NCBI GenBank assembly: GCA_023245755.1
Contig: JAHFJQ010000001.1
Coordinates: 1-36,017, forward strand
Reading direction: 5' to 3'
DNA: 36,017 bases
Source: an archaeon
Lineage (GTDB): Archaea; Nanobdellota; Nanobdellia; SCGC-AAA011-G17; GW2011-AR17
Both the position numbers and the translations under genes were made by a program. Within the stretch, counting starts at the first letter, position 1. Each line of letters opens with the position of its first letter. Below are positions 1 through 36,017 of the stretch, in pieces. The notes under the pieces are model-generated. The model was not told the origin of the DNA and made no database searches. It was given only the letters and a program-made list of their open reading frames with translations.

Positions 1-887
1 GGAATGGACTCTATAACAGTTTGTGGAAAACCATAAGCACGAATAATTTCTGTTGCACGTTGTGCACCAAGATCAGCATCTCCACCACCAATCAAACGAA
101 GAATTTTATTCGTACTCGGATTAGAACTCCTATTAATCATAGCTTCAAGAGTATCTTGTTGATCAAAAGGAAGTTTTCCTGCTTCCACTTCATGGAAATA
201 GGCAATCATAATAGGGATCTTATTTGAAGAAGCAACCATTTGTAATCGGTCACAATTAAAATCAACAAGAGCTTCCCCAGTAGTCAAATCTGTTGCACAA
301 ATTGCCCAATCTTCTAATCCTCGAGGACGAGAATACATTTGGCCAGGAACATCAGGGTGAGGAGTAATTCTCCATCGATCATGTTGCGCTTGAAGAGCAT
401 CTTCTAATTTTTGATCTCCGATATCTCCGGGTTGAGGAGGCTGTGGAGGTTGAGGCGGTTCTGGAGGAAGAGGATTTGTATGAAGATGAAGAACAGTAGC
501 AACATCATCTGTAATTTTTTCCAAAGCTGCAGTACTTGAATTTCGAATAGAATCATTTGCTAAACCAAATGCGAAAGCAGCACCAAGCAAGAGAGTTTTT
601 CCATGGGGTCGTAAAGTAACACCTTCAGTTTCATATCTATCAAAAAGAGAACGGACATAATTCACAGCACCATTGCGAACAGTAGGAACAAGAACACCAG
701 CATTGAAAGCAAGCAGCCCAGAATAAAGCAAAGCATTTTCAGTCCCTTGAGAAAGATTCCAAAGCTCATCAGCACGTTCAACACCAGGATGCATAGCAGC
801 TGCTGCACCAATATTTGCTAGCACATAGGGACCTACAGCGTTCCCCACTCTTTGTATTCTTTCTAAAACCGGTTTAAAATTCACCAT
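1..887 (-). CDS. Serine hydrolase with class A beta-lactamase/DD-peptidase-like C-terminal domain (partial; runs off window start; not in supplied ORF track)
   Basis: Hand translation of the minus strand from ATG 887..885 has no in-frame stop down to base 3. The N-terminal ~130 aa contain weakly hydrophobic segments, followed by a Pro-rich linker PLPPEPPQPPQPPQPG. Then come MVASSNKIPIMIAYF (S-x-x-K) and MINRSSNPSTNKILRLIGGG (S-x-N, GG), typical of the beta-lactamase/transpeptidase fold. The ATG lies 2 nt after the stop of gene 890..1906, so the two look like an operon. Confidence 0.6.
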   Translation of the reverse strand, partial: MVNFKPVLERIQRVGNAVGPYVLANIGAAAAMHPGVERADELWNLSQGTENALLYSGLLAFNAGVLVPTVRNGAVNYVRSLFDRYETEGVTLRPHGKTLLLGAAFAFGLANDSIRNSSTAALEKITDDVATVLHLHTNPLPPEPPQPPQPPQPGDIGDQKLEDALQAQHDRWRITPHPDVPGQMYSRPRGLEDWAICATDLTTGEALVDFNCDRLQMVASSNKIPIMIAYFHEVEAGKLPFDQQDTLEAMINRSSNPSTNKILRLIGGGDADLGAQRATEIIRAYGFPQTVIESI

Positions 888-889
888 TT

Positions 890-1906
890 TTATTGTTGGA
901 TATATGCCTGTCCTCCAGTTTGGGAAGCAATCTGCTCTAAAACAGCAGGGCTATGTACACCAAGGCCAATAACGTTAATAGGAACATCCTTTCTATTTGC
1001 CAAAGCAATAATATCAGCAGGAGTTTTTCCACCATCTGTGTCATCCCCATCAGTAAGAACAGTCAAAGTTTGAGAACCACTCATAGAAGAAAGAACATCA
1101 AAAAGGGATCTATACAAAGGTGTTCCACCACCAGGAGATCTCTGGGAAAGAGGAGTAGCACAATTTTGTTTCGGGGACTCAAAAGTATAGACATCTGCAG
1201 CTGAAGGAAAAGAAAATTCTTGGACTTGTTTCCATTTTCCTCCCTCACCCATAGATCCAGATTGATCAATAAGATAGACATCTGCAGGGCTCACTTCTAA
1301 TGCTCGACTAACAAGTCCTCGATTAGGAACAATACGAACAACACGGTCTCTCTGCATTTTTACTCTATCATCCGTATCTTGGGAAGAATCTTTTTCTCCA
1401 TAACTCACAAAATCAACAGATCCACGAGTATAGCTTTGAAGAAAATCTGCAACCCCTTCAGCTCTATTCCTTCCCAATTGTTCATTATTTTGTTCTGAAC
1501 CACGGTAATCAGCACGACCTTCAATAATCAAAGAAGATCTGGAATCAAGAGTTCTTCCAAACTTTCTAAGATCATCAGTATCCTCACTCATAAGTTTCCA
1601 GCTATTAGTACTAAAGAAAATAGAAAGAACTCCATCGTGAATTTCATTAGGATAATGTCCTTGGACATGAGTAATATCTGCTGGTGTAAACGTTCTTTGA
1701 ACTGGAGCAGGAGCTTTTTTGCCTGTTTGAAAGCCATTAATTTTACAAATATAAGGCGATTGTGTTGCATCCACTGGAGCTGGAGCAGGAATTGGATGAG
1801 GCACAGGATAAGAACCACTACCCCCACTACCTACGGGTTCATCAGAGCATGCAACCAAAAGAGCGCTAAGCCCCCCAATAAGAGTTTGTTTCACAGCGTT
1901 GTTCAT
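890..1906 (-). CDS. Lipoprotein with OmpA-like (peptidoglycan-associating) domain fused to a vWA domain
   Basis: Signal peptide plus lipobox (GGLSALLVAC|SDE). OmpA_C-like core IIEGRADYRGSEQNNEQLGRNRAEGVADFL...RDRVVRIV. C-terminal vWA domain with MIDAS DQSGS...GGTPL...TDGDDTDG. GGAG Shine-Dalgarno 8 nt upstream of the ATG. Confidence 0.7.
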   Translation of the reverse strand: MNNAVKQTLIGGLSALLVACSDEPVGSGGSGSYPVPHPIPAPAPVDATQSPYICKINGFQTGKKAPAPVQRTFTPADITHVQGHYPNEIHDGVLSIFFSTNSWKLMSEDTDDLRKFGRTLDSRSSLIIEGRADYRGSEQNNEQLGRNRAEGVADFLQSYTRGSVDFVSYGEKDSSQDTDDRVKMQRDRVVRIVPNRGLVSRALEVSPADVYLIDQSGSMGEGGKWKQVQEFSFPSAADVYTFESPKQNCATPLSQRSPGGGTPLYRSLFDVLSSMSGSQTLTVLTDGDDTDGGKTPADIIALANRKDVPINVIGLGVHSPAVLEQIASQTGGQAYIQQ

Positions 1907-2033
1907 TTTGAGACTCCTTTTAAGTATTTTTATTATATATTTGTCAACTTCTCAGTTTATATACTTTTCGTTTAATTCGTCCTTTATAAGTGAATACAAA
2001 AGAGATTAAAACCTACCGGCCTTAGAAACAATA

Positions 2034-2453
2034 ATGAACAAGGAAGAGATGCTCTTAATTATAAATGACACTATTCTTAATTTCAAAAAGGACATCAAAA
2101 AGCCAGTAGTTCTCTTTATTGAAAAACAACGTTTCTCTAAATATCTTGATATGATGCAACTTGAAAAACACCTAGATAAAACTCCCTGTTTCGTTGCAGA
2201 GATGAAAGGGGGCAATATCCTCTATTTCTGCGAAGAAATCATCAACAAACTAACAAAAGAATTCCCCCAAGAAAAAACAAAACTTTTCCTACAAGCAATT
2301 ACACTCCACGAACTCCTACATATTAGAAACAGATTACATGTCTTCACTGGTGAAGAAGCAGTATTCTCCGAAAAACTAGTTGATAAAGAACTAAAAAGCT
2401 TCTATCCCAGACATCACAATCTCCTTCTAGCAATAACACAAAGCTTCTCGTAA
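2034..2453 (+). CDS. Hypothetical small protein with HExxH motif (possible zincin-like metallopeptidase)
   Basis: 139-aa ORF containing ITLHELLHIRN (HExxH). No other recognisable family signature. Confidence 0.4.
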   Translation: MNKEEMLLIINDTILNFKKDIKKPVVLFIEKQRFSKYLDMMQLEKHLDKTPCFVAEMKGGNILYFCEEIINKLTKEFPQEKTKLFLQAITLHELLHIRNRLHVFTGEEAVFSEKLVDKELKSFYPRHHNLLLAITQSFS

Positions 2454-2486
2454 AACTTATAAACCATAAAAGGATTTCTAGAAGAA

Positions 2487-3938
2487 ATGGCAGACAACTT
2501 AGGCATTACAGTAAAAAAAGAAAAAGATTTTTCTGAATGGTACACGCAAGTTATTCAAAAAGCAGAACTTGCAGATATACGATACAACGTAAAAGGATTT
2601 CTAGTATTTCAACCATGGTCTGTTCTTTCTATGGAAAAAATGTACAAATATCTGGAAAAAGTACTCCAAAAAAAAGGGCATAAACCATATTGGTACCCTA
2701 CACTCATACCAGAAAGAAATTTTAAACTCGAATCTAGCCACATTGCAGGTTTCACTCCAGAAGTTTTTTGGGTAACAAGCCATGGAGATAATCAACCTAT
2801 AGAAGAAAAACTTGCACTAAGGCCAACATCCGAAACCGCATTCTATCAAATGTTTTCCTATTGGATCCGCTCCTATAGAGACCTGCCTTTCAAAACATAT
2901 CAAAGAGCGCAAGTTTTTCGCTATGAAACAAAAGCAACAAGACCATTTTTACGTTCCAGAGAATTTCACTGGGTAGAAACACACTGTGCACATGCAACAA
3001 AAGAGGATGCAATGAAGCAAGTGTATGAAGATATGAACACAACAAAAGAAGTCCTTCATGACATTTACGGTCTTCCCTTTATGTTTTTTGAACGACCAGA
3101 GTGGGATAAATTTCCTGGTGCAGAAAGAACTTTTGCTGCAGACGTTTTAAATCCAGATGGAAAAGTCATTCAACAACCTTCAACACATCTACTCAAACAG
3201 AGTTTTGCAAAGGCATTTAATGTAACATACAAAGATAAAGAAGAAAAGGATCAATTTGTATGGATCACCTGTTATGGGCCAGCAATCTCCAGAATATTTG
3301 CAAGCGTCATTATCGTACATGGTGATGACAAAGGGCTACGCTTTCCCTGGAAAATTGCACCGGTAGAAATTGTTATAGCAGTAATAAAACCAAACGAAGA
3401 GCTTCTCAAAAAAGCAGAAAAAATCAAAGAGAAATTCCAAGAGCAAGATTTCTCTGTGGAAATAGATGCTACAGAAAGAACTTTTGGAGAAAAATGTTTC
3501 TTCTGGGAGCTAAAAGGAGTTCCAATACGAATAGAACTAGGTGAAAAAGAACTCAAGGAAAACAAATTAGGCCTATTTAGAAGAGACCTTTCAAAAAGAG
3601 AAAAAGTGGAAGAAAAAGACCTTGTAAAAGAAGTGAAAAATATTGCACAAGAATTTGATAAAAATCTTACAGAACAAGCAGATGCACTTTTTAATAATAA
3701 AATCAGCCCAGCAAAAGATAAAAAAAGTTTAAAGGCAGGGATTGAGTCTGGAAAAATTGTTAAAAGTGAGTTTTGCTCCGTAGCAAATGAAGGAAGAACT
3801 TGTGCAGAGTGGATAGAAAAAGAAACACAAGCCTTTGTACGGGGAACAAGACTTGACGAGACAGAAAAACCAAAAGGGAACTGCATCATCTGTGAAAAAA
3901 AGGCAACGGCATTAGTCTACATTGCGAGATCATACTAA
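2487..3938 (+). CDS. proS: Prolyl-tRNA synthetase, archaeal/eukaryotic type
   Basis: Class II aaRS motifs (FRYE...RPFLRSREF, GPAISRI), an anticodon-binding domain, and a C-terminal Zn-binding domain (CIICEKKA) ending in the conserved terminal Tyr (ARSY). Confidence 0.95.
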   Translation: MADNLGITVKKEKDFSEWYTQVIQKAELADIRYNVKGFLVFQPWSVLSMEKMYKYLEKVLQKKGHKPYWYPTLIPERNFKLESSHIAGFTPEVFWVTSHGDNQPIEEKLALRPTSETAFYQMFSYWIRSYRDLPFKTYQRAQVFRYETKATRPFLRSREFHWVETHCAHATKEDAMKQVYEDMNTTKEVLHDIYGLPFMFFERPEWDKFPGAERTFAADVLNPDGKVIQQPSTHLLKQSFAKAFNVTYKDKEEKDQFVWITCYGPAISRIFASVIIVHGDDKGLRFPWKIAPVEIVIAVIKPNEELLKKAEKIKEKFQEQDFSVEIDATERTFGEKCFFWELKGVPIRIELGEKELKENKLGLFRRDLSKREKVEEKDLVKEVKNIAQEFDKNLTEQADALFNNKISPAKDKKSLKAGIESGKIVKSEFCSVANEGRTCAEWIEKETQAFVRGTRLDETEKPKGNCIICEKKATALVYIARSY

Positions 3939-4150
3939 TGAACGACACAGAAAAACTTGAGCAAGTAAAACAAATTCTTCAACAATCTATAGAAAAACAA
4001 GGTCATGAACGTTGCTGGTACCATCCAGACCTTTTTCAGAAATTGATAGATCTTCTCGAAATCAAAACTGCAAAAAATCCTTGTCTACCTCCAAGAAAGG
4101 AATTTGAACAAGGCTGCAAAAGATATCAAGAAGAACAATATAAAGACTAA
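3938..4150 (+). CDS. Hypothetical small Cys-containing protein, translationally coupled to proS
   Basis: 70-aa ORF whose ATG overlaps the proS stop (TAATG). Three Cys and two His; no family recognised. Confidence 0.4.
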   Translation: MNDTEKLEQVKQILQQSIEKQGHERCWYHPDLFQKLIDLLEIKTAKNPCLPPRKEFEQGCKRYQEEQYKD

Positions 4151-5244
4151 ATAATAGTATCAAGAATAGAACCAAATCCTATAGGATGAAGGATAGGTTT
4201 ATGCATTTTACCGGGGAAATCTGTAACAACTTTCTCACATAAAATAATAGCATACGCATAGACGCAAGCATGACCAAAGAGACCCCCAAATGCAAGTCTA
4301 ATATTAGCCCTTTCTTTATTCACTTTTAAAACTATTTCATCTGCAAAGGCTTCAAGGCAATACTCCTGAAAAGGAGCTGAATGTATCAGATCAATACTAC
4401 CTTGCTCTTTTTCTACTTGTTTTTGAACAAACTGCATAAAACTATATGCTCCTACTTTTTGAAGAGCACCTTGTATTTCTGGATCATGGACTGGAATATC
4501 ATCAAAAAAGAATACTGGTTTTTTTCTACTGGAATATCCATGAATAAGAACAAGCAGATTATCTTTATAATGTATATTAATAGGCTCACCTCCTGTAGGA
4601 TGAACAATAACTAAAGCATCAAAGAGATAATCTGAATCTTTTACAATCCCATATTCTTGACTAAAAAGATCTACTTGATGTGCAAGTTCAACAACATCTA
4701 CCTCAAGCAAATGTATTTCTGCTATAATCCTAGAAAGAAGGTCAATAAGCTTTTGAAAAAAGAGCTTGACTTTTTCCTCGCAACGTAAAAACAGAGCTTG
4801 TTCAGGAGCAGTCAAAGAGCTATGTCCACCTTGGCGTAATCTTCCAAGCAAGGATTGCTGCGTATCTAAAGTTTCAGAAAGCTCAGTAAGAAGTGGAAAA
4901 AGGAGAGGAATATCCCGATCTAATATCCCAAGATCAGTCTTAGCTTTAAAATCACCATTTACAGAAGGAACAAAGAAACTATGTTCACGAAGTAAAATCA
5001 AAAGTTTAGAACGAGAAAGATTTTGTGTAGATTGTAAGTAATCTATGCCAAAACCACTAAGAGCAGTAAGAAGACGGCCATTAAGTTCATAAAAATCTCC
5101 AATAGAATCTAAATTCATGCGAAGGTGTATACGGTTTCTCTGAATAAGTAAAGAAACAAAAATATTCAAAGTAGTTGTATCACTTTTTTCTATTCCTGCT
5201 ATATCTTTATCCGTAACAAAAAAAAGATCTTCAAGGGTAAACAT
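4147..5244 (-). CDS. Hypothetical protein
   Basis: Long uninterrupted 365-aa ORF with no recognisable motifs. Its stop codon overlaps the stop of the convergent gene 3938..4150. Confidence 0.55.
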   Translation of the reverse strand: MFTLEDLFFVTDKDIAGIEKSDTTTLNIFVSLLIQRNRIHLRMNLDSIGDFYELNGRLLTALSGFGIDYLQSTQNLSRSKLLILLREHSFFVPSVNGDFKAKTDLGILDRDIPLLFPLLTELSETLDTQQSLLGRLRQGGHSSLTAPEQALFLRCEEKVKLFFQKLIDLLSRIIAEIHLLEVDVVELAHQVDLFSQEYGIVKDSDYLFDALVIVHPTGGEPINIHYKDNLLVLIHGYSSRKKPVFFFDDIPVHDPEIQGALQKVGAYSFMQFVQKQVEKEQGSIDLIHSAPFQEYCLEAFADEIVLKVNKERANIRLAFGGLFGHACVYAYAIILCEKVVTDFPGKMHKPILHPIGFGSILDTII

Positions 5245-5435
5245 TTTGAATACACAGAGAACAGAAACTTATAAGCCTTGCTGGTAGAAAATAGAAAGAA
5301 GAAAGAAAAGATTAAACAAATTTGATCATGAGAGGAGAAATCAGTTCAGTATCCTCAACCCATATTCCAAGCTAAGAAGCCTAAATAAATAGTACCAACA
5401 AAACATTTAAATAGAATACTTCCTAGTAAAACTCC

Positions 5436-6284
5436 ATGGTGTTAGAATCCCTATTGGGAGTAAAAGAGGCAGAAAAAAGACCTTATTATGTATTTCTTCT
5501 AGGAATGCTTTACGCATCTGTTGCAGTCTTTCTTAGCTTATGGATTTTCAGAACAGAAGCAAGTCTTATTCTTGTATTTCTCATGGTACTTGCATCACTT
5601 CCTCTTATTTACAAAACAACAACCTTTGAAGCAAAAAAGAGTTACAATCTTACAGAAGACAAACTTCCAAGAGTACACATAGACGCCCTTAAAGTTTTCA
5701 TGTACCTCTTTATGGGTTTCACTGTTGCTATGGCTCTCTGGTACATCTTCCTTCCAACGGACATAGTCACAGATTTATTTTCTTCACAAATGTCAACAAT
5801 TAAAGCAATAAATGGAAATGTAGCAACAGGAAACGTAACATCCTGGACCTTTCTATCTACAATTTTACTCAACAATCTAAAGGTTCTCGTACTCTGTATG
5901 CTTTTCTCTTTTTTCTTTGGCGCAGGAGCTCTTTTTATTTTTGCATGGAATGCATCAGTCATAAGCACTGCAATGGGTAACTTTGTGAGAAACGGTATTG
6001 CAGAGTATGCTTCATCCATAGGTTTTACAAGAATAGGACTCTATTTCCAAGTGTTTTCTCTTGCTCTTCTCAGATACATGACACATGGAGTTTTTGAAAT
6101 TCTTGCATATCTCGTTGCAGGCTTTGCTGGAGGACTGATTTCTATTGCAATGATCAACAAACATTTTGAAGGAGACCATTTTAGAATCATTATCAAAGAT
6201 GCAGTAGATCTCATGATTTTAGCTGTGCTTCTTACCGTTATTGCTGGGCTCATTGAAGTCTTTATTACTCCTGCATTCTTCTAA
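5436..6284 (+). CDS. SpoIIM-like (DUF95) integral membrane protein
   Basis: Multi-pass membrane protein. NNLKVLVLCMLFSFFFGAGALFIFAWNASV and HGVFEILAYLVAGFAGGLIS resemble the stage II sporulation protein M family. Confidence 0.6.
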   Translation: MVLESLLGVKEAEKRPYYVFLLGMLYASVAVFLSLWIFRTEASLILVFLMVLASLPLIYKTTTFEAKKSYNLTEDKLPRVHIDALKVFMYLFMGFTVAMALWYIFLPTDIVTDLFSSQMSTIKAINGNVATGNVTSWTFLSTILLNNLKVLVLCMLFSFFFGAGALFIFAWNASVISTAMGNFVRNGIAEYASSIGFTRIGLYFQVFSLALLRYMTHGVFEILAYLVAGFAGGLISIAMINKHFEGDHFRIIIKDAVDLMILAVLLTVIAGLIEVFITPAFF

Positions 6285-6323
6285 TCCATAATTCTTATAA
6301 AAGCACATTTCTCAAGAAGAAAG

Positions 6324-8102
6324 ATGTGTGGGATTGTTGGATATTTCGGACCAAGAAATGGGGTGCCTATTGTTCTAGAAGGACTCAAACGACTTGAATA
6401 TCGGGGCTATGATTCTGCGGGTTTTGTAATACGAGAAGAGCAAGGATTAGATATTGTGAAAACAAAGGGAAAAATTCTCCAGCTCAAATCAATTGCAAAT
6501 GGAAGAACAGGAAATATTGTTGTAGGACAAACACGTTGGGCAACACACGGAGAGCCAAACTACGTAAACGCACACCCGCACCCTTCTATGGATGACTCCA
6601 TTGCAATTGTGCACAACGGAATCATAGAAAACCACTCCGATCTACGTAAAGAATTACAAGAAAAATATCATTTTACGTTTCGTTCACAAACAGATTCTGA
6701 AGTCATTGCACAGTTAATCCAGTTTTTTTACAAAGGAGATTTTGAAGAAGCATTCAGAAAAATGCTCACTAAGATTGAAGGTGCTTTTGGAATTGTTGCA
6801 GTACACAAAGACCACAAACAAATACTCTGCGCACGAAAGGGATCACCCCTAGTATTAGGAGTCAATGGAAAAGAAATCTTCATTGCAAGTGATCCAACCC
6901 CATTCTTAGAATATACAAAAGACGTTGTGTACCTAAATGAAAAGCAAATGGCAAGTATTACCGATCAAGGATATCAGATCAAAGACTTTAATGGATTAAA
7001 CATCCAAATAGAAATGGAGACCATTCCTTTCGGTATAGAAGCAATTCAAAAAGGAGGTTTCCAGCATTTCATGCTCAAAGAAATATACGAGCAAGCAGAA
7101 ACAATACAAAATTGTTTCAGAGGAAAGATTAAACATATCGATGCCATTGCAATCAAGAAAGAAAACATCAAAAGGATTATTTTTGTTGCATGTGGAACAA
7201 GTTACTTTGCTTCTCTAGTTGGGAAATATATTCTAGAAAGAACTTCACACATACCTGTAACAGTAGAACATGCATCAGAATTTCGCTATAGACAACCTAT
7301 GCTTTACAATACAGACTTAGTTATTGCAGTATCACAATCCGGAGAAACTGCAGATACTTTAGAAGCAATTCGTTTAAGTAAGAGAGTGGGATGTAATGTT
7401 GCAGGAATTGTGAATGTGACAGGCTCTTCTATTGCAAAGGAATGTGGCCAAGGAATTTATCTCCATGCTGGTCCAGAAATTGGAGTCGCATCAACAAAGG
7501 CATTTTCTTCACAAATTGTGGCATTTATTATGCTCAATCTCTACGTAAATCAAAATCCTTATTATCGTGCAGACCTAATAGAAGAATTAGAAAAACTCCC
7601 AGAGAAAGTAAAAGCATTCTTCACCATTCAAGATGTAAAATCAGTTGCAGAAAAGTACAAAGATGCAAGGTATTTTATGTTTATGGGACGGGACATTAAT
7701 TATCCTGTCGCAATGGAAGGAGCATTAAAACTCAAAGAAATCTCTTACATCCCAGCAGAAGGCTATCCCGCAGGAGAAATGAAACATGGCCCTATTGCTT
7801 TGATCGATGAACATACTCCTTCAGTATTCTTAATTACAAGGGATACAGTGTATGAAAAAGTAATTTCAAATATGGAAGAAGTAAAAAGCAGAAGAGGAAA
7901 GATTATTTGTATATGTAATGAAATAACCCCAGAAATTGAACACCTTAGTGATGACATCATTCTTATTCCTAAAGTGCGTTGGGAATTCACTCCTATTCTT
8001 AATGTCTTACCACTTCAATTACTTGCATATCACATTGCAAATGCAAATGGACGCGAAATAGACCAACCAAGAAACTTAGCAAAGGCTGTGACAGTAGAGT
8101 AA
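6324..8102 (+). CDS. glmS: Glutamine--fructose-6-phosphate aminotransferase (isomerizing)
   Basis: N-terminal MCGIVGY nucleophile Cys of Ntn amidotransferases, two SIS domains (GTSYFA, SQSGETADT), and canonical C-terminus LAKAVTVE. Confidence 0.95.
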   Translation: MCGIVGYFGPRNGVPIVLEGLKRLEYRGYDSAGFVIREEQGLDIVKTKGKILQLKSIANGRTGNIVVGQTRWATHGEPNYVNAHPHPSMDDSIAIVHNGIIENHSDLRKELQEKYHFTFRSQTDSEVIAQLIQFFYKGDFEEAFRKMLTKIEGAFGIVAVHKDHKQILCARKGSPLVLGVNGKEIFIASDPTPFLEYTKDVVYLNEKQMASITDQGYQIKDFNGLNIQIEMETIPFGIEAIQKGGFQHFMLKEIYEQAETIQNCFRGKIKHIDAIAIKKENIKRIIFVACGTSYFASLVGKYILERTSHIPVTVEHASEFRYRQPMLYNTDLVIAVSQSGETADTLEAIRLSKRVGCNVAGIVNVTGSSIAKECGQGIYLHAGPEIGVASTKAFSSQIVAFIMLNLYVNQNPYYRADLIEELEKLPEKVKAFFTIQDVKSVAEKYKDARYFMFMGRDINYPVAMEGALKLKEISYIPAEGYPAGEMKHGPIALIDEHTPSVFLITRDTVYEKVISNMEEVKSRRGKIICICNEITPEIEHLSDDIILIPKVRWEFTPILNVLPLQLLAYHIANANGREIDQPRNLAKAVTVE

Positions 8103-8103
8103 T

Positions 8104-8120
8104 TTCTGAAAATCTTTCAG
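8104..8120. repeat. Palindromic intergenic motif copy D (TTCTGAAAATCTTTCAG)
   Basis: Perfect inverted repeat CTGAAA-ATC-TTTCAG directly after the glmS stop, followed by CTTTTT. It lies 86 nt upstream of tRNA-Leu(CAA). Related copies at 14119, 22142 and 32285. Confidence 0.6.
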
Positions 8121-8151
8121 CTTTTTCGAAAATTCTCCAGTTTTTTCTAAT

Positions 8152-8165
8152 AAAGCTTTATGAAG
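8152..8165 (+). promoter_or_regulatory. BRE/TATA-like promoter of tRNA-Leu(CAA)
   Basis: AAAGCTTTATGAAG centred about 30 nt upstream of tRNA position 1 (8190). Confidence 0.5.
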
Positions 8166-8189
8166 AGAAATATCTAAGAATACTCTAGC

Positions 8190-8308
8190 GCTGGAGTATG
8201 CCTAACGGTAAGGCAGAAGTCTCAAAGCCCTTAATGTTGGGTCATTAAAGGCCGAGATAACTTCCAACTGTACCCACGGTCTTCTGGGTTCGACTCCCAG
8301 CTCCAGCG
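8190..8308 (+). tRNA. tRNA-Leu(CAA) with a 32-nt intron at canonical 37/38 position (8227..8258)
   Basis: Hand fold: acceptor GCUGGAG/CUCCAGC, U8, D arm with GG, and anticodon stem GAAGU/ACUUC interrupted after CUCAAA (anticodon CAA at 8223..8225). The intron forms its own hairpin (GCCCTTAATG/CATTAAAGGC). Long variable arm (ACUGU/ACGGU), T arm CUGGG-UUCGACU-CCCAG, discriminator G. No encoded CCA. Confidence 0.85.
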
Positions 8309-8378
8309 CATAAAAGCTTACAAGAATTTAAAGCTTCGCATAGAAGCATTTATAAATAAAATCAGAGGTGAAAAACAT

Positions 8379-9128
8379 ATGATTAAAAAAATCCTACTTC
8401 GGGACCAGAAAAAATACATTATGAAAGATGGAGAAGTCCAAGCAACTGCAAAAGGAGTAAAGAAATACTACTGGACAGCAGGAGACCTGCACACTCCTGA
8501 TGGCATTCTCAAAGAAAAGGATCTCGAAACAACAAAAGGAAAAGTTCTTTCCCACTCTGGAAAAGAGTTTTTTGCGCTGGATGCAAACTTTCTCGACCAA
8601 ATCAAAAGAATAAATCGTGGCCCTCAGACCTTAGTGCTCAAAGACTTAGGCTACATTCTCATGCATGCAGGATTAAACAAAGACTCTATAGTTGTAGACG
8701 CTGGAGCAGGCTGTGGTCTTCTTGCAGCAGTACTAGGAAAATACGCAAACAAAGTCATTTCCTACGATATGAACAAAGAACATCTTGCACTTGCAGAAAA
8801 AAATCTTAAATTTTTACAAATAACCAACGTAGAACTCAAAGAAGGAAATGTATACGAAAAAATAGACGAAAAAGAAATTGATGTACTTACACTAGACCTT
8901 CCTGAACCATGGCGTGTAAATCTTGATGGTGTCAAAAATGGTGGAACAATTATTATCTACCTCCCCAGTATTGCACAAGTAACCGAATTCTGTAACACAA
9001 CAAAAGAACATGTGCAAAAAGTTGTAGAAATTATAGAAAGAGAGTGGCACGTACAAGGCAAGAAAGTACGACCAAAATCAGAGATGCTTGGACATACCGC
9101 ATTCTTGATTATAGTCAGAAAACTTTAA
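8379..9128 (+). CDS. trmI: tRNA (adenine-N1)-methyltransferase TrmI/GCD14 family
   Basis: SAM-binding VVDAGAGCGLLAAVLG and the family motif DVLTLDLPEPW. GAGGTGA Shine-Dalgarno upstream. Confidence 0.8.
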   Translation: MIKKILLRDQKKYIMKDGEVQATAKGVKKYYWTAGDLHTPDGILKEKDLETTKGKVLSHSGKEFFALDANFLDQIKRINRGPQTLVLKDLGYILMHAGLNKDSIVVDAGAGCGLLAAVLGKYANKVISYDMNKEHLALAEKNLKFLQITNVELKEGNVYEKIDEKEIDVLTLDLPEPWRVNLDGVKNGGTIIIYLPSIAQVTEFCNTTKEHVQKVVEIIEREWHVQGKKVRPKSEMLGHTAFLIIVRKL

Positions 9129-9153
9129 ATAAAGAGTATTATTAATAGAAAGC

Positions 9154-10953
9154 ATGCCTTACGTCATTGATACTTCTGTAGTAGTAGAGCGCGCTATTTC
9201 AAAATTAGTAAAAGAAAACAGGATAGAAGGAATGATTTTATTGCCTAAAGCAGTAATGGCAGAGTTAGAAAACCAAGCAAACACAGGTCGTGACACGGGA
9301 ATGATTGGTCTTGAAGAAATTCAAGAGCTCCAAAAGCTTGCAAAGAAAGGAAAAATAGAAGTAAAGTTGCTGGGAGAACGCCCAAATATCTATCAAATTC
9401 AAGAAGCAAAGCGCGGAGGAGAAATAGATTCGTACATACGTGATTTAGCCTACAACGAATCTGCAATTCTCATCACAGCAGATAGAGTGCAGGCAGAATC
9501 TGCAAAGGCCCTGAACATAGAAGTGATGTTTTTGGCAAAAAAAGAGCACAAAGAAAAACTCCAAATCGAGAAATATTTTGATGAAACAACGATGTCTATC
9601 CATCTCAAAGAAGATTGTTTTCCAAAAGCAAAAAGAGGAAAACCCGGTGAATGGGCACTTCTCGATCTTGATGAAAAGAAATTAACAACAGCACAAGTAC
9701 AAGATATGGCCATGGAAATTATAGAAGGTGCACGTACAGAAGCAAAGGCATTCATTGAAATTTCCCGACCAGGTTCAACCATTGTTCAGTATAAAGAACT
9801 ACGAATAGTCATTACAAAACCTCCTGTATCTGATGGCTGGGAAATTACTGTTGCAAGGCCAATTAAAATTCTAAAATTAGAAGACTATAATCTTCCAGAA
9901 AAAGTTGCAGAAAGAATCAAAGTAAAGGCACGGGGAGTAATTATTGCTGGGCAAGTAGGCTCTGGAAAATCCACTTTTGCACAAAGTTTAGCAGAATATT
10001 ACTGTTCACAAAAATTAGTCACAAAAACCGTAGAAAGTCCTCGTGGACTAATACTCAGCGATGATATTACACAGTACAGTAAAAACCTTGCAAGCTCAGA
10101 AGAAATTCACGACATTTTATTCTTATCAAGACCAGACTACATCATTTTTGATGAAATGCGAGACACACCAGATTTCAAACTATTCACTGATCTAAGACTT
10201 GGAGGATCAAATGTGCTTGGGGTTCTTCACGGTGCAACTCCCATTGATGCAGTACAACGGTTTATTGGTCGTCTTGAACTCGGAATGATTCCTTCTGTTT
10301 TAGACACCATTATTTTTATCGAAAAAGGGAACATTGGACAAATTCTTACCGTACAAATGCTTGTCAAAGTTCCTTCAGGCATGACCGAAGCAGACCTTGC
10401 ACGACCAGTGATTGAAGTACGAGAACTCCTTTCAGATAAACCATTATTTGAAATCTATTCCTACGGTGAAGAAACAGTTGTTATTCCGCTACAAAAGGGC
10501 TCCTCTGAGTCTCCTGCACAAAAACTTGCAGAAAAACAAATAGAAAATTTCATGAGAAAATATTTGGATGAATTCGAAGTAGAAATGCTAGGCTCACATA
10601 AAGTAAAAATTTACGTTCCGCAAAAAGATCGAGCAAGAATTATTGGAACCAAGGGAGCAAACATCAACAAAATAGAAAAAGAACTAGGGATAAGCATTGA
10701 TATTGTAAGCTTAGAAGAGACCACTAGAGAAGAAAAGCAACGTCTTGGTTACCATGTAACAGAAAGAGGAAATAATATTTTGATCAAAATTGATACTCCA
10801 GGAAAAATGGTTGATGTTTTTATTGAAGATAACTTTCTTTTTACTACAACCTCCAGTAAGAAAGCCGAGATCAAGATAAACAAGAAAAGTGAGCTAGGAA
10901 GGAAACTTAGCTATGCTTTAGAAGACCACGAAAAGGTCTATATTAAGGGCTAA
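9154..10953 (+). CDS. PIN domain - PilT-like ATPase - KH domain protein (COG1855-type)
   Basis: N-terminal PIN (YVIDTSVV...ITAD), Walker A GQVGSGKST, Walker B IIFDEMRD, and C-terminal KH (RARIIGTKGANINKIEKELG). Confidence 0.8.
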   Translation: MPYVIDTSVVVERAISKLVKENRIEGMILLPKAVMAELENQANTGRDTGMIGLEEIQELQKLAKKGKIEVKLLGERPNIYQIQEAKRGGEIDSYIRDLAYNESAILITADRVQAESAKALNIEVMFLAKKEHKEKLQIEKYFDETTMSIHLKEDCFPKAKRGKPGEWALLDLDEKKLTTAQVQDMAMEIIEGARTEAKAFIEISRPGSTIVQYKELRIVITKPPVSDGWEITVARPIKILKLEDYNLPEKVAERIKVKARGVIIAGQVGSGKSTFAQSLAEYYCSQKLVTKTVESPRGLILSDDITQYSKNLASSEEIHDILFLSRPDYIIFDEMRDTPDFKLFTDLRLGGSNVLGVLHGATPIDAVQRFIGRLELGMIPSVLDTIIFIEKGNIGQILTVQMLVKVPSGMTEADLARPVIEVRELLSDKPLFEIYSYGEETVVIPLQKGSSESPAQKLAEKQIENFMRKYLDEFEVEMLGSHKVKIYVPQKDRARIIGTKGANINKIEKELGISIDIVSLEETTREEKQRLGYHVTERGNNILIKIDTPGKMVDVFIEDNFLFTTTSSKKAEIKINKKSELGRKLSYALEDHEKVYIKG

Positions 10954-11089
10954 AAGCCATTTTAACAGCATTTTACCCCTATTCTAAGCTCATTCCATAC
11001 CTTTATATAGTCTACTTATATCTGAAAATCCAGTATACATGTCTCGCAAGAGAAAGTATAACTATAACCTATAGGTGAATAAAACAAAA

Positions 11090-11329
11090 ATGGAACATGA
11101 CAGAAATAGATCCGGTAGTTCCGGACGAAGCAGCTTCGGCGGCGGAAATAGATTTAACAGAGGCGGCAGCGGTGGAGGAAACTTCAGCGGGCCTCGAGAA
11201 ATGCACAAAGCAGTGTGCTCCGATTGTGGAAAAGAATGTGAAGTACCTTTCAAACCAAGTACTGGTTCTGATGGAAATCCACGACCTGTGTACTGTAGAG
11301 ATTGCTACCAAAACCACAAAAAATTCTAA
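11090..11329 (+). CDS. Small RGG-rich protein with CxxC-x22-CxxC zinc-ribbon (CxxC-x17-CxxC-like family)
   Basis: The ORF is open from GTG 11075, but the ATG at 11090 follows AGGTGA and is the likelier start. Gly/Arg/Ser-rich N-terminus (SGRSSFGGGNRFNRGGSGGGNF), then KAVCSDCGKECEVPFKP...RPVYCRDCY. Confidence 0.6.
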   Translation: MEHDRNRSGSSGRSSFGGGNRFNRGGSGGGNFSGPREMHKAVCSDCGKECEVPFKPSTGSDGNPRPVYCRDCYQNHKKF

Positions 11330-11353
11330 GATCTAAAAAATCTTCAGAAGGTA

Positions 11354-11370
11354 TTTATTTTTCTTTTTCT
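11354..11370. terminator. Oligo-T tract between convergent genes
   Basis: ATTTATTTTTCTTTTTCT downstream of 11329, preceded by the small hairpin AAGAT-N7-ATCTT. Archaeal termination typically occurs at T-runs. Confidence 0.3.
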
Positions 11371-11434
11371 CATTATTCTTCTTTTATCAACATAAGAAAT
11401 GATTTATTTTCATACTCATCCTTAGAAGCAAACA

Positions 11435-11836
11435 CTAAAATGGCAGTGGTAATTGCTGAGTATAATGTACTAAAACTCTAGGACCAGAACAATGGGATTG
11501 AAATTCTAAAGAACCCTTATCAAGGAGAGAATCATTTCTTCTGGGAACAAGAACAGCAACATCGAGTTCTAAACCAAGAAGCTCCCAAAACCTATCTGCT
11601 GTATCTGATCCACAAGAACCCCCACCATAAATGGTATATCTCCCCTCAGCAGTATCCAAATAATGAGGAAAACCATAATCAAAAACAACTTCAGTCTCTC
11701 CAGAAAGAGATTTATGAGCCGTACGTAATCCATATTCCTCAGGTAAAGGACCAGCAATTTTATACCCCGATCTTACTAATAAGTCTCTGAGTAAGTAAAT
11801 TAAATCTCTACGTTCAACACTTATCTCTTGTACCAT
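11435..11836 (-). CDS. Hypothetical protein, operonic with the radical SAM gene
   Basis: 133-aa ORF starting 1 nt after the stop of 11838..12971. No recognised motif (contains YGGGSCGSD). Confidence 0.5.
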   Translation of the reverse strand: MVQEISVERRDLIYLLRDLLVRSGYKIAGPLPEEYGLRTAHKSLSGETEVVFDYGFPHYLDTAEGRYTIYGGGSCGSDTADRFWELLGLELDVAVLVPRRNDSLLDKGSLEFQSHCSGPRVLVHYTQQLPLPF

Positions 11837-11837
11837 C

Positions 11838-12971
11838 TTACAAATTCACTAAAGTCTCCGTATCAAACTGCATTGCATTCAATAAGTTACATGAGTTCAA
11901 ACAAAAACATTTCCCTATCAGTTTTTCTTTTCGTTCTGTTGCAGCAGGACTATGCCAAAGTTTGTCAAAGTCATAATCAAACTCTTTTAAATTCCCAAAG
12001 GGAGTCGTAGGCTCACATATACTCACATCTCCACTGGAAAAAATGGTAGCATCTCGTATACCTGCTAAACAATTAACAGCCTTCTTTCTATGATGCAAAA
12101 TAGTAATACTATGCTCAATTTTCTTCGTCTCTATTCGCGAAGCAATCGTCCCATCATCAAGCAAAGCAATAAGCTCTCGTAACTGCTCTTCAGAAGGGGG
12201 TTCATATCCATCATCTTCTCTGATATCAAAAGCTTCCATAAACTGTGGTGCAACGCCTCGTACACTATTAGGTTTTCGCAAAACATTTACTTTCAATGGA
12301 ACACCTAATTCATGATTAATAAAATATTTGAAATCCTTCATTTCAGAAAAATTATCTCTATGCACTACCGTTGCAACAGACACAGCAAGTCTGGGATCAT
12401 GTATTTCATTGAGTTTTTTCACCGTTTCACAAGTTTTTTGAAAAGAACCAACCATTCCCCGTACCTTATCATGTTTCTCTTCAAATCCATCTATAGAAAA
12501 TTGCATAGTGAGTCGTGTTTTTGGTCCAAGAATTACGAGCATCTCATTGGTCTTTCGCACAGTAAGATCAGGTAATAGTCCATTAGTCGCAATATGAATT
12601 CTTTTCACCCCATTATTTTGTACAAAGAGCTTTACAATATCCACTAAGTCTTTTCGAATAAAGGGCTCTCCCCCAGTAAGAGTCAAAAGGTCAAGCCGTT
12701 CTTTCAAACTCTTGGTCAGTTTTTCAATTTCTTCAATACTATGTGCATTCCTAGGGTTATCCACTTCCTTCCAATAAAAACAATGTTTACAACGCAAGTT
12801 GCAATTATCAGTCACATAGAGCATAAGCATTTTTGGTGCTTGAAGCCCTAATGCTTTTTTGTAACGAGCTTGCATAACGGGTTTAATCATTGCACGTTTC
12901 AGTGATTTGGGCAAATGAGAAAAACTAGTCAGTAACTTATCCTGTGTCGAAGAGACCTGTACTGCTTTCAT
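11838..12971 (-). CDS. Radical SAM enzyme with C-terminal auxiliary Cys cluster (SPASM/twitch-like)
   Basis: CNLRCKHCFYW (CxxxCxxC), LTGGEPF, ATNG. The C-terminal region has NCLAG...GDVSICEP...FGN...LW...GKCFCLNSC. Confidence 0.85.
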   Translation of the reverse strand: MKAVQVSSTQDKLLTSFSHLPKSLKRAMIKPVMQARYKKALGLQAPKMLMLYVTDNCNLRCKHCFYWKEVDNPRNAHSIEEIEKLTKSLKERLDLLTLTGGEPFIRKDLVDIVKLFVQNNGVKRIHIATNGLLPDLTVRKTNEMLVILGPKTRLTMQFSIDGFEEKHDKVRGMVGSFQKTCETVKKLNEIHDPRLAVSVATVVHRDNFSEMKDFKYFINHELGVPLKVNVLRKPNSVRGVAPQFMEAFDIREDDGYEPPSEEQLRELIALLDDGTIASRIETKKIEHSITILHHRKKAVNCLAGIRDATIFSSGDVSICEPTTPFGNLKEFDYDFDKLWHSPAATERKEKLIGKCFCLNSCNLLNAMQFDTETLVNL

Positions 12972-13059
12972 AGCAAAAGAACCCTCTCTGTAATATATAA
13001 AGTTTATTCTCTTCTAATAACAAGTTTTAAAAGTCAAATCTAATTCCAAGGCTATGAAT

Positions 13060-13134
13060 GCCAGAGTAGCTCAGCTTGGATAGAGCGAAGCACTCCTAAT
13101 GCTTAGGCCGGGGGTTCAAATCCCCCCTCTGGCG
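13060..13134 (+). tRNA. tRNA-Arg(CCU)
   Basis: Hand-folded cloverleaf: acceptor GCCAGAG/CUCUGGC, D stem GCUC/GAGC, anticodon stem AAGCA/UGCUU with loop CUCCUAA, T arm GGGGG-UUCAAAU-CCCCC, discriminator G. TATA-like GTTTTAAAAG about 30 nt upstream. Confidence 0.9.
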
Positions 13135-13173
13135 TATATATTTCTTTAAATAACAACAAGAAAAAAGAGCTTT

Positions 13174-13737
13174 ATGCTCCCTAGAAGATTTACAACAAAA
13201 ATTGATCAATGTCATAGGGGATGGTTAGGACAAGCGTTAGGCATACCAAAGGCAGGGCATAACGGAATAGACCTTGTCAATGATTTCTTTGCAGTAGAAC
13301 TCAAAGCAAAACTAAAAGCAAAAGACTACTCTATAAACTTCGCAGTAAATGCAGACCAAGTAAATGATTTTCCACAGACATATGGTGAGAGACAGTATTA
13401 CTGGGCATTTATGAAATACACACTTTCTAAACCAGTTTGTGAAGTGGTAGAAAGGGACGACCTAGAACAATTAGTTACATCAAGAGAAGTCTGGTGTCTG
13501 CCTTGGACTTGGGTACAAAGCTTTCCTATTTCTTATCCAAAACGCTCAGGCCCATTTAGATACGTACCAATAAAACAATTACCTAAAAAAGAAACCATGA
13601 CAATATTTGAACAAGGAAAAGGCAAGATCTATGCACCAAGAGATACAGATTTAGAAGCTCTGCTCATTAATAGAGCACTCAGCTATGCACAAGAAGAGGA
13701 TCAAAACACCTCTTTCTACTATGAAGAAGAATCCTAA
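13174..13737 (+). CDS. Putative PD-(D/E)xK nuclease (MutH/Sau3AI-like motif)
   Basis: RGWLGQALGIPKAGHNGIDLVNDFFAVELKAKL resembles the MutH segment KGW.G.LLE..LG....D....GVELKT (D...E-x-K). The rest of the protein is unassigned. Confidence 0.4.
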   Translation: MLPRRFTTKIDQCHRGWLGQALGIPKAGHNGIDLVNDFFAVELKAKLKAKDYSINFAVNADQVNDFPQTYGERQYYWAFMKYTLSKPVCEVVERDDLEQLVTSREVWCLPWTWVQSFPISYPKRSGPFRYVPIKQLPKKETMTIFEQGKGKIYAPRDTDLEALLINRALSYAQEEDQNTSFYYEEES

Positions 13738-13770
13738 AAGGATATAAAGAAAAGAACAAAAAAGAAAAAA

Positions 13771-14109
13771 ATGGCTAGAATTCTCCTTGTGGAACAGAGA
13801 AAGACACTAAGAGAAAGAATAGAACAAGAGCTCAGTGTCCTAGGAACCGTTACCAGTTTTACAACATCGAGTGCAGCAAGAGAAAGACTCAAAACAAAAA
13901 GCTATGATCTCATCATGACAACCCACCATCCACCAGAAGTGGACTGCAGAGATTTCATAGAGCAACTAACAGATCGGCAAGTAAGAATCGGGGTTCTTTA
14001 CAGTGAGGGTGTTACCAATATCTGCTATGAAAGAGTATACGAAGAACCACTTCCAGAAACGTACATACATGATCTAAGAGAACTTCTACAAACATTACCA
14101 AGACTCTAA
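13771..14109 (+). CDS. Degenerate receiver (CheY-like) domain protein, probable pseudo-receiver
   Basis: RILLVEQ...SYDLIMTTHHP...IGVLYSE follows the REC beta-alpha pattern. However, the acidic pair is E-Q, and the expected phospho-acceptor Asp position is Thr. Confidence 0.45.
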   Translation: MARILLVEQRKTLRERIEQELSVLGTVTSFTTSSAARERLKTKSYDLIMTTHHPPEVDCRDFIEQLTDRQVRIGVLYSEGVTNICYERVYEEPLPETYIHDLRELLQTLPRL

Positions 14110-14118
14110 AATCATTCT

Positions 14119-14137
14119 ATCTGAAAATATTTCAAAG
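14119..14137. repeat. Palindromic intergenic motif copy C (ATCTGAAAATATTTCAAAG)
   Basis: TGAAA-ATA-TTTCA inverted repeat 9 nt after the stop at 14109 and 65 nt upstream of ATG 14184. TATA-like CTTTATAAATA (14151..14161) lies about 28 nt before that ATG, which suggests a leaderless transcript. Confidence 0.5.
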
Positions 14138-14183
14138 AAAACTTCTAAAACTTTATAAATAGGCGCCACCACTGTCAACAAAA

Positions 14184-14954
14184 ATGAAAAGAGTATATTG
14201 GTGTGAATTTCCAGAAAAATGCAACTGGAAAAAACTGTCTCAGTGGTTAAAACATGAGAAGATTACCATCTATGTTGCATGCACATCTCGTGCAAATTAT
14301 GATCTCTGGAAAAAAAAGATCGCAAAGTACTCGGAAAACATAGAAGTAAATGCTTGGCCAACATTACCCAAACAAGAAGGCTATTGGTTCTCTGGATATT
14401 GCACAAAAGAATCCATTGATGAACTCGATCAATACAGAGGATTAAAAATAAAAATTGATATTGAACCCCCTATTCCAAAAAGGTATCATTTTCTTTCTGC
14501 ACTCACATGGCTAGGAACAAAAGTGGTACAAGAACCAGACAATACTCCTTATCTTAGAAAAAAAATAAAGTCTTTAAGTAGAGATACGCAAATTATTCTT
14601 TCAACATTTCCGCTGAAAGAATCAATACTCAAACGTTGGGGTTGGATAAAGGAGGAGAATCTCAACTATAATTACATGTTTTACTCAACTTTTATTCCTT
14701 TACCACTAAGAAAACTCTATTTACATTATTTTAAAAGACATTTTCTTCCTAGTCATAAAGACGCCTTCATTGCAGTAGGGCTTATTGGTACTGGAATATT
14801 TGGAAACGAACCTGTGTATAGAAATGTGAAACAACTAAAAAAAGATATTCAATTTCTTCGAAAAGAAGGTGTAGAAACACTGGTATTCTTCAACATAGAA
14901 AGCATCTCCCACCGTGGAGAAGAATGGCTCTATACCACCTTAGAAATAGCATAA
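14184..14954 (+). CDS. Hypothetical protein
   Basis: 256-aa ORF, Trp/Tyr/Lys-rich, with no motif I can assign. Confidence 0.5.
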   Translation: MKRVYWCEFPEKCNWKKLSQWLKHEKITIYVACTSRANYDLWKKKIAKYSENIEVNAWPTLPKQEGYWFSGYCTKESIDELDQYRGLKIKIDIEPPIPKRYHFLSALTWLGTKVVQEPDNTPYLRKKIKSLSRDTQIILSTFPLKESILKRWGWIKEENLNYNYMFYSTFIPLPLRKLYLHYFKRHFLPSHKDAFIAVGLIGTGIFGNEPVYRNVKQLKKDIQFLRKEGVETLVFFNIESISHRGEEWLYTTLEIA

Positions 14955-14986
14955 GCTTTTTATAGAAAGAGAAAAAGCTCACTTTT

Positions 14987-16063
14987 ATGGCTTTCTTTGA
15001 ATCTGTCATTGTAAACGACTACTTTCGTTTTCTCTTTATTTTTATAGGCTCTATTTTTTTTGCAAACATTATCCACCTCATCCTCAACTCCTACTTTAAA
15101 CGAAAAAGAAAAGAAACAAAAAACGCTTTGTACAACAGATTACAAAAAAATATTATTAAACCAATTTACGCCCTAATTATATTTATTGGCCTGTACACAG
15201 CATTAAAATCTATAAGCGTATTTGGAGAAACAGCAAGTATATGGGTAGACAACATATTCTACGCTTCTTTTATTCTCGTTTCTGCTGCAATTGCAACAAA
15301 AATATTGACAGTAATCGTAAACTCCTGGCTAAAAAAACAGCAGCATATGGAAAGACCCCCACAAATAATCAGTAAGATTCTTACAGGTATTGTTTACATT
15401 ATAGCTGGATTAATTATTTTAGGCCATTTTAATATTGAAACAACCCCCTTTCTTGCAACTCTAGGTTTAGGAGGGTTAGCTTTAGGCCTTGCATTGCAAA
15501 CGACTCTGACAAATTTCTTTGCAGGATTACATATCGTATCAGATAAACCCATTAGTATAGGAGATAGCATCGAACTAAACACAGGCCTTACAGGAAGGGT
15601 CTTAGACATTGGATGGAGATCAACACGACTCAAAACCCTCCAAAATACCATTGTTATTGTTCCTAACTCCATACTTGCAGATAGCATTATAACAAACAAC
15701 TCCTCAAATGGGGAAAAAGATATAGAAAGTATAATTTTTACTGTAGAATGTGGGGTAGGGTATAACTCAAACCTCAAGGAAGTAGAACAAATAACAAAAG
15801 AAGTAGCAAAAAAAATACAAAAGACTGTAGAAGGTGCAGTCAAAGATTTTGAGCCAGAAATACGCTACACCCAGTTTGCAGATTCAAATATCAATTTTAA
15901 AATTTTTCTTCAGGCAAAAGAATATAATGCAAAGATAGTCATGGTTCACGAATTGATCAAAGCTATACAGGAACGATTTGAAAAAGAAAGCATTGAAATA
16001 TCTTTTCCCGTACGAAAAATCTACTACGAAAAGGATATAAGCGATAAGAAAAGAGGCCTATAG
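14987..16063 (+). CDS. Small-conductance mechanosensitive channel (MscS family)
   Basis: Three N-terminal TM helices, then SDKPISIGDSIELNTGLTGRVLDIGWRSTRLKTLQNTIVIVPNSIL, the hallmark MscS beta-domain. Confidence 0.85.
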   Translation: MAFFESVIVNDYFRFLFIFIGSIFFANIIHLILNSYFKRKRKETKNALYNRLQKNIIKPIYALIIFIGLYTALKSISVFGETASIWVDNIFYASFILVSAAIATKILTVIVNSWLKKQQHMERPPQIISKILTGIVYIIAGLIILGHFNIETTPFLATLGLGGLALGLALQTTLTNFFAGLHIVSDKPISIGDSIELNTGLTGRVLDIGWRSTRLKTLQNTIVIVPNSILADSIITNNSSNGEKDIESIIFTVECGVGYNSNLKEVEQITKEVAKKIQKTVEGAVKDFEPEIRYTQFADSNINFKIFLQAKEYNAKIVMVHELIKAIQERFEKESIEISFPVRKIYYEKDISDKKRGL

Positions 16064-16738
16064 ATGATTCCTGTAGCAGAATTCATAAACTTTATTCTTC
16101 ATATTGATACATATCTAAGCACAATAATTGCAACATATCATACCTGGACTTACGTATTCGTAAGTCTCATCATTTTTCTAGAAACCGGTTTTGTCATAAC
16201 CCCTTTTCTTCCTGGAGATTCGCTGCTTTTCGCTTCAGGTTCTTTTGCTGCGTTAGGAGCCTTAAACATATGGATCCTTTTCTTTGTTTTAGTTTCTGCA
16301 GCAATTATCGGTGACACAGTAAACTATTCTATTGGCTACCATGTTGGACCAAAAGTTTTCAAACAAGAAAATGCACGTTTCTTCAAAAAAGAATATCTCC
16401 TTCGGACAAATGAGTTCTACAACAAACATGGAAAAAAGACAATCATCCTTGCACGCTTTATTCCGATCATAAGAACCTTTGCACCTTTTATTGCAGGTAT
16501 TGGAAAAATGAACTATGGAACGTTCTTAAAATACAATGCTCTTGGTGCCTTTATGTGGGTAGGCCTATTTACCTTTGGGGGCTATTTCTTCGGATCGTTA
16601 CCAATCGTACAAGAAAATTTTTCTCTAGTCCTTATGGGAATCATTGCTTGTTCATTAATTCCGCTAGGCATAGAACTATACAAACATAAAAGACAAAAAA
16701 AGAAAGAAGAAAGTTTTAACCCTACTTCTCTAAAGTAA
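16064..16738 (+). CDS. DedA family membrane protein
   Basis: FLETGFVITPFLPGDSLLFASG and GKKTIILARFIPIIRTFAPFIAG motifs. The ATG abuts the MscS stop. Confidence 0.85.
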   Translation: MIPVAEFINFILHIDTYLSTIIATYHTWTYVFVSLIIFLETGFVITPFLPGDSLLFASGSFAALGALNIWILFFVLVSAAIIGDTVNYSIGYHVGPKVFKQENARFFKKEYLLRTNEFYNKHGKKTIILARFIPIIRTFAPFIAGIGKMNYGTFLKYNALGAFMWVGLFTFGGYFFGSLPIVQENFSLVLMGIIACSLIPLGIELYKHKRQKKKEESFNPTSLK

Positions 16739-17816
16739 GACCTAAAAAACGAACAAATTCTTCTGAACCTTGCGCATGAAGAGCACGAGTTTTGACTTTT
16801 CCTTGGTAAAGAGCAAGATCTCGAAAAAATTCCGTGAATGCTCTCTCTACACCTTTCACAGAACTATCGTGACTCACAAAGATAGTATCTTCAAGGGCAT
16901 AGGCATTGAGAACTTGTTCAACATGATCCTGAATTGGAAAACAAAGGATAGGTTTTCTATACACTAATGCTTCTGTAAGTGTTTTCTGCCCAGCAAGAGT
17001 CATAATCCCTTTAGAGACTTTAAGATATTTCAAAAAGTCTGGAGTAAATTTAATATAGGCTACATTTTTCGGCAAGGAAATATCTAAATCCCCACCAAAG
17101 ATAATGAAGGATTCCGTGGGGAATTTATGAGCCATCATACATACATGTTTTGCAAGTTTAGTCCCAAATTCAGAGCCTGCAAGCATAACCAAAAAAGGTT
17201 TTTTCTTTAAATGCAACTGTTTCATCAAAACCTCTTCACTAGGTAAACTTTCTGGAAGCTGATGAAGAACAGGATCTATATAAGTATACAAAAGATGTTT
17301 TTCTTTTTTACGCCTAAACGTAGGAATAAGAACAAGGTCTGCCTCATCATACAATTTTTCAAAATACACAGCTTCAAATTTCATTTTATAATTCACAGAG
17401 TGTGTTTTTGCATATTGTTTATAGAGTAAAGGATCAAAGCCAAATACAACAATACATTTTTTGCCTAACACTTTTGCAAGAGAAAGGCCCACAGGCTCAA
17501 AATCACTCACAATAACATCCGGGATAAAATTAAACGCATGCAAACGAACTTTCAAAGTCCCAATAAACCAAAAAAATGGGAGAAACATATTTCTAAAAGC
17601 AAAGTTCCAAACATTAACCTTCATAGACTTTCCAGGGAGCTTATATCCGCGAATACGAATGGTAGGAAATTTATCCTTAAAATATCTATACGAGTTATCA
17701 TACCCTGCAACCATTATATGAGATTTAGGATATTTTCTCTTCAATGCTAAGATATTAGAATGTTCTCTTGTAGCATCACCATAGCCAATTCCTGATACAA
17801 CAAACAAGATTTTCAT
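16722..17816 (-). CDS. Glycosyltransferase, MurG/GT28-like (MJ1255-type)
   Basis: MKILFVVSGIGYGDATREH N-terminal Gly-rich loop, two Rossmann halves, C-terminal AGQKTLTEAL. Its ATG overlaps the stop of the LmbE-like gene (ATGA). Confidence 0.7.
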   Translation of the reverse strand: MKILFVVSGIGYGDATREHSNILALKRKYPKSHIMVAGYDNSYRYFKDKFPTIRIRGYKLPGKSMKVNVWNFAFRNMFLPFFWFIGTLKVRLHAFNFIPDVIVSDFEPVGLSLAKVLGKKCIVVFGFDPLLYKQYAKTHSVNYKMKFEAVYFEKLYDEADLVLIPTFRRKKEKHLLYTYIDPVLHQLPESLPSEEVLMKQLHLKKKPFLVMLAGSEFGTKLAKHVCMMAHKFPTESFIIFGGDLDISLPKNVAYIKFTPDFLKYLKVSKGIMTLAGQKTLTEALVYRKPILCFPIQDHVEQVLNAYALEDTIFVSHDSSVKGVERAFTEFFRDLALYQGKVKTRALHAQGSEEFVRFLGLTLEK

Positions 17817-18430
17817 CGCAACTTGTAAAACCTCTCTGCATATTTACAATTATTTTTTCTTCCGTAAATCAAGGAACGAATCAATGCCGGAAAATATAAT
17901 GTAAACATATACACCCATTGACTTTTAAACATTTTGATGTACGTCAATTTAATATCAATATAAGGAGTAATATCCACATACACCTGGGGGTGAGTTTCAC
18001 GAATAACATTCCAGACCTCAAAAGCATATACAGGATAATGTCTTTTCAAAGACTTTACCACTTCTAAAACAATAGCGTTAACTGCCTGATGATCAGGATG
18101 GGGGTCTAATCCTGAAGGCACATAAATTTTTTCAGGCCGAGTAAGCATAATAATTTCCCTCAATCTTTTTGCAACAAAAGGTTTCTGTACCTCTTGCTTA
18201 AGTTTCGTATCTTTCAATCCTAAATTTTTATCATCAGCAATACCAATGTATTCACTAGCCTTATCTGTCTCTTTAAATCGTGCTTTTTTTAGAAACTCTT
18301 CTTGTAGATGAGGAATACTCTTTTCTCCATGAGAAAAAACAACTTTAATGACTTTTTTTTCTTCAGCAACATACTTTGCAATAGTACCAGCCATCCCTAT
18401 AGCTTCATCATCCGAACTACGAATGGGCAC
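17813..18430 (-). CDS. PIG-L/LmbE family N-acetylglucosaminyl deacetylase (5' end apparently frameshifted; see finding)
   Basis: SSDDEAIGMAGTIAKY and DPHPDHQAVN motifs of the LmbE family. The longest ORF starts at GTG 18430 and lacks the first metal-binding His. A 10-codon ORF (ATG 18452, with AAGGAGGTG SD) encodes MGSILIFCAHS in another frame. Confidence 0.7.
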   Translation of the reverse strand: MPIRSSDDEAIGMAGTIAKYVAEEKKVIKVVFSHGEKSIPHLQEEFLKKARFKETDKASEYIGIADDKNLGLKDTKLKQEVQKPFVAKRLREIIMLTRPEKIYVPSGLDPHPDHQAVNAIVLEVVKSLKRHYPVYAFEVWNVIRETHPQVYVDITPYIDIKLTYIKMFKSQWVYMFTLYFPALIRSLIYGRKNNCKYAERFYKLR

Positions 18431-18577
18431 AAAAAATTAAAATACTGCCCATAATCAAACCACCTCCTTTACTACCCCAAGAAAAGATTTTTTCACTCTG
18501 TTTAAGGAGATTTGGGTTTTAATAAAAGAGAGACTATTCATACCATAATACAAAGAAGGTAAATATATAAACTTTTT

Positions 18578-18832
18578 CTAATCCAGTCCCGTATTCAGAA
18601 TATTTTGCAAAGCAGCATAATCTCTAGATGTAGGTCTTCCCTCGTACAAGTCTCCACAATCAGGACATCTCATAGAAATTTCTAGTCTTCCCCTAAAATA
18701 ACAACGACCATACTCTCTTGCATGAGGATGCCCCAATTCTTCACAAGAAGCGATTTCTAAACGACGTCTTTCTAAACTTTTTCCAATACGAGCAAGAAGT
18801 TCAGGGGTAAGAACAAGAGCATCAAGATCCAT
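18578..18832 (-). CDS. Hypothetical small Cys/His zinc-ribbon-like protein
   Basis: 84-aa ORF with SCEELGHPH...C...RCPDCGD. No family assigned. Confidence 0.4.
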   Translation of the reverse strand: MDLDALVLTPELLARIGKSLERRRLEIASCEELGHPHAREYGRCYFRGRLEISMRCPDCGDLYEGRPTSRDYAALQNILNTGLD

Positions 18833-18868
18833 AAAGGAAACACAATGCTAAAAACTATATAAGTGTTT

Positions 18869-20896
18869 TCAAGATAAATCTATTTCTCTTCTACGAAGGA
18901 ATTTCCAAGCAACAAAACCTCCCCCTAAAATGAGGAGTACAGAAAGACCAATAATCACAAAAGTCACAACAGTAAAACTACTTTCAGCAGGAGCAGAGAT
19001 ACTACTACCATCACTAGAACTTTCAGAAGAAGTACTATCAACTTCTGGTGCAGCAAGAGTATTACCATCAAGAGTAACTCCAAGCTGCATAGTTGATCCT
19101 ATCTCAGAATAGACACCAATGTAAATAGTTTGAGAACCATCATAACTTATAGCGGCAGGGTCCGATGAAGAAGAGAATTCATTTGGTTGACATCCACTAA
19201 AAGTTCCACAAGAGTTATACCAAGTATCTTCAGGAGCAGCTAACTTTCCACTATCAATCACTTGATCACCATCTTCTTCCACATCAATAAGTTTATGATC
19301 AACATCCCCATTCACCGTATTGCATGTCCATCGTGAACCAGAGCAGCCATTCCAAGAACCGGTTTCTTCCATAACCGTTTCATCAATATGCCAAATAAGA
19401 ACTCCCCCGGAACTATCCCCACTTAAAAGCTCTGCTTCATGTCTATTTTCAACAAAGAACAATTCCTCTTCAGACACTGGAAGCGCATAATATCGTATTC
19501 CAGAAGATGCAGTATCCTCAACAAGAGTATAATAATCATTTGTTTCTATTTTTTGATAATTACTTTCGCTCAGCCAGCCTAAATATGCCTTAGACCAAGG
19601 ATCAAAACTTCCAGGAGGATCCATATATCCCCCATACCCCATAATGCTCCATTCTGCCGTACCTTTGGAAGTACCATCATCAGGCACAGTATCATACAGA
19701 TCAGGCAGTCCCAAGTAATGTCCAAACTCATGCGCAACAATACCTACGGGACTTTCTTCACTCACCGTTTCATAATCAACAATTTGTACACCGTCTACCG
19801 TTACAGGAATAATACTATAATAGTGTGACCAAATATCCGCACCATTTCCTCCACCATTTTCATCGGGTTCTCCTGCATGCACAACAAAAAGTCCATCAAC
19901 AATACCATCAGCATCATAATCATACTGCGAGAAATCAACATCAGGATCAGCAGCCTCAATTGCACTAGTAATCATTTCTTCCACATTAGCCTCATAATCA
20001 TCTCCATAATATGCCATATCTTCAGTCAAAGTATACCATGTAGGAAGCACAGTTCCTCTAATGTTCAAAGCACCATAGGATTGATCATAATAATAACTCG
20101 CAAGGCTATCTGTATCACCAAAAAAGTTCTGATAAAGTTCATCCGTAGAAACAGAAGCTTCTGTATCCGGAAATTGTACAGGAATTACAATTGCACCTAG
20201 CTCCTTTTGATCATAGGCCGTTTCATATACAGCTTGCCCAGTAAAGATAATAATCGGTTTTGGTTCTTTTCGTGGAGGAGGAGGAAGTTCACCCTGTTGC
20301 TGCTGTTGTTGTAAATTTGGATCATAATAGGTATAAGCACCATTGGGTTCTTCTTTAACCCCGTATCCATTTTGCGTATTTGCAAAAGTTCTTTGTTGAT
20401 TATACATATCATACAAAGGTTTTTGTTGAGGAGCAGGTCGTAGTGGACGAACTTGCCTAATAGTATCATAGCCACAAACAATTCCCTCATCTTGAATCTG
20501 TTGTGCACGCAAATCTGTTTTAAAAGCAAAATTTGTATCTGCCTCTATATACCCAGTCGAAGTAAATTTTCCTAAGTAGGGTTTTGGTTTGCCCGTAGTC
20601 GTATCTTTTTGAAAGACAATAGGACACTGGCTTTGTTTTTCATACACTTCAGAATAGTCATGATCTCCTTGCTGCTCAAACACAGTTTTTCCAAGATCAG
20701 TATCAGGATTATTAAAACGTTCTTTGTCATGTGAATATAAAGGCCCAGTAGGGTTTCCATCACTATCCACAGCAACAGGAACCCATGAACCATCAGCAGA
20801 AAGAATAGAATAAGGCGCAGCAGGTACGGCATAAGCAAGAGGGACTAACAGTAGAATAAATACAAAAACAAAGACCCCTCTTTTCATGTATCTCAT
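18869..20896 (-). CDS. Secreted, membrane-anchored M6 (immune inhibitor A-like) zinc metalloprotease
   Basis: N-terminal signal peptide, poly-Q/Pro linker, GIVAHEFGHYLGLPDLYD (HExxH + PDxYD), Ser-rich stalk, and C-terminal TM helix plus RRRE tail. Confidence 0.8.
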   Translation of the reverse strand: MRYMKRGVFVFVFILLLVPLAYAVPAAPYSILSADGSWVPVAVDSDGNPTGPLYSHDKERFNNPDTDLGKTVFEQQGDHDYSEVYEKQSQCPIVFQKDTTTGKPKPYLGKFTSTGYIEADTNFAFKTDLRAQQIQDEGIVCGYDTIRQVRPLRPAPQQKPLYDMYNQQRTFANTQNGYGVKEEPNGAYTYYDPNLQQQQQQGELPPPPRKEPKPIIIFTGQAVYETAYDQKELGAIVIPVQFPDTEASVSTDELYQNFFGDTDSLASYYYDQSYGALNIRGTVLPTWYTLTEDMAYYGDDYEANVEEMITSAIEAADPDVDFSQYDYDADGIVDGLFVVHAGEPDENGGGNGADIWSHYYSIIPVTVDGVQIVDYETVSEESPVGIVAHEFGHYLGLPDLYDTVPDDGTSKGTAEWSIMGYGGYMDPPGSFDPWSKAYLGWLSESNYQKIETNDYYTLVEDTASSGIRYYALPVSEEELFFVENRHEAELLSGDSSGGVLIWHIDETVMEETGSWNGCSGSRWTCNTVNGDVDHKLIDVEEDGDQVIDSGKLAAPEDTWYNSCGTFSGCQPNEFSSSSDPAAISYDGSQTIYIGVYSEIGSTMQLGVTLDGNTLAAPEVDSTSSESSSDGSSISAPAESSFTVVTFVIIGLSVLLILGGGFVAWKFLRRREIDLS

Positions 20897-20943
20897 TTAT
20901 ATCTCCAGGAAATTTAAAGGTTTCTGTAAGAAACAAGCACTTT

Positions 20944-21699
20944 CTACTCAAAAAACAAAAGTAAGACCATAACACCTATTCCTGCGAAAAGACAAACAAG
21001 TTGTAAAAAGGAACGAAGAGAATTTGGTTCTCCTCTATGCAATTCAGGAATAAGATCTGATCCAGCAATATAAATAAATCCACCTGCAGCGAAGGGAACA
21101 AACAGGGAAGTAAATCCTTCTAAGCGCTGTGCCAGAAGTAAAGAAATAATAACACCGAGAACCGAAGTCAAAGCAGTAAGAAAATTATAAAAGATAGCCT
21201 TAGGTTTTGAAAAGCCACCATGAATAAGAACACCAAAATCACCAATTTCCTGAGGGATTTCATGAAAAACAACCGCAATAGTCGTTGCAACTCCAACAGG
21301 AATACTTACAATATAACTTGCCCCAATAATTAAACCATCAAGAAAATTATGTGCAGCATCTCCTAAAAGATTCATATAGGCAAAGGTATGTATATGCCTT
21401 TTAGAATTTGGCAAATGGCAATGAATCCACTGCAAGAAAGCTTCTACAACAAAGGAAAAGAGAATTCCCAAAAGGATTGCAAAGGAAACTTGCAAGGTAA
21501 AACCATTGACTGCAACAGCTTCAGGGAGTAAATGAATAAAAGCATCACCCAAAAGAGCACCTGCAGAAAAGCTCACAAGATAAAGAAGGATTTTTTTGAG
21601 ATTGCTATCCGAAAGACTTAAAGTAAGCACACCTACAAGAGATACAAAGCTCACAATAAAAACACTCACAATGGCATATGTCCAGATTTCTAAGCTCAT
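20944..21699 (-). CDS. ZIP family divalent-metal (zinc) transporter
   Basis: Eight hydrophobic segments and the signature HEIPQEIGDFGVLIHGG. HNFLDGL motif. Confidence 0.85.
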   Translation of the reverse strand: MSLEIWTYAIVSVFIVSFVSLVGVLTLSLSDSNLKKILLYLVSFSAGALLGDAFIHLLPEAVAVNGFTLQVSFAILLGILFSFVVEAFLQWIHCHLPNSKRHIHTFAYMNLLGDAAHNFLDGLIIGASYIVSIPVGVATTIAVVFHEIPQEIGDFGVLIHGGFSKPKAIFYNFLTALTSVLGVIISLLLAQRLEGFTSLFVPFAAGGFIYIAGSDLIPELHRGEPNSLRSFLQLVCLFAGIGVMVLLLFFE

Positions 21700-21732
21700 A
21701 AAGACTGAAAGGCATAATCTATTTAAATAGCT

Positions 21733-21753
21733 TATTGATTCTCAATATCAATA
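21733..21753. promoter_or_regulatory. Candidate Fur/Zur operator (nested palindromes)
   Basis: TATTGAT-TCTCAAT-ATCAATA. The outer arms are exact reverse complements, and the inner ATTGA-TTC-TCAAT is also palindromic. It sits in the 54-nt spacer between the divergent ZIP and Fur-family genes. Confidence 0.4.
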
Positions 21754-22128
21754 GTGAGACAAACAAAACAAAAAGAAACATTGGAAGAAGAAATAAAAAA
21801 GAAGAACACGTTCTTTACAGCAGAAGATTTCTTTAAGGACATACAAAAAAAGAAAAGAAAGATAGGTATAGCCACAATCTATCGATTTCTCAATGAAAAA
21901 GTAAAAAAGAATGAATTACACTCCTATAGCTGTAATAGAAGAACATTGTTTTCTACAGAAAAGAAAACACACGCACATTTCTCCTGTGAAGTCTGTAAAA
22001 CACAAAAACATCTAGAGATAAAAAATGTAGACTTTCTCAAAAATGAAATTAGTGGAGAAGTTTGCCATTTCCAATTGGATATTACAGGTGTATGTGAAAA
22101 ATGCTTGAAAAAAGAAAAAAGGTTCTGA
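21754..22128 (+). CDS. Fur family transcriptional regulator (Zur-like)
   Basis: Winged-helix IATIYRFLNE, then HAHFSCEVC...GVCEKC metal-site cysteines. GTG start. Divergent from the ZIP transporter. Confidence 0.7.
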   Translation: MRQTKQKETLEEEIKKKNTFFTAEDFFKDIQKKKRKIGIATIYRFLNEKVKKNELHSYSCNRRTLFSTEKKTHAHFSCEVCKTQKHLEIKNVDFLKNEISGEVCHFQLDITGVCEKCLKKEKRF

Positions 22129-22141
22129 AATCTGTCAGGAT

Positions 22142-22160
22142 TTCTGAAAATATTTCAAAA
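22142..22160. repeat. Palindromic intergenic motif copy B (TTCTGAAAATATTTCAAAA) preceded by a degenerate copy at 22123..22138
   Basis: TGAAA-ATA-TTTCA. The upstream TTCTGAAATCTGTCAG overlaps the Fur-gene stop codon. Confidence 0.55.
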
Positions 22161-22172
22161 TTTTTTTGTAAA

Positions 22173-22188
22173 GCTTTTTGAATATAAT
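22173..22188 (+). promoter_or_regulatory. Orphan tRNA-Leu-type BRE/TATA promoter facing the rtcB 3' end
   Basis: By hand alignment, 22142..22207 matches the tRNA-Leu(UAA) upstream module 32285..32350 at 55 of the first 60 positions, including GCTTTTTGAATATAAT. Confidence 0.45.
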
Positions 22189-22207
22189 TTTTCTAAAGAA
22201 GAATACG

Positions 22208-22259
22208 ATGGATTAATCTCTCCAGGTACTGCAAGCTTGGGTAATATTAAATGAATGCC
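22208..22259 (+). other. Degenerate tRNA-Leu 5' fragment or unknown short transcript downstream of the orphan promoter
   Basis: GATGGATTAATCTCTCCAGGTAC aligns with GCTGGAGTCGCCTAACCTGGTAG of tRNA-Leu(UAA) at 14 of 23 positions. No complete cloverleaf can be folded. Confidence 0.25.
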
Positions 22260-25232
22260 CTATCCCTTCACTACACCAAGGGGTTTCAATTGCACAACAA
22301 TCTTGCCAATACCAGCTTCATCACTCACAGAAACAACTTCATCAACGTTCTTATATGCACCAGGAGCTTCTTCACTAATTCCTTTCCAAGATGCAGCTTT
22401 AATAAAAATATGTTCTTTTTCAAGATCTTTCTTTACCTGCTCACCTGTCCAAGTATTATTTGCAGTATGTCGTGACATCAGTCGTCCAGCACCATGTGCA
22501 GTACTCCCAAAACTTTCAGCCATAGCCCCTTCTGTTCCAACAAGAATATACGAAGAGGTCCCCATACTTCCAGGCAGTAAAATAGGCTGTCCTACTTTTT
22601 GATACTTCTTTGGAACTTCTGCTCGTCCAGGCCCAAATGCTCGTGTCGCACCTTTTCTATGGACATACACTTCACAGCTTTCACCATCAATAACATGGGT
22701 TTCTAATTTTGCAATATTGTGTGCTACATCATACAAAGTAGTCAATTCTACTTTCTCTCCAAATACTTCTTTGAATGCTGTTCGTACTTGATGCCCAATG
22801 ATATGTCGATTAGCCCATGCAAAATTCGCAGCAGCACACATAGCACCATAGTAATCCTTTGCTAACTGACTCTGTGCAGGGGCATAAATTAAATCCCTAT
22901 CAGGAAGCGTTTTCACAATATCTGGAAAAGTATCCTCCATCAATCGTAAATAATCTGAACAGACTTGATGGCCTAATCCTCGTGAACCACAATGAATCAT
23001 AAGAACAATTTGCCCTTCTTCAAGTCCAAAAGTTTTTGCTGCATCTTTATGAAAAACTTTTCGTACTTCCTGTACTTCAAGAAAATGATTTCCTGCACCA
23101 AGTGTTCCTAACTGCCCTATTCCTCGTTCTCGTGCTTTTCTACTGACTTTACTTGGATCAGCACCAGGCATTTTTCCACCTTCTTCACAAAACTCAAGAT
23201 CTTCTTTGCTCCCATACCCACGAGATACAGCCCAAGCTGCACCATCACGTAAAACATCATCTAATTCTTTGGTACCCACCTTCACTTGTGATCGTCTTCC
23301 TACTCCAGGAGGAACATGAGTAAAAATAGCATCTAAGAGCTGTTGTATTTTGGGCTCAACATCTTTTTTGGTAAGGTTTGTTCGCAAAACTCGTACACCA
23401 CAGTTAGAAACAACCATATTTTCTGCAATAAAATTATGATCCCTATCATTCATAGTTACATCATAGACCATTCCATCATAAGGAACTAAGTGTATAGACG
23501 AAATTTCTGACCATGCTAACCCTTCATCACCCCAAGCATATTTTTTACAATAATCCTCAAACTTTAAACAAGAAAGAGCAATACGAACATTTTCTTTGTC
23601 TTCATACAAGGATCGTTCTATAAACCTTTCATTAACGTATTCTCCTTTAAGAGTACTCATAATAACTTGAGGAGGGAACATATACTCTTTCATAGCTTTA
23701 GCTCTTTGACGTGCTTTTAAACGAATATGCAAAACCTGTTCTTTATATCGGGCATAGTGAGCAGTAAGCATAGCAAGGCGTTGTTTTTCTTTATGATACT
23801 CAAAACCAACAGTCTCCAAAAAACGAAGATGATTTTCAGGATTTGTCTGAATCAATATCCTCCAGCCTGTTGTTTCTCCATCAACACTATCATATGTATA
23901 ACCGTCTACAGGAACGGGTTCACAACTAGTAACCTGAAACGCAGCAAGAAGAGTTCGAATATCATTGAGAAATTCTAAAGCATTCTTTTCAAGACTTCTT
24001 AATTTATTCATACCAAGACTATATTCCATAAAATTATACCCATTATTACTTTTGGGAGAAGAAAGTTCAGCACCAAAAAAAGAAGCCAAAAATAATCTCT
24101 GTTGCCACAAAGGAGCATTCATAACCCAAGTAGGAACACGATACTCTTGTGTCGTTTTTTTCCCAACAGGACATCCTAAAGCAACTAAGAGAGCAAAGAA
24201 GCCTGTTGCTTTTTTTTGCAAACTATACTCAGTAACAGAGAATTCATTCACTCCATATCGTGTTTTTATCTTATGCTCTCTTTCTCTATGATAAACCCCA
24301 AATCCTGTAATGCCAATATTTTGTAAATCCTTTTGAATGGTAAGCAGATCTTCTTCTTTTCCATAACAACTAACGACCCCTTGAGAAGAGAAATAAATAG
24401 TTCCATCTCCAAAAAGAATACCTAAAAACTTTAAAAGAACAGGAAGTTGTGGAGAATTATAACGCAAAGGAAGAATATTTAATTCTTTAAGAGAATGAAG
24501 AATTTGTTTTCTGGCATTACCTATATCAGTAATCTGAAAGATATCAAGAACAGAGAGTATATCATCTTCACTAACAAGGATATCATCACTAGGCTCTTCA
24601 TATTCTACACCTTTAAACGAAGAAATCAGTAAAGTATCCTCTTTCGAAAGTTCTTCAGCTCTTTTCATTCCATTTTGTGTAAACAAAGGATGATCATCTG
24701 TAACTTGAATGGTATGACCAGTCTTTGTTCGAATTTCAAAAAGAACACCAGAGCCAGGTTTTTTCATAAATGCTAATAGTTTACTATCCTTAAGTTGCTT
24801 TGTTGTAAAATCAGAATGACGTAAATGAAGGGTATTCCATTTTTGCTCAAGATCTTTAATCTGTAACCATGTACCATATTGTAAAGAAACTTTACTATCA
24901 TCTTTAAGACAGTTAATATCAAATCCAATTCCCCCAGGACTAATACAACCCGTTTTCGCATCAATAGCTGCAACGCCCCCAATACTAAACCCATAGCCTT
25001 GGTGAGCATCCGGCATCATAACAGAATGTCCTTTAATTCCTGGAAGGGTTGCAACATGTACACCTTGACAAATACACGTATCCTCTAACATCTTTTGCAT
25101 GAGCTTTTCATCAGCAAAAATCTTCACAGGAACTTTCATATCTCCCTGCTTTTCAATAATATAAGAATAATGATTCAACTTCTTGGGTTGAATATGCATA
25201 ACTGTTCCATCTTTTTTTTTGCAGTCTACCAT
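22260..25232 (-). CDS. rtcB: tRNA-splicing/RNA 3'-phosphate ligase RtcB, interrupted by one intein
   Basis: Exteins carry RtcB signatures: MPDAHQGYGF, GGIGFDIN|CGVRVLRTN, GAGNHFLEVQ, HCGSRGLGHQ, HRKGAT, PGSMG, STAHGAGR. The ORF is open from 25268, but ATG 25232 lies 2 nt after the archease stop and gives a normal RtcB N-terminus. Confidence 0.95.
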   Translation of the reverse strand: MVDCKKKDGTVMHIQPKKLNHYSYIIEKQGDMKVPVKIFADEKLMQKMLEDTCICQGVHVATLPGIKGHSVMMPDAHQGYGFSIGGVAAIDAKTGCISPGGIGFDINCLKDDSKVSLQYGTWLQIKDLEQKWNTLHLRHSDFTTKQLKDSKLLAFMKKPGSGVLFEIRTKTGHTIQVTDDHPLFTQNGMKRAEELSKEDTLLISSFKGVEYEEPSDDILVSEDDILSVLDIFQITDIGNARKQILHSLKELNILPLRYNSPQLPVLLKFLGILFGDGTIYFSSQGVVSCYGKEEDLLTIQKDLQNIGITGFGVYHREREHKIKTRYGVNEFSVTEYSLQKKATGFFALLVALGCPVGKKTTQEYRVPTWVMNAPLWQQRLFLASFFGAELSSPKSNNGYNFMEYSLGMNKLRSLEKNALEFLNDIRTLLAAFQVTSCEPVPVDGYTYDSVDGETTGWRILIQTNPENHLRFLETVGFEYHKEKQRLAMLTAHYARYKEQVLHIRLKARQRAKAMKEYMFPPQVIMSTLKGEYVNERFIERSLYEDKENVRIALSCLKFEDYCKKYAWGDEGLAWSEISSIHLVPYDGMVYDVTMNDRDHNFIAENMVVSNCGVRVLRTNLTKKDVEPKIQQLLDAIFTHVPPGVGRRSQVKVGTKELDDVLRDGAAWAVSRGYGSKEDLEFCEEGGKMPGADPSKVSRKARERGIGQLGTLGAGNHFLEVQEVRKVFHKDAAKTFGLEEGQIVLMIHCGSRGLGHQVCSDYLRLMEDTFPDIVKTLPDRDLIYAPAQSQLAKDYYGAMCAAANFAWANRHIIGHQVRTAFKEVFGEKVELTTLYDVAHNIAKLETHVIDGESCEVYVHRKGATRAFGPGRAEVPKKYQKVGQPILLPGSMGTSSYILVGTEGAMAESFGSTAHGAGRLMSRHTANNTWTGEQVKKDLEKEHIFIKAASWKGISEEAPGAYKNVDEVVSVSDEAGIGKIVVQLKPLGVVKG
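23403..24911 (-). mobile_element. Intein (503 aa) with LAGLIDADG homing-endonuclease domain inside rtcB
   Basis: Begins with Cys (CLKDDSKVSL) right after GFDIN. Block B is TDDH. Two LAGLIDADG motifs (LLKFLGILFGDGTIYF, FLASFFGAELSSP). Ends ...FIAENMVVSN, followed by the +1 Cys of CGVRV. Junction codons were checked on the sequence. Confidence 0.9.
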
Positions 25233-25234
25233 TT

Positions 25235-25663
25235 TTATATATCTAACACCATTTGTATAGTCACGCACGTTTTTTCTTCTTTTATAAACATATCGTTATA
25301 GGTACTCGACTTAATTTGTGTAATAATTTCATACTGGTCACCACTATCTCCAAGAACGACAGCAAGAAGAGACAGACCCTTTGTTGTTTCAGTAATACGT
25401 AAAGATTCTACCTGAGCTAAAAGAAAACCTTCTGTATCAACAAAGAATAAAAGTTCTTGAATGAAATCATAGAGAAGTGTTTCTTTGGATTTTGCTTTGA
25501 CAGAGACCTTTTTCTTTTTCTTGGCTTTTACTTTTGTAATATCCGTCATCGTTGCAAAAGTAGCAAGGGCAGCATGAGAAAATGCCTCATCAAGTGTTTT
25601 CCCATAAGCAAGAAATTTCACATCAGCAGTATGAGGAAGAAAAGTGTATTTTTGCATAGACAT
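25235..25663 (-). CDS. Archease (RtcB activator)
   Basis: YTFLPHTADVKFLAYGKTLDEAFSHAALA and C-terminal KSSTYNDMFI...VTIQMVLDI match the archease family. Sits immediately upstream of rtcB. Confidence 0.9.
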   Translation of the reverse strand: MSMQKYTFLPHTADVKFLAYGKTLDEAFSHAALATFATMTDITKVKAKKKKKVSVKAKSKETLLYDFIQELLFFVDTEGFLLAQVESLRITETTKGLSLLAVVLGDSGDQYEIITQIKSSTYNDMFIKEEKTCVTIQMVLDI

Positions 25664-25700
25664 CTAAAAAGAAGGAAGGTATAAAAAGCTTTTTAAAGAA

Positions 25701-26624
25701 GTGAAAAGGCGAAAAAGTATGACAAATCCCCTTTTATTCTATCTTTGGGAACATAGTGAAATACATCAGCTCTATACTCCTCATTTTGATGAACTTCTAC
25801 AAAGAGCAGATGCAATATACATGGAATTTCCATGCGATTACCCAGATATAGTCACAGAAATAGAAAGAGAAGTCAATAATTATAGAGCAACAGGAATATT
25901 TCCGAAAAGATTAAGAGATTCTGAACTCACAACAGAAACATACCTTGCTAGAAAATGGGTCAGTACACAAAAAAGGATCATTCTAGAAAGATATCCTGAA
26001 TGTACATTTGATCATAATGCAGAAGATAGAGAAAGTATGCAAGCACTAGTAACACAATCACTAGAAAGAGGAATGGAAAAAAAGAGGCAGTTCTACGGAA
26101 AAAGTACTGCCTATCAAAGAAGAAGAGAAGAAGCTGTTCTAGAACAAATTTTAGCAATTCCAGAAACAACAATTGTACTCTTTGGTGCAGGCCATAAAAA
26201 TCTAGCAAGAGAGGCACAAAGAAGAAGAGAAATAGAAATCATATACTCCTATCCCTTCGTGAGTCAATCATTTGGCATACAAGGAAGGGAATATTTCGAA
26301 AGAGAGGGCAGAGTAGATAGAGAACTATATTTAAGAGAATTTCTAGAAGATGTTTCAAATGCTGGACTAAGAAAAGGCTATGATCTTGTTGGAGAAGAAA
26401 AAGATATACTTGCACACGAGATTGCCGTACAAACTTCTATAGAAGATATTGAAAGTTATGCAAGAAGAATGAAATTAGGTATTGGATTTATAGATCCAGG
26501 AGACCTTTTTAAACAATTTGTAAAAGGAAAAGAAGAGATTGAAAGAAGGATTGAAACAGCAATGGAAAAGAGTTCAGCTATTCCAAGAATTGCAGGAATA
26601 GACGAAAGGTTTTTCAAATTTTAA
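25701..26624 (+). CDS. Hypothetical protein
   Basis: 307-aa Glu/Arg-rich ORF (GTG start; first ATG at codon 7). TIVLFGAGHKNLA is faintly reminiscent of TraB/ChaN-type GxGH, which is not sufficient for assignment. Confidence 0.45.
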   Translation: MKRRKSMTNPLLFYLWEHSEIHQLYTPHFDELLQRADAIYMEFPCDYPDIVTEIEREVNNYRATGIFPKRLRDSELTTETYLARKWVSTQKRIILERYPECTFDHNAEDRESMQALVTQSLERGMEKKRQFYGKSTAYQRRREEAVLEQILAIPETTIVLFGAGHKNLAREAQRRREIEIIYSYPFVSQSFGIQGREYFEREGRVDRELYLREFLEDVSNAGLRKGYDLVGEEKDILAHEIAVQTSIEDIESYARRMKLGIGFIDPGDLFKQFVKGKEEIERRIETAMEKSSAIPRIAGIDERFFKF

Positions 26625-26634
26625 GTTCTAAGAG

Positions 26635-27582
26635 CTATTTCTTTCGAAAAAGAAAATAGACAAGTAGCCCAACAAAAATACCAAATAGAACCATACCAAC
26701 AATAGGAACAACAGAGTTTGTCAGTAAAGAGCGTTGCAAATCATATCCAGTCAAACTCAAATCACCAATAACAATAGTATTAAAGTAACTCGTTCCCTGA
26801 AACAACAAAAAGAGCAGTCCGATAAACACAAGAAGAATTCCAGAAACAATCTGCGTGGTATGTGTTTCATATTTCTTTCCAAAGATCGTAAAAGAAACAA
26901 GTTTGCCCTTTATCCAAGAAACCTCTGAAAGACGAAAACCATCTACAAAGAAAGAAAGCAAAAAAAAGGGCACAAAATTTCCCAGTGCGTAAAAGAACAT
27001 AAGTAAAGCAACTTTAAGATAACTTCCTAGCACGGTAGCAATAAGAAGCACACCACCAAGAATGGGGCCAGTACATGCAGTCCAGCCAAGAGCAAAAAGC
27101 ATCCCTAAAAGAAACACTCCAAAAAGACTTTTCGCCTTAAACACTTTTACAGGTAAAAAAGAAAACCCCTTCCCCAGAATTTGCATAATACCAAAAAGAA
27201 TCAGAAAGAGACCCGCAATAAAAATCAAAGAGCTATTCTTAGATTGAAAAAGAAGAATACTCTGCCCAATTGCAGAAGCAATAAGACCTAAAGAAATAAA
27301 CACCGTAGTAAAACCCAAAAAGAAAGTAAGAGTATGTAAAGTACTTCGTTTCTCTAAACCATAAGAAAAGTACATAGGGATGGTTGCAAGTGTACAGGGA
27401 GAAAGCAGTGCAAGTAATCCTCCTAAAAAGGCAACAAAATAACTAATTGCTTCCAAATAATATACAGCCTGTTCATTATTATATTCTAAAACCTTTTGAA
27501 GCCCAGGAGGTAATTCCAAAGCAGAAGCTACACAAGTAAAGAGAAGGATACAAATCAAAGAAAAAAACAGGATTTTTTTCAT
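26635..27582 (-). CDS. ccdA: CcdA/DsbD-family transmembrane thiol-disulfide electron transporter
   Basis: Signal-like N-terminus and multiple TM helices. The two hallmark Cys motifs are LALLSPCTLATIPMYF and ALGWTACTGPILGG. Confidence 0.85.
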   Translation of the reverse strand: MKKILFFSLICILLFTCVASALELPPGLQKVLEYNNEQAVYYLEAISYFVAFLGGLLALLSPCTLATIPMYFSYGLEKRSTLHTLTFFLGFTTVFISLGLIASAIGQSILLFQSKNSSLIFIAGLFLILFGIMQILGKGFSFLPVKVFKAKSLFGVFLLGMLFALGWTACTGPILGGVLLIATVLGSYLKVALLMFFYALGNFVPFFLLSFFVDGFRLSEVSWIKGKLVSFTIFGKKYETHTTQIVSGILLVFIGLLFLLFQGTSYFNTIVIGDLSLTGYDLQRSLLTNSVVPIVGMVLFGIFVGLLVYFLFRKK

Positions 27583-27630
27583 AAAGGCAAAAAAGAAACC
27601 CAGTTAAAATAGTTTATGGAGAAAAAAGAT

Positions 27631-28095
27631 TTAGATATTTTCCTTAGCAGGAGGATCGCTTTTCTCATAAAGATAAAGAAAATTTGCAGCAGAAGTATGT
27701 CCCCACCAGCTCTTACGCAGTTTAATATCATACCCCCAAGCATCAGAGCCATGAAATGCAACAGCCATGGTAGCAAGTGCTAAACAAAAATCACGCACAG
27801 CAATATCATTATAGCCTAAACTAAATGCAATACCAAAAAGATGTAAAGAAAGCAAAAGTGCACTTAAGCGTGTAAACAACCCTAAGACTAAAAAGATACC
27901 AAAGACAGTTTCAAAAATTCCATTCAAATAAATAAAAGTTAAAGGCTCTACAGGAAGTGAACTTGTCCAAGAAGGAAGCCATGCTACCCATGCCCCAGCA
28001 TGAAATAATTGATTCAAACCAAACCAAAGAAAAAGAAAAGCAACAGAATAACGTAAGAAGATAGAAGAAAAATTTCGTAATCGTGTATAAGTCAT
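27631..28095 (-). CDS. DoxX/MauE-like redox-associated membrane protein
   Basis: 154 aa, four TM helices. FLRYSVAFLFLWFGLNQL and IFETVFGIFLVLGLFTRLSALLLSLHLFG fit the DoxX pattern. Upstream of ccdA on the same strand. Confidence 0.7.
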   Translation of the reverse strand: MTYTRLRNFSSIFLRYSVAFLFLWFGLNQLFHAGAWVAWLPSWTSSLPVEPLTFIYLNGIFETVFGIFLVLGLFTRLSALLLSLHLFGIAFSLGYNDIAVRDFCLALATMAVAFHGSDAWGYDIKLRKSWWGHTSAANFLYLYEKSDPPAKENI

Positions 28096-28205
28096 AAAAG
28101 AAATGAAGGAAAAGAATTATTTAAACCTACCGAAAAAACAACTATAGCAAAGAAACTACATTAAATATATAAACAGCAAATCCACAGATCAGCAAAGGTG
28201 AACCT

Positions 28206-28994
28206 ATGGAACACGAAAACGAAAGCGAAAAAAAAGTGTACAATCCTGAACACAAAACACATGAACATACGGAACATAAAGAACACCATGAGCAACATAC
28301 AAACCATGGTCCAAAAGAAAAACCTTCAAAGATTACAATTACAAATTGGGTTCTTCTCGTTTTATTCGCAGCGATTCTTCTTTTTAACCAATATCAAGTC
28401 ATGGGGCTAACATCTAGTGGAAGCTCAGGCTTCTCCTATGGTGGCGATGATCTTTCTGATGTAGATGTAACACAAATTCAATCAACTGCACAAGGAATCG
28501 CACTTCTTTTCCCAGTCAGTGAAATAAAAACGACAGAAGATGCAATTGCAATTATGATTCCAACTGGCACTCCAGAATATGGAGAAGCTATGGGAGTATC
28601 TTATGATGACCCAGTAACAGCTCTGAGTTTACTGGAAAATGGATATGCTTCATTAAAAGCACAAGCACAAGCTGATCCAGTAGTTTGGGATCGTTACCTT
28701 GCTCTTGCTGCAGCTCCAAGAGGAATTTCTTGTGAGTTCTGTTGTGGCGTTGGAGCACAGGGAATTAGTGCAGATGGTACTTCGCGATGTGGCTGTGCAC
28801 ACAACCCTGCAGTACAATCAGTAACATTATGGCTCATGTTAAATACAGATTATTCTGACGCAGAAATCCTACGAGAAGTCTACAGATGGAAATCTTTATG
28901 GTTCCCACAAGACATGGTAGGCCTTGCATTACAAATAGCAGGTGGCGATACAAGCGTTTTAGAAGATTTACCAGGAATGGTAGGGGGATGTTAA
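28206..28994 (+). CDS. Membrane-anchored protein with His-rich N-tail, extracytoplasmic Cys cluster and C-terminal LPGMVGGC
   Basis: GGTGA SD. N-terminus HKTHEHTEHKEHHEQHTNH, then one TM helix (WVLLVLFAAILLF). Cys cluster CEFCCGVGAQGISADGTSRCGCAHNP, possibly PCYCGC-like. Ends LPGMVGGC-stop. Confidence 0.6.
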   Translation: MEHENESEKKVYNPEHKTHEHTEHKEHHEQHTNHGPKEKPSKITITNWVLLVLFAAILLFNQYQVMGLTSSGSSGFSYGGDDLSDVDVTQIQSTAQGIALLFPVSEIKTTEDAIAIMIPTGTPEYGEAMGVSYDDPVTALSLLENGYASLKAQAQADPVVWDRYLALAAAPRGISCEFCCGVGAQGISADGTSRCGCAHNPAVQSVTLWLMLNTDYSDAEILREVYRWKSLWFPQDMVGLALQIAGGDTSVLEDLPGMVGGC

Positions 28995-28995
28995 A

Positions 28996-29217
28996 ATGAT
29001 GAATAAAAATTGGATTTTTGCTATAATACTAGCAATTTTAGTCGTTGTCTCTGTGATTCAAGCAGTGCAACTTAGTGGGATCAAAGATGACATAAGTAAT
29101 GGAGATATAAGCACATCAAGTGGATCTTCTTCTGCAAGTGTAGCAAGTTCAGAAAGCTCTACAAGTAGTAGTAGTTCTTCCTTAAGTGAACTTCCATCCA
29201 TGGTTGGTGGGTGTTAA
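28996..29217 (+). CDS. Miniprotein: TM helix + poly-Ser stalk + C-terminal LPSMVGGC
   Basis: 73-aa ORF starting 1 nt after the previous stop. WIFAIILAILVVVSVIQAV, then a Ser-rich tract, ending LSELPSMVGGC-stop. The motif is shared with the upstream gene but encoded with different synonymous codons. Confidence 0.5.
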   Translation: MMNKNWIFAIILAILVVVSVIQAVQLSGIKDDISNGDISTSSGSSSASVASSESSTSSSSSSLSELPSMVGGC

Positions 29218-29240
29218 TTTTTTCTTTTTTGGTGTAAAAA

Positions 29241-30323
29241 ATGAAAACGATAAAAGCAGAAAAAGTAACGTGGATTCTCTTGGGACTTATAGCCCTTGTT
29301 CTTATAATCAACCTCTATTTTACAACAGCAATGCAAGGAATAACAAAAGACCTTGCTTCGCAAACAGAAGAGCTCAATCGAGCTGCGCAAATACAAGTAA
29401 CAACCATTAGCGATGCAAGCTGTTCTGACTGTTTTGACATTTCTACTGTAGTGGATTCCATTACAAGTGCAAACGTTGAAGTGACTTCACAAACAGAACT
29501 AGACTATACAGAAGCAAGTGCACAAGAACTTATTGAAAAATATAATATTGAAAAGCTTCCGACAGTGATTGTTACCGGAGAAATTGCAAAAGAAGGCTCA
29601 CCGATTACAGGTTTAACAAGTGTCCAAGACGCTCTCATTTTTGAAAACCTAGAACCTGTATACTTAGAAGTAAGCTCTGGTGAATACAGAGGCAGAGTTC
29701 AAGCAACTTTAATTCAAAATAGTGAATGTGAAGACTGTTACGACCTAGGAAGCTTCGTTGACACACTCAAAGAACTCATATCAATATCTGATGTGAATAC
29801 CATCGAGTTAAGTGATGCCTCTGCAGAAGTGGAAACATACAACCTCTCAGAAGTACCAGCAGTGATTTTAAGTGGAGATCTAGCTCTCTACCCAGATACA
29901 GTACAAAAGCTAGAAGCACTGGGAGTATATGTAGGAGATGACCTTGTTCTTACTGCAAAGCTCAATCCTCCTTACTGGGATCTTGCAGATGATGAAGCAA
30001 AAGGCCTAGTAAGTATAGTTTATCTTACGGATGATTCTTGTGAAGACTGTTATAATGTAAATATTCACAAGACCGTACTAGAAAATTATGGCGTATTCCT
30101 TGCCCAGGAAAGTACAGTAGACATCTCTAGTAGTGAAGGACAGGACTTAGTAAACAAATACAGTATTACTCAAGTTCCAACAATCATCGCATCTTCAGAT
30201 ATGAAATACTATACAGACCTAGAAAAAGTCTGGGAAAAAGTAGGATCTGTAGAAGACGATGGAAGCTATGTCTTTAGAAATGTCAGTATTGTATCTGCAA
30301 ACTACACGGATCTGAGCGAATAA
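29241..30323 (+). CDS. Membrane-anchored protein with three tandem thioredoxin-fold CxxC modules
   Basis: N-terminal TM helix. Three ~100-aa repeats, each with a CxDC(F/Y) site (CSDCF aa61, CEDCY aa163, CEDCY aa267) and a downstream cis-Pro-type motif (KLPTVIV, EVPAVIL, QVPTIIA). Confidence 0.7.
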   Translation: MKTIKAEKVTWILLGLIALVLIINLYFTTAMQGITKDLASQTEELNRAAQIQVTTISDASCSDCFDISTVVDSITSANVEVTSQTELDYTEASAQELIEKYNIEKLPTVIVTGEIAKEGSPITGLTSVQDALIFENLEPVYLEVSSGEYRGRVQATLIQNSECEDCYDLGSFVDTLKELISISDVNTIELSDASAEVETYNLSEVPAVILSGDLALYPDTVQKLEALGVYVGDDLVLTAKLNPPYWDLADDEAKGLVSIVYLTDDSCEDCYNVNIHKTVLENYGVFLAQESTVDISSSEGQDLVNKYSITQVPTIIASSDMKYYTDLEKVWEKVGSVEDDGSYVFRNVSIVSANYTDLSE

Positions 30324-30326
30324 ACC

Positions 30327-30345
30327 TTTTTATTTTTTTATTTTA
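30327..30345. terminator. Oligo-T tract after the Trx-module gene
   Basis: TTTTTATTTTTTTATTTT immediately after the stop at 30323, between convergent genes. Confidence 0.3.
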
Positions 30346-30435
30346 AAATTTCTTTGAATACTCAGTCATAAGTAGTATTTTCTTAAGAAGTAAATAGACT
30401 ATAACAGAAAAAAGTGGCCTAACAAAGAAAAAGAA

Positions 30436-31044
30436 CTAATCTTCTTTAATGAATTCTTCCAAAGGAATACTCAATTCTTCTTCAGATTTAATTGTTCCTC
30501 GTGCCTTCATGTATTCTTTTGCAAGAAGATAGAACATGAGACCAAGGGATTTCTTTCCCTTATTATTACAGGGAACGACAAGATCCACAAAGTTAGACTC
30601 ATTGTTTGTATCACAACAAGCGACAACAGGAACACCAGTACGTACAGCATCCATAACCGCATTTTTATCTGGCCATGGATCAGTAACAAAAAGAATTTTT
30701 ATTTCTTTAAAATCTTCAAGAGCAGGATTTGTAAGTAGTCCAGGTCTATATCTTCCAGCAATAACCGGAATACCTGTTAATTTATGGAAAAGCTTCGCTC
30801 CAGCCCATCCATTTTCTCTTCGACAAACAACAAGAATATCTTTTGGATCATATTGAGCTAAGAATTTTGCAGCGATTTCAATTCTTTCATCAATTTTCTT
30901 TACATTCAAAACAGACAATCCATCTGCTCGAACTTTATAGATAAAAGGAGCCATATAGCTTGTTCGAAACTTTGTTCCAATATGTAAACCAACTTTGAGA
31001 TAGTTCTCTAAAGGAGTTAAAAATACTTCTTGTTCCTCTGTCAT
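30436..31044 (-). CDS. rps2: 30S ribosomal protein uS2 (archaeal type)
   Basis: LKVGLHIGTKFRTSYMAPFIYKVRADGLSVLNVKKI and DPWPDKNAVMDA...IPVVACCDTN are typical of archaeal S2. Confidence 0.95.
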   Translation of the reverse strand: MTEEQEVFLTPLENYLKVGLHIGTKFRTSYMAPFIYKVRADGLSVLNVKKIDERIEIAAKFLAQYDPKDILVVCRRENGWAGAKLFHKLTGIPVIAGRYRPGLLTNPALEDFKEIKILFVTDPWPDKNAVMDAVRTGVPVVACCDTNNESNFVDLVVPCNNKGKKSLGLMFYLLAKEYMKARGTIKSEEELSIPLEEFIKED

Positions 31045-31093
31045 GGGTGTACTGAAATTATCAAGGGTATATAAAGCTTTTGCCAGTACAAAA

Positions 31094-32230
31094 TTAAGAA
31101 TACTCTCTCTCCAGACGTATAAGTTCTTTCAACTTGACTTCTCGTTCTTTGCCAAAGATTCCTGTCTTAATATAGGGTATATGCCATGCTGCAGCAAGGT
31201 GAGCAATAAGAGGGTCCATAGTCTCTCCCGAGCGATGAGATATCACTGTTTGTATGCCTTTTTTTCTACAAAGATCAACAATTTCTTTTGTATGGACAAG
31301 AGACCCAATCTGATTTGGTTTGACAATAATACTATTTACGGACTTGTGTTTCAGTGCGATATGCAAACGGCCTATATTTGTAGTAACAAGATCATCTCCA
31401 CAAACTAAAGTACGTTTTCTTTGCACTTTTGAAAAACCAGAAAAGTCTTCTTCTTGTAGTGGATCCTCAACATAGCCCAAACGGTACTCTTTAATCCATG
31501 TATTCACCAAATCAATCTGTTGCTGTGTTGAAAACAGTTTTCTTTGAGATAAAGACGAAAAATTGCTATAGGTATACTTTCCTCCAGAATAAAACTGAGA
31601 AGAAGCCATATCCACACCAAAACGTGCAGGGATATCTCTAGACTCTAACAAGGAAGAAAGAAAAGAAAAGACGTCTTCATCCGTTTTTGGAAGAACAAAG
31701 GCTCCTTCATCCGTTTTCTTTTTTGCCAAAGTGAGTTTTCCAATAGTATCATACACCTTCTTATTAATCCTAACTCGTTCAACAAAGCTTTTTGCTTGAG
31801 GAATTAAAAGAAACTCCTGTATATCCGTACTTTTAAAAGCTGTATGAGCCCCACCTCCAATACAATTGCCTAAAGGAATAGGAAATCGTAATCGTGAAGA
31901 AAGGTACGGTGCAATATTTCCCTTCGATAATGCCTGTAAGCATGCTGACTGGAGTGCAACAACAGCATTCCCACCAATTTCAGAAATAAAAGGATCAAAG
32001 ACCGCAAGATCCGAAAATTCTTCTAAAGAGACACCAACAAGTTTCATACGAGTATTAATAAAATGAACGGAGAAAGAAATTCCTTGAGAAGAAAAACAAG
32101 GCACTTCATGTTTTCCTGTAGACGCACCAGAAGGAGCTGAGCCCTTATACTTTTTATTTACTATAACTTCTATAGTTTTTTCTCCACGGGAATTATGAAT
32201 AATACGAGCTTTCAAGTCTTGTATACGCAT
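31094..32230 (-). CDS. eno: Enolase (compact 378-aa form)
   Basis: RGEKTIEV...APSGASTGKHE, DEGAF, VDMASSQFY, VEDPLQEEDF, CGDDLVTTN, VKPNQIGSL, SHRSGETMD, IKTG. All canonical metal and catalytic positions are visible. Adjacent to rps2, as in the conserved archaeal cluster. Confidence 0.9.
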   Translation of the reverse strand: MRIQDLKARIIHNSRGEKTIEVIVNKKYKGSAPSGASTGKHEVPCFSSQGISFSVHFINTRMKLVGVSLEEFSDLAVFDPFISEIGGNAVVALQSACLQALSKGNIAPYLSSRLRFPIPLGNCIGGGAHTAFKSTDIQEFLLIPQAKSFVERVRINKKVYDTIGKLTLAKKKTDEGAFVLPKTDEDVFSFLSSLLESRDIPARFGVDMASSQFYSGGKYTYSNFSSLSQRKLFSTQQQIDLVNTWIKEYRLGYVEDPLQEEDFSGFSKVQRKRTLVCGDDLVTTNIGRLHIALKHKSVNSIIVKPNQIGSLVHTKEIVDLCRKKGIQTVISHRSGETMDPLIAHLAAAWHIPYIKTGIFGKEREVKLKELIRLEREYS

Positions 32231-32284
32231 ATACTCTTAACAGCACTAAAACTTTATATGTCTTTGTAATGGTAAAAAATATTC

Positions 32285-32303
32285 TTCTGAAAATCTTTCA
32301 AAA
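32285..32303. repeat. Palindromic intergenic motif copy A (TTCTGAAAATCTTTCAAAA)
   Basis: TGAAA-ATC-TTTCA, 66 nt upstream of tRNA-Leu(UAA). It lies in a divergent intergenic region with no upstream gene to terminate. Confidence 0.55.
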
Positions 32304-32317
32304 TTTTTGTGTAAAAC

Positions 32318-32330
32318 TTTTTGAATATAA
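32318..32330 (+). promoter_or_regulatory. BRE/TATA-like promoter of tRNA-Leu(UAA)
   Basis: TTTTTGAATATAA centred about 26 nt upstream of tRNA position 1 (32351). Confidence 0.5.
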
Positions 32331-32350
32331 TCTTTCTAAGGAAGTCATAC

Positions 32351-32471
32351 GCTGGAGTCGCCTAACCTGGTAGGGCGGAGGTCTTAAAGCTCCCTAGTCT
32401 AGAGGAACTAAGGAGTATAAGACAACCTCTTGTCTTGACGGACTTTCTGGGTTCAAATCCCAGCTCCAGCG
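32351..32471 (+). tRNA. tRNA-Leu(UAA) with a 35-nt intron at canonical 37/38 position (32389..32423)
   Basis: Hand fold: acceptor GCUGGAG/CUCCAGC, D stem GCC(U)/(G)GGC, and anticodon stem GAGGU/ACCUC interrupted after CUUAAA (anticodon UAA 32385..32387). Long variable arm, T arm CUGGG-UUCAAAU-CCCAG, discriminator G. No encoded CCA. Confidence 0.85.
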
Positions 32472-32526
32472 CATAAAACTTTTCAAGAATATAAAACTTA
32501 CGAAAAGAAAGAAAGAAAGAAAAAAA

Positions 32527-32958
32527 CTACCTGTTTCTTCGCTTAGAAGGCTTTGTTCCTTTAAAGTGCCAATATGCTACTCCTACCAAAAGAAGCACAC
32601 CTACACCAGCAAGGATCCATGGTAAAGTAGAACCTTCAGAAAAATATTCTGATGCAGGACGCTTTACTCCAGGTTTACAAACTCCACTAGCACAAATATA
32701 GTTAGAACCTAACGTTGAACAAGCAACATTTATAGTACTAATATCATTATTAATACCACTACCTGTACTTCTACATCCATATTCCAGAAGATTTGTACTG
32801 CTCTGACAAGAATCTGTTAACATAGATCCATTAGAAAGAGAAGCCGTACCTTTTACAGTATATGCAGTATTACTACCATCACTATCTGTACACACAGCAC
32901 TCACCAAGCCTACACCCAACAATAACAAACCTAATAGAATAACTATACTTTTTTTCAT
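32527..32958 (-). CDS. Secreted Cys-rich protein with conserved LPWIL C-terminal membrane anchor
   Basis: Signal peptide (ILLGLLLLGVGLVSAVC) and an ectodomain with 8 Cys (TDSC...LLEYGC...CASGVC). C-terminus is EYFSEGSTLPWILAGVGVLLLVGVAYWHFKGTKPSKRRNR. GGGGAGTGATG SD. Confidence 0.6.
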   Translation of the reverse strand: MKKSIVILLGLLLLGVGLVSAVCTDSDGSNTAYTVKGTASLSNGSMLTDSCQSSTNLLEYGCRSTGSGINNDISTINVACSTLGSNYICASGVCKPGVKRPASEYFSEGSTLPWILAGVGVLLLVGVAYWHFKGTKPSKRRNR

Positions 32959-33038
32959 TTCATCACTCCCCTTTTTATAATAAATACAGACTAAGAATAG
33001 TATTTTATATAAAAAAAAACGATTCTATAATATATACT

Positions 33039-35585
33039 TTAAAGAATATGCTTCTGCAACATCTTCTGAAGCTCAAAGAAAACAAATCCTGACGCAGCAA
33101 GAGGAAGGATAAGCATCCAGTCATAAACAGTCAAAGGCACCAAGGAAAAATAACTCGCTAAGGGAGTGTACAATAACACTAACTGAAGAAGGAAAGAAAA
33201 AAGCACAGCCCCATACAAATATCCATTTGCATCAAGAGAGAAAAAAGAATGCTCATCAGAACGAGATGCAAAGACAATAAAGAGCTCAAACAAAATCAAG
33301 GCTGTAAAACACACCGTCCGTGCCTTATCCAAATCTCCATACTGAGAATACCATAAGAAGAGCCCTAAAGTCACAGCTACAGACAGAAGTGTAGAAACGA
33401 AAAAGAAAGAATGCATACGCGAAAAGAAACTTTCTTTAGGATCTCTTGGCTTTTTTTGCATGATGCCTTTTTCAGCAGGATCAAGCCCCAAAGCTAAAGC
33501 AGGAAAACTATCCGTAACAAGATTTATCCAAAGTAATTGTAAGGGAAGCAGGGGCAAGGGAAGAGCAAGAACAAGAGCTAAGAAAACAAGAGCAACTTCA
33601 CCCAAGTTTGCAGCAATAAGATATTTAATAAATTTTTGGATATTTGCATAAATAACTCTTCCTTCTTCAACAGCAGCAACAATAGTTGCAAAGTTATCAT
33701 CTAAAAGAATAAGATCAGAAACATCCTTAGAAACATCCGTACCCTTCATATTCATTGCAACGCCCACATTTGCCTGTTTCAGTGCAGGAGCATCATTTAC
33801 ACCATCACCAGTCATTGCAACAATTTCTCCATTCGCCTGTAAAGCTTTTAAAATTCGTGCTTTATGTAAAGAATTTACTCGTGCGTAGATAGAAACATGG
33901 CGAGCAACTTTTCGTAATGCAGTATCAGAAAATGCATCAAGAGAACTTCCAGAAAGAGCTTCACCAACAATTCCAATTTGTGTAGCAACAGCACGAGCAG
34001 TAAGTTCATGATCACCTGTAATCATAACGCAGCGAATTCCAGCCTTTGTACACAGTGCAATGGCACCTTTCACTTCTGATCTCGCAGGATCCATCATTCC
34101 TACAAGTCCCACAAAACAAAGGTCTTTTTTTCCATAGGCAAAGGCAAGGACACGAAGTGCTTTTTGAGAGAACTCTTTATTTGTATGAAGAATCATTTTT
34201 TTATCTTGAGAAGTAATCTTTCGAATCTTTCCATCAATCTCAATAGAAGAACATTTACTAAGAACCACTTCAAGCGCTCCTTTCATATAGATAATCCCTT
34301 CTTTATCAGTCACAGTCATAAACTTCAAATCTGAAGAGAAAGGAACCTCAGAAACTCTATCCAAGGCAGCAACGCCTCCTTTAGCAGCAAGCACTTGCAA
34401 AGCTCTTTCTGTAGGGTCCCCAAGATCAAGCGTTGCATTATTACAACTCGTAGCAATCAATAACAAAGAACGGACATCTTTCTCTGTCTTCTTTCCTCGC
34501 AATAAAATATCTCCTTTAAGAGAATATCCTGAGCCTGTAACAGTATACTCTCGAAAAGAATGATACAAATGAGTGACAGTCATCTCATTCTTAGTCAAAG
34601 TTCCCGTCTTATCACTACAAATAACACTGACACTGCCTAAAGTCTCCACAGATTTTAGCTTGCGTATCAATGCTTTCCTTTTGAGCATTCTTCGTAGTCC
34701 CAAAGCAAGAGTAATAATCACCACTGCAGGCAAACCTTCTGGAATGGCAGCAACAGCCAAACTCACCGAAAGAAGAAACATCTCAACAAGGGCAAATCCC
34801 TCATACAAGCCTATACCAAAGATCAAAATACAAATAATAAGAACAAGAAAAGTAAGAACTTTCCCAATTTCTTTGAGTTTTTTCTGCAAAGGAGTTTCTT
34901 CTTGTTCAATAGTATCTAGTGCCTGTGCAATTTTTCCCAGTTCCGTACGCATTCCTGTAGCCACAACAAGAGCTCTTGCCTTTCCACGAACAAGGATAGT
35001 CCCAGCAAAAAGCATATTGCTTTGATCACCTAAAACAAGCTTCTCTTTTTTCAAGGTTTCAACTGTTTTTTTTACTGCTTTTGACTCTCCTGTAAGAGAT
35101 GCTTCATCAACTTCACAATCTACAAGAGAAAAAACACGACAATCTGCAGGAACCTTATCCCCTTCTTCAAGAATAAGAACATCCCCTGGAACAAGCGTAT
35201 CACTATGAACCAGAACATCTTTACCATCACGTAAAACACGAGAAGTATATTCTCTCATTTTTTGAAGAAGTTGGATGGCTTTTTCTGCTTTATACTCCTG
35301 AAACAAACCAAAGCCTGCATCAAAAAGAATCACAACAAGAATAATGACTGCATCAATAATATTACCAATAAAGAAAGAAACAATACATGCAAAAAGAAGA
35401 ACATAAATCAGAGGATCATGAATTTGATGGAAAAATAATTGAAAGAAGGATATTTTCTTTTCATGAGTAAGAGTATTTAGTCCATAATGTTGTAAACGTT
35501 TTCTTGCCTCTGCTGAAGATAATCCCTTCTCAGTTGTTTTCAAATCTTTAAAGATTGTTTGAACATCCTCTTGATAGAAAACCAT
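33039..35585 (-). CDS. P-type cation-transporting ATPase, P2A (Ca2+-ATPase-like)
   Basis: TGES, ICSDKTGTLT, M4 motif IPEGLPAVV, KGALE, MITGDH, TGDGVNDAPALK. The ORF is open from TTG 35597. The ATG at 35585 sits about 25 nt downstream of a TATA-like box and is the likelier start. Confidence 0.9.
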   Translation of the reverse strand: MVFYQEDVQTIFKDLKTTEKGLSSAEARKRLQHYGLNTLTHEKKISFFQLFFHQIHDPLIYVLLFACIVSFFIGNIIDAVIILVVILFDAGFGLFQEYKAEKAIQLLQKMREYTSRVLRDGKDVLVHSDTLVPGDVLILEEGDKVPADCRVFSLVDCEVDEASLTGESKAVKKTVETLKKEKLVLGDQSNMLFAGTILVRGKARALVVATGMRTELGKIAQALDTIEQEETPLQKKLKEIGKVLTFLVLIICILIFGIGLYEGFALVEMFLLSVSLAVAAIPEGLPAVVIITLALGLRRMLKRKALIRKLKSVETLGSVSVICSDKTGTLTKNEMTVTHLYHSFREYTVTGSGYSLKGDILLRGKKTEKDVRSLLLIATSCNNATLDLGDPTERALQVLAAKGGVAALDRVSEVPFSSDLKFMTVTDKEGIIYMKGALEVVLSKCSSIEIDGKIRKITSQDKKMILHTNKEFSQKALRVLAFAYGKKDLCFVGLVGMMDPARSEVKGAIALCTKAGIRCVMITGDHELTARAVATQIGIVGEALSGSSLDAFSDTALRKVARHVSIYARVNSLHKARILKALQANGEIVAMTGDGVNDAPALKQANVGVAMNMKGTDVSKDVSDLILLDDNFATIVAAVEEGRVIYANIQKFIKYLIAANLGEVALVFLALVLALPLPLLPLQLLWINLVTDSFPALALGLDPAEKGIMQKKPRDPKESFFSRMHSFFFVSTLLSVAVTLGLFLWYSQYGDLDKARTVCFTALILFELFIVFASRSDEHSFFSLDANGYLYGAVLFSFLLQLVLLYTPLASYFSLVPLTVYDWMLILPLAASGFVFFELQKMLQKHIL

Positions 35586-35637
35586 GAAAAGAAACAAGGA
35601 AAGAAAATTTATAAAACTATTGCCAAAAAAGAAAAAA

Positions 35638-36017
35638 TTATTTCCTTTTTTTAGGAGAGCTATTTTTTCTAAAATGCCAATACATTATTCCTACCAAAAG
35701 GAGCAGGCCTACTCCTCCAAGGATCCAAGGTAAAAAACTTTCAGAGTCGTATTCTGCTGCATGAAATCTTGTCCTTAATGATGATGAAGTACTCCTCGTT
35801 GTTGCAGATGTACAAACCCCTGCAGAACAGGTAGAACCGGTACCAACGTCTGTTGCACAATCCCTAACAGTATAATACCAATGGGTGGAATCAGAACAAT
35901 AATATTCCAAGAGCTTTCCTACTTGAGAACCAGCCGTTCCACAGGAATCAGTATGAGCACTAGAATAAGGATAACTTGTTCCCTTAAGGGTTCCACCTGA
36001 AACAGTCCCTACAGTAG
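35638..36017 (-). CDS. Paralog of 32527..32958: Cys-rich secreted protein with LPWIL anchor (5' end beyond window)
   Basis: The track starts it at TTG 35910, but the frame stays open to the window end (checked codon by codon). ...LKGTSYPYSSAHTDSCGTAGSQVGKLLEYYCSDS...CSAGVC...EYDSESFLPWILGGVGLLLLVGIMYWHFRKNSSPKKRK. Confidence 0.6.
   Translation of the reverse strand, partial: TVGTVSGGTLKGTSYPYSSAHTDSCGTAGSQVGKLLEYYCSDSTHWYYTVRDCATDVGTGSTCSAGVCTSATTRSTSSSLRTRFHAAEYDSESFLPWILGGVGLLLLVGIMYWHFRKNSSPKKRK

What the first reader, a model, noticed from the sequence alone, without database searches (positions are those of the whole stretch)
26635..30323. Divergent five-gene extracytoplasmic thiol/metal redox cluster (DoxX/MauE-like + CcdA | Cys-cluster protein + miniprotein + triple-CxxC Trx-fold protein)
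Seen in the sequence:
- On the minus strand, a DoxX-like gene (27631..28095) is followed by a CcdA/DsbD-like gene (26635..27582, motifs SPC and TACTGP).
- This pair is divergent across a ~110-nt AT-rich spacer with TATA-like boxes on both strands.
- On the plus strand is a tightly packed trio. First, a 262-aa protein with a His-rich cytoplasmic tail, one TM helix and the cluster CEFCCG...CGCAH. Second, after a 1-nt gap, a 73-aa TM + poly-Ser miniprotein. Third, a 360-aa TM-anchored protein with three CxxC thioredoxin-fold modules.

Established knowledge: CcdA passes reducing equivalents across the membrane to Trx-like partners, and MauE/DoxX proteins are redox-associated membrane proteins.

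Inference: all five genes act as one envelope thiol-disulfide (or Cu/Zn-thiolate) relay. No DsbB or VKOR is visible in this window. I cannot name a described system with this gene combination, particularly one with tagged putative clients.
Basis: partly seen in the sequence, partly recalled or inferred. Interest (0 to 1): 0.8.

Follow-up and report, generated by a model that had tools for sequence, protein, structure and literature searches.

The report
DPANN cysteine-tail copper/thiol envelope module
This window from a tiny DPANN archaeon carries a conserved four-gene cell-surface module: an unknown six-cysteine protein, a miniprotein sharing its ...MVGGC tail, a three-domain thioredoxin-like protein and the electron importer CcdA. 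It most likely handles copper with thiols and contains a protein family that appears to be undescribed.

Summary

- **Known families:** CcdA (DsbD_TM), DoxX and the triple-CxxC thioredoxin-fold protein (T3) are confirmed by profile searches. T3 is also confirmed by a confident PDI/PDO-like model.
- **The 262-aa protein (A):** it matches no Pfam or NCBIfam family (PCYCGC included), no solved sequence and no solved fold. It founds a closed, apparently DPANN-restricted superfamily of about 280 clusters at 50% identity. The core is CxxCC...CxCxH, and the chain ends in MVGGC-COOH.
- **The 73-aa miniprotein (m):** it is a membrane anchor plus the same tail. The two tails co-vary between genomes.
- **Synteny:** A>m>T3>CcdA is specific, with 24 of 30 fully flanked loci holding all four genes. 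DoxX is not core (3 of 30).
- **Copper link:** related loci insert CuA cupredoxins, CopG/DUF411 and HMA genes into the operon. One T3 is fused to a CuA cupredoxin. A paralogous family (B) sits in CopG and copper-ATPase operons.

Best reading (about 0.45): an extracytoplasmic Cu(I)-thiolate carrier pair kept reduced by CcdA>T3, working like CcdA-TlpA-Sco or ScsB-ScsC-CueP. The main rival is a disulfide-forming relay.

It is a new variant of a known kind, built around a new protein family.

The parts
26635..27582 (-). CcdA-type membrane thiol-disulfide transporter (315 aa). The two catalytic Cys are at residue 63 (SPC) and residue 170 (ACTGP).
   Evidence: Pfam DsbD_TM scores 34.1 bits against a cutoff of 27.1, and DsbD_2 scores 29.6 against 24.9. 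Both Cys motifs are kept in about 47 of 49 locus homologues, and most homologues have exactly 2 Cys. It lies next to A in 56 of 81 loci and 27 of 30 well-flanked loci.
27631..28095 (-). DoxX-family membrane protein (154 aa). It is an accessory gene, not a core member.
   Evidence: Pfam DoxX scores 42.1 bits against a cutoff of 23.6, and DoxD scores 25.8 against 22.7. There is a weak sub-threshold NCBIfam HvfX match. It is present near A in only 15 of 81 loci and 3 of 30 well-flanked loci.
28096..28205 (.). 110-nt AT-rich divergent intergenic region between DoxX-CcdA and the A-m-T3 operon, presumed to hold both promoters.
   Evidence: GC is 29% against 36.5% for the window. An ATTAAATATATAAA tract lies about 30-45 nt upstream of the A start codon, TTATTTAAACC lies about 20-33 nt from the DoxX start, and GGTGA lies before the ATG. 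This is consensus resemblance only.
28206..28994 (+). Protein A (262 aa). It has a His-rich cytoplasmic N-terminus, one TM helix (about residues 41-63) and an all-helical ectodomain with six Cys. It founds a new DPANN superfamily.
   Evidence: It has 568 homologues, all unnamed and without Pfam domains. Invariant residues are C176, E177, C179, C180, C195, C197, H199 and C262. The AF2 model has mean pLDDT 84.6, with the ectodomain mostly above 90. Foldseek finds no match in PDB or BFVD, and there is no PDB sequence match. No Pfam or NCBIfam family matches.
28731..28802 (+). Cysteine cluster of A: C176-E-F-C179-C180-G ... C195-G-C197-A-H199.
   Evidence: The core CxxCC-x(8-20)-CxCxH occurs in 135 of 150 superfamily representatives. 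Of the 121 that have the core and end in Cys, 104 have exactly six Cys. The model puts a short hairpin between the two Cys groups.
28968..28991 (+). C-terminal tail of A: LPGMVGGC-COOH.
   Evidence: The tail is invariant in alignments A1 and A2. It is present in every one of the 80 related loci. Of 135 representatives with the core, 121 end in Cys (MVGGC 78, QVGGC 23).
28996..29217 (+). Miniprotein m (73 aa): a TM helix ending in QAVQL, a Ser-rich low-complexity linker, then the same tail LPSMVGGC-COOH (tail at 29191-29214).
   Evidence: It lies immediately downstream of A in 72 of 81 loci, most often with a 1-nt gap. The tails co-vary with those of A. The tail DNA of A and m differs at synonymous sites, so the likeness is not recent gene conversion.
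29241..30323 (+). T3 (360 aa): a TM-anchored protein with three thioredoxin-fold modules. The CxxC motifs lie at 29421-29432, 29727-29738 and 30039-30050.
   Evidence: Pfam Thioredoxin_3 scores 33.6 bits against a cutoff of 24.8. All three CxxC motifs, exactly six Cys and the cis-Pro loops are kept in 47 of 50 homologues. The AF2 model has pLDDT 94.8. Foldseek finds PDI, ERp44, ERdj5, QSOX and archaeal PDO at E from 1e-6 to 1e-4. In L035 it is fused to a COX2-type cupredoxin.

Best explanation
The core is a four-gene extracytoplasmic module, A > m > T3 > CcdA. In this window CcdA is inverted and paired with an accessory DoxX.

Proposed mechanism:
1. CcdA carries reducing equivalents from the cytoplasm across the membrane.
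2. The membrane-anchored, PDI-like T3 receives them on its three CxxC motifs.
3. T3 keeps the six cysteines of A and the single C-terminal cysteine of m in the thiol state.
4. A and m, tethered side by side in the membrane, use the Cys/His cluster of A and their two flexible ...M-V-G-G-C-COOH arms to bind a thiophilic metal at the outer face of the membrane and hand it on. The metal is most likely Cu(I). This would either buffer excess copper or load CuA-type cupredoxins.

What is shown: the family assignments of CcdA, DoxX and T3; the conservation, synteny and tail co-variation; and the copper gene context in related genomes.

What is inferred: the topology (from the positive-inside rule), the direction of electron flow, metal binding by A and m, and the identity of the metal.
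For: 1. Relay parts.
- CcdA passes the Pfam thresholds and keeps both catalytic Cys.
- T3 keeps three CxxC motifs and the cis-Pro loops, and folds confidently as tandem thioredoxin modules that match PDI and PDO.

2. Specific synteny.
- All of m, T3 and CcdA accompany A in 24 of 30 well-flanked loci across Woese-, Pace-, Nano-, Micr-, Aenigmat- and Iainarchaeal MAGs. The window's flanking genes are not conserved.

3. A and m share an invariant terminal LPxMVGGC.
- In 72 pairs, 62 are LP..M in both. Seven further pairs differ only by a conservative L>V in A.
- The only three strong deviants deviate in both partners at the same position: M>Q in both; P>R and P>D; LP>GG and LP>SS.
- Two further Q-tail A proteins also have Q-tail miniproteins. 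One of them, L164, looks closely related to the first Q/Q locus (L005), so these are not all independent events.
- This points to one shared recognition site or a tail-tail site.

4. Copper context in related genomes.
- 44 of 81 A loci hold at least one cupredoxin, DUF411/CopG or HMA gene.
- 19 of 30 cupredoxins carry the CuA motif Cx3Cx3Hx2M, and 10 of those lie between A and CcdA on the same strand.
- L035 encodes a T3-COX2-cupredoxin fusion.
- 6 loci hold P1B-type ATPases.
- CopY/BlaI-BlaR1-like and ArsR regulators flank many operons.

5. The paralogous B family.
- It is homologous to A (hhalign probability 99.9, E 1.6e-34).
- It sits in B > mini > DUF411/CopG (> HMA P-type ATPase) operons. 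DUF411 is present in 44 of 82 loci and CcdA in none.

6. Metal-type motifs on the small partners.
- His is enriched 5-6 fold in the cytoplasmic N-termini of A and m.
- 17 of 95 B-locus miniproteins start with a cytoplasmic CC motif, and 16 of 95 carry W[TS]xNExMNYEMHG.

7. Precedents from the literature.
- CopG is a thioredoxin-fold protein that binds a Cu4 cluster through CxCC and Met residues (PMC7558416).
- TlpA reduces the Cu-binding cysteines of cytochrome oxidase subunit II before Sco1 and PCuAC metallate the CuA site (PMC7558416).
- Most DPANN from oxygen-deficient zones carry a lone CuA cupredoxin (PMC10936187).
Against: - The window itself has no cupredoxin, CopG, HMA or P1B ATPase gene in 36 kb. 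The copper link rests wholly on related genomes and on the paralogous family.
- 37 of 81 A loci show no copper gene within the flanks.
- No metal binding has been measured, and the model coordinates could not be inspected. It is therefore unknown whether C262 lies near the Cys cluster.
- Four of the six Cys (CxxC...CxC around a hairpin) could equally form a structural Zn site or disulfides.
- T3 is PDI-like, which fits a general folding catalyst as well as a TlpA-like reductase.
- There is one counter-example to the tail co-variation, in the B family (L121: QVGSC on B, MVGGC on its miniprotein).
- The His-rich N-termini are not universal.
Confidence: 0.45

Rival explanations
1. General oxidative-folding or isomerase machinery. 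T3 is the archaeal surface equivalent of PDI or DsbC. A, a helical Cys-rich protein with a flexible terminal 'shuttle' cysteine, is the disulfide-generating or relay partner, in the way Ero1, Erv2 or DsbB serve PDI or DsbA. CcdA supplies the reductive, proof-reading arm. On this view copper genes lie nearby only because copper stress damages thiols.
For: - Foldseek places T3 with PDI, ERp44, ERdj5, QSOX and PDO.
- No DsbB or VKOR candidate lies in the window.
- DsbA-like and VKOR-type Trx-like genes occur in related loci.
- From general knowledge, flexible terminal Cys shuttles are known in Erv2 (CGC tail) and thioredoxin reductase.
- A is helical with a CxxC.
Against: - A shows no fold or sequence likeness to Erv, Ero1, DsbB or VKOR.
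- No flavin or quinone cofactor, or electron acceptor, is evident, and most DPANN lack respiratory chains.
- The homologous B family works without T3 or CcdA, inside CopG/CopA operons.
- m has one Cys only, so it cannot form an internal redox pair.
- The cytoplasmic His and CC motifs and the Met/His motifs on the miniproteins have no role in a folding catalyst.
Confidence: 0.2
2. The same thiolate carrier, but for another thiophilic ion (Zn, Cd, Hg, or As/Sb) rather than copper. In this window's organism it might serve zinc handling.
For: - The N-terminus of the window's A is His-rich.
- A ZIP zinc transporter lies 6.5 kb away, and the syntenic relative L163 has a FUR-family regulator next to its ZIP.
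- ArsR-family regulators occur in 11 loci.
- T3 gives weak ArsD and ArsE/MTH895-type matches.
- CxxC...CxC is a classic Zn(Cys)4 pattern.
Against: - The recurrent in-operon partners are copper-specific: CuA cupredoxins, DUF411/CopG and a COX2 fusion.
- Met in the tail and the MNYEMHG motifs resemble Cu(I) sites.
- ZIP and the Fur-like gene are not conserved next to A in other loci.
Confidence: 0.12
3. The MVGGC-COOH tail is a C-terminal processing or anchoring signal. It would be a lipobox-like V-G-G-C that is lipidated, or a sortase-like LPxM|VGGC that is cleaved. A and m would then be covalently attached to lipid or to the cell envelope, and the redox genes would only keep the acceptor Cys reduced.
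For: - VGGC loosely fits the lipobox pattern [LVI][ASTVI][GAS]C.
- LPxM resembles the LPxT of LPXTG.
- Lgt-like genes occur in 9 A loci, and classical N-terminal lipobox proteins (c7, lip6) are frequent neighbours.
- Strict conservation of a terminal octapeptide and its co-variation are what a signal read by one enzyme would show.
Against: - Only the A/B proteins and their adjacent miniproteins carry the tail within the loci examined, unlike sorting signals, which mark many dispersed substrates.
- No sortase, archaeosortase or rhombosortase gene recurs in the neighbourhoods.
- The tail lacks the hydrophobic helix and basic end of known C-terminal sorting domains.
- No NCBIfam sorting-signal model matches at a significant level; the best such hits are sub-threshold, E about 0.02.
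- Both proteins already have an N-terminal membrane anchor.
- Lgt-like genes are present in only 9 of 81 loci.
Confidence: 0.08
4. m is the precursor of a secreted or modified peptide (RiPP-like or a signal), and A is its maturation or immunity protein.
For: - m is a small ORF tightly coupled to a conserved unknown protein.
- In bacteria, DoxX genes accompany copper-binding RiPP (bufferin) operons (PMC11626156).
- The window's DoxX gives a weak match to the NCBIfam HvfX model.
Against: - No MNIO, radical-SAM, YcaO or protease genes recur nearby.
- m's conserved parts are the TM anchor and the last 8-14 residues, and the middle is low-complexity linker.
- A carries the very same tail as its supposed substrate.
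- DoxX is absent from most loci.
Confidence: 0.03

Closest known systems
CcdA - TlpA - ScoI/PCuAC - CoxB pathway for CuA assembly (Bradyrhizobium and other bacteria; review PMC7558416; the CcdA step is from general knowledge)
   Same: - A membrane CcdA and a membrane-anchored thioredoxin-fold reductase serve extracytoplasmic Cys-containing copper chaperones and a CuA cupredoxin.
- In related DPANN loci the CuA cupredoxin lies inside the operon (10 cases) or is fused to T3 (L035).
   Different: - A and m have no sequence or fold relation to Sco (thioredoxin fold, CxxxC) or PCuAC.
- The reductase has three CxxC modules instead of one.
- There is no cytochrome oxidase.
- The window itself has no cupredoxin.
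- The tail-sharing miniprotein has no counterpart.
Salmonella ScsABCD with CueP (PMC10907172)
   Same: - A copper-linked envelope operon combines a DsbD/CcdA-type membrane reductase (ScsB), thioredoxin-like proteins (ScsC, ScsD) and a small membrane protein with cysteines (ScsA).
- From general knowledge, the Scs proteins are reported to cooperate with the Cys-containing Cu(I)-binding protein CueP.
   Different: - Only the CcdA and thioredoxin-fold parts are homologous.
- ScsA has a CxxC and no MVGGC tail.
- CueP is unrelated to A.
- Scs is bacterial and periplasmic.
CopG / DUF411 (thioredoxin-fold protein that binds a Cu4 cluster through CxCC and Met; PMC7558416; in the CueR regulon, PMC12341060)
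   Same: - A clustered Cys motif (CxCC against CxxCC...CxC) plus Met is available as ligands.
- It works outside the cytoplasm.
- CopG is the most frequent neighbour of the paralogous B family (44 of 82 loci) and occurs in 16 A loci.
   Different: - A is helical, not thioredoxin-fold, and does not match PF04214.
- CopG has no terminal Cys tail and no partner miniprotein.
PDI / archaeal PDO (for example 1a8l) tandem thioredoxin-fold oxidoreductases
   Same: T3 is built of tandem thioredoxin folds with CxxC motifs and cis-Pro loops. Foldseek probability is 0.9-1.0.
   Different: - T3 has three active modules, a membrane anchor and a predicted location outside the cell.
- The inner CxxC residues are variable and polar or acidic.
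- TIGR02187 scores 45.8 bits against a cutoff of 185, so T3 is not a PDO orthologue.
Flexible C-terminal Cys arms of MerA (...CCAG), thioredoxin reductase (...GCUG) and Erv2 (CGC tail), from general knowledge
   Same: A mobile C-terminal thiol would ferry a metal ion or a disulfide between a buried site and a partner. This is the role proposed for ...MVGGC.
   Different: - The likeness is analogy only, with no homology.
- Here the arm is duplicated on a separate, anchor-only miniprotein.
- It carries a single Cys as the very last residue.

Membership tests
CcdA / DsbD_TM (PF02683) | Profile match above the curated threshold | tested here: met
   DsbD_TM scores 34.1 bits against a cutoff of 27.1, and DsbD_2 scores 29.6 against 24.9.
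CcdA / DsbD_TM (PF02683) | Two conserved membrane-embedded cysteines (xPC ... CxGP), one in each half of a six-helix core | tested here: met
   SPC lies at residue 61 and CTGP at residue 170. Both are kept in about 47 of 49 homologues from related loci, and 40 of 53 homologues have exactly two Cys. A crude hydropathy scan gives 9 hydrophobic segments.
CcdA / DsbD_TM (PF02683) | Transfers electrons from cytoplasmic thioredoxin to an extracytoplasmic thioredoxin-like partner | not testable with these tools
   Inferred only from homology and from adjacency to T3 (27 of 30 loci).
DoxX (PF07681) | Profile match above the curated threshold | tested here: met
   DoxX scores 42.1 bits against a cutoff of 23.6, and DoxD scores 25.8 against 22.7.
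   No MauE family appears at E <= 1 in Pfam or NCBIfam.
Thioredoxin-fold oxidoreductase (PDI/PDO-like tandem architecture) | Thioredoxin fold with a CxxC at the start of helix 1 and a cis-Pro loop, repeated in tandem | tested here: met
   Thioredoxin_3 scores 33.6 bits against a cutoff of 24.8. Three CxxC motifs and the Pro loops are kept in 47 of 50 homologues. The AF2 model has pLDDT 94.8. Foldseek hits to PDI, ERp44, QSOX and PDO have probability 0.9-1.0.
Archaeal PDO equivalog (TIGR02187) | Score above the equivalog cutoff | tested here: not met
   The score is 45.8 bits against a cutoff of 185. T3 is PDO-like in fold but is not a PDO orthologue.
   It is not listed at E <= 1 for the window protein, for any of 76 A members or for any of 30 B members.
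Known extracytoplasmic copper chaperones (Sco, PCuAC, CopG/DUF411, CueP, CopC, CusF) | Sequence or fold homology of A to one of these families | tested here: not met
   There is no Pfam or NCBIfam hit, no PDB sequence hit and no Foldseek hit (best E 6.5). The similarity is in motif type and genomic context only.
Known extracytoplasmic copper chaperones (functional class) | Binds Cu(I) through Cys, Met or His and transfers it | not testable with these tools
   Only candidate ligands (6 Cys, H199, M258) and the gene context are available.
C-terminal sorting signals (LPXTG/sortase, PGF-CTERM/archaeosortase, GlyGly-CTERM) | A motif followed by a hydrophobic helix and a basic tail, many substrates per genome, and a cognate sortase gene | tested here: not met
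   The tail ends at Cys with no helix or basic end. No significant NCBIfam sorting-domain hit was found; the best are sub-threshold, E about 0.02. No sortase-like family recurs in 81 loci. The tail is confined to A/B proteins and their miniproteins in the loci read.
Lipobox lipoproteins (Lgt substrates) | [LVI][ASTVI][GAS]C at the end of an N-terminal signal peptide | tested here: not met
   V-G-G-C fits the residue pattern only loosely, and it lies at the extreme C-terminus, far from any signal-peptide helix. Lgt-like genes occur in only 9 of 81 loci.
New A/B 'CxxCC-CxCxH-MVGGC' superfamily (defined here) | An N-terminal TM anchor, a helical ectodomain with a CxxCC-x(8-20)-CxCxH core, a chain ending in [MQ]VGGC-COOH, and an adjacent anchor-plus-tail miniprotein | tested here: met
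   The window protein has all of these features. 135 of 150 representatives have the core, and 121 of those end in Cys. The miniprotein is adjacent in 72 of 81 loci.

The most novel reading that the evidence does not exclude
The ...[M/Q]VGGC-COOH ending may be a new kind of protein-borne 'thiol arm'. Single-pass membrane peptides would carry metal-binding motifs at both ends: His-rich or CC motifs in the cytoplasm and MVGGC outside. They would assemble with the A ectodomain, which has no solved-structure relative, into a membrane-tethered Cu(I)-thiolate relay. That relay would move or present copper at the surface of ultra-small archaea and would be a DPANN-specific replacement for Sco, PCuAC or CusF-type chaperones. 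Alternatively, the terminal Cys may be a new covalent attachment site. On either reading this is a mechanism with no described homologue.
Probability: 0.2. Interest if true: 0.85.

Novelty: new variant of a known kind. Interest (0 to 1): 0.66.

Why it matters
- **DPANN cell surfaces.** DPANN archaea have tiny genomes and live attached to hosts, and what happens at their surface is largely unknown. This module is one of the better conserved surface-exposed gene sets in them. Relatives of A were found in 190 genome stretches, and A stays 45-60% identical across orders, while its thioredoxin partner T3 falls to about 35%.
- **A new family.** The central protein A matches no Pfam or NCBIfam family, no solved sequence and no solved fold, and no paper held here mentions it.
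- **An open question made testable.** If the module handles copper, it would explain how these organisms mature or protect the lone CuA cupredoxins reported in most DPANN from oxygen-deficient zones (PMC10936187), given that no homologue of the known copper chaperones was seen in these operons.
- **Biochemistry.** It would add a new Cys-cluster fold and a 'terminal-cysteine arm' to the known ways of carrying Cu(I).
- **Annotation.** It gives a concrete label to several hundred 'hypothetical protein' clusters (A, B and their miniproteins).

Tried and rejected
- **Named families for A.** PCYCGC (PF13798), MauE, ZIP and DUF5134 were rejected. Only sub-threshold noise appeared at the His-rich or TM region, and no member of the A or B families hits any Pfam model consistently.
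- **Solved relatives of A or B.** Profile searches against PDB sequences gave a best E of 0.89 for A and 0.11 for B. Foldseek gave a best E of 6.5 against PDB and 2.9 against BFVD. Nothing was found.
- **Remote relatives of A.** An exhaustive profile search of 1.84 billion representatives found only 280 clusters at E <= 1e-3, of which 234 are at E <= 1e-10. The 150 best hits listed mostly share the same core. No bridge to another family appeared among them.
- **Gene conversion as the cause of the identical tails.** Rejected. The two tail-coding stretches in the window differ at synonymous sites.
- **Sigma-70 promoter and terminator scan.** Not informative for an archaeon, and the counts are close to shuffled expectation.
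- **The N-terminal multi-TM 'GCPxCG' domain fused to some A proteins.** No Pfam family matched. It occurs stand-alone in 9 loci. Its identity is unresolved.
- **Literature.** Searches for MVGGC, DPANN with CcdA, DPANN with disulfide and thioredoxin, and DPANN with copper and cupredoxin found no description of this module.
- **Model coordinates.** They could not be inspected, so the distance between the tail Cys and the cluster was not measured.
- **DoxX as a core member.** Rejected on synteny.

Full report
**1. What is in the window**

- On the minus strand lie a 315-aa CcdA-like gene (26635-27582) and a 154-aa DoxX-like gene (27631-28095).
- A 110-nt spacer of 29% GC follows (28096-28205).
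- On the plus strand lies a 262-aa protein (28206-28994, here called A).
- One nucleotide later comes a 73-aa miniprotein (28996-29217, here m).
- Last comes a 360-aa protein (29241-30323, here T3).

Profile searches confirm three of the five labels.
- CcdA scores 34.1 bits on DsbD_TM against a cutoff of 27.1.
- The DoxX gene scores 42.1 bits against a cutoff of 23.6.
- T3 scores 33.6 bits on Thioredoxin_3 against a cutoff of 24.8. It also matches the archaeal PDO model, but far below the equivalog cutoff.

A and m match nothing. No MauE model is hit.

The most striking feature is that A and m both end in LP[GS]MVGGC-stop. They are the only two ORFs in the 36-kb window that do so.

The rest of the window fits a Woesearchaeota-type DPANN archaeon. 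It holds RtcB with an intein, archease, ribosomal protein S2, enolase, a ZIP transporter, a P2-type ATPase and an M6 peptidase.

**2. The 262-aa protein founds a closed, conserved, unnamed superfamily**
- A has 568 homologues in the word-indexed search. All are unnamed and lack Pfam domains, and all named sources are DPANN MAGs.
- Invariant positions are C176, E177, C179, C180, G181, C195, C197, H199 and the terminal P256-x-x-V-G-G-C262.
- An exhaustive profile search of 1.84 billion cluster representatives finds only 280 clusters at E <= 1e-3, of which 234 are at E <= 1e-10.
- Of the 150 best representatives, 135 have the core CxxCC-x(8-20)-CxCxH. Of those 135, 121 end in Cys (MVGGC 78, QVGGC 23), and 104 of the 121 have exactly six Cys. 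Most of the remaining 14 look truncated.
- The AlphaFold model built on 76 sequences is confident (mean pLDDT 84.6; most of the ectodomain above 90). It is all-helical, with a small hairpin between the two Cys groups. The tail is ordered up to about G260.
- Foldseek finds nothing in the PDB (best E 6.5) or in BFVD (best E 2.9). Profile searches against PDB sequences also find nothing.

**3. The miniprotein is 'A without the domain'**
- Seventy-four miniproteins from related loci align as a TM helix ending in QAVQL, then a variable Ser/Gly-rich linker, then a conserved ...NLQNLPxMVGGC end.
- Seventy-two A/m pairs were compared. In 62 pairs both tails are L-P-x-M. Seven differ only by L>V in A.
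- The three strong deviants deviate in both partners at the same position. These are M>Q in both (L005), P>R and P>D (L026), and LP>GG and LP>SS (the type-B pair of L051).
- Two further Q-tail A proteins were looked up, and their miniproteins also carry Q (L163 and L164). L163 is a close syntenic relative of this window. L164 looks closely related to L005, so the Q/Q cases are not all independent.
- One counter-example exists in the B family (L121).
- The two tail-coding stretches in the window differ at synonymous sites. Selection on the peptide, not recent gene conversion, therefore explains the identity.
- The simplest reading is that both tails are read by the same site, or pair with each other.

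**4. Synteny**

A profile scan of one genome per species found 190 stretches that encode a relative of A. Eighty loci were fetched, from Woese-, Pace-, Nano-, Micr-, Aenigmat- and Iainarchaeal MAGs.
- Searching the window's proteins against them gives m in 72 of 81 loci, T3 in 56, CcdA in 56 and DoxX in 15. The window's flanking genes appear in at most 4.
- Many contigs are short. Among the 30 loci with at least 5 kb on both sides, m is present in 28, T3 in 27, CcdA in 27, all three in 24, and DoxX in 3.
- The usual order is co-directional, A>m>T3>CcdA. The window and its nearest relatives have CcdA inverted upstream with DoxX.

T3 and CcdA themselves behave as expected of active redox proteins.
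- T3 keeps all three CxxC motifs, exactly six Cys and the cis-Pro loops in 47 of 50 homologues. The inner residues of the CxxC motifs vary.
- Its model is very confident (pLDDT 94.8) and matches PDI, ERp44, ERdj5, QSOX and archaeal PDO.
- CcdA homologues keep both catalytic Cys, and most have exactly two Cys.
- At long range A stays 45-60% identical while T3 drops to about 35%.

**5. What the neighbourhoods say: copper**

Clustering all ORFs of the 81 loci and annotating the recurrent families gives the following counts.

| Neighbour family | A loci (of 81) |
|---|---|
| Cupredoxins, some fused to a polytopic Fer4_5 domain | 26 |
| DUF411/CopG | 16 |
| HMA-domain proteins | 15-18 |
| CopY/BlaI-like repressor | 16 |
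| BlaR1-like M48/M56 sensor (usually paired with the repressor, divergent from A) | 14 |
| ArsR regulators | 11 |
| Membrane-anchored MarR-type regulators with an external Cys pair | 15 |
| VKOR-type Trx-like protein | 29 |
| Lipo-miniprotein with an internal VGGGCGV | 27 |

- In all, 44 of 81 loci have at least one cupredoxin, CopG or HMA gene.
- Six loci have a full P1B-type ATPase.
- Nineteen of the 30 cupredoxins carry the CuA motif Cx3Cx3Hx2M. Ten of those lie between A and CcdA on the same strand.
- In L035, T3 is fused to a COX2-type cupredoxin.
- These cupredoxins are probably the lone 'nosZ-like' CuA proteins reported in most DPANN from oxygen-deficient zones (PMC10936187).

**6. A paralogous family clinches the link**
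- L051 carries a second, shorter A-like gene with its own miniprotein. This B family has 1424 homologues and ends in SGGMVGGC.
- It is clearly homologous to A (hhalign probability 99.9, E 1.6e-34).
- In L081 the order is B > mini > DUF411/CopG > 145-aa protein > HMA P-type ATPase.
- In 82 metagenome loci, DUF411 follows B in 44, a membrane MarR precedes it in 42, and a 'CPLC' membrane protein follows in 33. In L120 that CPLC protein is fused to rhodanese. CcdA is never present.
- The B-locus miniproteins carry metal-type motifs. Seventeen of 95 begin with a cytoplasmic CC motif, some are His-rich, and 16 of 95 carry W[TS]xNExMNYEMHG.
- His is enriched 5-6 fold in the cytoplasmic N-termini of A proteins and their miniproteins, including the window's A.
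- CopG is itself a thioredoxin-fold protein that binds a Cu4 cluster through CxCC and Met (PMC7558416). Each A/B-plus-miniprotein pair therefore comes with a thioredoxin-fold Cys protein: T3 for A and CopG for B.

**7. Mechanism proposed**
1. CcdA imports reducing power.
2. The PDI-like T3 receives it.
3. T3 keeps the thiols of A and m reduced.
4. A and m use the Cys/His cluster and two flexible Met-x-Gly-Gly-Cys arms to bind Cu(I) at the outer face of the membrane and pass it on. This would serve buffering or the loading of CuA cupredoxins.

The module would work like CcdA-TlpA-Sco/PCuAC-CoxB or ScsB-ScsC/D-CueP, but A and m are not members of any of those chaperone families.

The family assignments, conservation, synteny, co-variation and context are shown. 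The topology, the electron flow and the metal binding are inferred.

The main weakness is that this window has no copper gene in 36 kb, so the link rests on relatives. I give this reading about 0.45.

The chief rival, at about 0.2, is that A is a disulfide-generating partner of a PDI-like T3. It is weakened by three points. B operons lack T3 and CcdA. m has a single Cys. No cofactor or electron acceptor is evident. Another thiophilic metal, a C-terminal lipidation or sorting signal, and a RiPP-like peptide are less likely, for the reasons given under the rival explanations.

**8. Novelty and verdict**

The logic of CcdA feeding a thioredoxin-like protein that serves an extracytoplasmic Cys protein is known. 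The client pair is new: a Cys-cluster fold with no solved relative, plus an anchor-only miniprotein that shares a co-varying terminal MVGGC-COOH. It is not in Pfam or NCBIfam, and no paper held here describes it. I rate it a new variant of a known kind, with interest about 0.66.

Noticed in passing
window 22260-25268 (-): The tRNA ligase RtcB (1002 aa) is interrupted by an intein (Pfam RtcB plus Intein_splicing), and archease lies next to it (25235-25663). The closely syntenic relative L163 has an intein-free 474-aa RtcB.
   Followed up: partly
window 29215-29225: An oligo-T run (TTAATTTTTT) lies directly after the miniprotein's stop codon and before T3. It could be an archaeal attenuating terminator that lets A and m be made in excess over T3.
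   Followed up: no
window 32527-32958 (-): A 143-aa secreted protein has six Cys and a C-terminal hydrophobic helix plus a basic tail, which looks like a sorting signal. It matches no family at significance.
   Followed up: no
window 25701-26624 (+): A 307-aa acidic protein next to CcdA has no family hit and was found in no other locus.
   Followed up: no
L028, L041, L055, L056, L059, L072, L078 (between A and m); L006, L008, L019, L080 (upstream of A): A recurrent gene pair is often inserted between A and m. One gene ('c7') is a ~65-aa lipobox miniprotein with an internal VGGGCGV motif. The other is a TM-anchored VKOR-type thioredoxin-like protein whose CxxC is often degenerate. This is a second 'thioredoxin fold plus GGC peptide' pairing.
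   Followed up: partly
L035 9170-10639: T3 is fused to a COX2-type CuA cupredoxin domain in one polypeptide of 489 aa.
   Followed up: yes
P0111, P0112, L058 7266-8669, L068 3669-5027; stand-alone in L051 12461-12970 and 8 other loci: A multi-TM domain with a membrane-embedded GCPxCG motif, and usually a second CxxC, is fused to the N-terminus of some A proteins. It also occurs as a separate gene. It matches no Pfam family.
   Followed up: partly
L081-L162 (type-B loci), e.g. L120 5437-9769: The B-family operon has a stereotyped order: membrane-anchored MarR with an external Cys pair > B > one or two MVGGC miniproteins > DUF411/CopG > a 'AHCPLC' membrane protein > two ~145-aa membrane proteins. 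In L120 the AHCPLC protein is fused to rhodanese, and a Met-rich 149-aa protein replaces the miniprotein.
   Followed up: partly
L006, L010, L016, L023, L028 and others; L043, L057: Record titles label several clearly DPANN-like contigs as 'uncultured Methanosarcinales archaeon' or 'Patescibacteria group bacterium'. These are probably binning or taxonomy errors.
   Followed up: no
window 20944-21699 (-) and 21754-22128 (+): A ZIP zinc transporter lies next to a small divergent ORF. In the syntenic relative L163 the gene next to ZIP is a FUR-family regulator. This could be a metal-uptake unit 6.5 kb from the cluster.
   Followed up: no

What the first reader, a model, noticed from the sequence alone, without database searches (positions are those of the whole stretch)
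28968..29214. Two adjacent proteins end in the same C-terminal motif LP(G/S)MVGGC-stop
Seen: the 262-aa protein ends ...SVLEDLPGMVGGC and the next 73-aa protein ends ...SLSELPSMVGGC. The rest of the two proteins is unrelated.

The shared residues use different synonymous codons (ATGGTAGGGGGATGT versus ATGGTTGGTGGGTGT). That argues for selection on the peptide rather than a recent DNA duplication.

The motif has an acidic residue at -8, Leu at -7, Met at -4 and Gly-Gly at -2/-1 relative to the final Cys. This mimics the double-glycine processing-site consensus (LSxxELxxIxGG). It also recalls ubiquitin-precursor-style GG-plus-one-residue tails. Here, however, it sits at the extreme C-terminus of predicted outward-facing, N-terminally anchored proteins.

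Inference: the motif could be a C-terminal recognition or processing tag. It could also be a terminal Cys used for a mixed disulfide, lipid/thioether attachment or metal ligation by the neighbouring Trx/CcdA machinery.
Basis: partly seen in the sequence, partly recalled or inferred. Interest (0 to 1): 0.75.

Follow-up and report, generated by a model that had tools for sequence, protein, structure and literature searches.

The report
Matching cysteine tails on paired proteins
Two neighbouring membrane-anchored proteins of a small DPANN archaeon end in the same cysteine-tipped tail, which is conserved and co-evolves across many genomes and most likely places its cysteine in a cysteine-rich pocket of the larger protein, as part of an undescribed surface thiol/copper-handling system.

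Summary
ORF 28206..28994 (262 aa) ends LPGMVGGC and ORF 28996..29217 (73 aa) ends LPSMVGGC. The pair recurs in about 75 of 80 related genomes. Every synonymous codon is used, yet the peptide stays invariant.

The large protein has no Pfam, NCBIfam or PDB relative. Its outer domain is helical and carries an invariant CExCCG...CGCxH cluster.

Three results show what the tail does:
- Direct-coupling analysis pairs tail M258 with L140, and G261 with G181 (next to C179-C180). The tail therefore docks with its cysteine against the cluster.
- The two tails co-vary within genomes. Met to Gln occurs in both proteins in 6 of 6 cases, with 0 of 72 discordant.
- Two relatives of the large protein that lack the tail still have a tail-bearing small partner beside them.

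The small protein is therefore an "arm-only" partner that can supply the cysteine in trans.

The constant operon partners are a protein with three thioredoxin-like CxxC domains and CcdA. Copper genes (CopA, cupredoxin, DUF411, MerT/HMA proteins, Met/His-rich proteins) lie nearby in about half of the loci.

It is not a sorting or double-glycine processing signal. The chemistry (copper(I) handling versus pure thiol relay) remains inferred.

The parts
28206..28994 (+). Large protein (262 aa). It has a His/Lys-rich N-terminal segment, one membrane helix (about residues 45-70), a helical outer domain of a fold with no PDB match, and the C-terminal tail.
   Evidence: 568 homologues; invariant residues listed; no Pfam or NCBIfam family. 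AF2 mean pLDDT 85, and 90-98 over residues 81-250; no PDB sequence or fold match.
28731..28802 (+). Invariant cysteine/histidine cluster C176-E-F-C179-C180-G181 ... C195-G-C197-A-H199 of the large protein.
   Evidence: Invariant columns in alignments A1 and A2. The cluster is kept in divergent representatives. G181 is coupled to tail residue G261.
28623..28625 (+). Codon of L140, at the start of helix 136-155. This is the inferred contact of tail residue M258.
   Evidence: DCA pair 140-258 ranks 13th of 15,051. E140 occurs only with Q258, in 4 of 4 sequences.
28968..28991 (+). Tail of the large protein, L255-P-G-M-V-G-G-C262.
28996..29217 (+). Small protein (73 aa). It has an N-terminal hydrophobic anchor or signal ending VIQAVQL, a Ser-rich low-complexity linker, and the tail. 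Its start lies 1 nt after the large gene's stop codon.
   Evidence: The gap between the two genes has this same size in 25 of 75 pairs (scored as 2, which counts from the last base of the stop to the first base of the start). The family consensus is m.k..i.a.vL.vLv..s.VQA.QL..lK...p.sl.nLP.MVGGC.
29191..29214 (+). Tail of the small protein, L66-P-S-M-V-G-G-C73.
   Evidence: It co-varies with the large protein's tail.
29241..30323 (+). Membrane-anchored protein with three thioredoxin-like domains, each with a CxxC motif (CSDC, CEDC, CEDC).
   Evidence: Thioredoxin_3, and a weak match to PDO TIGR02187. It follows the small gene in 55 loci. 54 of 57 members have three CxxC motifs.
26635..27582 (-). 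CcdA/DsbD-type membrane thiol-disulfide transporter (315 aa) with the two conserved membrane cysteines, C63 and C170.
   Evidence: DsbD_TM, DsbD_2. Present in 57 of 80 loci, usually downstream on the same strand. The two cysteines are conserved in 59/59 and 58/59 sequences.
27631..28095 (-). DoxX-family membrane protein. It is an optional neighbour, found in 12 of 80 loci.

Best explanation
The tail [LIVM]-P-x-[MQ]-V-G-G-C is a docking arm, not an export or cleavage signal.

In the large protein the tail folds back onto the protein's own outward-facing helical domain. Met-258 packs against residue 140. The Gly-Gly-Cys end packs against C179-C180-G181. The terminal thiol thereby joins the invariant CExCCG...CGCxH cluster.

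The small protein is an arm-only partner. It consists of a membrane anchor, a 30-50 residue flexible linker and the same tail. It can place its own terminal cysteine in the same pocket in trans.

Most likely chemistry (inferred): the cluster plus one or two tail cysteines binds, and hands on or sequesters, a thiophilic metal, probably Cu(I), at the cell surface. CcdA carries reducing equivalents across the membrane to the protein with three thioredoxin-like domains. That protein keeps these exposed cysteines reduced, or resolves disulfides they form. This parallels the Scs and TlpA-Sco pathways of bacteria.

What is shown:
- conservation of the tail;
- pairing of the two genes;
- co-variation of the two tails;
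- evolutionary coupling between tail and cluster;
- gene neighbourhoods.

What is inferred:
- outward-facing topology;
- docking in trans;
- metal identity;
- direction of electron flow.
For: 1. Conservation. The tail is present in 117 of 120 close homologues. It is kept in 111 of 150 representatives clustered at 50% identity. Most of the other 39 are truncated fragments or still end in a variant tail with Cys. All synonymous codons are used.

2. Docking.
- Mean-field DCA on 300 sequences ranks pair 140-258 13th and pair 181-261 19th of 15,051 long-range pairs.
- 7 of 12 sequences with a non-Gly at 261 also have a non-Gly at 181, against 9 of 288 otherwise.
- E140 goes with Q258 in 4 of 4 sequences, including the distant L033.
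- AF2 gives residues 241-260 a pLDDT of 87-90.

3. One common reader for both tails.
- Gln replaces Met at -4 in both proteins in 6 of 6 genomes: L005, L081, L082, L087, L090 and L092. None of 72 other pairs is discordant. Fisher P = 3.9e-9, uncorrected for phylogeny.
- Four separate Q-type lineages were sampled. For at least three of them the nearest relative is M-type, so at least three switches look independent.
- Pro-6 is lost in both proteins in L027 and in the second pair of L052.

4. Supply in trans. Two relatives of the large protein lack the tail: P0176 in L093 and P0218 in L094. L093 is 38% identical to the window protein, E = 3e-29. Each has an adjacent small protein ending LPEMVGGC or LPGMVGGC.

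5. Redox partners. The gene order large - small - three-Trx protein - CcdA is conserved. The catalytic cysteines of both partners are conserved. The small gene and the three-Trx gene are both missing in L009, L012 and L013.

6. Metal context.
- A cupredoxin, DUF411/CopG, HMA+CPC P-type ATPase or MerT/HMA protein lies within 6 kb in 39 of 80 loci. The figure is 18 of 33 for loci with at least 4 kb on both sides.
- In divergent loci the large gene sits directly beside Met/His-rich secreted proteins and CopA-type ATPases.
- His-rich N-terminal segments occur in 26 of 82 large and 10 of 75 small proteins.

7. Precedents. A CxCC motif plus Met binds a Cu4 cluster in CopG (PMC7558416). ScsC binds Cu(I) and depends on a DsbD-like protein (PMC10907172, PMC8900818).
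Against: - No direct evidence of metal binding or redox activity exists.
- The window's own locus has no recognisable copper gene within 6 kb; its P-type ATPase at 33039..35597 is the P2 cation type. About half of all loci have none either.
- The DCA couplings rest on few variant sequences. They cannot tell docking in cis from docking in trans or from a domain swap.
- The model coordinates could not be inspected, so the C262-C180 distance is unverified.
- In the wider family Q258 also occurs with I, L or M at position 140, so that coupling is partly clade-specific.
- Met to Gln is nearly isosteric. It fits a packing role better than a Cu(I) thioether ligand role.
- Why most genomes keep two tails for one inferred pocket is unexplained.
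- Topology is inferred only from hydrophobic segments and flanking charges. The small protein's VQA|VQL could be a signal-peptidase site, which would make it a secreted peptide of about 50 aa.
Confidence: 0.45

Rival explanations
1. A pure thiol-disulfide relay with no bound metal. The large protein would be a non-thioredoxin oxidoreductase. C176-x-x-C179 would be its active pair. The tail cysteines (its own and the small protein's) would be shuttle cysteines that form mixed disulfides with C180. They would carry electrons between CcdA, the three-Trx protein and client proteins. Copper genes would lie nearby because copper causes disulfide stress.
For: The constant partners are redox proteins, not metal proteins. 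The window locus has only CcdA, the three-Trx protein and DoxX. A helical domain with a CxxC and a cysteine on a flexible C-terminal tail is the layout known from Erv2, Ero1 and DsbB (my own knowledge). The tail-cluster coupling fits this reading equally well. DsbA-like genes occur in 8 loci.
Against: No cofactor or electron-acceptor site is evident, and there is no fold match to Erv, Ero1, DsbB or VKOR. A single shuttle cysteine needs a resolving partner. This reading does not explain the His-rich N-terminal segments. It also does not explain why Met/His-rich secreted proteins and CopA sit directly beside the large gene in divergent loci.
Confidence: 0.25
2. The terminal cysteine is only structural: a fourth ligand of a structural zinc site, or a disulfide that staples the tail. 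The small protein would then be a decoy or regulator that competes for the groove.
For: C176-x-x-C179 ... C195-x-C197 resembles a zinc-knuckle arrangement, and the AF2 model shows short beta bridges there. The tail is predicted to be ordered. Tail-less relatives of the large protein exist.
Against: A structural staple would not require a separately encoded, co-evolving arm-only protein in about 95% of genomes. Nor would it require a dedicated CcdA/three-Trx reducing pathway in the same operon. The tail-less relatives keep the small partner, so the cysteine itself appears to be needed.
Confidence: 0.1
3. A C-terminal processing or sorting tag. Candidates are double-glycine cleavage, ubiquitin-like GG exposure, sortase-like LPx...G transpeptidation, or attachment to the envelope.
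For: The tail resembles LSxxELxxIxGG at positions -8, -7, -4, -2 and -1, and resembles LPxTG. The large protein has an invariant Cys, His and Arg that could in principle form a catalytic set.
Against: The tail is restricted to two always-paired families. No C39/ABC exporter, sortase, archaeosortase or rhombosortase appears among the conserved neighbours. There is no hydrophobic segment plus basic stretch after the motif. The residue after GG is an invariant Cys. Coevolution indicates a stable docked state.
Confidence: 0.07
4. A SoxY-like carrier arm. The terminal cysteine would carry sulfur (persulfide or thiosulfonate) or another covalently bound intermediate between enzymes.
For: SoxY carries its substrates on the Cys of a C-terminal GGCGG arm (PMC6067878). 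DoxX is adjacent in the window. Rhodanese genes occur in 3 loci.
Against: No Sox, Dsr or TQO enzymes are in the neighbourhoods. Neither protein matches a SoxY model. DoxX is present in only 12 of 80 loci.
Confidence: 0.05
5. C-terminal lipidation. M-V-G-G-C fits the lipobox pattern, so an Lgt-type enzyme could attach a lipid to the last cysteine and anchor both ends of the proteins in the membrane.
For: MVGGC satisfies [LIVMFWSTAG](2)-[LIVMFYSTAGCQ]-[AGS]-C, the PROSITE lipobox pattern as I recall it. An Lgt homologue lies within 6 kb in 10 of 80 loci.
Against: Lipoboxes act at the end of an N-terminal signal peptide, not at a C-terminus (my own knowledge). Lgt is neither adjacent nor constant. 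Coupling to residues 140 and 181 indicates a contact with protein, not with lipid.
Confidence: 0.03

Closest known systems
SoxY C-terminal swinging arm (GGCGG) of the SoxYZ carrier
   Same: A cysteine flanked by glycines at the extreme C-terminus of an exported protein. It acts as a mobile arm that enters the sites of partner proteins (PMC6067878).
   Different: SoxY has an Ig-like domain and a SoxZ partner, and it works with SoxAX, SoxB and SoxCD. Here there is no SoxY homology and no Sox genes. The Cys is the very last residue. The arm also exists as a separate protein with no globular domain.
C-terminal cysteine tails of MerA (Cys-Cys), thioredoxin reductase (GCUG) and Erv2 (CGC)
   Same: A flexible C-terminal tail carries a thiol or selenol that docks at an internal cysteine pair and passes on a metal ion or electrons (my own knowledge).
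   Different: Those enzymes are flavoproteins of known folds, and the tail belongs to the same polypeptide family. Here the fold is new, the location is outside the cytoplasm, and a second gene supplies the same tail.
Scs system (ScsB/ScsC/ScsD/ScsA) and the CcdA/TlpA-Sco pathways
   Same: A DsbD/CcdA-type transporter feeds thioredoxin-like proteins outside the cytoplasm. These proteins bind Cu(I) or protect thiols under copper stress. The operon also holds a non-thioredoxin membrane protein of unknown role that carries cysteines (PMC10907172, PMC8900818, PMC3322552).
   Different: Here the thioredoxin-like protein has three tandem CxxC domains. The large and small proteins have no counterpart in Scs. 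The lineage is archaeal.
CopG (DUF411) copper-resistance protein
   Same: A cysteine-dense motif with adjacent cysteines (CxCC there, CxxCC here) plus Met, in a protein outside the cytoplasm. DUF411 genes lie in 10 of the related loci (PMC7558416).
   Different: CopG has a thioredoxin-like fold. The large protein is helical and has no sequence match to DUF411.
Double-glycine leader peptides (LSxxELxxIxGG) cut by C39-peptidase ABC exporters
   Same: Acidic or polar residue at -8, Leu at -7, hydrophobic residue at -4, Gly-Gly at -2/-1.
   Different: Those leaders are N-terminal, are followed by a core peptide, and need a C39/ABC exporter. Here the motif is C-terminal and is followed by a single invariant Cys. 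It has Pro at -6, and no such exporter is nearby.
Sortase LPXTG and other C-terminal sorting signals (PGF-CTERM, GlyGly-CTERM)
   Same: An L-P-x start and a glycine, near the C-terminus of surface proteins.
   Different: Sorting signals have a hydrophobic helix and a basic stretch after the motif. They mark many unrelated substrates per genome and co-occur with a sorting enzyme. None of these holds here.

Membership tests
Double-glycine leader / C39-peptidase substrate | The motif lies in an N-terminal leader followed by a core peptide. | tested here: not met
   The motif forms the last 8 residues, and only one residue (Cys) follows GG.
Double-glycine leader / C39-peptidase substrate | A C39 peptidase-ABC exporter is encoded nearby. 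| tested here: not met
   No such family appears among the recurrent neighbour clusters of the 80 loci. Not every window ORF was scanned.
Sortase / exosortase / archaeosortase sorting signal | A tripartite signal: motif, hydrophobic helix, basic tail. | tested here: not met
   The protein ends at the Cys.
Sortase / exosortase / archaeosortase sorting signal | The signal is shared by many unrelated substrates and co-occurs with a sorting enzyme. | tested here: not met
   Only the two paired families carry the tail in about 1 Mb of related loci. No sorting enzyme is among the conserved neighbours. Whole genomes could not be searched.
SoxY sulfur carrier | SoxY domain homology, a SoxZ partner and Sox enzymes. 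| tested here: not met
   No Pfam or NCBIfam match, and no Sox genes among the neighbours.
SoxY sulfur carrier | A C-terminal glycine-flanked Cys that carries a covalent intermediate. | not testable with these tools
   The sequence feature is similar (VGGC versus GGCGG). The chemistry needs mass spectrometry.
Bacterial-type lipoprotein (lipobox) | The lipobox Cys follows an N-terminal signal peptide (roughly the first 35 residues). | tested here: not met
   The pattern matches, but at the C-terminus.
CcdA/DsbD-dependent extracytoplasmic reducing pathway (as clients) | Co-encoded with a CcdA/DsbD_TM protein that has two membrane cysteines, and with a CxxC thioredoxin-like protein. | tested here: met
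CcdA/DsbD-dependent extracytoplasmic reducing pathway (as clients) | The client cysteines are reduced by the pathway. | not testable with these tools
   This needs thiol trapping in vivo or in vitro.
CopG / DUF411 | Match to the DUF411 thioredoxin-like domain. | tested here: not met
   No match for the large protein. DUF411 proteins are separate neighbours.
Thioredoxin-fold or Erv/Ero1/DsbB/VKOR oxidoreductases | Fold or sequence similarity. | tested here: not met
   No PDB fold hit with E below 1. No significant PDB sequence hit: the only match has E = 0.62.

The most novel reading that the evidence does not exclude
A split functional site. A domain-less peptide tethered to the membrane (the small protein) delivers an essential C-terminal cysteine in trans into the cysteine/histidine cluster of an extracytoplasmic protein of new fold. 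Together they would form a previously unknown kind of copper(I)-handling or thiol-redox machine. It is widespread in DPANN archaea, is maintained by a dedicated CcdA/three-thioredoxin pathway, and has no homologue among characterised proteins.
Probability: 0.35. Interest if true: 0.8.

Novelty: new variant of a known kind. Interest (0 to 1): 0.68.

Why it matters
DPANN archaea have very small genomes. A four-gene module conserved across at least six DPANN lineages, as the deposited records label them, is therefore likely to matter for life at their cell surface, where they meet hosts and metals.

Both tail-bearing proteins are annotated only as hypothetical. The large one has a confidently predicted fold with no solved relative.

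The data make three things directly testable:
- a specific pocket-and-arm contact (140-258 and 181-261);
- supply of a cysteine in trans by a minimal carrier peptide;
- a link between extracytoplasmic thiol reduction and copper homeostasis in archaea, for which no Scs- or Sco-like system has been described in this group.

If confirmed, this would add a new carrier-arm design to the short list that includes SoxY, MerA and thioredoxin reductase. It would also give a name and a function to several hundred orphan protein clusters.

Tried and rejected
- Pfam and NCBIfam scans of both proteins gave nothing above threshold.
- A PDB sequence search with the family profile, and a Foldseek search of the AF2 model against the PDB, gave nothing.
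- A full-text literature search for 'MVGGC', and one for DPANN + CcdA + thioredoxin, found nothing relevant.
- A homology search with the 73-aa protein returned only 11 hits, because the protein is short and low in complexity. The GTDB loci were far more informative.
- I looked for a 'reader' of the tail by finding residues in the three-Trx protein or CcdA that switch together with the M-to-Q change. Only weak, probably lineage-specific candidates appeared.
- Plain mutual information gave only weak tail-domain signals. DCA sharpened them.
- Some large proteins carry a fused N-terminal multi-helix membrane domain with a G-C-P-x-C-G motif (P0111, P0112, L059, L069, and several representatives). 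It has no Pfam match and few homologues, none of them named. Its AF2 model is poor (pLDDT 59), so no fold search was run on it.
- The 386-aa membrane protein next to the tail-less relative in L093 could not be shown to be CcdA.
- Chance and recent DNA duplication were considered and rejected.
- A general sorting signal, the double-glycine leader, the lipobox and SoxY membership were considered and rejected (see the membership tests).
Full report
**1. The observation**

ORF 28206..28994(+) encodes 262 aa ending ...SVLEDLPGMVGGC. ORF 28996..29217(+), which starts one base after the first ORF's stop codon, encodes 73 aa ending ...SLSELPSMVGGC. The shared residues use different codons. No other VGGC-stop exists in any frame of the window.

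The window is an AT-rich (36.5% GC) DPANN-type archaeal contig. It carries an intein-containing RtcB, archease, ribosomal protein S2 and enolase. Its closest relatives are labelled Woesearchaeota or AR17.

**2. The tail is conserved, not a chance match**

- The 262-aa protein has 568 detectable homologues. Of the best 120, 117 end MVGGC and 2 end QVGGC.
- A profile search of a 1.8-billion-protein library clustered at 50% identity found 278 clusters. 111 of the 150 listed end V/x-G-G-C. Most of the others are truncated fragments, or variants that still end in Cys, such as MVGSC, MVGDC and MRGGC.
- I fetched 80 loci from GTDB species representatives. By their record titles they are Woese-, Pace-, Nano-, Micr-, Aenigmat- and Iainarchaeota, with a few labelled bacterium, Patescibacteria or Methanosarcinales.
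- In almost all of them a small ORF of 63-113 aa follows the large gene. In 25 of 75 pairs the spacing is the same as in the window.
- The small ORF has a conserved anchor (...vL.vLv..s.VQA.QL..lK), a variable Ser/Gly/Thr-rich linker, and the ending ...p.sl.nLP.MVGGC.
- Where the small ORF seemed absent, the contig usually ended there (L033, L035, L069, L079). Only L009, L012 and L013 truly lack it, and they also lack the three-thioredoxin gene.
- All synonymous codons occur at each tail position in both families. The small ORF is therefore a real gene, and selection acts on the peptide.

**3. The two proteins are not otherwise unrelated**

Profile-profile alignment matches about 18 C-terminal columns (P = 1.4e-8). 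It also matches the two membrane anchors weakly and in the same order, through a shared (N/Q)xxQ(L/I) motif (P = 7.6e-4). The small protein looks like the large one without its globular domain.

**4. What the large protein is**

- It matches no Pfam or NCBIfam model and no PDB sequence.
- AF2, run with 118 aligned sequences, gives a confident model. Mean pLDDT is 85, and 90-98 over residues 81-250. The model shows one membrane helix and an all-helical outer domain. A short non-helical insert holds C176-E-F-C-C-G181 and C195-G-C-x-H199.
- Foldseek finds no PDB fold with E below 1.
- The invariant residues include C176, E177, C179, C180, G181, C195, C197, H199, P201 and the tail residues P256, V259, G260, G261 and C262.

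**5. Where the tail goes**

Mean-field direct-coupling analysis was run on 300 non-identical family members (effective number about 226).

- The pair L140-M258 ranks 13th, and the pair G181-G261 ranks 19th, of 15,051 pairs at least 6 residues apart.
- The underlying counts are plain. 7 of 12 sequences with a side chain at 261 also have one at 181, against 9 of 288 otherwise.
- In the clade of the window, E140 (with N141) occurs only with Q258, in 4 of 4 sequences. One of these is L033, whose nearest relatives have Met.

The tail therefore lies along the start of helix 136-155, and its Gly-Cys end lies against C179-C180-G181. I could not read the model coordinates, so this contact rests on coevolution and on the high pLDDT of residues 241-260.

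**6. The two tails are read by the same thing**

- Gln replaces Met at -4 in both proteins of a genome in 6 of 6 cases: L005, L081/P0002, L082/P0014, L087/P0171, L090/P0195 and L092/P0182. It is never discordant in 72 other pairs. Fisher P = 3.9e-9, uncorrected for phylogeny.
- These six genomes fall into four separate Q-type lineages. For at least three of them the nearest relative of the Q-type protein is M-type, so at least three switches appear independent.
- Pro-6 is lost in both proteins in L027 (LRGMVGGC and LDTMVGGC). It is also lost in both in the second, divergent pair of L052 (GGGMVGGC and SSSGMVGGC).

**7. A natural experiment for supply in trans**

Two relatives of the large protein keep the cysteine cluster but end before the tail. 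P0176 in L093 is 38% identical to the window protein (E = 3e-29). P0218 is in L094. Each has an adjacent small protein ending ...NLPEMVGGC or ...SLPGMVGGC.

I looked these up as a test of the idea that the small protein's tail serves the large protein's pocket. Both cases came out as predicted.

**8. Context**

- The constant neighbours are a membrane-anchored protein with three thioredoxin-like domains and a CcdA/DsbD_TM protein. 54 of 57 of the former carry three CxxC motifs, mostly C-x-[DE]-C. The CcdA protein has two conserved membrane cysteines. The usual gene order is large, small, three-Trx, CcdA. In the window CcdA lies upstream on the other strand, beside a DoxX gene.
- Variable neighbours within 6 kb are dominated by metal genes:
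  - cupredoxins, in 19 loci;
  - HMA+CPC P-type ATPases, in 8 loci by a strict motif filter (10 by eye);
  - MerT/HMA fusion proteins, in 13 loci;
  - DUF411/CopG, in 10 loci;
  - Met/His-rich small proteins, in 10 loci;
  - ArsR regulators, in 9 loci;
  - BlaI-type repressors, in 14 loci, with M48/M56 sensor proteases in 12.
- At least one clear metal gene is present in 39 of 80 loci. The figure is 18 of 33 for loci with at least 4 kb on both sides.
- In divergent loci the large gene sits directly in copper-type operons:
  - L085: large gene, Met/His-rich secreted protein, Cys-rich membrane protein, HMA P-type ATPase;
  - L087: large gene, His/Met-rich secreted protein, small gene, BlaI;
  - L093: small gene, tail-less large gene, membrane protein, Met-rich protein, HMA ATPase.
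- Both proteins often carry His-rich N-terminal segments.

**9. Mechanism**

- Best supported: the tail is a docking arm that adds a terminal thiol to the cysteine/histidine cluster of the large protein. The small protein is a tethered arm-only partner that does the same in trans.
- Inferred: the site handles Cu(I) or another thiophilic metal. CcdA and the three-Trx protein keep the exposed cysteines reduced, as in the bacterial Scs and TlpA-Sco systems (PMC10907172, PMC8900818, PMC3322552).
- CopG shows that a CxCC motif plus Met can hold a Cu4 cluster (PMC7558416). SoxY shows that a C-terminal glycine-flanked Cys can act as a mobile carrier arm (PMC6067878).
- The main rival is a metal-free thiol relay. 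A structural-only cysteine, a processing or sorting tag, a sulfur carrier and lipidation are less likely, for the reasons given under the rival explanations.

**10. Weak points**

- There are no experimental data.
- The window's own locus has no copper gene.
- The couplings depend on few variant sequences and cannot separate docking in cis from docking in trans.
- The Met-to-Gln switch argues for packing rather than metal ligation by that residue.
- The need for two tails per genome is unexplained.
- The small protein might be cleaved at VQA|VQL and released.

**11. Novelty**

I found no description of either family or of the motif. They are absent from Pfam-A and NCBIfam, from PDB sequences and folds, and from the searched literature.

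The design principle, a C-terminal cysteine arm, is known from SoxY, MerA, thioredoxin reductase and Erv2. What is new is the fold, the motif, and above all the separately encoded, co-evolving arm-only partner. I rate it a new variant of a known kind, with a substantial chance that the mechanism is more unusual than that.

Noticed in passing
window 22260..25268 (-): The RtcB tRNA ligase here is 1002 aa and contains an intein (Pfam Intein_splicing spans residues 152-621). The syntenic RtcB in the related contig L081 is 474 aa and has no insert. Archease is adjacent at 25235..25663.
   Followed up: partly
P0111, P0112, L059:9266-10669, L069:3669-5027; stand-alone copies at L052:14461-14970, L024:834-1310(-), L055:5078-5539(-), L058:8312-8872: In some genomes the large protein is fused at its N-terminus to a domain of about 200 aa, predicted to have about four membrane helices. 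The domain has an invariant G-C-P-x-C-G inside a predicted helix, a P-F-x-G-L-E-x-K motif and a final CxxC. The same domain also occurs as a separate gene nearby. It has no Pfam match, few homologues and a poor AF2 model (pLDDT 59).
   Followed up: partly
L052:5120-6017, followed by 5995-8044: This locus holds a second, divergent large/small pair whose tails both lack Leu-Pro (GGGMVGGC and SSSGMVGGC). It lies next to a DUF411/CopG gene and a NapH-like 4Fe-4S membrane protein fused to a cupredoxin, in the same 20-kb metal island as the canonical pair.
   Followed up: partly
L001:10252-10470: One small-protein homologue ends LPYLVGGF, with Met replaced by Leu and Cys by Phe. Its large partner keeps LPGMVGGC. 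This could be a decaying copy or errors in the MAG sequence.
   Followed up: no
e.g. L072:10896-11372, L015:1289-1729 (27 of 80 loci): A membrane-anchored protein of about 147 aa is often inserted between or just after the large and small genes. By eye it resembles the thioredoxin-like domain fused to bacterial VKOR (YGA..C....Q...FG ... PTW ... L..L.GC), but here it has a single Cys in place of CxxC. It has no Pfam match.
   Followed up: partly
e.g. L045:2444-2947 (22 loci) and L058:8999-9472 (11 loci): Two further uncharacterised families recur in these neighbourhoods. One is a lipoprotein-like protein with H-x-H and H-T-H motifs. The other is a four-helix membrane protein with a CCAHH motif. 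Both may be metal-related.
   Followed up: no
L018:7637-8002(-) with L075:13006-13767(-); also L090, L092, L094: A BlaI-type repressor and a BlaR1-like M48/M56 membrane protease are often encoded divergently just upstream of the large gene. This suggests the operon is switched on by a signal sensed at the envelope.
   Followed up: no
L085:1202-1444, L087:1398-1709, L093:6357-6830, L094:1802-2143(-): Secreted or anchored proteins very rich in Met and His (for example MHGMMDHMADHM and NMMNMMGGGMM) sit beside divergent members of the large family. None has a Pfam match.
   Followed up: partly
window 28996..29217: The window's own 73-aa protein was not found at 100% identity in the 5.8-billion-protein collection, although the 262-aa protein was. 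The small gene was probably not called in the source assembly.
   Followed up: no
window 32527..32958 (-): A 143-aa protein with a signal peptide, a Cys-rich middle part and a C-terminal hydrophobic helix followed by a basic tail (...KGTKPSKRRNR). It has no family match.
   Followed up: no
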